A stretch of 60,273 nt of DNA, filler included, from Basidiobolus ranarum (taxonomy: Eukaryota): the NCBI GenBank assembly GCA_040143965.1. It is 10 parts of 10 records of this genome, joined end to end, with 100 filler letters (N's around TTAATTAATTAA, not from the genome) between each part and the next. Parts side by side here need not be neighbours in the genome. Positions count along the whole stretch, not along the records: positions 54,354 to 60,273 come from JASJQH010001464.1; 9 more parts are not named here. One strand, 5' to 3'. Shown here piece by piece: positions 1-60,273 of the stretch. The notes below the pieces were generated by a model. That model was given only the letters and a program-made list of their open reading frames with translations, was not told where the DNA came from and did not search any database. The position numbers were made by a program, and so were the translations under genes. Each line of letters opens with the position of its first letter. Position 1 is the stretch's first letter.

Positions 1-96
1 ACTAAATAATGTTGACTAACTAATATGTGATATATGAAATAGTTAGGTGTATAAAGATAGGGATAACATATATGATAAAGACAATAAACTTCAACA
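1..96 (+). mobile_element. 3' end of a young LTR (AATAAA...TTCAACA), truncated by the contig start
   Basis: Exact reverse complement of 42094..42189. Ends in AATAAA-CTTCAACA, a typical LTR 3' terminus, and abuts a decayed copia pol fragment at 97. Confidence 0.8.
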
Positions 97-330
97 ATAT
101 TTACACATAAACCCCTTGGATTATATGCAAGTTTGTAGAAGTTCCAATCCTTCTCACCCAAGGTTAAATAGTTCCCATTTTGATCACCAATGGTGCATCC
201 TCCCTTATCATAATTGGATTTTGGCCCTTCTGAGGTGGCCTTGCAAACAGATATTGAATTCTTGGCAAAATCTGGAACATGTAGTACATCCTTAAAAATA
301 TACACTTTCTCTTCAGAAGCTCCAGTTAAA
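97..330 (-). mobile_element. Decayed Ty1/copia pol fragment (protease to pre-integrase region)
   Basis: The reverse complement aligns by eye with 12684..12895 (KDVLYVPDIAKNLIS region) of the copia remnant in contig 3. Confidence 0.75.
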
Positions 331-851
331 TTGATATAAATTGCACCAATTTCTCTAATTCTCCAAACTACTTCTAACAGGCTCCCAAATACTTTAATAT
401 TATCCCCCTTCTTCATTTTTCAATATCATCAAAGCTAAATCTTTTTACTAAAAAGTTCACCATTACATGCTGGGAATAAGCTTTGAGATGTCCAGCATTG
501 TTATGACTGGGAAGCAAATAAGAATGATGATTGTTACCTATATTGAAGAAATGCTGAGAAATCCAACTGTCACATTCCTACTTTGATTTCCAATACTAGT
601 TTCAAACTATGCCAGATTTATTATTTTTATATCACATATGTTAGGTATAAATCCGTGGGCATCTCCCACATAACCAACTATTATTCCCTCATATGTCTCT
701 TTTCTCACCCTATCTAAGTCTTATCGTCAACAGTCCTACGTTACACGTTCTTTATGGAATATACTTCACCCTCAAGGTATATTTTCTCTTGTCACGATAT
801 ATGATTATTAAATGGATACGTAGTATAGATTAATTATTCATATTAACTTTA

Positions 852-1760
852 TTATTGAAGTTGATCAGCAAACACCTTGACATCTTCAATTGGTAATCCT
901 TTTTCGCTGAAGTCATGGGCTGGGAAAACTGTATCAACACGAGCTCCCAAGGTTGAGACCTTTGCAATGGCTTTCTTGCAATCACCAAAATTGCATGTTG
1001 CCATAGCAAATGGGGTGCCAATGGCGGGTGGTTTTCTCCCAAAGAGGCTGAGTGCATTGTTGGTCAAAGCATCGCCAACCATGATGGATCGTGTTGGTAC
1101 GTGAAGGTAGGATGCTGAACCTAAAATTTGCATTGAATATTTGCAAAGTTGGAACGGAATTTAGCTATGCGACATAATAAAGGACAAAAAGTATTTAAAC
1201 AACGTACCAGGGGTGTGTCCGAGGGTCTCAACAAGTCTAAGAATATGCCCGTACTCCCAGTTCTCATCATCGTCTGTCAATAGTAGTGAATCTTCGTGAG
1301 GTACCTGAATTTCAGATTTCTGTGCAACATGTTTCATCATATTGAAATACATGTTGTCACCTACACAGCTCTTGTATTGAACGCCATCACAGATGAATGG
1401 CTTCTCAAGCTCATGCATGATAACTTTGCACTCTGGGTATTTCTTGAGCACTTCCAGAGTAGCACCTGTGTGGTCTATATGACCGTGTGTGATGGCAATG
1501 TATCGGATACGATCCTCTTTGTGTGTTAAAAATGCGTCGATTGCCTCGGTAATTTTTTGAGTATGGAGGGGTGCGCCGGCATCAATCATAATCCAGTCGT
1601 GGTTTGGCTCATTGGTTTGTTTATCAACAGCTCTAATCAAGAAAGTAGCGATAGGAATGACAAGACCCAAACCTAAGCTCCAGACAAATGTGCATCGAAA
1701 CAGCCCAGGCGCCACTTCTTCAAATCGCTCATAATCGGGGAGTTTTGACAATCTATCCAT
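852..1760 (-). CDS. Metallo-beta-lactamase-fold hydrolase, 2 exons (1208..1760, 852..1120), 273 aa
   Basis: Motifs IDAG, THGHIDHTG (HxHxDH), GHTPG, VGDA and PAHD. The GTACGT...TTTTAG intron at 1121..1207 joins the two ORFs in frame (HTPG-SASYLH). Confidence 0.9.
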
Positions 1761-3318
1761 CGTTTGTTGAATGGTTGGTGGTGGAATGAAAGTTCTGGGA
1801 GTGAAATTTAATTGCCTTTTAAACTGAACTAAAATCAAGTATACTTTTGATTTGAAGAAGAGCTGGTATTAGCGAACTTTATGTATGATTCGTGGAAGAG
1901 CCCACTCTTTATGGCCGATCTCCGGAGAATCCGGCGCTATTAAATTCCCGGTCATCTTCATATGCTACAACGAATCCAGTTACTCGTTCCTAGAGGCTGT
2001 TTTCCCTTATCCAAAAAAGGAGATTGGATACACCCTTTTTTCGATCACACTGTGCGATATCATTCTCTTAAGGTGGATGATCAGGAAAAGCTAGTGCTTC
2101 ACCCCAGAGTTGTGTCTTGTAGAATAAAAAAATATAGGCTATTCAGGAGAAAAGAGCGGAAAGCCAATTAGATAAAAATACTCGCGATCCAGAGCTTCTA
2201 GAATCACGTGGTATATACAACACGATGATAGTACAATGTTCGAGGCGTGCCTCTGCTAGTAGCTTGCATTAAGGGTAACCGTAGGCATGAGGATGTCTTG
2301 TTCTGTCTACATAGTTGCACCTCTCACTCCACTTTTCCCTCCTATAAATTGCATACGTTATGATACATCTCTCGGGCGTAGGTCATTCTTTTCATTTCCG
2401 ACCACAGACGTCAATTCTATAAAAATAAGAGCGACAAAGATAACTAAAACTACATCAAGAAGGACCGAGTTTGTGTCCATGTATTTATAATATAAATCTC
2501 GTTGCGGACACAAGTAGGGAGGCATGGGAATGAAAATGGCCTTGACATCTCATTCAATCTGCGATGGTACGCCTGTGTAACACATCTTCCTTGAGCAGTA
2601 ATAAGTGCAAATGCCATTACCAATGATTCTGTACGGCAATGCCTAAGCTCATTTACCCACCGTTTACAATGGTTTGTGCCAGATGGCTCGTCTCCACCCA
2701 GCACGACATGAACGTAAATCTGAAAAGTGACTTTGAATCATGTGAGTTGCCAAATCAAGGCTTAGTATTACCCTCCTATAACAGCTGGAATATAAATTTG
2801 GACCAATAAAGTAGCGAAAATTGCTAGGCCAAGTTTAGACCTTTCCTTTCCAAAATCCCTGGAAACTCCAGGAATTCTAGAAATATATATAAGCTTACCG
2901 TGGTTATATCTCACTACTAGCGTAAATCTGCGATAAGTTGTATAGCTTAGTTCCCTTTCTGCTATAAATCTTTTCAATTCGTGTGTAGTATTTACAACAA
3001 AATTCCATTTGTATTCCGATGCTCTAACATTGTGAGAAGTCCTCAGTAAGTGGGAGTTTTTTAGAATATAGGCCATATCTATTCTATACAGCACATGTAG
3101 AGAATTCACACTTAACTAACCAGATGTCTGTAAGCGAGAAGGTAAAACATAAACATCCCAAAACCGAATCATGGACAGGAAATGTAGTGAGTATTTGGGA
3201 TGAGCTGGTAGCTTTTAGGATAGGATACTATAAGAGATTTCTCGTTGTTTTTGATTGAATCAAAAAAAAATGGATGCCTTTTGAAATCAAGAAATACAAC
3301 AACAGTTTCTAAGCTGTT

Positions 3319-3666
3319 TGTTAAAGTATTTGGGAGCCTGTTGGAAGTGGTTTGGAGAATAAGAGAAGTTGGTGGTTTTCACCTATTGATTTATTGAGTT
3401 GAAAGTTGACATTTATAGTTTTGTCAAGATGTAAGCAAACTAATGTGTAGAGTGTGTTAAGGAAGGTCCCAGAAACATGTGTGCAAAGTTTGGGGCTTCC
3501 AGCACAAGTCTGAAAAATCCATATATCTGAGAACTTACAAGTAGGTGTCGAGATTCTAAGTAAATTCCCTTGGGAATAATGGGTAATATCTAAGTGAAAG
3601 TGTAAGATAACTAGGTACTAAGCTATATGTGACTATATAGGTGTTTAGGCAATGCTAATTTCAACA
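3319..3666. mobile_element. Solo LTR (348 bp) with 5-bp target-site duplication
   Basis: Starts TGTTAAAG and ends TTTCAACA, flanked by CTGTT at 3314..3318 and 3667..3671. Homologous to 4041..4335 and 23605..23953 (both inverted), and to a fragment at about 355..399. Confidence 0.85.
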
Positions 3667-4040
3667 CTGTTAAGGTGGTTAGGGAAAATATTGGAGTTTG
3701 AAAATTTGGTCTTTTCTCAATATTTCTGCGATCTCGTTGATTGACGAAATATTCAATGCATGCAATTAAAGTCAAATCTTCTAGACTTGATATTTAGGTG
3801 CATATTTCAGACATTTCAACAGAAAGTACATAGCAGATTAAGTTGAAATTAACATAGCCTAAACATCTGTATATACAAGAAAACTTACAGACCTGCCCAA
3901 TACTCTCATATCTTCTGATCACTATAATAATACATATATATATATACCATCATTTTATTGTAGTATCAGTATATTTTACTTTATACTTAAGCACCTCATG
4001 CAAATGATGTGCTTCTTCAATTATTTTAAACACCTCTTCC

Positions 4041-4335
4041 TATTGAAATTAGCATAGCCCAAACATCTATACAGTCAAATATAGCGTAGTATTTGGTTAC
4101 TTCATATTTCACTAGGATATCACTCACTATTCTCAAGAGAAACTGACTTAGAAGATATATACATTTTGATAACTTGTCCTAGAAGCCCCAAGCTTTACAC
4201 ACATGTTCCTGGGACCTTCTTTAACACATTCTACACATTTTTTTGTTTACCTCTTGACAAAACTATTAATGTCACCTCAATAAATCAATAAGTGAAAACC
4301 ATCAATTCTTTCTAGTCCCCCAAACCACTTTCAAC
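4041..4335. mobile_element. Degenerate inverted copy of the same LTR family
   Basis: The reverse complement aligns with about 3340..3666, with an internal deletion and many transitions. Confidence 0.75.
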
Positions 4336-4982
4336 GCCATTAACCATGTTCATCAATATATCATAATCCATGTAGAATTCCTGAATAGTGCAAGTCAGGA
4401 GTAGCAGATCCAATATGGACATTTCCTTAATTTTGGCCAAGTGCTCTTTGCATGCTCATCCGAAGCTCTCAATAGTTTTGCTTTTAATACTTCAACATTC
4501 GGGCATCTCAATCAACTTTACTCTATTATATTGGGACAGGGCCTGATAACCCCAGGAGTGCTGAATAGAGTCTGATTCTATCCACTATTACTTCGCAACT
4601 GTTGTTGAAAGTGTTCTTGCTAATTGACATTAGAGATGCATTCATCGGGTGTTCAGGATGAGCAACAAAACTGGGTACTCAGCATGAGGTTTGATTCCAA
4701 CTTCTGATCAACTTGGGTACTGGTTCGTCAATATCATCTCCAGATTTACTTTGAAGCTGAAAACCAAAGTCCAATAAAGAGTTTCGACTACAAGTTTACT
4801 TTTAACATTAATTTATTAAATAATTGGATTCTCAAGTAAAATGACTTCAGTGTATGAAAGCTTCATTCTATATTTTAGTATGAAATTAAGGGGATGGATG
4901 CCGATTCATTACTTCGGGATGTTACATTAGTGATATTTCATGTGGTGTTGAACTATTGATAAAGGTGACATATCCAAAAAAC

Positions 4983-5951
4983 CTAAACCTCGTAATTAAT
5001 GTCACCACTGCTACTGTCGTTTTGTTCATTACTTTCCCGTCTCATCTTATTGATTTTGTATCTGGCCAAAACCATGGAGATCACACCTGGTACTACGATC
5101 CAACCAGTTATTACTAGCCAGTTAATCCACATCTTGTGTGTTAAAGCCCCATAAAATATACTACGCAGGCCACGAACACCGTAGTACATTGGGAAGGCAG
5201 TACCAATTTTGGCCAGACCGGGCTGCAACGTATTGCTGAGAATACCGTCACTGGTAGTTAATTGTAAAACCAAGAATAGGGTACCAGGAACCTAATGAAT
5301 GAGGACTGTTAGTGTATGCCACTCTAAAAGTACTATCAATATCTTCTTACCTGAAAACCTTCAGCGGATAAGAGTAGTAACATTAAGAAAAGAATACTTA
5401 AGAAAGCGAAGCTAGTATACCAAATGAATGCAATAGCATAACCAGCGTTCTTCCAGTCGAATTGGTGATTTGTTAGGGATACAGAGGGTATGATGATAGA
5501 AATGGACTGGAACAATGTTAAAATAGCAGCTAATAACCCCCAGGCCATTACTACACGCACTGCTGGGAAGCTCCAAGAACGAGCTACTTCCCTCATACGT
5601 AGGAACTTACTGACAATCGTTACAGTCAAAAGGCATCCGATATATGATACAACAAAAGCTACGTAGGATGCAAAGTTCGAACCATATGCGCGGACAGGAT
5701 GCATCACCGTTTCGTGCACCTGAAAGAAATCAACCCAGAATGTAGGATCAAATGCTTGAAGTAACATTGGACCGGCTTTACTAGTCAAGAATTGTTTCTC
5801 AAGAGATGCCGAGAATGTGCTGAAGGCTATACTCTTGGCCTGTCGCAAGAAGCTTTGGGTGTTGTAATTGCGTCCTTGATCAAATATCCACTCCACTTCC
5901 CACTGCTTTCGAGCGGCAGGGTTAGTAGCGGACAAAAAATTCTGGGAGAAA
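4983..5951 (-). CDS. Multi-pass membrane protein, YhgE/Pip or DUF3533(SNG1)-like; 5' end cut by contig edge; exons 5351..5951 and 4983..5291
   Basis: About six hydrophobic segments. Motifs YGSNFASY, LVLQLTTSDG and FPMYYGVRGLRSIFYG resemble the YhgE/Pip/ABC-2-type membrane C-terminus. Phase-0 intron GTAAGA...ATTAG at 5292..5350. Confidence 0.7.
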
Positions 5952-6051
5952 NNNNNNNNNNNNNNNNNNNNNNNNNNNNNNNNNNNNNNNNNNNNTTAAT
6001 TAATTAANNNNNNNNNNNNNNNNNNNNNNNNNNNNNNNNNNNNNNNNNNNN
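5952..6051. other. Artificial contig linker N44-TTAATTAATTAA-N44
   Basis: Identical 100-bp cassette with six-frame stops; genes are cut on both sides. Confidence 0.98.
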
Positions 6052-9000
6052 AGGCAAGAGCTTGAATTTGATGCATTATCACTAGGATGCTGTGTTGTTT
6101 GGGGATTGCGGTTAATACATTAACAGTACATTGACTAAGTTGCTGATCGAGCTCATTGACTAATAGAGAGAACTTCTCCAATGCCTGGTGGGTTCCAATG
6201 GTTGGAGGAGCATTATCATATCCTACATCATAGGAGTGCGCATCTCCCTTAGCGGGGATAGGAGCTCGCAGACTTCTTTCGTCGTACACGTTGGCCAATT
6301 GGCTTTGGAAACGAGGGATTCTGGCAAAATCCTCATAAACTACTAACTGTTGGGGTAATAGGCCATTGGGCTTCAGACGTAAAGAGCTAGGAAGGTTGGG
6401 CGGATAGCGAAATGAGGAAACAACCGCAACATCGTAGAAAGGCTGACCAGTTCGCAATTCTCTGTGCTTCTTTCTATCGGAATACGCATTTGCCAATCCT
6501 TCGTCTATTTGTAGAATAGCAACCTCAATAGTAACTTTCTCAACCACTGAACTTGCAAGATCTAAATTATCAGAAACAGTAATAGAGATTGCTTGGTCCG
6601 GAAAAGTATGTTCAGAAACTCCATTCTGCAATAACATACTACGTAAATGGGTAGCAATTCCACTGCGTAGATTATCTTTGCTAGCAGCAACAGCTAAACT
6701 AGCAGCCAAATTTTGGACCATTACGTGTGCCGCTTGTCTCATTCTATCTTCATTGGGCTCCATTGCGAAATCTTTGGTGATAAGCTCCTGAGTAGTAAAT
6801 CGGGCGATTTTTACTGATCTCTCTACAGTGGCACCAATTGTATCTCTTAAAGCCTGATCCATAGCAACATGAATAACCTGCTTTAATATAGCTTGGTTGA
6901 TAGGTAGGTTGGGATTGACGGAAATATATGGAGCGATGGTGGGAATTATCGCATTAAGAGTATCATCAATGATATCTAGAATTCTTTGAGCATTACTTTG
7001 CTGGGTTTGGCTTGATATTTGATGATGGGCAGGAGCTCTTGAAGCGGGGTCATGATCAAATGATAGGTTATCCATTTCTTGGACAATGTTGGATTGAGAG
7101 ACGAAATCTTTGGGAGGGCGGTCCTTTAGAATTGTAGTAGGCTTTATATCCTTAATATCGAGGTTTAGGCTCTTACAAAGCACTTCGATTTCGAACTTGA
7201 GATTTAGCTTCAGATCTGCGAATTGATAGAGCTCCGCTAGTAGCTTCATAATAGCTATAAGCCAGGGATTTGGAGGGTTGAATATACGGCTCTTGCTACA
7301 CTGCTCCAAAATTTTACAAACAAACGGAATAGCAACAATCAATCGATTAGAGTCGTAGCCTTCGATGAGCAGCTCTTTAAAGGCAATATTCTTGTGTTTA
7401 ATCGGCTTATTCTGTGCCAGTGTCATTCCTCCAAGCCAGGATCCTAGATTTTTGAGTAGCGATCTTTCAGAAGATGATTCAACAGTTTTTTCCGAATTTA
7501 AAAGAACTTGGATATTAACATAGGTTTCATGAAGCAAGTAGCGATAGAGAAGGTCACTCTTGAGAGAATCTAGGAATTGAAGGTAAAGCTGATGATTGTT
7601 GGGCTCAATGCTAGCGCGTTTAGCTACCAAATAGTGACCAAACCAACGAAAAGCAGATTCTTTTAGAACCTCTCGCATTTCTTGAACCTTGGTTTCCATG
7701 TTGCTATGAGCAACATTGTTGATAATAAAAAGTATTTTATCTTGCACTGACTCTGGAGGAGCATCGTTCTCACCACTATCACCGCTAACGAGTAAAGTAT
7801 CGACATTTAGGGAAGTAAAGGCGGGAAGAGTTTTGTTCTTAGGCTGCTCTCCTAAACTGTGATTTTGAGTGTTATCCAAAGGCTGAGGTTCTTCAACATT
7901 ACCTCCAGTGGCAACTTGTGTTAACGGCTGATTCGAGATTTGTCCCAAAATTGCGTTGATATATTGTATAATATCAGGTCGAGTCTGTTGTAGCTTTGGG
8001 ATTTGTAACAAATGAGAACAGTACTGTGGCCATTCGATTAAGCGCGACTTGAATTGAACTAATGCCTGAACTCCAAAATGAAACATTTTGGGATTATCTT
8101 GTTCGGATAGAGCATCCAAGACACACTTGAGAGCTACTCCCAACGGAATGTAAGATATGAGTTGATTTTGAATCAAATTTCCAATCAAGCTACTAGTAAT
8201 TGACAGTTCCTTTGGAGGGTATTTAGGGAAGAATTTGAATTCATCGAACAGATTGTGCATCATGCAGTCAAATACGTCACGATCTCTAGCAACTTGAGAA
8301 CTCTTCAGGCGATGTAAGAGCTCAATCATGCTTTCAACGGACAACTCTTCCTTGTAGCTTTTCTCATAATACATATTAGCCTCTTGTTCAACATCAGAAG
8401 AGAAACTAATTTCAGTAGCGGGAGCGGTTGGGTTAGCATTACCACCTATGTTAGCAAGCTCAGGATATTTCTTGAAGCAAAGAGTTTGAAATTTCTTGAA
8501 CATTTCCGACATCTCTGGTGCAGTAGCACTTGCCTCAATTACTTTTAAGAAAATGCTTATAACCTCGGGAGAGGGCGAAGCAGTAGTGGCTTCATTGTTA
8601 GCTGTCTCCTCAGATCCTGTTTTCTGAGCTAAGTATTCAAAGCATGCTCTAAGGAAAGGCTCACCGTGCGTAGCGACAGAATCCTGTAGCCATTTCTCAA
8701 GATTCAAATATCCTCTTTTACATGCCAACGCAGCAAGATCAATTGCGAAAAAGAAAGGTTGCACTGCAAGCATAGGCTTGATGATCTTGATATCTTGCAC
8801 AACATCAAGAATACGCGAAACGAGATTTGGATTGCTATGATACATATCTAATGCTGCATGTATAAGAAGAGAGTTGTTTATATTCCATAGTCGCCACAAA
8901 ACAAAATTGGAATTTGAATGCCCAGATAGAAATCCAGCAGTTAATTTTGTTACAAGCTTCTGATGTAATGGATTCCATGGCTCCGGAAGTTGAGCAAGAC

Positions 9001-9788
9001 CGAGAAGAATCAATTCTGGCGCCTGTTTAGTTCCTTCCTCGAATAAAGATGTAACATCATCGGTAATATTTGTTTCGTACATAAACATTAAGCTCTGAAT
9101 GAGGTCTAAGTTATTCCAGGGCTGAGTGCATAAGTTAGTAGCAGCATTGGCAAACTGTGGATTAATCGATGCGATATCTTCCGGATCAACGATTTTTTTG
9201 GTAGCCAACTCAGCAATATCAATAACTTCGATAGGTGCCTGAATAGCTTGCTTCAAAAAGCTAAATTGTCCCTTGGTGTTATTCCAGCGATGCCAGAAAA
9301 CATCAAGAGGGAAAGGATCAACGCCTTTCACGGCACATTTATGGGAAGTGGTAATAACGGAAAGTCCGGCTACGCTGGGGATATAGAAGCCTGGATGATC
9401 CAATTGTTGAATCACCACGAGCCAGTCTGTATTGGGTTGGAGTTCAGACAATACAGTGATGAAATTTTCTACGTTCCATTGGCAGTCAACTTCTTTACGG
9501 TCCTCGGCAGCAGTCTGACCTTGAACAGCTGAAAATGTAGCCATAGCACCTAAAGCCTTGGCTATATCACTTTCGTTAATGGTATTACTCGAATTGGGAG
9601 TTTCTAACCCAACATCTCGAAGAAGTGATTTGACTTCAGTAACATCCTTACAACAAGGAGGACCTAGATCTGCGATCTTGCGGGCAAGAGCCGCTTCACT
9701 TTCTGAATAACTAAAACGGAAAACTATGTGTCGATAATTTTGAGATCAAGAGTAGACTAGTAGAGGAAAATTACCTTGTATTGGACAT
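6052..9788 (-). CDS. NOT1: CCR4-NOT scaffold subunit Not1; 3' end cut by contig edge; exons 9775..9788 and 6052..9710
   Basis: Over 1200 codons with Not1 hallmarks FAIDLAALACKRGYLNLEKWL, NLFDEFKFFPKYP, KRASIEPNNH, LLKNLGSWLG, LKLNLKFEIEVLCK and KDFAMEPNE. A GTAATT...TTTTAG intron links MSNT-SYSESE in frame. Confidence 0.95.
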
Positions 9789-10699
9789 ATCTAAAAGAAT
9801 GGAAAGTTTTTAAAGTTTTTTTTTTGATATTTCTGCTCGATTTAACGAAGAAAAGTATAGGTTTCTGAGAAACAAAGTCAGTTAGTTACAATAGGTTGAA
9901 CGACATGTAATTCCAAGTCTTACTTTAGTTTAAGATGATAATAATCTACGTTAAGCGGAGATGAGTGCAGGATCTATTGAACTTGAGTAATCCGCGAGAT
10001 TTTGTGAAATATAACGTTCGTTTTTCAATGGTTGGTTTGATTATATGTTTAAAAAGATTTAAATAGCATGCCGTGGATGCATGGAATGATCAGAACTGGA
10101 GTCAAATAAATAAACGAATGGGGGGTGCTTTCGTTAAAATTTGACTCTATTTTATACAGAAGTGACCGAATCGGAAAGACTTCAAGTCAATATCAAAGCA
10201 GAAAGTATCGAAGATGGGAAAATCGGAAGATTACACAGTGAATGTGTAAAAAAACGAACTAGAATTATATGAAGAGCGTTTACGGTTGGCAAAGCGAACA
10301 CGACAAATCAACAAAAGTTAGATGACGAAACAAAAAAAATGGAATGATATAAAATAGGGTGCGGTTTGTCAACCCAGGGTTACACATTCATCCGAAACCA
10401 TACTAGGGTTCAAAAATATTGATGAACCTTGTTTTATACCTATTGGACATTATGGCAATCAAAAACATTCAACTCCTATCAAGATTCGATAAAATCCCAG
10501 TAAGCTTACTGACATAACGTTTACTAGTATAAATATATATCAGCATTTCATTGTTTTCTGCAAGATAATTTAAATGCCATTTTTTTACTCAAAACATTGC
10601 GAATCACAGATATTCTTCGACTATCACGAATGATTCAAGATACCTATAGTCTAAGAATATTTGTGATTTTAAAGATGGTTCAACATGCAAGTTAGAACA

Positions 10700-12002
10700 G
10701 TTCAACAACTATTATATATGGTTACTACTATGAGTTGCATTTTGACAAGTAGCTCTTTAATTTCCTGTTTAGTAATTGACGGCATATCATAATGTGTTAA
10801 ATGCCCGAACGTATCTGTATAGAGGAAGCCAAATGAAGAGCTGTGTATATGTAACATGGGGAAAACAGCGATTGTTTCGTAGCCGAAATGACCATAGATA
10901 GAAGAAAAAGCATAAGAAAGGGTGGCCGAATATGAGTAATTACAAGCACTCCGTTGAGTTCATGAGTGTCTTAATATCTGCAGTTGTGACAGGCCTGTGT
11001 TCTAGACAATAGCACAATGACTGAGACGGATTGATTTTCTGCGAAAGGTAATAGCATGCCGATTTAGCGCAACTAACATGAAATCGATGTTTACATCCCG
11101 GATTAGAACACTGAATTGGATATCCCTCATTTGATTTGCATAAATCACACTGTTTAAAAAGAGTTACTATCGTGTGGTCATGTTTCAAAGATGGTCAACA
11201 ATAATACCTGAAGGTTTATCGAAGGGTGAAAGCGATACAAGCCAGTAGCTACTTCGACTTGAGAGCCATCAGGATTGTTGCTGCGAATGATACAAATCCC
11301 TGACGTAAATTGAGCGCATAGTCTATGAAAAGCGTTTTAATACAACATCTACTACCACCAAAGCCTATTTGCTTACCTATGTATCCACCTTCCTTCGTCG
11401 GTGCGCAACAAATTTTGCTGATTTGTGTCTGGACACAAAACGCACTGCAAATAGAATCGTGACATTGGTATCGTAGCTCTCAGCGTATAAATTAAGATGT
11501 GGATTCTTACCTGCCGCAGTCGATCCCGTTTAACCAATTTAAGTACTGGTAACTTCATTTGGTCATTTATGCCAGGTTCAGCTCGCGGTTGAATAAAAAC
11601 AGACCAATCTTTAATAGCATCTACTGGTACTTTCCCTGGTATAATTAATGATGGCTTCTGCGAGGCTGTTTTCTCAACCTCAGTTTCATTTACAACTTTC
11701 CTATCAAATATAGAAGCAACGTCGATTGTGACAGCATCACCGATGCATTTACACGGTTTCGCCTTCTTTCCGATCTCGACCCAATTCTCGAGAGCAAAAT
11801 TCACTGATTCAGCACAGTTATATCCCAGATTATAACCTGAGTGATACCCATGTGGAAAAGTAATCATGAATTCGCCTTCCTTTTGTACACATTTGTAAAC
11901 AGGAATCGAGTTATGGGCCAGAATAGTCGGAGATATGTGAAAGGTTTTATGGCGTAAAAATTGCGAGCATTTCTTGTACTCTTGAGAGAAATAGCCTTAT
12001 GG
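10700..12002 (-). CDS. KDM4/Rph1-like JmjC histone demethylase, 3' part with extended PHD-type zinc finger; multi-exon; 3' end approximate
   Basis: FLRHK and GEFMITFPHGYHSGYNLGYNCAESVNFA (JmjC end), followed by CVLC...WIHRLCA and CDLC...IQC...C..RFHVSCA...CLEH across GT-AG introns. Confidence 0.85.
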
Positions 12003-12102
12003 NNNNNNNNNNNNNNNNNNNNNNNNNNNNNNNNNNNNNNNNNNNNTTAATTAATTAANNNNNNNNNNNNNNNNNNNNNNNNNNNNNNNNNNNNNNNNNN
12101 NN
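12003..12102. other. Artificial contig linker
   Basis: N44-TTAATTAATTAA-N44. Confidence 0.98.
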
Positions 12103-13070
12103 AATGCATTGGAGTACCTACCACTGCTCAAGACATCATAGTTACAGTCCTGAATAGCCTGCCATACAAGTTTCAGAGCCTAGTAATGGCCCTAGAATCA
12201 TAAACTGAAAATTTGACCTAAAACTATGCATTTGGCACAGTTCTGGATGAAGATTTATGCAAATTGGTAACCAACCAAAAGAATGAAGAGAATGCTTTAA
12301 TAGGCTATAGGAAACCTTCTTATAAAGATCAAAAGCACTTTACAAAGAAAAGTAACACATTCTGTGATTACTGTAAAAGAACTGGCCATTTAAGCAAAGA
12401 TAGCTTTAAAAGAATTGCAAACAAAGAAAAATGTACTGAATCTGGAAATGTGGTGGCAATAAAAGATGACTTGTTCATATCTACTCTATCTATGACTACC
12501 AACAAGAAGTCTCATATGTAGTATATTGATTTTGGAGCATCCTAACATTTCACAAATGAAAGACATAGGTTTGTGGATTATGAAGAAATCCCAATTAGAA
12601 AGGTTTTCATGGGAGATGATGGCATACTGTATGCTATTGAAATGGGAACAATTCCAATCAATTTAACTAGAGTTTCTAAAGAGAAAGTATATACTTATAA
12701 GGATGTACTATATGTTCCAGATATTGCCAAGAATTTAATATCTTTATGCAAGGCCACCTCAGAAGGGGTAAAACTCAATGTTGATAAGTTAGGATGCACC
12801 ATCACTGATTAAAATGGGAATTATTTAGCTTTGGGAAAAAAGGATTGGAACCTATATAGACTTACTTATAATCCAAGAGGTTTATGTGTTAATATAAGCT
12901 ATTCCAATTAAGAAAGTATTTAATTATGGCACAAGAGATTTGGCCATGTTGGATTTGATTATTTGAGCAAAGTGATCAAAAATTGCCAAATTTCTGGAAT
13001 TCAAATTAACCCTCCAATCATAGTGGAAATTTGCAAGGGGGGTTATATGGAAAACAAGCCAGGCAACAGA
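12103..13070 (+). mobile_element. Decayed Ty1/copia gag-pol remnant
   Basis: Zinc knuckle FCDYCKRTGHLSKD, degenerate protease motif YIDFGAS*HFT, KDVLYVPDIAKNLIS and pre-integrase WHKRFGH. Many in-frame stops. Confidence 0.85.
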
Positions 13071-14189
13071 ATATTTCATCAGATTAGAGTTTGATCCAGA
13101 ATTTGTGTATTTTAAGGGCTAGGGTTTGGGTTAGGTTTTTTGTAACTTTATTGGGTATTTTTTATACAAAGTGTACTTAAAGAAAATCAGGAGAAAGCAA
13201 AGTAAGGAATATGAGAAAACATGAAAATGTAAGTAGGGACAATTTGTAAGAAGCAAGATAAAAGGTACAGAGAGGGCAAAAGATGTTGAAAAAGAAAGTT
13301 GATAATTGATATAGCCTATCATATCAAGTAGGGTGGAATTATTTCAGGCATGATGGCAGAGGTTAAAGCACCCAGTCTCTGCTTAAGAGATCTTTATTTA
13401 TGAAAATCAAAGAGTGCATCTGTATATTCAAACCCAAAACACCTTTCTGCATGAGTAAAATCAAAGGAAAGATGATGTATTGGACATTTTGAGCCCAGAT
13501 AAAAAGTGCTCATTCTTCATTAGAAGGTATTGGTGGAAAAGAAGCCATCTTTGATCTGGAATAATACATCAGCACCACTATGTGGATGACAGATCTCTTT
13601 GATAATATGGGCTATCCAGTCATTCCTTACTGTAATTTTGGAGAGAATTTGTACTTTTCTCTGCAGCATTGCTAAACACAGTGTCAACTTGTCATCAGGA
13701 GAGCTGCTACCATTGGTGGCCAGATACTCAATTTTCCCTGCTATCATGGGTATTTTTTTCCTGATGAAGGAAGAAGCAGTAGCAACTACTTTTTAGGGTT
13801 AATTAAATGTATCACTCCAGGTCAATACTAAAATGTCTTGGACATCCTTGGACATTGAAGGATGGTGTATTGAAAGCCAGCAGTAATGCCTATGGAGCCA
13901 GTTATGCAATTTGTCAAAAATATTATCTTGAATGATAAAAATTAGGCAAATTTAGCTCAATGTATGTCATTCCCAAGCCCTCAGTTTGGTTATCAAGATA
14001 TATTGTGGGTAGCTTGATCTAAGCCAAAACTGGAACCCATCCCAATATCACTTTTGCAGTGGGAGTAGTCAGTCTGTTGAAATATACAGCAAATATTTCA
14101 TATTTAGCTAAGTCCAATAATAGATCTTGGGAGAATTTAATTTTGTACTTGTAATCAGTTATGTATTTAATAAATTCTGATTAATGCTA

Positions 14190-14230
14190 TTCAGGATGTT
14201 GAAATTTAGTAGAAATTTCAACATCCTGAA
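14190..14230. repeat. Perfect 18-bp inverted repeat with 5-nt loop
   Basis: TTCAGGATGTTGAAATTT-agtag-AAATTTCAACATCCTGAA. Confidence 0.9.
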
Positions 14231-14757
14231 GCCCCCAAGTTTTGTACTCAGTATCCTGACATGTTTCCCATCATGACCTGACTATTAGTTTATGGTGCTT
14301 CAGACAAAAGTATAAATATCAAAGTTCTGACTAATAAATCAACCAGTGAAAACCATACTTTCTTATCACAATCCATCTCTCTTCCATTCTCCATGAGAAT
14401 AGCTGGTGCTCATCTATGAGGTGATTTACTTGTCATATATTAGGACCAACAAGCTACATTTGTACTATTGTAGATAAGACATTTTCTGTACATTGAATAT
14501 TGAGGGAGGGGGATTTGAAACAGAAGTCACCTGACTGCTTATGAACTTTTAATTGTATCTGAAATAGAGCCCAAGTGTTTCGCAATGAACATTCCATGTA
14601 GATTCAAATTAAACAACACGTGTGACTTCTTTATTATGGAGTAGTAGAATTATGTTCAAGGATTTCATTGGGATTGTAGCCCCTTCAATCCATGATATTC
14701 TCACTATACATATTTTGCTTGTAATCATGCCACAAATATATGAGTAATGCGCCACTG

Positions 14758-16815
14758 TTAAAGTAGAGTACTTACATATTCTTGAACATCCTCAATAAGA
14801 TGTATTCCTCTCTTTTTAACGACGTAGATACTGGATTTACTAGGCTCGGAAGCGTCTTCTTCTTCGGGTGGGCCACACGTTTCTTGTACAAAGTATTGAT
14901 CGTGAGAGATTACGATCACTGAGCCTTCGAATGTTTGAAGTGCTTCGCCAAGTCCCTTGATAGACTCTAAATCCAGATGATTAGTGATTTCATCTAAGAG
15001 CAACAAGTGTGGATTGGTTAACATGGACACCGCTAACGCAACTCGGGATTTCTGTCCGCCAGATAACGTGGTTAGAGGTTGCAGAGGAACGTTCCCTGAC
15101 AGGCCAAAGTTCCCTATGAATCTTCTTGTCTCTTGCAAATCTTTAAGTTCTATGGAACCACTGATTTCAGCACTCTTTTTCTGGATGTAGGTAACAGCAG
15201 ATTCATCCGTTATATTGAGTAAATCTACGTGATGCTGAGAGAAGTATCCGATACGCAAGCTTGGGTTTCGTTCAATTGATCCCTTGGTCTGACGCAAAGT
15301 ACCACTAATAAGGTCTACCAGAGTGGATTTACCACTACCGTTTGCACCCACGAATCCAATACGTGCTCCAGGCTCGATACTTAAGGATATTGACTTCAAT
15401 ACATCCGTGGTTGAACCGGGATACCTGAAGGAGATATCTCGGAGCTGTAGCATTGGCCCTGTATTTCGTAAAATATCCGGCTGAGGAAGAGTAAATGTAA
15501 CAGGGGCTTCAGGTTTCTCAAGCTCCACCTGAACCCTCTGATCAAAGTGATATCCCGCATGGTAAGATATCTTGAAGCGCTTACCATCCTCCGTCTTATC
15601 ATAACCCATTCTTTCCAACTTCTTCTTCCTCGACGCAACCATGCCCAGTCGTTTATCATCACCACTAGCCTTTGCATGTTGAAGGCCTTTCTCTATGGAC
15701 TTTTGGATGTGCTTTTTCTTCTTCTCAATGTTATCGTGAAGGTGCTGTTTCTTCTTGGCTACATCTGCAGTATTCCTTTCAAAGTCATCATAATTGCCCG
15801 GGTGATACGTTAGGGTTTTTTTCTTGAAACAGATGATCTCATCCACAACCGAGTTCAAAAAATGACGATCATGTGATATAATTACAATGGTCTGATCTGT
15901 AATACTGGATAAATAGGACCTTAACCATACAATAGCTGGTAGATCTAAATGATTTGTAGGTTCATCTAGTAACAGCACTCTCGGTTTCATATACAACGCC
16001 TGAGCCAAAGCTACCCGCATACACCACCCACCGCTTAATTCACTGACAGGGGCGTCTTGCTGTTCTTGACTAAATCCAAGGCCTGTAAGGATATCGCGAA
16101 CTACTTCATCATCATCATCTTCCTCTAGTAAGGTCAATTTCTCGTAGAACTCTGAGAGCATATCGTAAATAACGGTGGTTTCTACTTGTGGCAGTTCTTC
16201 GGCAAGTTCCAACTTTTTAGTCACTTCAAGTGCCTTAGCCTCGGATTCGAGGGCTTTAGAACGAGCTTCTAGACCTCGTCTACCACTACGTTTTATGGCA
16301 GCTTGATTGTCCTCTTCCAGTTTTTCATGAGCTTGTTTAGCCATAACATTGTAGGCGGCCTTATTAAGAGCAGCAGGAGTGTTCAGTTCTAAGGCCTCTT
16401 CTAACTCGGAGATATTATCCATCACTTTACCACGTTGAACGTCCACACTTAACACCGTATCGACAACGGAGCGATCAAAAGATTGTTCCTTCGTATCCTG
16501 AAGTTGCTCTATGTACAAAGTACTGATATTCTTTGGAAAACCAATGAGTTTACCAAAACCGATACTCTTTAGTAAAGTAGATTTACCGATACCGTTACGT
16601 CCGATTAAACCGTAATGAGTACCAAACTTTAACAGTAATCGAGCGTCAGTGAGTAAATCGTTAGAGTTTACGGTAATGGTCACACCAGGAAGGTCAACAT
16701 CTTTCGACTGAGTTTCAATGGATTCGTTGTGGAAACGAGAGGCTTGGGAAATGGCAGAAACCGAGCTCCAAAACTCATCCTTATTGGCAGTCAAGGAAAT
16801 GGTTTCCTTGGTCAT
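14758..16815 (-). CDS. ABC-F family soluble ATPase (ABCF/GCN20-related), intronless, 685 aa
   Basis: Two nucleotide-binding domains: GRNGIGKST/LSGGW/LLLDEPTNHLD/ISHDR and GANGSGKST/LSGGQ/LLLDEITNHLD/ISHD. Coiled linker and no transmembrane segments. First ATG at 16815. Confidence 0.92.
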   Translation of the reverse strand: MTKETISLTANKDEFWSSVSAISQASRFHNESIETQSKDVDLPGVTITVNSNDLLTDARLLLKFGTHYGLIGRNGIGKSTLLKSIGFGKLIGFPKNISTLYIEQLQDTKEQSFDRSVVDTVLSVDVQRGKVMDNISELEEALELNTPAALNKAAYNVMAKQAHEKLEEDNQAAIKRSGRRGLEARSKALESEAKALEVTKKLELAEELPQVETTVIYDMLSEFYEKLTLLEEDDDDEVVRDILTGLGFSQEQQDAPVSELSGGWCMRVALAQALYMKPRVLLLDEPTNHLDLPAIVWLRSYLSSITDQTIVIISHDRHFLNSVVDEIICFKKKTLTYHPGNYDDFERNTADVAKKKQHLHDNIEKKKKHIQKSIEKGLQHAKASGDDKRLGMVASRKKKLERMGYDKTEDGKRFKISYHAGYHFDQRVQVELEKPEAPVTFTLPQPDILRNTGPMLQLRDISFRYPGSTTDVLKSISLSIEPGARIGFVGANGSGKSTLVDLISGTLRQTKGSIERNPSLRIGYFSQHHVDLLNITDESAVTYIQKKSAEISGSIELKDLQETRRFIGNFGLSGNVPLQPLTTLSGGQKSRVALAVSMLTNPHLLLLDEITNHLDLESIKGLGEALQTFEGSVIVISHDQYFVQETCGPPEEEDASEPSKSSIYVVKKRGIHLIEDVQEYVSTLL

Positions 16816-18047
16816 GAGAGGTTTTCTGTAATTAATTATCAATAGGTATTTTACCCAAAAAATGATTGTTTATGCCAGTTTATTCTCTCTCGTATATATA
16901 GACATACTATATCCCACCGAAATTCCGCAGTGTAAAGAACCTCCAATTTACCAATTGGCGCCACCGTATTCGTTCATTGGTTTCACTCTGATGGACTTTA
17001 GGTGATTCGAGCACCAACATAAAATGCTTTCAATCGGGATCTATGAAGCATCACATTTCCATATTCAGTAATCAATTAAAGACCACCAATTCATTAGAAG
17101 GTCTAGTATCTGAGCGAGGTAAGTTGGCCATCTTTGAGATTTCCGCAGAATTCTTATATTTAGCGATATGGAGTGGGTGGCTGTAGGGAAAAAATCCATG
17201 TTATTTGGTGAAAAAAGAAGTGGTCGAGTGGATAATATGGATAAACTCCATAATAGAATATGGCCGGAATTTTTCTCAGGATTTGCCGTGTGAATTGGAT
17301 ATTTTATCCGAGTTAGTAGCATCACAGTAATGTAATACGTAGATTTACAGATCTCAGTCATGGTGCTGCAACCACCAAATTCATTGGATACTCAAGGGAA
17401 ACTAAAGGTATAGGTACCAAGTCAAAGATAATTTAATTGAATACTCTAATAGTTTCTTCTTGGATATGCTCATTGAAAATTGAGGACCAAAAGATTCCAA
17501 AAAAAGTGGGTTAAAACTAACCCTAAGAATTCTACTTGAGCTCCCTTCCGATCCTAAGGAAGAATACCCAGACACAGGGGTGATCTGCATTTCTATCAAA
17601 GAAAATGTTTGGTCGGCTAACTCTTTGATTTAAAACAGTTGATATACATTTTTGAACGGGTGTTGCCGTATAGGATCAAAGTTATTGAGAACCTCATAAT
17701 CAAGAACTATCTGCTCCTTAGCCTGATGACACATAAGCAGCCTTTCTTTGTCTTCTATACAGCTTGTAGGACCGATTGACATATCAACACCTTTGTGTGC
17801 AACCATCCAGTACAGCATGGCCAACAGAGTGAGACAGGCCTAGGGAATATAGAAAAAGGTACTTGGATCATCGATCATTTCTTCTTGAGTTGAGGAGGGA
17901 ACCATTTTAATGAGCGCAACTGCTATAAGATAAAATTTAGGGGGGATGAAAAGCACCAGATGGTGTAGACTTTATTTAGCTTAAATACTAATCTAAACAA
18001 AGTGACAATCAAGACATCAATCTTTTGAGATATTGTGACAATACTGA

Positions 18048-18147
18048 NNNNNNNNNNNNNNNNNNNNNNNNNNNNNNNNNNNNNNNNNNNNTTAATTAAT
18101 TAANNNNNNNNNNNNNNNNNNNNNNNNNNNNNNNNNNNNNNNNNNNN
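18048..18147. other. Artificial contig linker
   Basis: N44-TTAATTAATTAA-N44. Confidence 0.98.
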
Positions 18148-18705
18148 CCTGATTGCCCTGATCGCGTCGTGCAAAAAGGGAGACCAATAGAGCTTCAGAT
18201 TGTCAAGACTAAGCATAAAGGGTGGGGGGTTCGAACCATGGAGCCAATCCCTAAGGGGACATTTGTGGAAGAGTATGTTGGTGAGATTATCACTAATGAG
18301 GAGGCGGAGAAGAGGGGGCAGGCATATGATGCTTGCGGGTTGACTTACCTATTCGATTTGGACTTTGAATCTGGAGCGGAATCAGATTGTGACTTCACCA
18401 TAGACGCTTATCGCTATGGAAACGTTTCTCATTTTTTCAACCATTCTTGTGAGCCCAATTTACGCGTGTATCCTGTCTTCGTTGATCACTGGAATTTGAA
18501 GTTACACCGACTGGCATTTTTTGCTATCAAAGACATCCCACGATTTACCGAGCTGACGTTCGACTATGCCGGAGTCTCTATCTTCTATGATGAGCTTGGC
18601 AACCCGTTCCCGTATATGCCACACATGGACCATGGTGATAAGAAGATTAACGAAGTCAAATGCTACTGCGGCGCAGCCAATTGCCGAGAATATGTTCACC
18701 TGTAA
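18148..18705 (+). CDS. Clr4/SUV39H/DIM-5-type H3K9 methyltransferase, SET plus post-SET; 5' end cut by contig edge
   Basis: End of pre-SET CPDRVVQKG, KGWGVR, EYVGEII, YLFDLD, GNVSHFFNHSCEPN, ELTFDY and post-SET CYCGAANCR. Confidence 0.9.
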   Translation, partial: PDCPDRVVQKGRPIELQIVKTKHKGWGVRTMEPIPKGTFVEEYVGEIITNEEAEKRGQAYDACGLTYLFDLDFESGAESDCDFTIDAYRYGNVSHFFNHSCEPNLRVYPVFVDHWNLKLHRLAFFAIKDIPRFTELTFDYAGVSIFYDELGNPFPYMPHMDHGDKKINEVKCYCGAANCREYVHL

Positions 18706-19543
18706 ATTTCTTAGATTCTTCTTAATGTTATTAATTCGCATGCTTTTGGTACCAAGCCTAGGTGTTTTTCACCACATCCTTATTCCCTTCTCCAGCTGTT
18801 ACATTTTCTATTGAAATACATCTTACGAGTATACACCTTCGTAGACAAGGGTACACTTTTCTTTACATCCGACATCCTTAATAAACCTGGCTTCCTGATT
18901 AATCAGAATGAGTGCTCTCTGCACTGATGCGGATAACTATAATGAAGAGAAGAAACTTTCATGACATAAAAGAGCATTTGAGACAATCATGCATATCATG
19001 ATCGAATCAACAACGATTTTGCAATTTTCTTTACACTGTTGACACGTCAGCTACAACACAACTAACATCAGTTGTATGCCATTTTCTCAATAGAGACATG
19101 TTGAAACTTGGATGAGTCTAGACTAAAATGCTAAATTAACACTTGTTACACTTCACAAGTTTTTCTTATCATTTTGTTCAAGAAGCTAGATGCAGCAACT
19201 CAATTGCTAGAGCTGAGCTTTCTTGTAAAGGTTCTGTAACACTTTTCTTATTTGTATGCAAGATTAGCTGTCCCACATACTCTAATATTTAACCACATTC
19301 TCTGATAGTTCTTAGGCCTGGAATTCACTAAATCATGTTATCCAAAATATGTACAACGCATTATTAGGCTCGGTAAAAAAGAGTTTAATATGTGTGTGAA
19401 AAGATCAAAGTTATTTTGACCTCTAAATCACCTAACAGACTATGTAACAATGTTGAATAAGCTATATCACCAAATACTCTGGGTTAAGAATTGTTACATT
19501 TGTTGACAAACATCTTTGCCACTTAAGACCGAACTTAAACAGA

Positions 19544-19778
19544 TCATGGGCGAGATCTGAACAAATTGGGCGCTTGTGGGGAGCGGAAGCGACGGAGGCT
19601 AGTATCAGTGGAGAGCTTCCATCCCATGAATCCAAGGCTGCCTAAGAAGAAAGAACGTTTAGATTTCTAATAGTAACGTTGTCTAGCACAACGTATACTT
19701 ACCGAAAAATCCAGCCCCAGCAATGGTTAATAAAACGACGAGTTCCACAGGTTTTCCGGAGGCGCGAACAGCAGACAT
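19544..19778 (-). CDS. Small single-TM protein, NDUFA4/MLRQ (B12D)-like, 57 aa; exons 19703..19778 and 19544..19641
   Basis: Spliced across GTAAGT...TTCTTAG it reads MSAVRASGKPVELVVLLTIAGAGFFGSLGFMGWKLSTDTSLRRFRSPQAPNLFRSRP*. The P-x-EL...TM...KLxTDxxLR pattern is typical of fungal B12D proteins. An alternative in-frame ATG lies at 19808. Confidence 0.7.
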
Positions 19779-20898
19779 GTTTAGAGATATTGATACACTC
19801 TTGCCCATTTTATACCTAGACCTACTATGAGAGGAACTGGGTTGTGGTGTAGGGGGTGCGTTTAATTAATGTGCCACCTGACCGAGTTTACGTTCTTTAG
19901 GTAAACATCGCTTTGAAGATCTATGCAACCATTGGTTACATGGTATATTACTGGAGATGTGAGTACGTAGTATTTGTCAACGGGATTGCTGATGCTGATG
20001 GTCAACTGTCCCTCCCCTGAACATATCTTCCCACCAATATGCTTGATGTGGGGTCAATGTTTGAGGGTTAAATTCTCGTAGATTATTGACAGGTGCGCTG
20101 AAGGCGCTTCTAAAACACATCCAGTTCTGCCAGCTTGGAGGGGTTGGGCTCAAGTGATTTGACCTCACAATATTAGCTCACATTGCAGCAATATTGGTCG
20201 TTTGATCTCCATTTTGGGTGTTTTTGTTCTCATCATTTTGTGCTTGTTTCATCTTCTCCAATATTCCAAGGTCATGCGACCATTGGGAACATCTGATACT
20301 CATTATAGACAAATTGTATTTTGATCAATTCATACTTCAATCAAATCGTACTGAGGGCTGTTTGATCTCACCTGACGTACGAATAGTGCTTCCTGTTCCA
20401 GCGATAGCATGAAAGAAACCTAGACACGCCACCCTTCAGCTTGCTTTCAAATACTATATTCGGCAGACCTACTAAGAGTTTAATCATACTTCATACAACG
20501 ACTGCGTCAGATTTCCACTTCATATTTTCTACAGAGCGATTGCTACTGCAGCGCAAGAGGAAGTTGATGGTTTAGCGCACATGTTTAACTTGTTTTAATA
20601 TTCATTATTTATGCGGCATGTAGCCTAGCTCAAGTAGTATAAACTGTCTTGTGAATCCATAGAAATCTAGTGACAAATTTGAACATGTTTTAAGTCTCTC
20701 CAAGACCTGGAGCACTAATGCTTATTGTATAATCCCACAAGAGATCATCCATGCTTGAAAAATCTTAATCCATTGAAATTTGTGTTTAATGTAACATTGA
20801 AATCAACCAGATGTACGTGTACATTCGCATATGAGTTTGTCTTGAGTGTTGTAGATCCACTTGATATCTACAAGGCCACTGCCTTCTAAAGTATGAAT

Positions 20899-21922
20899 TT
20901 ACATATCTTGCTCGCATAAAACAAGGTTTCTAGAAATCACAACCTGAATCAATTGCTTGCCAATTTTTAAATACCGAAAGTATATCCACTTACTTGACTA
21001 AAAGAGCCTCCACAGCCTCTTCATCAAATCGATCCCCAAGTTCCTCAGTAACTCGAATAAGGTTTGCCACAAGTGTCCCGTTTTTGTATGCCAATATGGC
21101 GGGTAGAGCTATGGGATCAAAGTCGGGATCAGCTTCGACTGAAGGAATCTTAAGGAATTTAGCGTGTACGTATCTAGCTGCTATCCGGTCAAGACACTCG
21201 TTCATACGTTTGCACTCCAGAAAACGCTATATGCAAGATCATGAACTTGGTTTTAATATATCCACAAAAGATCAATTCCAATAGTCTTACATTATCGTAG
21301 AGATGTATAACAACAGGAATATTGGAAGCTTCAGCGTCAATGGCTTCGATATACCCGTCAGAGCCAATTCTTTGGACAGTACCAAAGCGAGGTTTAGAGC
21401 TATATATATACGAGTTTGTTCGTTCATTATTTCTGGTATATTTCAAGTTCTAGTACGCATAATAAACATACCTTCTTGTGTGGATCTGACGAATTCGAGA
21501 TTCACGATAACTTTGAAAAAACTCGTCATCAGAGTCAATGTCAGATTCTTCGTCTTTTGTTGGTTCAGGTGCTTGAGAAGAGGCCCAGTTAAGTTTGTTC
21601 ATAAATTCCACCAATTTTTTTTCTTCTTTCTCTCCCTCTATCTTTCTGTGTTGACGATAATCTGCCATAACACCTTTTGGCCCTGTTTGAGGACCATTAT
21701 GCATGGCTTGCATCAGTTTAGAAGGTGCTTCTTCCTGATTATATTAGTTAGAAATTAATAACCTACTAGGTAAGACAACTTAGGCTAACATTTATAAGAT
21801 TAACTTACATCTACTTCAGCATCAGATTCTGCTTCGCTAACATCACTGTCGTCAGTGCGAACGGGCTCAGGATCATCTTGGACTCCGCTGTCAAAAACAA
21901 TACGATCTAACCCTTCAGCCAT
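20899..21922 (-). CDS. Phosducin-like protein (PhLP1 type), multi-exon
   Basis: QTGPKGVMADYR helix-1 motif and thioredoxin-like domain (VVIHLY, KFLKI, LPAILAYKNG, VEALL). Several GT-AG introns; the last exon reads NLVLCEQDM*. Confidence 0.88.
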
Positions 21923-23604
21923 AGTAACTCTTTAACCTGAACAATGAGGGTTGGGTAGTTTACTGGTGTCAGTATGAGAGCAAGTATGGAACGATACTTG
22001 GTGATTAAAATTGAAATTGATTTTGGTATATGAACCACTTGTGTCACTAATATTTAGGGCTAATATATACATAATGACATTGGAATTATGGGTGAGTGGA
22101 TCATGTAACAACATTATCTAATGGCACATTGGCCAGTTAAGATTATTTCCCCGTAAATGTTGCACAAGCCAATCAGTTTATCAATTAGGGGATTCGAATT
22201 GTTAGTCGCCTTAACTCCATCGTATATTTGGTAATTGTCAGGATGATCCTAGTACGGAAATGTACTGTCTAGCTGTGGCGAAGTATTGAGTCAAGAGCTT
22301 GGTTTGGATGAATGGGGGGAATGAGTATGCTTACAATCATGCTCAACTCTGAGTTTAAATGCTAACACTATTCTGTGGTGATAATGGTGGAGAATAGTTA
22401 TTTATGTGGAGATTGGGAATTTTGACTCTGTACATGGGAACATTGTAACCTCAATTTGGTTGGCAAAATCGAATGATGCTTATGATCATAGACTAATCAA
22501 GGCCAGTTCAGGCTTCCAAAAGGTTGACTATTTGTACTAATATTGTCCAGACATGTGAAAGGGATCTTCTAGTCAATAAAGTGTCTTTTCTCCAAAGGCA
22601 CTGCACTGAATTGGAACCACCATTTTATCAGGGTTAGCTTGTGCAAGTATGACCTCGTATTACTTTGATCAACAAGTAGGCAATATTAAATCTAATCAGT
22701 TTCCATTGCAGGGCAATGTTGGGTTGAATATACTCAAAACTCACGGAACAACAAAGCTCTACAACTGAACAGTGGAGATCTCGAGTCTAGAACAATCCTT
22801 ATCGTAGCACATCCAGATCAACTGGTGTACTATTGATAACTACTAGATTGCTTATTCTACATATCTGATATGGTATGCAATGATGCATGCACATTAAATA
22901 ATGTGTGGGTAGGTGAGGCATTTGTACTGAGTTTTGGATGATTTGATTCTTCAATTCTTTTCGATTTACTTTCATGAGTCTTGTTGACGATATGCATCTC
23001 CTCCTACACTTGTTCGATATTTAAATTCCTCAATGCTTTTGCTCATAGAATATAAGTAGCTAACCAGAGGTATAATTAAAACAACGGTCTTCCCACCAAA
23101 CCGAAAATACTTATGCTTACTGGATAGTTGTAGAGAGTCAGAAGCTCTCAACTTGCTGAAATCCCTCAAACATGGCATTGGATATGAAAGTAACATCCCT
23201 GGTGAATGTGACTTGAGTAGTTTCAAGAGTTTCATTGAGAATGGGCTATAATAACTGTCATGACATGTCACATGAGCTAGTTTTAACATCAAATAAATGG
23301 AGGTATTTGGTTTACAAGTTTTGAGCATAGAACTATTACAGGTGTACATTAACAATAGCTTGTACTGTATTCTGTGTTCTTTCAAGCCTCTTTAGTTGAA
23401 ACTATCTCTGCATTTACTGCATGATTTGACATGTTCAACCCATTGCTTAATCAAAACACAAATACATGTCTCTGACATTATGGAGGTGACTCTACTATGC
23501 TTTATGCTATTCCCTCAATTTGCACTATCTGTTAATGTTTAGGGATCTGGTCACAAGGACCAAATGACTGGTTTTCTGGAGACAACTTGTGAAACTCTCC
23601 TAGT

Positions 23605-23953
23605 TGTTAAAATTAACAAAACCTATACAACTATATAGTCATATATAGCCTAGTATTTAGTTGATCCATATTGAACAAAGATATTACCTACTACTCTTGG
23701 TTGGAATTTACTTACAATAATTTTACCAACTTAGAAGTTCTCAGATATGTAAGCTTTCAAAATGTGTGCTACAAGCACCAAACCTTGCAAACATGCTGCT
23801 GTGACCTTTCTCAACTCACTCTGCATGGTTGTTTGCCTATATCTTGACAGAACTATAAATGTCAACTTTTGACTCAATAAATCAATAGGTGAAAGCCTCT
23901 TATTCCTCTAGTTCTCCAAACCACTTCCAACTGGCTCTCAAAACACTTGAACA
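23605..23953. mobile_element. Solo LTR, same family as 3319..3666 (opposite orientation), older
   Basis: TGTTAAAATT...TTGAACA, 349 bp, aligns end to end with the reverse complement of 3319..3666. No clean TSD. Confidence 0.75.
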
Positions 23954-24088
23954 CCTTGTTCTTGACCAAATATGTGACTTATACAGCAAAGAAGTCAATC
24001 AGCTGTTTGTGATATTAAGAGTTTTCATGATTAGATAAAGTGGATAAATAGGGGTATGTTAAAGAATTGTCTTCTTAGAAGCATCTTG

Positions 24089-24188
24089 NNNNNNNNNNNN
24101 NNNNNNNNNNNNNNNNNNNNNNNNNNNNNNNNTTAATTAATTAANNNNNNNNNNNNNNNNNNNNNNNNNNNNNNNNNNNNNNNNNNNN
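24089..24188. other. Artificial contig linker
   Basis: N44-TTAATTAATTAA-N44. Confidence 0.98.
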
Positions 24189-24850
24189 CCTGCAATATAC
24201 GTGTGTCCATAGCTATTTTGAGAGTCGATATAGAACAAGTTCGACTAGATCGAGGTCAGTTACGCAATCTTTATCTTTATTGCAAAAAGTGTTGTGACGG
24301 TGATATGATAATGGAAATCATCAGTTATCACCAGTTATCTACTATTTCTATCACCAATTAGGAGGTTTCTCAGGTGCCATAAAACATGCAAAAGTCTGCG
24401 GAAATGGAAATAGCCGTGACTTTCGGATATTTATGGTATATTCATGTTATATTATTGTGCACATTGATCACCCATCAACTCTTACGCAATCGAGACTGCA
24501 TGAGCTAGTTGGGGTGACTATTCAATGGAATCTTTGATTCGTAAAAAGCAGTTTCGATTTCAGCTTTGAACCAATAGAATCACTGCAGTAAAGCTAGAAG
24601 CCTTGAAAGGTCCCAGTGAAAAAGGAGTATTTTGTTTGGTGAATTGAAAGTCACATTTAGCGATCGAGCCATACTCATATATCCATTGAAATATGTGACC
24701 GGTTATTAATACTCAAGTTATCATGCTACATCACGTGCCTCCGGGGTTGGACGTTTTTTTTTCTGTCGAAATTATGTTCTCTTTTTAATTGAAGTATTCA
24801 TTAGTGTCACTCTAGATAAACCACACATTTCATCATTCTCGTAAACATCG

Positions 24851-27800
24851 ATGAACCTTCAAACAGATACTCGTTCTGCCAATATCGCCGTCTCCCATGA
24901 AATGGACTGCCCGCCGTTCGCGGTAGCACGTCGTAGAAGAGCCCAATCTGTTTCACATTTAACCTACGCGTTAACTTCGGCCTTAAAACTACCTTCCATC
25001 AACGAAACTGATAACGGTTACCACTATCATTCACCTCAACAAAAAGCTTACCCAATTGCGAAGGTTCCAAGCTGGGAACCCACTTTAGAGCATGCCATCA
25101 AGGCCATTGTGTCTATCAGAGCTAACCACGTTCGAAGTTTTGATACCGAGACTTCTGGTAACTTTCAAAATTCAATATTACTTTGTTGACCGGTGGTTTA
25201 AAGAATTTTCTATATTCATTAGGCTCTTATACTGCTACCGGGTTCGTGGTGGATGCTGAACGCGGAATTATTCTATCTAATCGACATGTAGTTAGTCCTG
25301 CCCCAATTATTGCTCAAGCAGTATTCACTAATTATGAGGAAGTAAGTCTTCAACCGATTTATCGTGATCCTGTGCATGATTTCGGATTCTTCAAGTTCGA
25401 TCCAGCAGCAATCAAGTTCATGAATCTAGTGGAGATTCCACTCACCCCGGACCGAGCCAAGGTAGGCTTAGACATTCGTGTCGTGGGGAATGATGCGGGA
25501 GAAAAATTGTCCATCTTGGCTGGTACCTTAGCTCGTCTTGATCGTAGAGCACCTGATTATGGCGTTGGCGAATATAACGACTTCAACACCTTTTACTTGC
25601 AAGCTGCGTCTGGTACCAGTGGTGGATCATCTGGTAGTCCTGTACTTGACATTGAGGGCCATGCTATTGCTTTAAACGCTGGCGGTGCCTCCAGAGCGTC
25701 TTCAAGTTATTACTTACCATTAAATCGTATTGTTGCCGCGTTGAAGTACATCAAAGAAGGAAAAACTGTTCCACGTGGTACGTTCCAAACCGAATTTGAG
25801 CATCTCCCTTACGACGATATTCGTAGACTTGGTCTTAAGGCTGAACTGGAAAAAGAGATCCGTGAAGTGTTCCCTCATGAGACTGGTTTGTTGGTTGTTC
25901 GCCAAGTACTCTCCAAAGGGCCGGGTGATGGAGTCTTGACTCCAGGTGATATTGTTCTCCGCTTAAATGGTGAATATCTCACCAATTTTGTAGATTTATT
26001 CTCAGTCGTTGATGAGTCGGTAGGAGCCGATATTCGCTTAACGATTAGTAGAGGCTCGAAAATAATGGAAGTTACACTCAAAGTTCAAGATTTACATTCA
26101 ATTACCCCTAATAAGTTCGTAGAAATTGGAGGTGGTACTGTTAATGAACTTTCTTACCAGCTGGCCAAGGGATTTAGCCAGCCTGTTGGTGGAGTATATG
26201 TAGCAACAAGTGGACATATGCTAGCTAGTGCAAGCGCGTGGCGTAAAAGTATTATTCTTAGCGTTAATCATATCCCTACGCCAAACCTTGATGCCTTTGT
26301 TGAGGCTATTAAAACTCTTCCTGATGGCGCACGTGTACCAATTCGCTATTACTCTCTCTCGAAGGTATACAAAGAGCGCTTAATGATCATGAATGTTGAT
26401 CGTCACTGGCACAACTTTAGAGTAGCAGAGCGTGATAATAACACTGGACTTTGGCATTATGAAGACATGCCCCCGCCACCTGCCATTCATTCTTATTCTC
26501 CAGCTACCGCTTCATTCCCTACGTTGGATGGAAATATGAAGTTAGCTGGAAAATTACTACCTTCCTTTGTAGCTATTGATTTTCATATTCCTTACTTGGT
26601 GGATGGTATGAAGGACACCCAGTTTTACGGTATAGGTCTTGTTTTGGATACAAGCCGTGGGCTTATTATCTGTGACAGAGATACCGTCCCCATCTCTATC
26701 GGTGATATTTTCCTCACGTTTGCGAACTCTATCATCATACCTGGTCGTCTTATCTACCTTCACCCATACTTTAACTTTGCCATATTAAAGTATGACCCAG
26801 AGCTTCTTGGAGCGACTCCGGTCAAAGCAGCAGATATTCTCTATGATCATCCACTCGCGCAGGGTGACGAGGTTCACATGGTTGCTGTTAGTGCAGATCA
26901 TAACCCACTAGTTAGACGTACCTATGTTACCAGTATTGGCAATGTAGCAACCCGAGAATGTTCTCCCCCCAGATGGAGAGCAATGAATGTCGAAGGAATC
27001 AAGCTAGATGATCCAGTTTCATGCCAAGGAGGGGTGTTGTGTAATTCCGAAGGTCAAGTACTTGCACTGTGGATCAATTATTCCAGTCAAAATGATAAGC
27101 AGAAAGATATCTCTTTCATGACAGGATTTTCAGTTGATCATCTTAGACCTGTTATCGAACCCCTTATAAAAGGAGAATCCCCCAATTTAAGAACCGTAGA
27201 TGTGGAATTCTGGACGCTACGAATCGCCGCCGCGAGAACATTAGGTTTGACTGATGAATGGGTCCAACGACTTGAGTCTTCAGGAGCAAATCAACATACT
27301 CTACTTTATGTTCTCAGTTTACTTTCATCCAATTCACCAGTTTCCAAAGTCCTGAATGTTGGTGATGTAGTCCTTGAGATGAACGGGAAAATCGTTAACA
27401 AGATGAGTGACCTAGCTCAGTTCAATACAGAAGAACTAGTTGAAATGGTGAGAATATTTAGATTATCGATTTGTGTATAATTCAGGTGATTGACATCAAC
27501 TTCCTTGTAGAAAATTCTTCGAGATGGACATGAACACACCGTCAGTGTTCCAACCGTTCCACTCGATGGTTTAGGAACCACCCGAATTATAGGTTGGGCT
27601 GGAGCACTGGTTCAAGAGCCTTACCGAGCCGTATTAGAGCAAGTTAAAAATATCCCTCAGGGCGTGTACGTCTCCTGTACACTCTATGGTTCACCAGCCA
27701 ACACGTACAATCTTAAACCAGGAGTGTGGATCTCGGAAATCAACGATATTCCAGTCCACGATCTTGAATCATTTTCCGAAGCGGTGAAATTGCTGAAGAG

Positions 27801-27972
27801 TCGACCACAGGAAAATAATGACGATGAATATATTCGCCTCAAGACTATCAGTCGAGCAGGGGAAACAGTTCGAGTACTCAGTCTAAAGACAGATGAACAT
27901 TACTGGCCTGCTTGGCAATTAGTACAAGACGAAGACACTACTGTCGGATGGAGATGCATTTTTGAAATTTAA
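24851..27972 (+). CDS. NMA111: HtrA-like pro-apoptotic serine protease Nma111/Ynm3; exons 24851..25157, 25223..27447, 27511..27972; 997 aa
   Basis: Catalytic motifs SNRHVV, YRDPVHDFG and GGSSGSPV; GNDAGEKLSILAG; duplicated protease-PDZ architecture; C-terminal DEHYWP. Both introns are GT-AG and restore frame. Confidence 0.95.
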
Positions 27973-28145
27973 ACGCTTAGTACCATATTTGTATCTAAAT
28001 CACCTCATCACTGCTCCTTTCTAGCTTATAAATTTTCATATAGTTTAGCAGTATTTGATGTATCATATTCATTCGTAACTATTAGTCAATCATTAAATTG
28101 AATTCATTCTATATCTGATTATATGGCGATTCTTAAGTTGGTAAG

Positions 28146-28226
28146 TACTATCATAGCCTGATACTAGCTTTATACTATCATAGCCTGATACTAGCTTTAT
28201 ACTATCATAGCCTGATACTAGCTTTA
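28146..28226. repeat. Perfect tandem repeat, 27 bp x3
   Basis: TACTATCATAGCCTGATACTAGCTTTA at 28146, 28173 and 28200. Confidence 0.95.
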
Positions 28227-29199
28227 GCAGTATCAATGAATTCAATGGTAATGTATTAGATATTCTCTTCTCACATATCAAGCTCGGTTGGTAAAGAACT
28301 AAAAGCAATTAAGGAATATCAGAGCAGGTGGTAAGGAATCAGATATAGAATATCGCAATTCAAGTGTTATATTCACCAATTCCTGTTAACGCCAAATAAA
28401 GCAGTTGCACACAATACTTGATTCTAGCCAGATTATTGTAACAGCAAACAGGCGACATATGTAATACATAGACTTGATTATTTTAGAATTGACGTGTTAC
28501 ACCAAATAAATAAGATTTGAGAAAGAAGCACAGTACTACATGGAAAACAATCGTTGTCAGGTAGTGATCATTGTACTTAGACCAGGAGAAGTGACGTCGT
28601 TAAGCATCTCACGGAGGCCATACAAGGCCATTTTACTCGGCGTTGATTCCTTCTGTTGAAGTTTTTGATAATGATTCCGCAACGTTATATCCAAAGTACG
28701 TCTTTACTGGTAGTCAGTAGAAGAGTTTAAATCTACTTCTTATGTGAGCACGTGGCAACTCGTCAGTACTGATAATATAGAAAATGAAAACATCGAAACT
28801 ATGCTATATTTTGATACGATTGTTCACATAACTATGTTATTAATGTGTCTAAGAGGTTGGGTCCAGCTGGGACAGAGATTCTTATCAAAAGGTTTCCAAT
28901 CCGCCACCTTGCTACAATCATCTTTGTATATCACTGACTGTATTTTTGTATCCAATATACATTCAATATCCATCACCAAATCGGATTCGATCCATATAAC
29001 GATTCGAGGTTTCCATATCCAAGTTGCCAGAATCCGCCAACTAAGAACTCTTTGTTTGAAATGATAATCAAATCAAACTACTATGATCAAGGCGCTTAGC
29101 ATCGTATATATTTGAATCGTATAGTTATTATTGCAGTAGTTATGTCTTTGATAGTAACAACGCCATTTGCCATACTCATTAATTTTGCTAAACCTGGAG

Positions 29200-29880
29200 G
29201 CATTTCGTGAGGTCATTTGCTGGAACCAAAGGTAGTGATTCCTCCAAGGTGATTCTACTTGACGCTCATTCAGATTTTTTTCTGGCTAGGTATGAAATTG
29301 ACTCTGGAAGTACTGCGCTACTTGAATTCACTTATCAATTTCGAGCCATAGAATAAGGTATGGCTTACTTGGTGGTCAGCGGAGATGTTTTCAAGTGATG
29401 GATCTACTTATTATGTGAATACATTGAAAGGAAGTGAAATTGGCAGTATCGCAGTCATGTCAAATGTTGATATGATTGCCTCTCCTAATTATGTTATCCG
29501 GTTGTATAATGGAGATACTGATGGTCTGCCGGTTCCTGTTAGATCAGAGGTTGTTACTAAAATGTTCATTTCAAAGTTAAGATTGTCTATGAGAGTGACG
29601 TATACTATTTTTATAATACAGATATCCCACCTTTCACTACTGCAGGAAAACCCTTGGGGGAATATACATGGGTTCGAACGAGCTGAAAACAGAAAAGTAA
29701 GTCAAGAGACTTGGTGGTGAAGCCCGTGAACCTTTCAATAATTACGATGCTATAGCCAAGATAGATCACAACACGTTATTGATTAATGCTGGGATCATGC
29801 GATATCTACTTACTCTCAAGATGTATCTATTGTATTTCCTGCTCGGACTAATCCAGCTAACATTTTCAAGAGGGTAATCG
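29200..29880 (+). pseudogene. Degenerate M28 aminopeptidase (aminopeptidase Y/LAP2-like); may extend upstream to about 28400
   Basis: Residual TKGSDSSKVILLDAHSD, DSGSTALLE, NKVWLTWWSAEM, GSTYYV and NVDMIASPNY. Frameshifts are present, and the DDxSG and EE metal/catalytic motifs are eroded. Confidence 0.8.
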
Positions 29881-30065
29881 CTCTCAACAGTTGGTTTTTA
29901 ATATGAGTGTAGTATCAATCTAATTACAAATAAGGAGAGAAACATCCAGATACCATGGCACTGCAATGACCAATTTTCCTTTGAATATCAATACCAAGAT
30001 ATATATAATTGGTGTTAGTAATGAAATTTACTTTTATTAAATCTAATGCTTTCTCAGAACAACAG

Positions 30066-30128
30066 TCATCCTTATGTTGTAGTGAGTATCAAATGATCAT
30101 CCTTATGTTGTAGTGAGTATCAAATGAT
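30066..30128. repeat. 31-bp tandem repeat (at least 2 copies) running into the contig end
   Basis: TCATCCTTATGTTGTAGTGAGTATCAAATGA at 30066 and 30097. Confidence 0.9.
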
Positions 30129-30228
30129 NNNNNNNNNNNNNNNNNNNNNNNNNNNNNNNNNNNNNNNNNNNNTTAATTAATTAANNNNNNNNNNNNNNNN
30201 NNNNNNNNNNNNNNNNNNNNNNNNNNNN
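30129..30228. other. Artificial contig linker
   Basis: N44-TTAATTAATTAA-N44. Confidence 0.98.
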
Positions 30229-30825
30229 TTCAGTGAACTATTTAAGAGAGTAAAAGTGCTAGAAGCTTCCATACCAGGCATCAAGTGAGCAGGAATTATA
30301 TAGCTTCAGTGATGAATGATGCTGAAGGTGCAAAGGCCAAAAAATTCAGAGCCTCCATTAGAGTTCATATCAGAAGTATTCTTGACACATTTCCTGTGAG
30401 AATTAACAGTCTTAAAAGCAACCAAAAGCTACTCTATTCTGGCAAATACAAAGCTCACTGTGTAAACTTCCAGCCTTAACCAATTTGAATGGAATTATTA
30501 TTTGGTTTAGTGAGTCACATCCAGGGAGACACCTAGACAAAAGGCTTTGGGCTGAGAGCCATACAACATTTGTAAGATATGAGAAGACTATGGCTGATTT
30601 GGCAGAGGTTGGGAAGGAATGCAGAAGGCTAGGATGTGGCACAGCTAACAATAGGCCAAGAGGAGGGATACTCACAGAGAGGCAAAAGCTTGAAAAAGAC
30701 ATATGAACAAAGCTTTCATCATCTTTTCAATATGCAACTGTCTAACAACAATTTTCCCAAATATATGTCACAAGTAAAGCCACTGTATCTGAAATGGTCA
30801 TAACATTGTGCTGGATAGAGCCTAA
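30229..30825 (+). mobile_element. PIF/Harbinger-type (DDE_Tnp_4) transposase remnant, internally deleted copy
   Basis: ILDTFPVRI, YSGKYKAHCV, GIIIWFS...GRHLD, MADLA and RPRGGILTERQK. Downstream sequence matches the reverse complement of 32080..32205. Confidence 0.8.
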
Positions 30826-30903
30826 TTATATCAATTTGTGCTGGCATACTTTTTAGCTGGCCTGTTCTTGCTCAATAAAATGGTTCAAGTCTAATGAATA
30901 CAT

Positions 30904-31447
30904 TGTCACAATAAGGAACTGGACAAGGACTGGGAACAACAAGAGGCTAGAAGGCAGGAGAGTAATTGGGTGTAGACCACAAGACAAGACAAGACAGGAC
31001 AAGGAAGATACTTTGGCAAGAATCTTTATTGATAACGGGCATTGATCAGACTGAGGTCTGATCAAGGAATATATGGAGCTTATATAGATATTGCAGGGTG
31101 AAACACAATATACTGAATAGGGAATGTACTGTGGCAAGTTCAAGTGTCAGGGTGTTAGGGACTACAAGGACCAATACAAAGAGAGATGATGTAAGGATGA
31201 TCAGGTGACCTTCTGTGGAAGGTCTTGGCGGAAATACACTATGTGTGGGATGACATGATTGGTTAGGTTTCATGGAATGTTCCAAAGAACATGACTTCCT
31301 TATAAGTTAACCTGGATGAACTAACACAAGATTGCCAAGAAGGGATGGCGTAGCAGGTATGATGTTGTAATCTAATGATAGAAGAGTTCTATTTGCAGTG
31401 GATCAGTATGCCAAGATCAGAATCATGACAAGAGCAGAATCATGACA
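30904..31447 (-). mobile_element. Probable solo LTR (gypsy-like TGTCA...TGACA) nested in the EnSpm-like element
   Basis: TGTCAC...CATGACA termini, with TATATAA then AATAAA on the minus strand. The two flanks join to match the continuous sequence near 45110..45240. No clean TSD. Confidence 0.6.
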
Positions 31448-32078
31448 AATCTTGCCCAAACTCACCTTGATTTGAGCAAATTGTGAAATATACCAAAACC
31501 CAGGCATTACTCTGAAGATTCTTAACTTATTTCATGTTGGTTATCATGGGTTTCAACAGGTATATGGCAATTGGACTAGTATAAGCCTATGCAGGAATAA
31601 CTCAAAAATGTACACAATTATTGACTTGAAAAGAAAGAAAAGCCACTAAAGATGTACTCAAGGAGAAGGAAGTTAGTAAACCCAAGGGAAAAGCAAAGAA
31701 GCCAGTGAGCTTATGCTCTATAGTTCCACTTACCAAATTCTTTACATGATTACAAAGATCTGTATTTCCATAGTCATATATACTGGCAAAAAAGCTTAAT
31801 TTCACCATGGAACCAGGTACACCAGTTGAAGTTCATCTAATACTTGGCACCTCTCAGCAAGCTCAAATACCAGCATACAAAACTCACCACTCACCATCTC
31901 CAAACTCAACTTGTACTTTTCAAAGTGACAAAATTAGCCCCAAAATTTAATGCAAGCAAATAGCCACACAATCACCACAAAGCATCCTCAGCAGTGTTAC
32001 ACTGCATGGAGGTATAAAATAGGCAAAGTGCTAGAGGAGTATTTTCAAAAGTATGAAGGGAAAAATGCAGTGTAATTA
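31448..32078 (+). mobile_element. Fragment of the EnSpm-like element (ORF2 region)
   Basis: Aligns with about 45167..45810, and in reverse with about 40010..40665. Confidence 0.75.
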
Positions 32079-32079
32079 T

Positions 32080-35000
32080 GGGCACTATCTGGCATGATGT
32101 AGCTCACCATTTCAGAAGCAGTAATTTTACTTATGTGGTATATTTAGGAATAGTACTTTTAGACATGATTGCACATTCAAAAGATGATGAAAGCTTTACT
32201 CATAAAGTCTAAAGTCTAGAGCTATCAATGGAAAACTTTGAGTATGATGTCTTGAGAATTTATCACAATTTTGACTACTTTGGCTAACTTTGATTGAGGA
32301 CCACAAAATGATTTTTTTCCGTACTTTCCTGCTGTATTGTTATATCTCTTTGGGAAACTAAATCTATGTTTTACTCTTGCTCTAAAATGGGAATAAATGT
32401 TATTATAAAGCTTTTGCCTCTCTCTGAGTATCCCTCCTCTAGGCCTCTTGTTAGCTGTAACACATCCTAACCTTCTGCATTCTTCCCCAACATATGCCAA
32501 ATCAGCCATACTCTTCTCATATCTCACAAATGGTGCATGCCTCTCAACCCAAAGGCTTTTGTCATGGTGTCTCCCTATATGTGGCCCACTAAACCAAATG
32601 CTGTTTCCTTTCAAATTTGTCAAAGCCTAGAACTTTACACAATGAGCTTAGTACTTACCAGAACTGGATAGCTTTTGGTTGCATTTGGGCCTGTTATTTC
32701 TCATAAGAAATGTGTCAAGAATACCTCTGATATGAACTCTATTGGAAAACACTCCAGGAAATGGAAGGAAATTAGAGTCTCTAAATCTTTTGCCCCAGCA
32801 CCTTAAACATCATTCATCACTGAACCGAAATAATTCTCACTTACTTGAAGCCTAGTATGGAAGCTTCTCCCACCTTTGCCACCATCAATAGTGCACTAAA
32901 TTCTGGTTGGACAACAGTTTTTGTAGTAACAAAACAAATGGACTAGCTGCTTTCTGATAGGTATTTGACTAAAAGAGCCACAGTATTTCTCAAATATAGC
33001 TTTTAGGCTGGTGATAGGAAAGCCAGTAGTTGCTTTTGGATTAATGAGGGATGACCATTTAGAGTAGATGGAGAGCATGATTTCAATCTTGTATTGAGCT
33101 GGCACCACACTGATTGATCTAGCACATGTGAGTTATTTATGAAAGAATTTCAATTATCGTGGTAAAATTCCCTACATTCTGTATAATAAAATTTTTGTTC
33201 GCATTTATTACTCTCATTATTTCAACTATGTGTGATTGCATGAAAATTATATAATAAACTGCATCAGCAAAGTTTATCTTAGTTTGATCTGAATCAATTT
33301 ATTGAGCACACATATCAAAATGGTTCAAAGCAGAATCCATTATGCTTAATCACAATATAGGAAATTAACATAGATGTTTTAACCAAAAATATAAAAAGAT
33401 GCCTGATTCTGATTGAAACCAATAAAGTCTAGCATCATAGAAATATATGGTAGCTACATATCATGTCAAAACAGACTCTTACTGATTCACAACCTACTTT
33501 GGTACAGGAAACCACCACTTCGAAAACTTTGCATGCATAGTCAAATGAAGGTGTGGGTGGTGTAAAGCAGCATGTGTCTAATAATTTTACAGATGGCCAG
33601 GTATCCACTATGAATTCTTGCATAGATATATGGGAGTTATTGATAAACTTGACCAAAGCCAGGTGAGAGGGCATTAGAAAAAAGTGGAAGCAACTTTTGA
33701 CTCTGCTTTGGAGAGAATACTTTATCTTCATGCCTTTGAAAGTCTACAAGAAAATATACAATAAGACATATGAGGATAGAAAGTGAGAATTGAGAAATAG
33801 GAACTGTGATTTTGAGTCTGCAAATATGCAATTCCAATTGCATTTTTACTTGTATAGACCAGAAGCAACCATTGCAGCCTCAACTTTAGAGACAATAGAT
33901 GTTCTAAATAGATATCAACCACTACTCAACAAAACTTTGCATCAACTGTTGAAGGAGGTTGTAGAGTTCAAAGTAACATTTCAGCACACTGTGGTAAGTA
34001 TAATCAAAAGATGTGTAAAGAGAAAAGCAAGAAAATTTATTGAATCAGAAGATATTCCCAAAGGCAAATTGGAGCAGTCTAGACCATTGCACAGATGCAC
34101 TAGATCACTCCAAATCAAAGACACTCCTGACAAGGTATCAATTTCACAAGAAAAATCTACACAACTCATCATTAGAATTGAGGTAACACCTCTAACAAAG
34201 GCAAGAGGCCAATGAGTTGGTTCATCAGCCAGTAGTACATATCAACAGCAATGCCAGCTTGGAAGAGTCCGTGATGTTTCTCCTGTTTTTGATGAAGAGC
34301 AAGCACTAAATGAAGAACCAGAAATAGGATGGCCCACACTCTCATGCATTCTCACACATCATAGCATGCAATTTACCTGACTAAACCAAACCAACCAGTG
34401 AGCTTTTTACACCTGGAGAAGAGTCAGCTCCAAAGTGTGTGCCACCAGAAAGACATACCAGCTTAACACATACTATTGCACAACAGCAGCAAAGGCCAAC
34501 TGCAAGAATTATTGAACCTTCTACTTTCTTGAATGAAGATCTGACACCTGAGAGCTGTCTACTGAGACAGCAATCCGTTACAATGCAAACCTCCACAAGA
34601 CCAAGACAATGGGTGTTTAAGAGAGATAGTGAAGCTCTTACTGAGCTTGAAGAAGCCACAACAGTCAAACACAAACCTCAAGGTAGACAATATGCTCCGA
34701 TGCATTCTGCCATGCAACAGAGGTCACGGCAGCCAGTCAAAAGAGATGAAGCTTCTACCTTAGTTCAAGAGGCAAGAGCCACCAAACACAAACCTCAAGG
34801 TAGACAACTTGCTCTAACATGTACTGCCATGCAACTGCAGCCATGGCCAGTCAAAAGAGATGAAGCTTCAACCATGGTTGAAGAATCAATAACTGTTGAG
34901 CATAAACCTCAAGTGAGACATTCTGTGTTGACACATAGAGCTGCATGCCAGCAGAAATGGCTGGTTGACCCATTAAGTAAAGGTTCCACATCTGAAGAAG

Positions 35001-35957
35001 AGACTGTAGAAACATACAAATTCCAAACTAGACTGGACAAGCCAACACATATCACAGCACATTGACCTTCAGCCACAACTCATGCTGGCTAAGATAGAGA
35101 AACTTCAACTGTATCAAACCAACCAACTCAGCACAGAGGTTTGAGCAAAGTCCCTTCTGTGGAAATGTCAAGGAGACAACAAAAATAACAGAAGCAAATC
35201 AGCATGTACCACTTTAAACCAAGGCAACTGCTGAACACTGTTGCTAATAACTACATTTTCCTATCTTTACTGCTCAGCACATCACGCAAAATTAATATGG
35301 ATTTCAGTTAAATATAGCATAAATTGGTTTAGATGGAGCACATACACTTATGTCTTTATGAAACATGGATAGCATGAAATTGTCATACATCAAAAAAATC
35401 AATGATAGCCTATTAATACAGGCAATATTGATACAAATAACTGAAAAATATCTGTCAATAAAAAGCTTCTGCAGCTGTATTGGCTCAAAATGGCTCAATC
35501 TGTTCACACTCTCACCCAATTTGAAGCTTACATGATGGAATGAATAATTTGCTGATCTAAAAATGATGAATCAAGCAATCCTAATCATTACTATTGTACT
35601 GCAGATCAATCCATCATCAAGTGCTATGATTTGTCACCAGTGTGCCAAAACTACTGGTGTTTCATAAAGCAAGAGCCATTAGGCCCAATTGAAAATCAGG
35701 ATATTGTGTTAGTAAGGGACAAATGATTAGCCTAAAAACATGTGAATGTATTGGTTATACATTTGATTGGGTAAGCTATAGTATAAATTATACATTATTG
35801 CACATTCAGTAATTGGTAAGCTACAAACTAGGCAATGAGCTTACTTTGTCAGTTTCCCAAAATCTCAATTTAGAATTACTAAATTGGGTAACTTGATATG
35901 GGCTGGCACAATATCTCCAAAAATATTTTTGTGTCCAATTGGGGTGGGATAGTACCA
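32080..35957 (-). mobile_element. Near full-length decayed PIF/Harbinger-like transposon: transposase (minus, about 32225..33078) plus divergent ORF2 (plus, about 33447..35190)
   Basis: Transposase motifs WFSGPHIGRHHD, ADLAYVG and KRPRGG...QKLYN...RARVKHRF. Candidate termini GGGCACTATC (32080) and GATAGTACC (35948..35956). The same architecture recurs in contig 7. Confidence 0.75.
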
Positions 35958-35961
35958 TATT

Positions 35962-36165
35962 CCCCAACAGAAATTTGAGGATTGTTATTGTAGGAAAACC
36001 GTCACAATTTTAATCCATTGGGGGTTGACCATTTACTTACCATCATGAAATTGGCAAGTTAGATTTGATTTCAATCAATTTTTTCAGTTTCAGGAGTGAA
36101 ATTTCAAGATCTTGCAAAATAGTTGCAAATGATTGGCTAAAATCTCAGAGAACTATGGATCAACA
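35962..36165 (-). mobile_element. Terminal fragment of the EnSpm-like element
   Basis: Begins CCCCAACAGAAATTTGAGGATTG, the shared terminus seen five times in the window. Confidence 0.7.
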
Positions 36166-36265
36166 NNNNNNNNNNNNNNNNNNNNNNNNNNNNNNNNNNN
36201 NNNNNNNNNTTAATTAATTAANNNNNNNNNNNNNNNNNNNNNNNNNNNNNNNNNNNNNNNNNNNN
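36166..36265. other. Artificial contig linker
   Basis: N44-TTAATTAATTAA-N44. Confidence 0.98.
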
Positions 36266-36347
36266 ATGGTAAGTAAACAGTCAACCCCAAATGGATTAAA
36301 ATTGTGACAGTTTTCCTATGATAACAATCCTCAAATTTCTGTTAGGG
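36266..36347 (+). mobile_element. Terminal fragment of the EnSpm-like element
   Basis: Ends CAATCCTCAAATTTCTGTTAGGG, the reverse complement of the shared terminus. Confidence 0.65.
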
Positions 36348-36349
36348 AT

Positions 36350-36760
36350 ATACTCCATGCCAAAACTTATGAGAAAACAAGAAACACTTGAGTGTTCCTT
36401 TTTGAAGCCAAATTTGAAGCTTGATTCACATCAAAGTGACATAAGGCAATGTTAGGTTAAGAATTGGAATAGAAACAAGTGTGCACCAGTATGATATTGG
36501 TAAAAAATACAACTGCAAAGCCTTTACTAATTTCTGCTTTAACAATGAATTACACAGCAAACTTTGATGCTAGATACTCCCCAACAAAATGGTGTTTCAC
36601 AACATGCTGATTTGACCATAATGGAGATGGAAAATTCTATGTTACATACTCACAAGTTTGATAACCACTATTAGGCTGAATCCATCTCCACTGCAATCTT
36701 TGTCAAAGCAGATGCAAACAACACTGCTAAAAAATTGTACTCCATTGAAAGCCTTTAATT
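36350..36760 (+). mobile_element. Decayed copia integrase core fragment
   Basis: PQQNGVS...TIMEM..SML...*AESISTA, matching the copia integrase TPQQNG...WAEA region. Confidence 0.7.
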
Positions 36761-36778
36761 AATAATAAAGTATTAATT

Positions 36779-39471
36779 GGGCACAAGTGATATTATCTCA
36801 GCTAAAAGTACCAAATGCACATTTCTCAGTTTCTGTACACTTATTTCACTCCATTGAGCAAGATCAAGCAGGCCAAGAAGTGTGTTTGGGCAGTATCATA
36901 CATTCAAAAAATGATGAATGCACAATCTATTGTATCTTAGGTCAAGATATTTGATTGATCCTTTAGGGTTTGAGTATATTCAGAAATAATATAGAGTTCG
37001 ATTATTTTACATAAACTGGTTGGGTTTCACAAAATATTTTTCCTCTATATTGTTCTGCAATAATGCTATATCTCTTTAGGAAGCAAAAGTTATGTTCTAC
37101 TCTAGTTTCAAAATGGGACAAATGAGTTTTTCAAGCTTTTGCCTTTCTGCAAGCTTCCTCCCTGTAATCTATTTGTAAGCTATGATAAATCCTGGCTTTG
37201 TGCATTCTTGCCAACTATTTGACCAACCGGTTATGGTGTGCTTGTATATTACAAATCTTTGATGCTTCTCTACCCAAAGCCTGTTTCATGTTGTTTCCCT
37301 TTATGGCAAACTAAACCAAATTATATTTTGTTCCAAATCTGTCAAAGTCTGGAACTTGGAACAGTGAGCTTTGTACTTGCTGGAGTGCAATAGATGTTGG
37401 TTGCTTGTGGGTCTAGTGATTCTCACGGGAGATGTGTCAAGGATACTTCTGATATGAACTCTGCTGGGAAATACTTCAGGAAATGAAAGGAAATTAGAAG
37501 CTTTGATTCTATTTTCACAGGCACCTTCAGCATTATTCGTCACTTAAGCTGGATTATGTTCACTTGCTTGAAACCTGGTAATAAAGCTTCTCCCACTTTT
37601 ACTAACATTAATAATGCTTTGAAAACTAATTTCACAATACTATTTTCAGTTACAAAATAAATTGATAGGTGCTTTCTGATTGGTATGGGAGCACATGAGC
37701 TGCAGTGTTTCCCAATTAAGCCCTCCAAGGTGGTGATAGAAAATCCAGTTACTATATTTATATTAATGAGAATTATTTATTTTTGAGAAGATAGAGAGCA
37801 TGTTGATAGAAGTGTTTAGGGGATTTGGAAGTGTTTTGGACAAGATATGGATTTGTGTATTAGACACTTGAGTTTATCAAGTTGAATATGTGCTTATTGT
37901 AGTTTACTATGAAATAGCAGTATTGGACATGCTTTGATTATAACAAACATGACTGTTAAGCATGGGTGAAAATTCAAGATGATTTGGAGCAGTTTTGATA
38001 AAATAGTGAAATATGGTAAGAGTGATTTAATTGATATTTATATCAATTAGAGTAGTAAATACATGTTCTAGAATTGTAGTATTGACTGCTAAATCATCAG
38101 AATATCAATAAACTAACTACTAAATAACAAGTTGCTATTTACCTAATTTCTGCACATGTTACTAATTTCAATTTGAGTTTCCACAATATAGTTTAACTCA
38201 GCTCAGGCTTGGCACTTACCTGCTAAAGCTTATAATCACACTGAACTGCCCTATAGGCTGTATAATAAAACATATTTGAGCTGATCTTAATTTTTCAATT
38301 ATGCATTGAGCAACAAAATTAAATACAAAATTACCTCAACAAAGTTAATCATAGTTCAATCCAAATCAATTTTTCAGACATAGATATCAAAACAGCTCAA
38401 TGTGGAATGCTTGATGTTTGATCATCCATTGGACATTTTAATCAAAAATACAAATAGATTCCTAATTCTGAATGAAATCAATAAAGGTAAACAGCATAGG
38501 TATACATGGAAGGTACAAATGCAGTCACAGCAGATTCTTCCTGCTCTGCAACCTACTTTGGCATAGGAAATCATAACTTGCAGAATTTTGTATGCTCAGC
38601 CAACTCAAGGTTTACGGTCCTAATATTTCCACAGATGCTCAGGTATCCACTATTAGTCCCTGCTTGGATGTATGAGAGTCATTGATAGAGCTAACAAAAG
38701 CTCAGGATGGGGGCATTAGACAAAAGTTTGGACCAAACACTATATAAATATACAACTCCAGAAATCTGGTACAAATGTACAATAAAACTCATGAGGGCAG
38801 AAAGTACTAATTGAGAGATATGCTTTTTGTATTCGAATCTGCAAAGCTACTATGGCAATTGCATTCCTGAATGTATAGAATGAAATGGACCATTGCTGCA
38901 CTAACTTTAGAGACAAAATGTGTTAAATCAATATATACCACTGCTAAACAACAATTTGCATCAACTTTTGATGGAGATCGTGGAGTTCCAAACAATATTT
39001 CAGGATACTATGACAAGAGTGGTCAACAGAGGTTTAAAGAGCAGTGCCAGATAACTTTTTACTTTGTAGCAACTGTGGGAGGCTATTTGGAACAGTCCAG
39101 ACCATTGCACAGACATACTAGACCACTTGAAATCAAGCAAACTCTTGGTCAGTTATCTATTTAACAGTATGAAGCTGTGCAACTCACCACTAGAATTCAG
39201 GTAATTTCTCTAATAAAGTAAGAGCCATATGATTTGGTATATCTACTAGTAGTACACATTTATAGCAATGTCAGCATGGTAGAGTCTATAATGTTTCTCT
39301 TGTTTTTGCTGAAGAACAAGCAGTTGATCAAAAATCACCAAGAGGATGGACTGCAATTTCACCAACATCATGGTACCCAATACCTTACAGCATATACTTT
39401 GATACAACTGCAGCCACACCCTGTTGAAAGAGACAATACTTATACTGTGGTTGTAGAACTGCCAAATATAT
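36779..39471 (-). mobile_element. Second copy of the Harbinger-like element (transposase about 36930..37801 minus; ORF2 from about 38506 plus), interrupted by a solo LTR and cut by an EnSpm-like insertion
   Basis: SILDTSPVRITRP...KYKAHCSKFQ...IIWFS. Starts GGGCAC like 32080. About 38250..39460 aligns with about 33170..34400. Confidence 0.75.
37801..38171. mobile_element. Old solo LTR inserted at the transposase start
   Basis: Starts TGTTGATAGAAG and ends CTAATTTCAA. Absent from the contig-6 copy of the element. Homologous in reverse to 41745..42093. Confidence 0.6.
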
Positions 39472-41740
39472 CCCAACAGAAATTTGAGGATTGTTATTGT
39501 AGGAAAACTATCACAATTTTAATCAATTTTTGATTGCCCATTTACCTACCATCATCAAAATGACAAGTTAAGTATGGTATTGATCAATTTTATAGTTCCA
39601 GGAGTTTGATTTCAAGATTTTGCAAAATAGGTGCACATGATTGGTTACTGTCTCAGAAAACTATAGATCAACACAAGGGCAAAGAATTTAACTCATATTC
39701 AACACATTTACCACTTAAATGCTAATTTGTCATCTTTGAAATTCCATCTTTCTTTTGTATAGTCTCCTGAACTATTTTATAGAGCTCTTCATACCAAAGG
39801 TTTTGCTCATATCTAACACAAGTTTGTATAAATATCTCCAGAAAAGCCCACCATTGTACTAATGTTGCTTAACCAACATTCTTCCAGCTATCTGGTGGAT
39901 ACCCCATGATATTGTGCCACTCTGTATTAAGTTCTTCTCAGATATCTGCACAGCCTACACCAGACTGATTGTCAAGATGATTGTTCTTCTTTTGAGGCAA
40001 ATTTTGGAATACTTGCACTGCTTTTTTCCCTTCATACTTTTGAAAACACTCTTAACACACTTTGACTATTTTCATACATCCTTGTAGTGTGACACTACTG
40101 AGGGTGCTTTGTAGTGTTTGTGCGGCTTTTTGCTTGCCTTTAAGTGTGGGGCTAATTGTGACTCTTTGAAAACTGCCAGTTGATGTTGGAGAGTTGTGAG
40201 GTTTATTTGCTGGTGTTGTGGCATGTTGAGAGGTTCCAGGTGTCAGATAACTTCCAAATTTAGCACATTTCCAACTGGTCTACTTGGTTCCATGTTAAAG
40301 TTAAGTCTTTTTGCCGGTGTATTTCCTGATATATCTGAGTCTGGAGATACAGATATTTTTAATGGTGTGAAGAATTTGGTAAGAGAGATAGTAGAGCCTT
40401 AACTCACTGGCTCCTTTGCTTTTCCCTAGGGTTTGCTAACTTCCTGCTCCTTAAGTGCTTTTGTAGCTGCATTTCTTTCTTTTCCAAGTTGACAATTGTG
40501 TGCATTTTGGAGATGTTTCATGAACATGGCTACACTAGCTCAATTGCCATTTGCTTGCAAAAACCCAGGATAAGCCACATGAAATAAGTCAAGAACCTTT
40601 AGAGTTTCACATGGTCTTTGGTATTTCCCCAATTGGCTCAAATTGTGATGATTCTGAGAAAGATTCCACACAGTTTCCTAAATGTTAAATCATTCATCAT
40701 CAAAGCAAGTGACAGCAGCTTTGATATTCAGAGTCTTTGGTTTTGCTGGCTTTCCTATGCAGTTTCTACAATTATATGCACAAGCAATTTGGGTTGTTTT
40801 CTGGGCTCAATAGTCAAACAGATATTCTGCTCTACCAGATTGTCATGGTGACATAAATATACATTGTGTGGGATTCATTGAAATCCTGTATGAGAATGGA
40901 TTGTGGGAGCAGCATGTTACTATAGCTCTAGTACAGCATTCTGATAGTCTTGCATCATTGTGGAGTGACTCTATAACTAATGACTATTTGCTTCAGAATG
41001 CTGCATTAATTGCATTATTGCAGAGTTATTGCTTGTCATGGCCTGTATGGCAACTTTGTGGTTTTTGCATACCATTGTATTTAAATCATTATGGTATTCT
41101 GCCTGGGGCATACTTGTCACAAGAAATCTATCTAAAATGGCTGCATAAGGGTGATCAATAGATGGCAAAGTAGGCATTTTTGAAGCTGATGGTCTTGATG
41201 ATGTTACTGTTGAACTTTACTCAACTATTGATCAACTACATAATTGGGGGTTTATAATCTCTTCACTTGCAATATTGCTGGAAAGGAACACATCTGGTAA
41301 ATTGATTAATGTTGCATCATTTCTTGAGTTAGTTTCCACCATCTTAATGCCTTCCAAAGTGGATAGTGGATAGCTTAACTGCTCATCAATCAAGTCCTCT
41401 GTTTTTGCTGGTTATTTTCCTGTTGTGCCAGCAGGCTTTGGCTTGAAAGCCAATTTTGATTTAGACTCTGCATGCTTTTTGAATGGCATTCAAATTCTCA
41501 GATGGTAAACTTGATATAATGAAATTGCTCAGAAATAGCTTATAATAAACCAAAATTGCCATCCATTACAAGCATTGTCACTGTACAAAGCCACCAGCTG
41601 CACAAAGCCTAGTAAATACCAACACTAATATGTCCACAAAATTGACTTTAGTTTTGCCCACAGAGTCCACTGGCTTTACTTTATCTCAAAGCTTTAATAA
41701 CACTACTGAAAGGCAAAAAACTGTGGAGTTATCACAGTAT
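39472..41740 (-). mobile_element. EnSpm-like element arm (terminus plus ORF2 remnant)
   Basis: Starts with the shared CCCAACAGAAATT terminus. The reverse complement is colinear with 43871..46348, except for a roughly 230-bp indel at about 44040..44270. Confidence 0.8.
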
Positions 41741-41744
41741 TATG

Positions 41745-42093
41745 CATTGAAATTTGTTAAGTAGCAACCCTTTGTTTAGCAATTAGCTTATTCAAATTTG
41801 GATTGTTTAGCACTCAATTCTGCCTTTCAAAGATGAGTGCTTCTTGCTCTATAGACTTATATATCAATTTGATAACTTATACCAATTTTCACTGCTTTCT
41901 CAAAACTTCTCCAAATCACCCCAAATTTTCACCCACACTTAACAGGCATGTTTATAGTGATCTAAACATGTCCAAAAGCCCTATTTCATAGTAAACCTTA
42001 AGTAGGACTTACTCAATTCAATAAAACACAATTGACTAACTCACAAATCTAAATCTGGTCTAAAACACTTCCAGATCCCCTGGACACTTTTAT
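41745..42093. mobile_element. Old solo LTR, inverted copy of 37801..38171
   Basis: The reverse complement aligns across about 350 bp. Confidence 0.6.
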
Positions 42094-42199
42094 TGTTGAA
42101 GTTTATTGTCTTTATCATATATGTTATCCCTATCTTTATACACCTAACTATTTCATATATCACATATTAGTTAGTCAACATTATTTAGTCAAATATCAC
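42094..42199 (-). mobile_element. 3' end of the young LTR, truncated by the contig end
   Basis: 42094..42189 is the exact reverse complement of 1..96. Confidence 0.8.
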
Positions 42200-42299
42200 N
42201 NNNNNNNNNNNNNNNNNNNNNNNNNNNNNNNNNNNNNNNNNNNTTAATTAATTAANNNNNNNNNNNNNNNNNNNNNNNNNNNNNNNNNNNNNNNNNNNN
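42200..42299. other. Artificial contig linker
   Basis: N44-TTAATTAATTAA-N44. Confidence 0.98.
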
Positions 42300-43870
42300 A
42301 TCTGCCTGAGATCTGCCAATGTGAGTTGATGCTGTAAGAATATATTAACAATATCAACAAACAACTCCCAATGTTGCCAATACTTATCAGGCAGAAATCT
42401 TTTCAAAATTTGGCTTGAATATATAAAAATCCAATACTTCCAGTCTTTGCATTTGAATAAACACCTAGATGAGTGGATATTCATGGGAGTCCTGGTAAAA
42501 TTTGATGGTATTTTGATGTTTTCAAGCATTTTCCCAATTAATTCAAACTTTGATCATATATCAAATGGCTCATTCATATTGAATTTTCCACTGCATAGCT
42601 GAGTAAGTAGTATTGGAATGTTGTTGAATAGTAAGTGCATGGTGCCTAATGGGAAGCTCTGGCTCCAGCTGATCCCCTTTAGCAATATAATCTTAGGCTT
42701 ATGGCTAATACCAAGTTTGATGTTAGACTGACTATTTGGTGAATTGATATCAGTGATCATGTTGAAATCTGACTGGGCTCTTGATGGTAACATCATGGAG
42801 TTTAGTTTTGTATTTGGATAGTAGTAATATGTATGCCTGTTAGAGTAAACTCCATTGATTTGACAAAATATATAGCAAGATAGTACATTGTGCCTGTGAA
42901 AGGCTCCAAGCTTGCTGATGGCAGGAGTGTCACCATTATATAAAACAATATTAGCTTTAGTAAAATATTCACCCATCTGAACCCCAATAGATAAGTGTTC
43001 AAATTTGGCAATCAAAGGTTCCAAAAAGCTATCTATAAGCACTGGTGATTTAGGTCCAGATATTATGTATAGTATTGAAATGTTATGACTCTTATACTGA
43101 TCAGAAGGAGGAACATTTAAGTTGATTAAAGTTATTGGCCAGCATACCTCTCAAATGGTATATTTGTTTAGCAAGAAAACATCTTGAGCTAGTGCAAATG
43201 CATGCTCATATGTGTTTTCAAAGAAACCTTGACTTTTCTAATTCTGGTATTGATATCCATCAAGTATACTGTCAACACTATCAGCTTTATGGTAGGTACT
43301 TTGGTATTGGATCAACAATCTATAGTTGGGTGATTTCATCAAAACTTTAAGATGGGGAATCAATGGTATGTAAGCCAAATGTGAACAATATTTACCTGAT
43401 TCAGTATTAGCCAATTGTGTGCAAACAGTCCTGACTTCAGGCTTTTCAGATCACTGGTGAGAGCCAAACAACCATTTGGATATGAAGATAGTTTAATTAC
43501 CGAAGGATTATGAGTCATATGATTGACAAGTACTTTCCACTTATATCAGGTCTGTGGCAAGCAACAGTTATCAATCAATTGTGGTAAAAGTGTAAGAAAG
43601 CCAATAAACACCTGGTACTAACATTGGACTGAACTCTCCACTCCTCAATGATCAAAGCTGCTTTCTGTATTGTAAGTGTTATAAGTGGACTAATGCTTGT
43701 CAATAAAACAGAGTCTGTAACAAAACTATTGTCTTCTTCTTCAACTTCTGATATACTACCATCAGTACTGGAATAACCCAGATTAATATCAAGCAGCATG
43801 TCCTCAAAGTTGTCTGGACTTACTGGTTCAACCACAGTTGCATTTCTATCTACATTATTCTAGTCATATA
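42300..43870 (-). mobile_element. Decayed CACTA/EnSpm (Tnp2/Transposase_21-type) transposase
   Basis: WPITLINLNVPP, GPKSP..IDSFLEPLI, GDTPAISKL..F..HN, SFPLGTMHLLFNNI, IPSNFTRTP and FKCKDWKYWIFIYS...YWQHW. Stops and frameshifts are present. Confidence 0.85.
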
Positions 43871-46348
43871 ACTGTAGTAACCCCACAGTATCTTGCTTTT
43901 GGTGGTGTTAACAAAACTTTGAGGCAAAGTACAGTCATTGGACTCAGTGGGCAAAACTAAAGTTGATTTTGCACACTTATAACTGTTGATATTCACCAGG
44001 CTTTGTGCAGCAGGCACCTTTGTTCAGAGTCTGTGCTTGTTATTTCTTTTTCTATGATGTCTTCAGCTTTCATAGCACCAGTATTTGTGACAATAATAGT
44101 AGGGCTTCTTTATATGTTTGTGTTCCAGTATGAGAATAGTATTGTGGCAAAAGGAACACCTCTTGCGTAAGGGTGGTATTATAGCTATAGCCCTTCAATA
44201 TCATCAGCTGATTCTGTAACAGTGTCACAGATGAGTCATCAGGAGATCAACAAAATATTTGTGGTAATGAATGGGAATTTTGGTTTATTATAAGCTGTTT
44301 CTAATCAATTTCATTACAACAAGCTTACCATCTGAAAATTTCAATGCCATTCAAAAAGATTTCAAAATCTAAGTCAAAATTGGCTTCCAAGCTAAAGCCT
44401 GCTGGCACAAAAGGAAAAAAACTAGCAAGAACAGAGGACTTAATTGATGAGTATTCTATCAATCCACTATCCACTTTTGAAGGCATTAACATGCCAGAAA
44501 CTAACTCAGGTAATGAAGAAGCATTAATCAACTTACCAGTTGTGTTCCTTTTCAGCAATAGTGCAAGTGAAGAGATTATAATCCCTGGATTACATAGTAA
44601 GTCAATAGTTGAGCAAAGTTCAACCAAAACACTGTCAAAATCATCAACTTCCAAAATGACTACTTTGCCCACTATTAAACAGCTCTGCAAAGAAATTTGG
44701 ATAGAATTGTTGCAACAAGGGAATTACAGGCAGATCACCATAATGTTTTGTATTCAATCATAAGTAAAAACTACAAAGTTGCTCTACAGGCCATGACAAG
44801 CAATAATGCTGCAATATTGCAATCAATGCTGTGTTTGGAAACAACTAGTCAACAGTTCAATACTCACTCTACTATGCTATAAGATCTTCAGAATGCTGTA
44901 CTTGAGCTACAGCAACACGCTGCTCTCTCCTTCCATTCTCATATGGGATATTGATCAATCCCCCACTGTACATATTAATGTCACCATGACAATCTAGCAC
45001 AGCAGAATAGGTGTTGTACCATTAAGCCTACACAATGACCTGAAATTGCTTGGATACATAAAGTAGAAATATCATAGGAAAACCAGCAAACCAAAAGACT
45101 CTGAATGTCAGAGCTGCTGTCACTTGCTTGGTTGATGAGTGGTTCAACATTTTGGATACTGTGCAGAATCTTGCCCAAAATCACCTGGATTTGAGCTAAA
45201 TATAGAAAACTCAAAACCAGGCATTACTCTGAAGGTTCTTGACTTATTACATATTCCTTATCCCGGGTTTTGGCAAGCAAGTAGCAATTAGGCTTGCATA
45301 TGCCTATATATGAAATATCTGAAAATTGTAAACAATTGTTGACTTGGAAAAGAAAGAAAAGCAGCTATAGAAGTACTCATGGATCAGGAAGTTTGTAAAA
45401 CCAAGGGAAAAGCAAAGGAGCCAGTGAGCCTAGGCTCTACTGTCCTACTTATCAAATTCTTCACACCATTACAAAGATCTGCATTTTTAGAGTCAGATAT
45501 ACTGGCAAAAATGCTTAATTTCACCATGATACCTGGAACACCAATTGGAAGAGTGCCAAATTTGGATGTTTAACCAACACCAGGCACCTCTCAACAAGCA
45601 AAAAAACCAGCAAATAAAATTCACAGCTCTCCAACCTCAACTGGAACTTTTCAAAGTGTTGAAGTTAGCCCCAAACTAAAAGGCAGGCAAAAAGCTTCAC
45701 AAACATCACAAAGCACCATCAGTAGTGTTATACTACAAGGACATATGAAAACAGTAAAAGTACTTAAGGAGTATTTTCAAAAGTGTGAAGGAAAAAGGCA
45801 GTGCAAGTATGCTGAAAGTGGCTTCAGAAGAAGAATATTCAACCTGAAATTCAGTCTGGTGGTGACCATGCAGATATTTGGGAAGAACTTATTGCAGAGT
45901 GGCATAATATTGCAGGGTATCTGCCCAATACCTGAAAGAACATTGATTCTGCAACATTAATACAATGGTGGGCTTTAATGGAGATATCGATTCAAACTCA
46001 TGTTATACATGAGCTAAACCTTAGGTATGAAGAACTTTATAAGAATAATCAGGTGAATATATCAAAGAAACCAGGAATTTCAAACATGACAAATTAGCAT
46101 TCAAGTGGTAAATGTGTAAAATTTGAGTATCATTTTATGTGCATGCACTAATCCATAGTTCTCTGAGATTGTAGCCAATCATGTGCAACTATTTTGTTAG
46201 ATCTTGCAATTTCACTCCTGAAACTGAAAAAATTGATTAAAGTCAAGTTTATATTGAAGATTTTATGATTGTAAGTAAACGGTCAATCCTGAATGGACTA
46301 ATATTGTTATGGTTTTCCTTCAATAAGAATCCTCAAATTTCTGTTGAG
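43871..46348 (+). mobile_element. EnSpm-like element: divergent ORF2 remnant (from ATG 44344) to terminus
   Basis: Contiguous with the Tnp2 start. Lys-rich MPFKKISKSK ORF broken by stops. Ends in the reverse complement of the shared terminus (...AATTTCTGTTGAG). Confidence 0.7.
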
Positions 46349-47083
46349 ATATTATTTGTCATCTAATTGCTCTGAAAAGCATACTTCCTCAACTCTACTT
46401 GGTGCAAGTCTAGTCAGTTTCTGCAAGAAAGCAAAACAGACTATTTCTGCTCATTACCAACTTTATTGTTGATATACTCCCTAATAGCTTGAGAGTGCTT
46501 GTTTCTGTTCATAATACTGACAGCATAGACAGTTATTGTAGCTTATCTTTAGTTACATGACCATTATTACCAATTGTGTATATTGCACTCTCCTGCCAAC
46601 TAAGGACTTTGACTGAGGTTTGATTTTCCTTTGGCAACCTGGTGGGATTCATCTCTTTTTTTTACTGAGATGTTGGGTATAGTTTTTTTTGCCATCTAGT
46701 TGGAGTTTTTGAAGTTACTTTAACAAAATGATTATTGGCAGTATTTGTTTGACTTCCTGATTAGATAGGCTGAGGAGCTTTATCCTATAATGATAAAGCA
46801 TACATTTATAACCTGTTAAGCAGAGTAAAGTCTTGCTTTTTCTCACTAGGAAACTTCATTGATACCACAAAAGTAGTATTAAAGATGGTACAACAACAAA
46901 GATTGCTGCATGTCAATTAAGTCATCAGTTTGGTATTAACAAACAACATATCTTTTACATCCAACTTGTATTTCCAATGTGATGATAGACTCTCAGATAT
47001 CTTCTCTGAATGGATTTTACTGAGGATGCTAATTATTTGTATTTGCTTTTATGACATAAACTTACTTTTGAATCAACAGATAG

Positions 47084-47965
47084 CCTGTAACAGAAATTTG
47101 AGGATTGTTATTGAAAGAAAACTGTCACAATTTTAATCAAATTTTGGATTTACAGCTTACTAACCATCATGAAATCATCAAGCTATATTTGATTTTAATC
47201 ATTTTTTTCAGTTACAGGAGTGAAATTTCAAGATTTTGAAAAACAGCTCCACGTGATTTGCTACAATCTCAGAAAACTATGGATCAACACATGTGCAAAA
47301 AACATGACTCAAATTTTATATATTTTTACCACCTGAATACTTATTTATCATCTTTGAAATCCATAGTTTCTTTGATACATACATGTAAATAAATATGTAG
47401 AGTTCTCCATACCCACGGTTTAGCTCATAACTAATTCAAGCTTGTATCACTATCTCTATTAAAGCCTATCATTGTATTCATGTTCCTGTACCAACATTTT
47501 TTGAGCTATCTGGCAGATTCCCTGCAATATTGTGCCAGTTTGTAATAAGATATTCCCACATATCTGCATGGTCAACACTAGACTGAAAGTAAAGTTGAAT
47601 GTTTTCCTTCTGAGGCCACTTTCTGCATACTTGCACTGCATTTTTCCTTTGTACTTTTGAAAATATTGCTCAATTACTTAATATAATAATTATATATCCT
47701 TGCTGTGTGACATTACCAAGGGTGCTTTGTGGTGTTTCTGTGGCTTTTTGATTGTCTTTAAGTTTGGGGCTAATTTTTAGCCTTTAAATAGTACCAGTTG
47801 AGGTTGGAGAGCTGTGTGTCCTATTTGCTGGTATTTTAGCTTGCTGAGAGATGCCCAGTGTAGGATAAACTTCCAAATTTGGCCCCCTTCAAACTGGTGT
47901 ACTTTGTTCCTTAGTACAATTAAGTCTTTTGCCAGTGTATCTGCCAGTATATCCAACTCTGGAAA
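47084..47965 (-). mobile_element. Another EnSpm-like terminal arm, inverted
   Basis: The reverse complement aligns with about 45480..46345 (QCKYAESG.RR..FN..FSLV.TMQI). Confidence 0.75.
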
Positions 47966-48229
47966 TACATATATTGATAATGCCCCTAACAAAAATAAAA
48001 TTGGTTTGTTCTGGATTGGATCCACCCTCTGAAATAGCAAAACCATCAGAGAACCATCACAATATTGTTGGCTTGCATTCTGCCAGGGATTTTGTTGGTG
48101 TGATGGTGGTTTCTTGACGGTATCTTAACAGTATTCATACATGTTAAAATATTGATCCTCAAATTTGGCATGTGTTATAAAATATCCAGCAATTTTTGCA
48201 AAAAAATAATTTTCAAATGGCAAATTACT

Positions 48230-48329
48230 NNNNNNNNNNNNNNNNNNNNNNNNNNNNNNNNNNNNNNNNNNNNTTAATTAATTAANNNNNNNNNNNNNNN
48301 NNNNNNNNNNNNNNNNNNNNNNNNNNNNN
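48230..48329. other. Artificial contig linker
   Basis: N44-TTAATTAATTAA-N44. Confidence 0.98.
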
Positions 48330-48739
48330 GGGATATCGGTAAAATTGACCACAACGGATACTGGTATATCACCGATCGTCTTAAGGAGCTAATCAAGTAC
48401 AAAGGATTCCAGGTGGCCCCAGCTGAACTCGAGGCTAAGTTGAATTCCCACCAAGCAGTTGCTGACGCTGCTGTTATCCCCGCTCAAGATCCCTCTAATG
48501 CTACCGAAATACCCAAAGCATTTGTAGTGTTGCAACCAAAGTATGCACCAAGTGATAACTTGAAATTGGAAATTATTCAATTCCTGAACAAGCAAGTGGC
48601 TCCACACAAGAAACTCCGTGGAGGTATTGAGTTTGTTAGTACCATACCCAAAAGTCCCTCAGGAAAGATTCAACGTAAAATCTTGAAAGAATTACAAAGA
48701 GCAAGGGAAAAAGAAATGCGGACTAGCGCTAAACTCTGA
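48330..48739 (+). CDS. 4-coumarate-CoA-ligase/luciferase-like acyl-CoA synthetase, C-terminal part with PTS1
   Basis: GDIG, ITDRLKELIKYKGFQVAPAELE, KKLRGG and IPKSPSGKIQRK; ends in AKL*. 5' end cut by the contig edge. Confidence 0.92.
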
Positions 48740-50833
48740 GTTATACGTAATCTGACAACTCGGTTTGCTATTGTAAAGTATCAATAAATCATACATTTAA
48801 TATCCTTATACCCTAAAACATTTTGAATTTCAACTAAAAAACGTACCTCAACATATGCAGAATGATCATGAGGGATTTCCGAATTGACCATGCCATTGAT
48901 ATTACTATTAATATTGTGCCACTAAGCTGTTCTAGGTTCATAGCAGAAGCCACCACTTTCAAATTTTTATACTGACTCAATAAAGTCCATACAAATTTGT
49001 CTTTCATGGTGTCTATTAACTTTTTTTACACGTAATATGGCCCCATTTTGAGGACCTTTGTCAGTGGACTATGTTACTATGAATCTTCATAGAAATAGTT
49101 GATGAATGCAGTTAGAATCACTGGTACAATTCTTATGCATATGTTAGACTTGCTTTCATATTGTAGATACCCATCTATCATTTTACCAAGCGTAGGATCT
49201 CATATTAAACATACACTTCATTATCTACAAGTGTTATTTATACTAAACGTGCTATATTCATGATCTTGTGGACTTTGAAAAAACCATAATGTAAGATATC
49301 AATACTTGTACCTATACTAAGTTGCTAATAAATAGACTTTAGTTGCTTAATGCCCGCTTAAGTTAGCAACTATCCTGGTGGGCATTGTATGTTCATACAT
49401 TCTTTTAAGTAACATATTCTAATTATCGAGATGATTTGGCAGTTCTTTTTGGCACAATATTATTACAAGAACGAAAGGAATACCTACTACATGCATGCTC
49501 TATGTATTCCAGAGATATCAATCTTGTATATGGATTTTGACACCTCGCCTGCACTGACCATCTCATCACAGCACAGTTTTTTAAGTAATGTGTAATTCCA
49601 CTTGTTTTTTGATGACAACAAACTCCATTCTCTTCCATTTCCGTCATACACCTCCCACTGTTATTAAACGTCTATCAGCCAAAGCAATATCAAGAGTACA
49701 CTATTGATCTGGACACAATAACTAGTTAATCATGGGAGATATTAACATCTAACAGAAATGAAAGTATTTTCTGAGATGGAAACTAAGATTCATTGGTAAA
49801 TCTACTCCCTATATGAGTGAACTATATATGGTAAGTGTATATACAATCATTTATAGGTTGTTACTCTCATGCATAATTTAAATATTAACAGGGTGGTACA
49901 AATTCATATATTCGGGAAGGCTACTTGTTGTTCCTTGATGATGCTGTAAATACTTGATAGTTAATATTTTCAAAATAAACTTGTAGATGAATATTCAAAT
50001 CTTTCAAACATGAACTTCACACATGCCCAATTCCATGCTGCTGGGTTTTCCCCAGGATATTGATAACCAGTCACTTGATCCTTATTCAGCGAAGTTGAGT
50101 TGAGGATGAATGGAACGATCATAGAACTAAAGACACTGATATATTGGTAGTGACTAGAAGATGTGACTGATAAAGCGCTCCAAATACTTCAGGGTAGGAG
50201 TAATCTAACTTGGCTACGTCCATTGATGCCAGGCCACGTTCATGGTTCAACAGGCTAAACCGCAGAACGGCAAAGGTATTTTAATTCCCCCGTAACTGAG
50301 ATTTGAATTAATCATTCTTCTAGGCGAGGTTTCAGCCCTCATTGGTTGCTATCTATCAACAATCCGACCTGGTGAAAGTCAATTCATCACTCCTATTGAT
50401 GGCAATTTTGCCTTGTATAATGAGGGGGGATCTGGTTGGTTTTATTTCCCTGCTTACTAAAACAATTGTGTGCTCTGTAAGACGTCCGTAGCATCGCTCG
50501 GCGGTGAAGCCTGTTCGCGAGTCGTATTTTACAATCACTAGTTCAGATTCCAGGAACTTAAATAACGTGACATAGCCAGCTTTTGACTCATTACCATCTC
50601 GAAGCATTATGATCATCAAGTGAAAATTCAAATGAAGCGAAGCAATGTCTGGTTTGAAAAAGTGTCGGTGATTAAATTGCAATACGTGTTGGCTGTGATG
50701 GGTGTGATGATAATACTCCAATCAACACGCCCAAAATTAGGCCCATAATTACTATGGGGCACCGTTGAGTCACGCCTTTGGCAATTTTCTTATCGGTGGC
50801 AAAAGGTATATATAATCCTGGTTTCGGCTGATA

Positions 50834-51820
50834 ATGTCCGACATTGAAATAATAACAATCATCATCACGGCTGACAAATTCAACAACGAAACTACAGCAG
50901 AGGAGGCTGCTGCTTTATTTGCTAATGATATCAAGGGAAAAGCCGTACTAGTAACAGGAGGTACTTTGGGTGGCCTTGGGGCTGAAGCAGCTCGTGTTAT
51001 AGCCAAGTATAGTGCGGGTCCTGTCATTCTTAGTGGTAGGAAGCAGGATGCTCTAGACGACAGTATTAAAAAGATCAAGGAAGAAACACCAGAAGCCAAG
51101 CTGCGTTCCCTTATCATCGATTTAGCGTCACTCGAATCTGTTCGTCATGCGGCCAAAGTGGTCAATGAGTACTCCGAGCCCATCGACATTTTAATCAACA
51201 ATGCTGCTATCATGGCCTCCCCCTATAGTACCCTAACGGATGGATTTGAGTCACAATTTGGCGTCAACCACCTTGGCCCTTTTCTATTCACTAATTTAAT
51301 ACTGCCCCGAATTCTTGCATCCAAAACTGGTGCTCCACGTATTGTTAATGTCTCTAGTATAGGACACGGCTTTGGCCCTGCTCGACGATTATGGTTTCAA
51401 TAATGGCAAAGACTACAAAAAGTGGGAGGCATATGGCCAATCAAAGACAGCCAACATGTTGTTTGCACTGGAGCTGAGCAACCGATACAAGGAAAAAGGA
51501 CTCAGTGCATTCAGTCTCCATCCTGGAGGGATTAGAACCAATCTTATAAGATACGTGGATGTAGATACCGAGACCGAAACCATTGTTGGCGCCGATGGTA
51601 AGCCGCTAGTGATTGAGGATTTTAAGTGGAAAACATTCCCCAGGGTACGTCGACTCACATTGTTGCTGCTTTCGACCCGTCCATCAAAGATAAAAGTGGT
51701 TCGTACTTAGAGGATGCACAAGTCAATAATGCGGCTGCCAAACCATATGCGCTAGATGATACTAATGCCCGTAAATTGTGGGCTTTAAGTGAGAAGCTAG
51801 TTGGCCAGAAGTTTGATTAA
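50834..51820 (+). pseudogene. Short-chain dehydrogenase (retinol-DH/WWOX-like), frameshifted
   Basis: TGGTLGGLG, LINNAAIM, QFGVNHLG, VSS, YGQSK, LHPG and ARKLWALSE are split over three ORFs. Frameshifts near 51380 and 51635, with no intron signals. Confidence 0.8.
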
Positions 51821-53305
51821 TATAAAAAATTGGATTCAGAAATCTACATCATCTGAGTATTAGTTTATCACTGATCGTCAGTGGAATGTACATGTGGATG
51901 CTACTACTTGGTAGCAGTGCTGTTCGACTAATAAATTGGATAATGAATTCTAAAATTTAGCTGTTGCTGATTGTTCCTTACTATGTTCAACAATACGATA
52001 TTAAGAATTATCACGTGCAGATTGAATTCCGAGGATTTTTTAGACATTCCTTATAGCTAACATTGGCCAGTGCCCATGAAAGGTGTTAGAATTAAGCAGA
52101 GTGATTTTTAAAAAGATCAATCAATATTAAGAGTATACAATATATATATAATTATTGAATGACTCGCGTAGCGCATTTACACTTGATTCAATTTGCATAT
52201 AATCAGTCTTAATTGATTTCATCGAACATGAATCAAGTTGACTTATTTCTTAACCAAAGGTGGTCTCCTCAATGTAATCATTGTATGAAAGAATTCATGA
52301 GAAATAGCGTAATGAACCAATCAGGCCAGAGGTTTATGGGCTTGACGACATCCCTATTCTAGTCGTAATCCAGACTTAATGAACGTTTTTAAATATCTTT
52401 CTAACTAAAATTTTTGAACAAAAGTTCGGACATCAAAATGTTGACTAATAATTGTACGTCAGTTCATATCCACGTCGTGATTATATTGGAGTATTTTCAA
52501 ATACTATATTGTTCATAATTGATTCACTGTTTTCAATCCATAGTACAAATTTTAATATCTCAAGTGCATAGCATTGTCAAGTAAACACATTCAAATATTC
52601 GATTGCAATGTCACTTTTTGCCAGCATAGTCTGGTAGAATCCATGCATCAGTTCTAGGTACTTCAAATATTCGAGGCTAGAATAATTATAGCATTTAGAG
52701 TATCCCCAATTCTATAGCCAGAACTTCCGTCATTCCAAGCTATGCGATACAAACCACATCAGATCTGATCCCGCCAAATCCAGCTCGTTGACGCGTGTAA
52801 TTTCTTGTATTAGGCAAGATACAATGAATACAATTCAAGTCAATTTTGGCACTCTATCTTATGGAATCAGATACTTGGCTTCACCAGCACATAGCACAAT
52901 ACATATACTTGTATGTAATACGTATCCGGGCTCTGACATGTTTACTCTTGCAGTAATTAGTCGCCAAGTTCCTTTGTCACATCCAAAAATTCTGGGCCTA
53001 ATAGCTGTTCGGTTGGAATACTCGATATGTTTTCTGAGGCATACTCATTCTTCCATTTCTAAATTTGCAACAGAGAAAGAAGAAATATAAAGTACTATAG
53101 CAACATTCAATGCGCAAAAACCAATTATCCTTCCGAAGAAAGAAGCATCTGACTTCAATGTTTCAGTCAGAATAGTATCCCCGTGAAGGTATGCCGTTTA
53201 AAACACCAATGATCACAACAATACCTCTTACCGGCTCTTTACAACATTCGAATTTTTACCATATCATTCTTCTCTACGAGTTTCTAGATTCAGCCAATAT
53301 ACTTT

Positions 53306-53398
53306 TGATTAATCAATTTTGTTACTTTTACTGTCAATCAATTTTGTTACTTATACTGATTAATCAATTTCGTTACGTATACTGATTAATCAATTTCG
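53306..53398. repeat. Degenerate tandem repeat of about 26 bp, 3.6 copies
   Basis: Unit TGATTAATCAATTTYGTTACKTATAC at about 53306, 53332, 53357 and 53383. Confidence 0.8.
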
Positions 53399-53884
53399 GT
53401 GGATAGCCAATTTATGTACGGTTATTGGAATCCGTTCAGGTCAGAGTATCAAGAGAACTATCTCTCATGGATGGGTATTTCTTAGATAGTAGTTTATCCA
53501 CTTTTAACCTAGATACGCTGATAATTGAAGTGGGTGAATACAGACAAAGGATATACATCTCATACTAATGTACATACGCCATAACTAACTTGCTTGCTCT
53601 ATGTCCAAGAATCAAAATCTGGCTCTTTAATGTTCATAATGAAGAAAGCCGAATAGATAAGAATAGGGCCGAACAGATTTACGATAACCAATTTGATTGA
53701 CTTGATTACAATGGGAAATTAATAAATTCGAGACGTGCCCAGTATCTTGTTTACGTCGACAGTTTAATTCCAGACTTTCAAGTCTAGATCATTCAAGATC
53801 TTTATTCTTATTCCCAAATATCCATTTCAGATACTGATTATTGATTAGAGCTAACATACTATGCAATCGACTATACTAGTTTGA

Positions 53885-54253
<369 letters not shown>

Positions 54254-54353
54254 NNNNNNNNNNNNNNNNNNNNNNNNNNNNNNNNNNNNNNNNNNNNTTA
54301 ATTAATTAANNNNNNNNNNNNNNNNNNNNNNNNNNNNNNNNNNNNNNNNNNNN
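54254..54353. other. Artificial contig linker
   Basis: N44-TTAATTAATTAA-N44. Confidence 0.98.
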
Positions 54354-54904
54354 TTCATTTTCCCTTTTCCTTTTACCGGCATAAATTAATATCACTACCA
54401 AATTCCCCCCTAACCCTCACCCCTCAATTTTTTAATCCCCTAAAACCCCCCCCCCCTGAACTATCATTACATCCATGGAAATCTTCAAAACGGAATAGAA
54501 GTAAATCTCCTTATTTAATACAAAATCATTAAATATATGGGAAGTTATAATCATTCAAGTATATTCGTAGCTGTATCTCAGGATAACTTGGGAATTCATC
54601 AGTATATATACAATGGGCGGAACAGATCTTTGATAGCATTAGTTACAGAGTGACTGGTGATTAAATTGAGTGAATGAACATGATATGATGTTACATATAG
54701 GAGTTGGTAGCAATAATTTGAAAGAATCATAATTATCACATGGTATTTACTTTGTATATGGGCATTTTGATATTTTGGTTAATCGATTGCGACTTGGATG
54801 ATATTGCAGAAGGAACATCCAAAATAGAGTAACTATTGCTTTAAGAATTTTGTGTTGATGATTACTATTTAAAAGCTATATCGTCAATACATAATTGATT
54901 AATA

Positions 54905-55260
54905 TTAGTGTCCTTTCTTTTTAATAACTATTTTGAATCCTTGGTTTCTCCCTGCTGATTTTTTTAAACGTCTTTCTATTGAACCATCATCAATCTGACG
55001 TTGTTTCATGAATTCGTGAGCAAACTGTTCTCCATCTAATGTAGTAGAGCTGATATATATTGACTCAGTCATGATATCTCTATTAACCGTACGTGGTTCT
55101 AGTAGAAATGTGAGCAATATTTGAATAAACTCTTCAATTAGAAATATTCCTATCGTTCATAACGGTTCAAAGTATGGCTCCCCCCTCTATTAAATCACTA
55201 AAGTATACCATTGATCCGATTTAAGCCTTTAAGTAATACTCGACAGGGTGTAGATAATTC
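54905..55260 (-). pseudogene. Relic of the C-terminus of a GIGYF/Smy2-type GYF-domain protein
   Basis: PCRVLLKGLNRIN, intron, EEFIQILLTFLLEP...SIYISSTTLDGEQFAHEFMKQRQ...FKIVIKKKGH*. This matches the fungal WCxxxLKGLN/TLDGxxFAxEF tail. The expected acceptor reads TAA instead of TAG. Confidence 0.65.
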
Positions 55261-55562
55261 TTGTCAGTTTTTCTCTTGCTTCGTTGGTATATATGTAGTA
55301 GTTCAGTGTGGAGTTATGCTTGACGTTCTGCTATACGGGAGGTGAGGCTCTTGAGATATTCAGAAACCTATAATACCTTGTTCATTACTAGATGTATCCT
55401 TATAAAACCATCTGAGGAAGTGAGACGGAGTGGTATCAGAATATGCATGTAGTAAAGGATTGCCCGCACAATATCTTCTTCATGTAGTTGTAACCTACTA
55501 GGCAGGCGAGAAGGCGAGGTATTTTCATGATTCAGGAAAGAAACGAGATCGTTTAAGGGTCA

Positions 55563-57545
55563 CTATTTAACCGATTGTTTCGATAGAATCTCTTCAATAT
55601 TCAATGGTCTTTCATCACCAGCTTGGACGGTAAAATATAGGATGATCCCTGATCTAGGTGTAGAATCAAATTTTCTTTTGTTATCTGAACAATATCACAA
55701 AGGTAATTAGAGTGGATGTATTGAAGTAATACACCAATTTCCTACTAGATTTTAAAATTCTTGACCGTCAAGTTCAAGCTGTCACTTCCAGAACACTTTT
55801 TGTTAGGGTTTAGAGAGCGATAAACGATGACAATATTTTCTCTGGACAATGGAATAAAATCAAATACCCCTACTTTCTCTTCTCTTAGCAGCAATACCTC
55901 CTCGAAGAGAACCTCTCTCCTCTTTTGTGTAGCCCGTACCTGTTACAACAAATGTAATAATAAAATTTCTCCTACAAAAGTCAACATATAGTGACCAATA
56001 CTAGTTACCTTCTTTTCACGTTCTACTATCTCGATATTAGCCGTAGGCGGTAGACAATCCTCACTTGGAACAAATTCGCGCTTAGCGAAGTCTAATACCA
56101 GCCTTATACAACGAGGGTATAAATTTTTTCGAGTATTTAAAGAGTTCGGTTGCTCATTATCTAGTGCTTTAAGTTCAACTTCAATGCCCTCAGTCAGTAA
56201 TAAGATATTTCTACTTGAGTTAACTTGAAAGTATACTGACATTAAAGAATGAGAGAAAGTATATTTGAAGATTTCAGCAGGTCTAGAAGCATTACTCTTC
56301 GATAATCGCCTCAGCTTTGGCCAAGAAGAAGTAAATAAGTTCTCATAACAAGCTAAGCTTTTTTATGAACAAATAACTTACCACTCAGGTCAGAAATTCA
56401 CGGTAATACTTGACAATACTTACTATTGAAGGCAAATCGATATATTGTGAACAAAATGAAAGTTGTTGATTTTTGAAATGAGACTGAGAATGAGCTAACG
56501 GAAAGTTACACTTTTCGATTAGTTGGTAAGAACTTTTGACAATATATGTAAGTACTGTCTTAAATTTTTCATGTGTATATCTCCAAGCCGAATGATTATA
56601 TTCTATGTTTTGACGAAAAGTACTAATGCACCATGTGTTGAGAGTCTGGTTGACCTTTTCCAGATCATTCTTTATCTATTGGCAATGGAAACAGAGACAC
56701 TTAATTGAGCTCTATCTAACACTTGTACGATGAACAATGAGTCGATAAGTAAACGTACGATCTCATAGGTATTTTGGGCAAAGATTATACTGTATAGGTT
56801 ACAGAAATCAGCCACCTTCATGACTTCGTAACGCCCTATTTTGATGTTGCTCTTTGTTAAATAGGCCACTTATTGGTTGATTCTTCGGATCATTTGTTGA
56901 TTATACAGGACTTATGTTACACGAGATATCTTCAATTCTTGAGCATAAGTTTCCTCAGCTCGAACGTTGTATACCTTCGAAGCTTAAACAGCCCTTTCCT
57001 TAAGTTAACGACAAACATTAACATGAACTTCACTCACTAAGCCCTGTATATTGGATAATTGTAAATTCAGTATCAGCAACGTGTATCTATTAGAATTACT
57101 AGCTAGCTTAATAGCAACTTTCTCTAAAGGGATATCCCTACACTTCTATCAGCGTAGAACAACTGCAAGCACGTGCAGCTAGGTTTGAGCAGTAAGCATA
57201 TTAAAATAATACCCATTAAATAACACTAGCTTCAGTTCTTGATAGTTGGGTTTAAGGTGCTCATTTTTGATTTTTAACTCACACAATCGTTGTAGGGCAG
57301 GAGTACGTGCCCATTGAATGCCAAAAACTTAGATGCGTTATCAACAAGATATCAAAGTTCGGCCTCATAAGGCTAAAAGTATAAATCTATTCAGAGGTAG
57401 CCGAGTGTGTGACATATGGTTCCGCCTTTAATCTGGATCTAATTTCTAGAGAAGTACCAAGCAGTTACATTGTGAGTAGACTGGCACAGTGGAGCATTTG
57501 ATGTAACAACTACTTGAATTTTAACAACAGATTGAGAATATTGCT
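55563..57545 (-). pseudogene. Decaying 3' exons of an unknown multi-exon gene
   Basis: Exon-like segments with GT-AG boundaries (e.g. IKNDLEKVNQ..., QVRATQKRREVLFEE...), but in-frame TAA at 57005..57007 and 56984..56986 and other lesions. Confidence 0.45.
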
Positions 57546-57587
57546 GTTATCTATGTAGAATGACGGATGAAGAGTCAAATGTCATAC

Positions 57588-58786
57588 CTATCTGTTCAGA
57601 AAGTTCTCTTTATAGGTAGTTTTATCAATTTTCAAATGATAAATATTGACGCTGAAATTTGCCCAAGTGGTACGTTGGATGCTCCCGATGTTGTGCATAT
57701 TTTGACAAAATACCTAAAAATACAAGTTTAGTAATAGTAACCAACTGCCACTGTAGATCGTAGATGTAATTACTCTATCTCCGCGTCTTTGAATTCCTTT
57801 CCAATTATCCGGAAGTTTATTTGGCCGAACAACCAATGTATTGTTATGGCATTCAAAATCACTGTCTCTGACTAGTAGCTCAAAGCATCGACAACACCGC
57901 AATCCGGAATGAACGCGTTTCGTTTGATCAAACTTGTAAAGGAGATTAGATTATCAGTATACGAAGAATGTATAGAAAAATCAATGCTTGAATTACATCA
58001 ACATCTTGAGATGACTCCGTATTGTGGGGTTGCTGAGTACTCTCGGGTGAGCTGCTGTTACGAGACTGGAAGAAGTGTATTTATATCAGTATCTGTTCAA
58101 CGTTAGTTGAAGTGAAAAATTGAGAATTACTCCAGCAACATAATTCGTATCAAAGCCTCTATATTTTTTAGTGTGCTCAAAGTCTATATCTTCATCTATT
58201 ATAGGTCGTTTTGTAACTGCATTAGGCGGTAGTTCACAACCTATAACTCTTTTTGGGACCTGTAAAATAGTTCAGCATATATATTATCTGTGAGACAACA
58301 AAACAAGCAATCATACCTCTTCTTTTTTCTCAATCTCTACTTTTTTTTCGACTTGTACGTTTATATGGACATGTGTTTTTGAAACTGAATCTGTATTGAT
58401 CAGGATCTTTGAGGATATGAGGTATGATGTGTAAGTATGAACATGTCAAGTGAATAATATAGATGAAAGCTTTATACTTCAGTCGGAATAGTATCTTTAG
58501 ATCCAATTACATCAGATATATCGGCATCCTGAGTAACTTGGAACCCACTCTGTTGAGTATAAATGCCCATTAAATATACATTAGGATACCAGAAGCTTCA
58601 AGTAAGAATTATATTCTTTACCAAAAGATCTTCAGCAAGTTTGTTGGGTAATCCATTTTCCGCATTGTTAAAGCTGCTCTGGTCTGTCAACAATATTCGT
58701 TTGCGTTTCCTCAATTCCTTTTTGTATAATTTCTTTTTCTCTTTGGAAGTTAGGTCAGCTTTATCCATCATCGAAGTAAAGTCATT
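57588..58786 (-). CDS. Unknown protein, 7 spliced exons (58622..58786, 58478..58549, 58317..58406, 58131..58259, 57997..58065, 57774..57932, 57588..57713) ending in a CxxC...CxxxH domain; 5' end unresolved
   Basis: Six GT-AG introns of 57-72 nt. All exon lengths are multiples of 3, giving 269 uninterrupted codons before TAG. Basic NLS-like KKELRKRKR. Confidence 0.7.
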
Positions 58787-60273
58787 CTAGAGGTTTACAG
58801 ATAATCATCCTTAATAGATTAAATCATTTCCTTAAGCTAAACCTAGTTGGATAAGATAAACATAGACTATTACTACGTGATGAAATTTATGTGCTGCACT
58901 ATGAGTCTCATTCGTCTGCTGTGTGTACTGAAATGTAATGTTGCATAATATCCAATGACATTTAATATAATATTAGTTCCTGTAGCTAGATCGAGCATGT
59001 TTTGCAGAGTATGTCCAAACTGACCACGAGTCAATGAATGACTTTGTGATTTCTTGATTACTCCGTAAGTTCTACGACACTACAGCCGATCGCAATACTT
59101 GTTAGATGATAATTTTGATCATGAAAAGATCATCAAGGCGAACCAACGAGTACAAGAAGCCTGTTTTCATAGTCTCTCTGTGGTCAATGGCAAGATAAGC
59201 AACTGGTACATATATCTAGTTTAGGTTTTTTTGCTGTTAGCTTCGTGATTCATTGGCGGTACTTTACGTGGTACTTTGTTATCAATGGAGGATTCCGTAT
59301 TGTACAAACCACAATCGCATGCGTCTTTTAACTCACATATCTCGCTAGATCGCTATTGAGAATAGATGGGCTCGAATTCGCACGCTGTCGAGTGGTTAAA
59401 CATGGTGTTGCCATAATAATCAAAGTTTGGGAAACAAATCAGACTTGCAAAGCAATCTCATGACTTGATCGACACACCAGGCTGTGCCCGTGGTACGTAA
59501 AAATAGCAACGGTCGGTGGTGCATTGTAACTGTGGGATGAATCTAGTGCCGACTGAAGAGTTTCATTGATTCCTGTTGCGAAAGATCCTTAAACCCTCCA
59601 AATCTCTCTTTTGAGAACGCTGGTGTCAATGGTAATGCATCATAATCAATAGAAGTAACTTCCCTATTTAATCCTGAGCCCCAGAAGTAAGAGTTTTACT
59701 GACTAGCTAAATTCAGGGGCCTTCAAGCACTCATTGGTTTGACACTCACTCTATATAGCCCCATTAGTATCCCGGGTTTGGAGAGTGTTTTGATATCCAG
59801 CATCATTATACATGATATGTTTGGATCATTTTGACTTTTCACTTGTCTCTATACAGACAGTGGCGTTTGTGCCACCATTTCTGGAGTAAACACGGAGCAT
59901 CTGGTATTCATTATATATATATACAGCGCTTAATCTAGCGGACCGTCCACAGTCAGAATATATGATGAATCGTGGGATGGTTCCAATTCAGGCTCATCTT
60001 AAATGAATTAAAAAACCTCCGGTTTGCTTCACAGATTACTGCCAGAAGCGTATAACATTAGATATGAGTCAATGAGCAAGAGCGGACCATGACACTGACC
60101 TAAGGCACTCGTGTTCAACAAGCCAACGAGATTACCAGGAAATATACAAGTGAGAGCCTATTACATAATGGATGGATCACGGGCCATGTTTATCCAGCAA
60201 TCCCAGTAATAGGAGGAGATTTAGTAAATCTAATTTGGGGAGGATTCTCAGTAGATAATCCAACTTTAAATAG

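Follow-up and report, generated by a model that had tools for sequence, protein, structure and literature searches.

The stretch of DNA analysed here (the window) is 60,273 nucleotides long. It consists of ten contigs of about 6 kb each, joined by nine N44-TTAATTAATTAA-N44 spacers that lie within window positions 5952-54353. The source assembly is eukaryotic, with 65 Mb in 13,754 contigs. The gene described below is located on the last contig (window 54354-60273; G000:C1464) and is single-copy in the genome. Genes across the spacers are uninformative as neighbors because the parts are separate contigs. The GAPDH-like frame at 53885-54253 is part of the preceding contig and not of the neighborhood of the gene. 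Other long frames on the remaining contigs are presumably Not1-like (5999-9745, minus strand), JmjC demethylase-like (11376-11996, minus), ABC-F ATPase-like (14761-16869, minus), SET domain-like (18148-18702, plus), phosducin-like (21453-21743, minus), Nma111-type protease-like (25162-27969, plus), acyl-CoA ligase-like (48330-48736, plus), and short-chain dehydrogenase-like (50816-51707, plus). Pfam searches with nine further ORFs of the gene's own contig gave no credible match. Open frames of 139 and 96 amino acids lie downstream on this contig (window 55943-56675, minus strand); they also had no credible Pfam match and are possibly exons of some other unannotated gene.

The gene occupies seven exons on the minus strand from 58771 to 57588. 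The exons are separated by GT-AG introns of 57-72 nt, all in phase 0, and encode a 264-residue protein with a single stop (Table 1). The model was built independently and agrees exon by exon with NCBI record P0001 (hypothetical protein K7432_013942, Basidiobolus ranarum, 264 aa), an annotation that is itself a prediction. N-terminally, the protein has a basic helix; a disordered linker, which contains one conserved motif, connects it to a C-terminal β-tent domain.

Table 1. Exons and features of the Basidiobolus gene in window coordinates.
Feature	Position	Strand	Evidence
Exon 1, aa 1-50: start codon, Lys/Arg-rich helix	58622..58771	-	Gene model and NCBI record; homologue match
Basic helix aa 9-37 with KRKR, NLS-like (putative localization)	58661..58747	-	AlphaFold2 helix; K/R windows in homologues
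Exon 2, aa 51-74, low complexity	58478..58549	-	Only model and NCBI annotation; flanked by 72- and 71-nt GT-AG introns
Exon 3, aa 75-104, low complexity	58317..58406	-	Model and NCBI annotation
Exon 4, aa 105-147	58131..58259	-	Model and NCBI annotation
Short conserved linker motif, aa 107-116	58224..58253	-	Alignment; regex; pLDDT rise to 63-68
Exon 5, aa 148-170, Ser/Gln-rich linker	57997..58065	-	Model and NCBI annotation
Exon 6, aa 171-223: first half of β-tent, HxGLRCxxC knuckle, inserted β-hairpin, β4	57774..57932	-	Model, alignment, AlphaFold2
C183-x2-C186, putative first Zn ligand pair	57885..57896	-	Both 28/28
60-nt phase-0 intron, GTAATT...TTTTAG, position conserved in distant eukaryotes	57714..57773	-	Model, NCBI annotation, metagenome loci
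Exon 7, aa 224-264 and stop: C226-x3-H230 knuckle, β6-β7 hairpin, K251, KTT-x-x-E-N-F end	57588..57713	-	Model, alignment, AlphaFold2
C226-x3-H230, second Zn ligand pair (putative Cys3His site)	57693..57707	-	Both 28/28
Spliced β-tent domain, aa 177-261	57600..57914	-	pLDDT 96-98; VIA-align Z 7.7-8.2
GTATGA donor-like site directly after the stop	57582..57587	-	Sequence; homologue intron position

A preliminary description of this DNA had proposed that the last two exons join to form one domain, only half of which is visible in an ORF track. Both points hold, and the coordinates and motifs are confirmed. Exon 57774-57932 supplies 53 codons and exon 57588-57713 supplies 41 codons plus the stop, both in phase 0. 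The intervening intron (57714-57773) starts with GTAATT, contains a CTAAAC branch-like site, and ends with TTTTAG. The TAG of the acceptor is an in-frame stop, so ORF tracks show half of the domain. An HMM of 27 homologues that excluded the Basidiobolus protein scored the spliced domain at 116 bits, compared with 51 bits for exon 6 alone, 54 bits for exon 7 alone, and 53 bits for the unspliced frame. The same HMM gave a best score of 5.8 bits against 200 shuffles (197 reported). Seven transcript-derived homologues are continuous across the junction. Eight metagenome loci, which represent about three distinct sequence types, all have AG immediately 5' of the V[YF]C codon, the same phase-0 intron position, and a GT donor is found 30, 50, or 53 nt upstream in seven of the eight (L013 is outside this scoring). 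In three near-identical homologous loci (L006-L008), the introns are short (about 30 nt) and in frame, one of them apparently stop-free; such introns lead gene callers to output fragments (compare the P0039 cluster, with 53 members). The support for splicing comes from the NCBI prediction, the transcript-derived homologues, and the intron position in the metagenome loci, and indicates that 57714-57773 is a real intron, as the preliminary description held.

Homologues contain a second conserved intron. The AA|GT junction is present in all seven loci that reach this point and is followed by a C-terminal extension (P-x-F...I-x-N-K...D-R-Y-H) that is found in most homologues. The Basidiobolus protein, the sponge protein P0010, and the metagenome protein P0047 end before the extension. 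The GTATGA that follows the Basidiobolus stop is 4 nt beyond the homologues' intron site and is possibly a relic 3'-UTR intron, judging by its position and sequence. An HMM of the extension found no match downstream of the stop within the window. Both Basidiobolus and the sponge lack the extension, which may reflect a truncation that the two opisthokonts share, with a UTR intron as its relic. The missing extension, the stop just before a donor-like site, and the source of the splice support would also suit a truncated, non-functional relic or a splice that is an artefact of prediction. This explanation is extremely unlikely. The 264-residue frame is open with all invariant residues intact, the intron position is conserved, and the sponge transcript and P0047 end at about the same point.

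The distribution of the protein was determined with phmmer using residues 171-264 against 1.84 billion representatives (E ≤ 0.001, no length limit). The 40 proteins recovered were the Basidiobolus protein, 38 genuine homologues or fragments with 39-53% identity, and one false match, a 2,312-residue repeat protein with no CxxC (P0033) that was discarded. Names were obtained for eight of the 30 matches looked up: Oscarella pearsei, Diphylleia rotans, Rhizamoeba saxonica, Physarum polycephalum, Pelomyxa schiedti, Paratrimastix pyriformis, Blastocystis sp., and Ancoracysta twista. The remainder are unnamed metagenome or transcriptome records. The named organisms comprise one animal, one CRuMs protist, several amoebozoans, one metamonad, one stramenopile, and one provoran. 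There was no second named fungus among the 30 matches looked up, and the family extends across several eukaryotic supergroups, so the earlier label of a fungal-type protein is not supported. This spread suggests an old protein that was lost from most model organisms. Transfer or contamination may lie behind single records, and contamination is possible for the sponge because its evidence is one transcriptome record. The patchy distribution prompted the idea of a minor-spliceosome component; none of the 30 matches looked up carried a vertebrate or plant name, and the idea was abandoned for that reason.

Residue counts are based on 28 domains, which omit 13 of the 40 matches as partial, intron-retaining, or spurious (P0012, P0020, P0021, P0029, and P0032-P0040) and include P0047. 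A tree of the 28 domains grouped Basidiobolus with the sponge record P0010 and P0047 at 95/83, a rough support value from a tree in which most other branches were unresolved and the bootstrap had not settled. The N-terminal 28 residues of Basidiobolus and the sponge protein are identical at 17 of 28 positions. Excluding the false match, the 39 family members range from 68 to 386 residues and none contains a Walker A or DExH helicase motif, in agreement with the helicase-free protein first described. At least 10 Lys/Arg residues per 20-residue window are present in 19 of the 24 homologues with a long N terminus. The linker motif K-R-[VI]-[YI]-G-x-x-x-P (K-R-[VI]-[YF]-G-type) was matched by a regular expression in 18 of 28 rows. 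The Blastocystis homologue P0026 has an extra B-box/ZZ-like zinc finger at residues 57-91 (sub-threshold in Pfam, best E = 3.6e-4). No further added domain was seen in the family.

Established resources do not name this family. Pfam returned nothing relevant for the separate exons or the whole Basidiobolus protein, and scans of the homologues gave no β-tent family at cut-off (in the full-length scan, among the best 25 of 52 families). Neither the protein nor its full-length and domain profiles matched a β-tent sequence in the PDB at E ≤ 10; the single match was a poly-Q artefact. Word-indexed homologue searches are insensitive here, since they returned 1, 4, and 2 already-known proteins. Pattern scans confirmed 0 of 110 candidate stretches from viral contigs and 0 of 27 from prokaryotic genomes, which is weak evidence of absence, and a lone 22-residue tblastn match in phage was due to chance. 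No description of the family was found by locus tag or, among the papers listed, by topic in a search of main texts that covers few subscription papers, and the accessible parts of PMC6723221, PMC11377751, and PMC12881547 contain none. The PF11648 literature, judged by titles, concerns animals only. The protein very probably represents a new, unnamed family of stand-alone β-tent proteins.

AlphaFold2 with 36 sequences modeled residues 181-260 at pLDDT 96-98 and the middle of the protein as disordered; the pLDDT was 34 with a single sequence. The N-terminal helix (residues 9-37) has block pLDDT values of 95 and 93 at residues 11-30 and 67 at residues 31-40. The β-tent consists of two orthogonal antiparallel sheets pinned by zinc through two knuckles, with a hairpin inserted after β2, according to the accessible text of Lupas et al. 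2015 (PMC4287342). The model has strands at 181-183, 189-191, 218-220, 223-225, 231-240, and 243-250 and an inserted hairpin at 196-199/202-205. Comparison of the model with 48,161 PDB representatives gave Mis18-α (Z = 8.2; 4.2 Å over 81 residues), Schizosaccharomyces pombe Mis18 (Z = 8.0), the C-terminal domain of duck RIG-I (CTD; Z = 8.0-8.1; 2.6 Å over 81 residues), cereblon (Z = 7.7; 2.7 Å over 75 residues), and MsrB1 (Z = 7.7). LGP2, MDA5, DRH-1, YPEL5, Mss4, DRH-3, and TCTP followed. A Z of about 8 is middling on its own, and the top of the list is uniformly β-tent, with ranks 1-22 all β-tent by title or covering that domain. A repeat of this VIA-align comparison gave the same tie between Mis18, the RIG-I CTD, cereblon, and MsrB1 (Z = 7.7-8.2). 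Foldseek placed the RIG-I CTD (E = 0.011) ahead of cereblon (E = 0.014), with no match at E ≤ 0.001. SelR and Yippee-Mis18 clusters in the Atlas at TM of about 0.6 are leads only, as are the language-model neighbors of a homologue at 0.77-0.86 (At4g08330, Yippee-Mis18, RIG-I_C-RD, FAM72, STEEP1, and EAPP). An Atlas feature search with the Basidiobolus protein itself was uninformative (best 0.80). The viral structure library gave nothing at E ≤ 0.001, and the best relevant match was a viral MsrB at E = 0.12. A homodimer prediction with zinc and without an alignment scored 0.00 with an uncertain fold and carries no weight either way. The model identifies the C-terminal domain of about 88 residues as a β-tent, the fold that the preliminary description had proposed for it.

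C183, C186, C226, and H230 are invariant in all 28 domains, and the second knuckle is C-x3-H in all 28. This invariance makes a Cys3His zinc site likely, with H230 as the fourth ligand, and agrees with an early suggestion about the histidine that had named conservation in homologues as its test. The other β-tent families have cysteine-based zinc sites or have lost the site, according to the accessible text of PMC4287342. The family has no conserved cysteine beyond 183, 186, and 226. All three are putative ligands, which argues against MsrB-type catalysis.

The preliminary description had compared the domain to the C-terminal RNA-sensing domain of RIG-I-like receptors (RLRs). RLRs are absent from fungi and their CTD had no similarity outside the family in the accessible part of Mukherjee et al. 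(PMC3879448); the domain was later linked to CULT and Yippee (PMC4287342, accessible text). PF11648 (RIG-I_C-RD) is the only β-tent among the 11 Pfam families matched by 23 domain-only members, and it matches two of the 23 with a best E of 0.15. Residues 47-126 of P0047 align colinearly with profile positions 3-90 (15.1 bits, E = 0.028), below the 25.6-bit cut-off, and the profile did not match the Basidiobolus protein. At full aligned length, the RIG-I CTD also fits with the smallest rmsd, 2.6 Å over 81 residues compared with 3.6-4.3 Å for Mis18 at a similar length. The proposed resemblance stands insofar as PF11648 is the only β-tent Pfam family with a full-length signal; it falls short in that this signal is sub-threshold and the structure is tied with Mis18, cereblon, and MsrB1. 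A 17.3-bit PF11648 match elsewhere in the genome was rejected as the knuckle of a copia-type retroelement (L002; G000:C3347:669-2430). This locus is a fragment of a copia-type LTR retroelement with a broken integrase-like frame. A PF18119 search of the genome for an RLR-type helicase gave no match, and its control was likewise silent, so the genome may still encode one.

Recognition of RNA ends by RLRs uses a capping loop with H847, F853, and F856 together with K858, K861, and K888, as given in the accessible parts of PMC11346460 and bioRxiv 10.1101/2022.08.02.502180. In the AlphaFold2 secondary structure of the family domain, β4 (218-220) and β5 (223-225) are linked by a two-residue turn, and the Cys2-to-Cys3 spacing is 37-44 in all 28 domains. 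This turn would leave no room for a capping loop, so the RIG-I loop with H847/F853/F856 is predicted to be absent. By motif spacing that is in part our assumption, K251 and R223 would fall at the places of RIG-I K888 and K861. Position 251 is basic in 22 of 28 domains, 223 in 14, and both in 10; positions 220, 223, and 251 are all basic in four.

Other β-tent families are no closer by profile. PF03226 did not match the Basidiobolus protein or any of the 23 domain-only members. The genome also carries one Mis18-like gene and two Yippee genes that closely resemble each other (L003, G000:C2671; L004, G000:C452; L005, G000:C2207), labels that come from PF03226 matches above or near cut-off and from reading the translations. 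The family profile does not match these genes, and hhalign against their single exons gave probabilities of 1.3% and 2.0%. The cage tryptophan of cereblon and Yippee directly follows a glycine. The position after the invariant G233 of the family is variable and mostly small or polar (5 Asn, 4 Ser, and 4 Thr of 28), and β5 has no conserved tryptophan. The tri-tryptophan cage therefore appears to be absent, judging by the alignment. The cage residue is W99/W82 in cereblon/Yippee, and cereblon is reported absent from fungi, in the accessible text of PMC4287342. Eapp_C matched part of one of the 39 proteins at E = 0.66 only, and no orphan Yippee-clan family matched at cut-off.

According to the accessible text of Lupas et al. 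(PMC4287342), the cradle is where every β-tent protein has its binding site, a point against an interface on sheet I. Conservation in the family is distributed differently. The means over unselected segments of the 28 domains are 0.84 for β1 and the knuckle, 0.78 for β8 and the helix, and 0.47 for both β4-5 and β6-7. The RIG-I/cereblon-type cradle is the least conserved part (0.47), and the opposite face formed by sheet I and the C-terminal helix is the most conserved (0.78-0.84). An eight-residue sheet I set had a mean of 0.95; it was picked after conservation was known, and the unselected segment means were used instead. Mis18 dimerizes through V22, I31, and Y114 of sheet I (PMC4818781, accessible part), which makes this face a known interface. 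The conserved sheet I residues may instead be structural, serving the zinc knuckle and the packing of the C-terminal helix. Conserved positions on the cradle side are N200 (27/28), G201 (24/28), an aromatic at 225 (28/28), K/R251 (22/28), and N242 (22/28). The domain is net basic in all 28 rows, a charge that would likewise suit a cradle that binds RNA.

The reading we favor, at an even chance or slightly less, is that the protein is an adaptor in a nuclear RNP or chromatin complex. The KRKR-containing basic helix would take the protein to the nucleus or nucleolus. Zinc would act as the structural pin of the β-tent, and the domain, as a non-catalytic adaptor, would bind a conserved partner in the RNP or chromatin complex that is probably acidic or a nucleic acid. 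The contact surface would be the polar, basic side of sheet I together with the C-terminal helix (H178, R182, K/R185, K254, T255, T256, E259, and N260), not the RIG-I/cereblon cradle. Chain BL of the Tetrahymena mitoribosome (6z1p; Z = 6.6) and chain 56 of the human post-catalytic spliceosome (P-complex; 9fmd; Z = 4.6) are β-tent-like and are precedents for the fold inside RNPs.

Three other functions were weighed against this adaptor. The cradle could read a peptide or small molecule, with the protein serving as an E3-ligase or complex adaptor like cereblon, YPEL5, or FAM72, which has a ligase role. The tied fold scores (cereblon Z = 7.7-7.9 at 2.4-2.9 Å; YPEL5 bound to WDR26 Z = 6.6) are compatible with this function, and the conserved T-W-[TA]-N tip (W/F/H240, N242) could form a pocket with the invariant aromatic 225. 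It is unlikely, given the variable residue at the cage-tryptophan position, the lack of a LON domain, and the silence of PF03226 in the 23 domain-only members. Slightly less probable still is a helicase-free binder that takes RNA duplexes or 5' ends into its cradle, as the RIG-I/LGP2 CTD does, and may serve RNAi or antiviral surveillance. The colinear match of PF11648 to P0047 and its hits in two of 23 domain-only members, the first place of the RIG-I CTD in Foldseek, its 2.6 Å fit over 81 residues, and the basic residues at the presumed K888 and K861 positions (22/28 and 14/28) all point toward such a binder. Its difficulties are the Z scores tied with Mis18, cereblon, and MsrB1, the lack of a Foldseek match at E ≤ 0.001 or of a PDB sequence match to the domain profile at E ≤ 10, the lack of room for a capping loop, the pairing of basic residues at 223 and 251 in only 10 of 28 domains, and the absence of a helicase motif from all 39 rows. 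A single copy with a slow-evolving core would also be atypical of immune receptors.

A diverged Mis18-like centromere or chromatin factor that oligomerizes through sheet I would account for the top or tied Z scores of the Mis18 chains (8.0-8.2), for the conservation peak on the Mis18 dimer face, and for the basic nuclear-type helix. We consider it highly unlikely because the genome has separate Mis18-like and Yippee genes that the family profile does not recognize, the conserved face is polar and basic where the Mis18 interface residues are hydrophobic, and there is no long C-terminal helical domain. The candidate nucleic-acid sensor of the preliminary description is not supported: a capping loop would find no room in the model, conservation is lowest in the cradle, and a single-copy gene encodes a protein with a basic, NLS-like helix.

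These results add an apparently undescribed family to the β-tent fold; its putative zinc site has His in place of Cys, its intron is conserved, and it is represented in several supergroups. No other family found in this analysis connects by full-length sequence, albeit weakly, to the RNA-sensing domain of RLRs outside animals, so an 88-residue protein allows a direct test of where that domain came from. The findings are not evidence for RIG-I-type immunity in fungi. The protein is not an RLR because it is predicted to lack a capping loop, its two basic positions co-occur in only 10 of 28 domains, its cradle is the least conserved part, and no helicase is attached; it probably does not work like an RLR CTD either. 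One evolutionary proposal, on balance rather unlikely, makes the family a helicase-free survivor that is sister to the RLR CTD, an RNA-binding Cys3His β-tent that predates animals. It would then have persisted in a sponge, in an early-diverging fungus, and in several lineages of protists. Such a domain would have been grafted onto a Dicer-like helicase to give rise to RLRs, with the capping loop as a later animal addition. If true, this bears on the open origin of the RLR domain.

Comparison with known systems places the family beside several β-tent proteins. It shares the fold, a colinear sub-threshold profile match, a lysine on the last cradle strand, and a net basic charge with the RLR CTD (RIG-I, MDA5, LGP2, and nematode DRH-1/DRH-3; PF11648). 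The RLR CTD has a Cys4 zinc site, whereas the family has Cys3His; unlike RLRs, the family is stand-alone with no helicase or CARD, measures about 88 residues compared with about 125, has a basic N-terminal helix but no capping loop, and occurs in fungi and protists. Mis18/Yippee proteins (YPEL and Moh1; PF03226) are likewise small stand-alone eukaryotic zinc domains of the same fold (Z = 8.0-8.2 for Mis18 and 6.6 for YPEL5), and the conserved sheet I face of the family resembles the dimer face of Mis18, but they have two CxxC motifs where the second knuckle of the family is C-x3-H, and the family has no aromatic cage and no profile match. The cereblon CULT domain shares the fold (Z = 7.3-7.9; 2.4-3.8 Å), and the family lacks its tri-tryptophan cage and LON domain. 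MsrB/SelR and Mss4 also share the fold (Z = 7.7 and 6.4), but the family has no conserved catalytic cysteine and the identity is 8-11%. The orphan Yippee-clan proteins EAPP, STEEP1/CXorf56, FAM72, and At4g08330 combine a low-complexity region with a zinc β-tent domain, a design resembling that of the family. They are its language-model neighbors (0.77-0.86, a lead only), and the family differs from them in its distinct motifs and Cys3His site.
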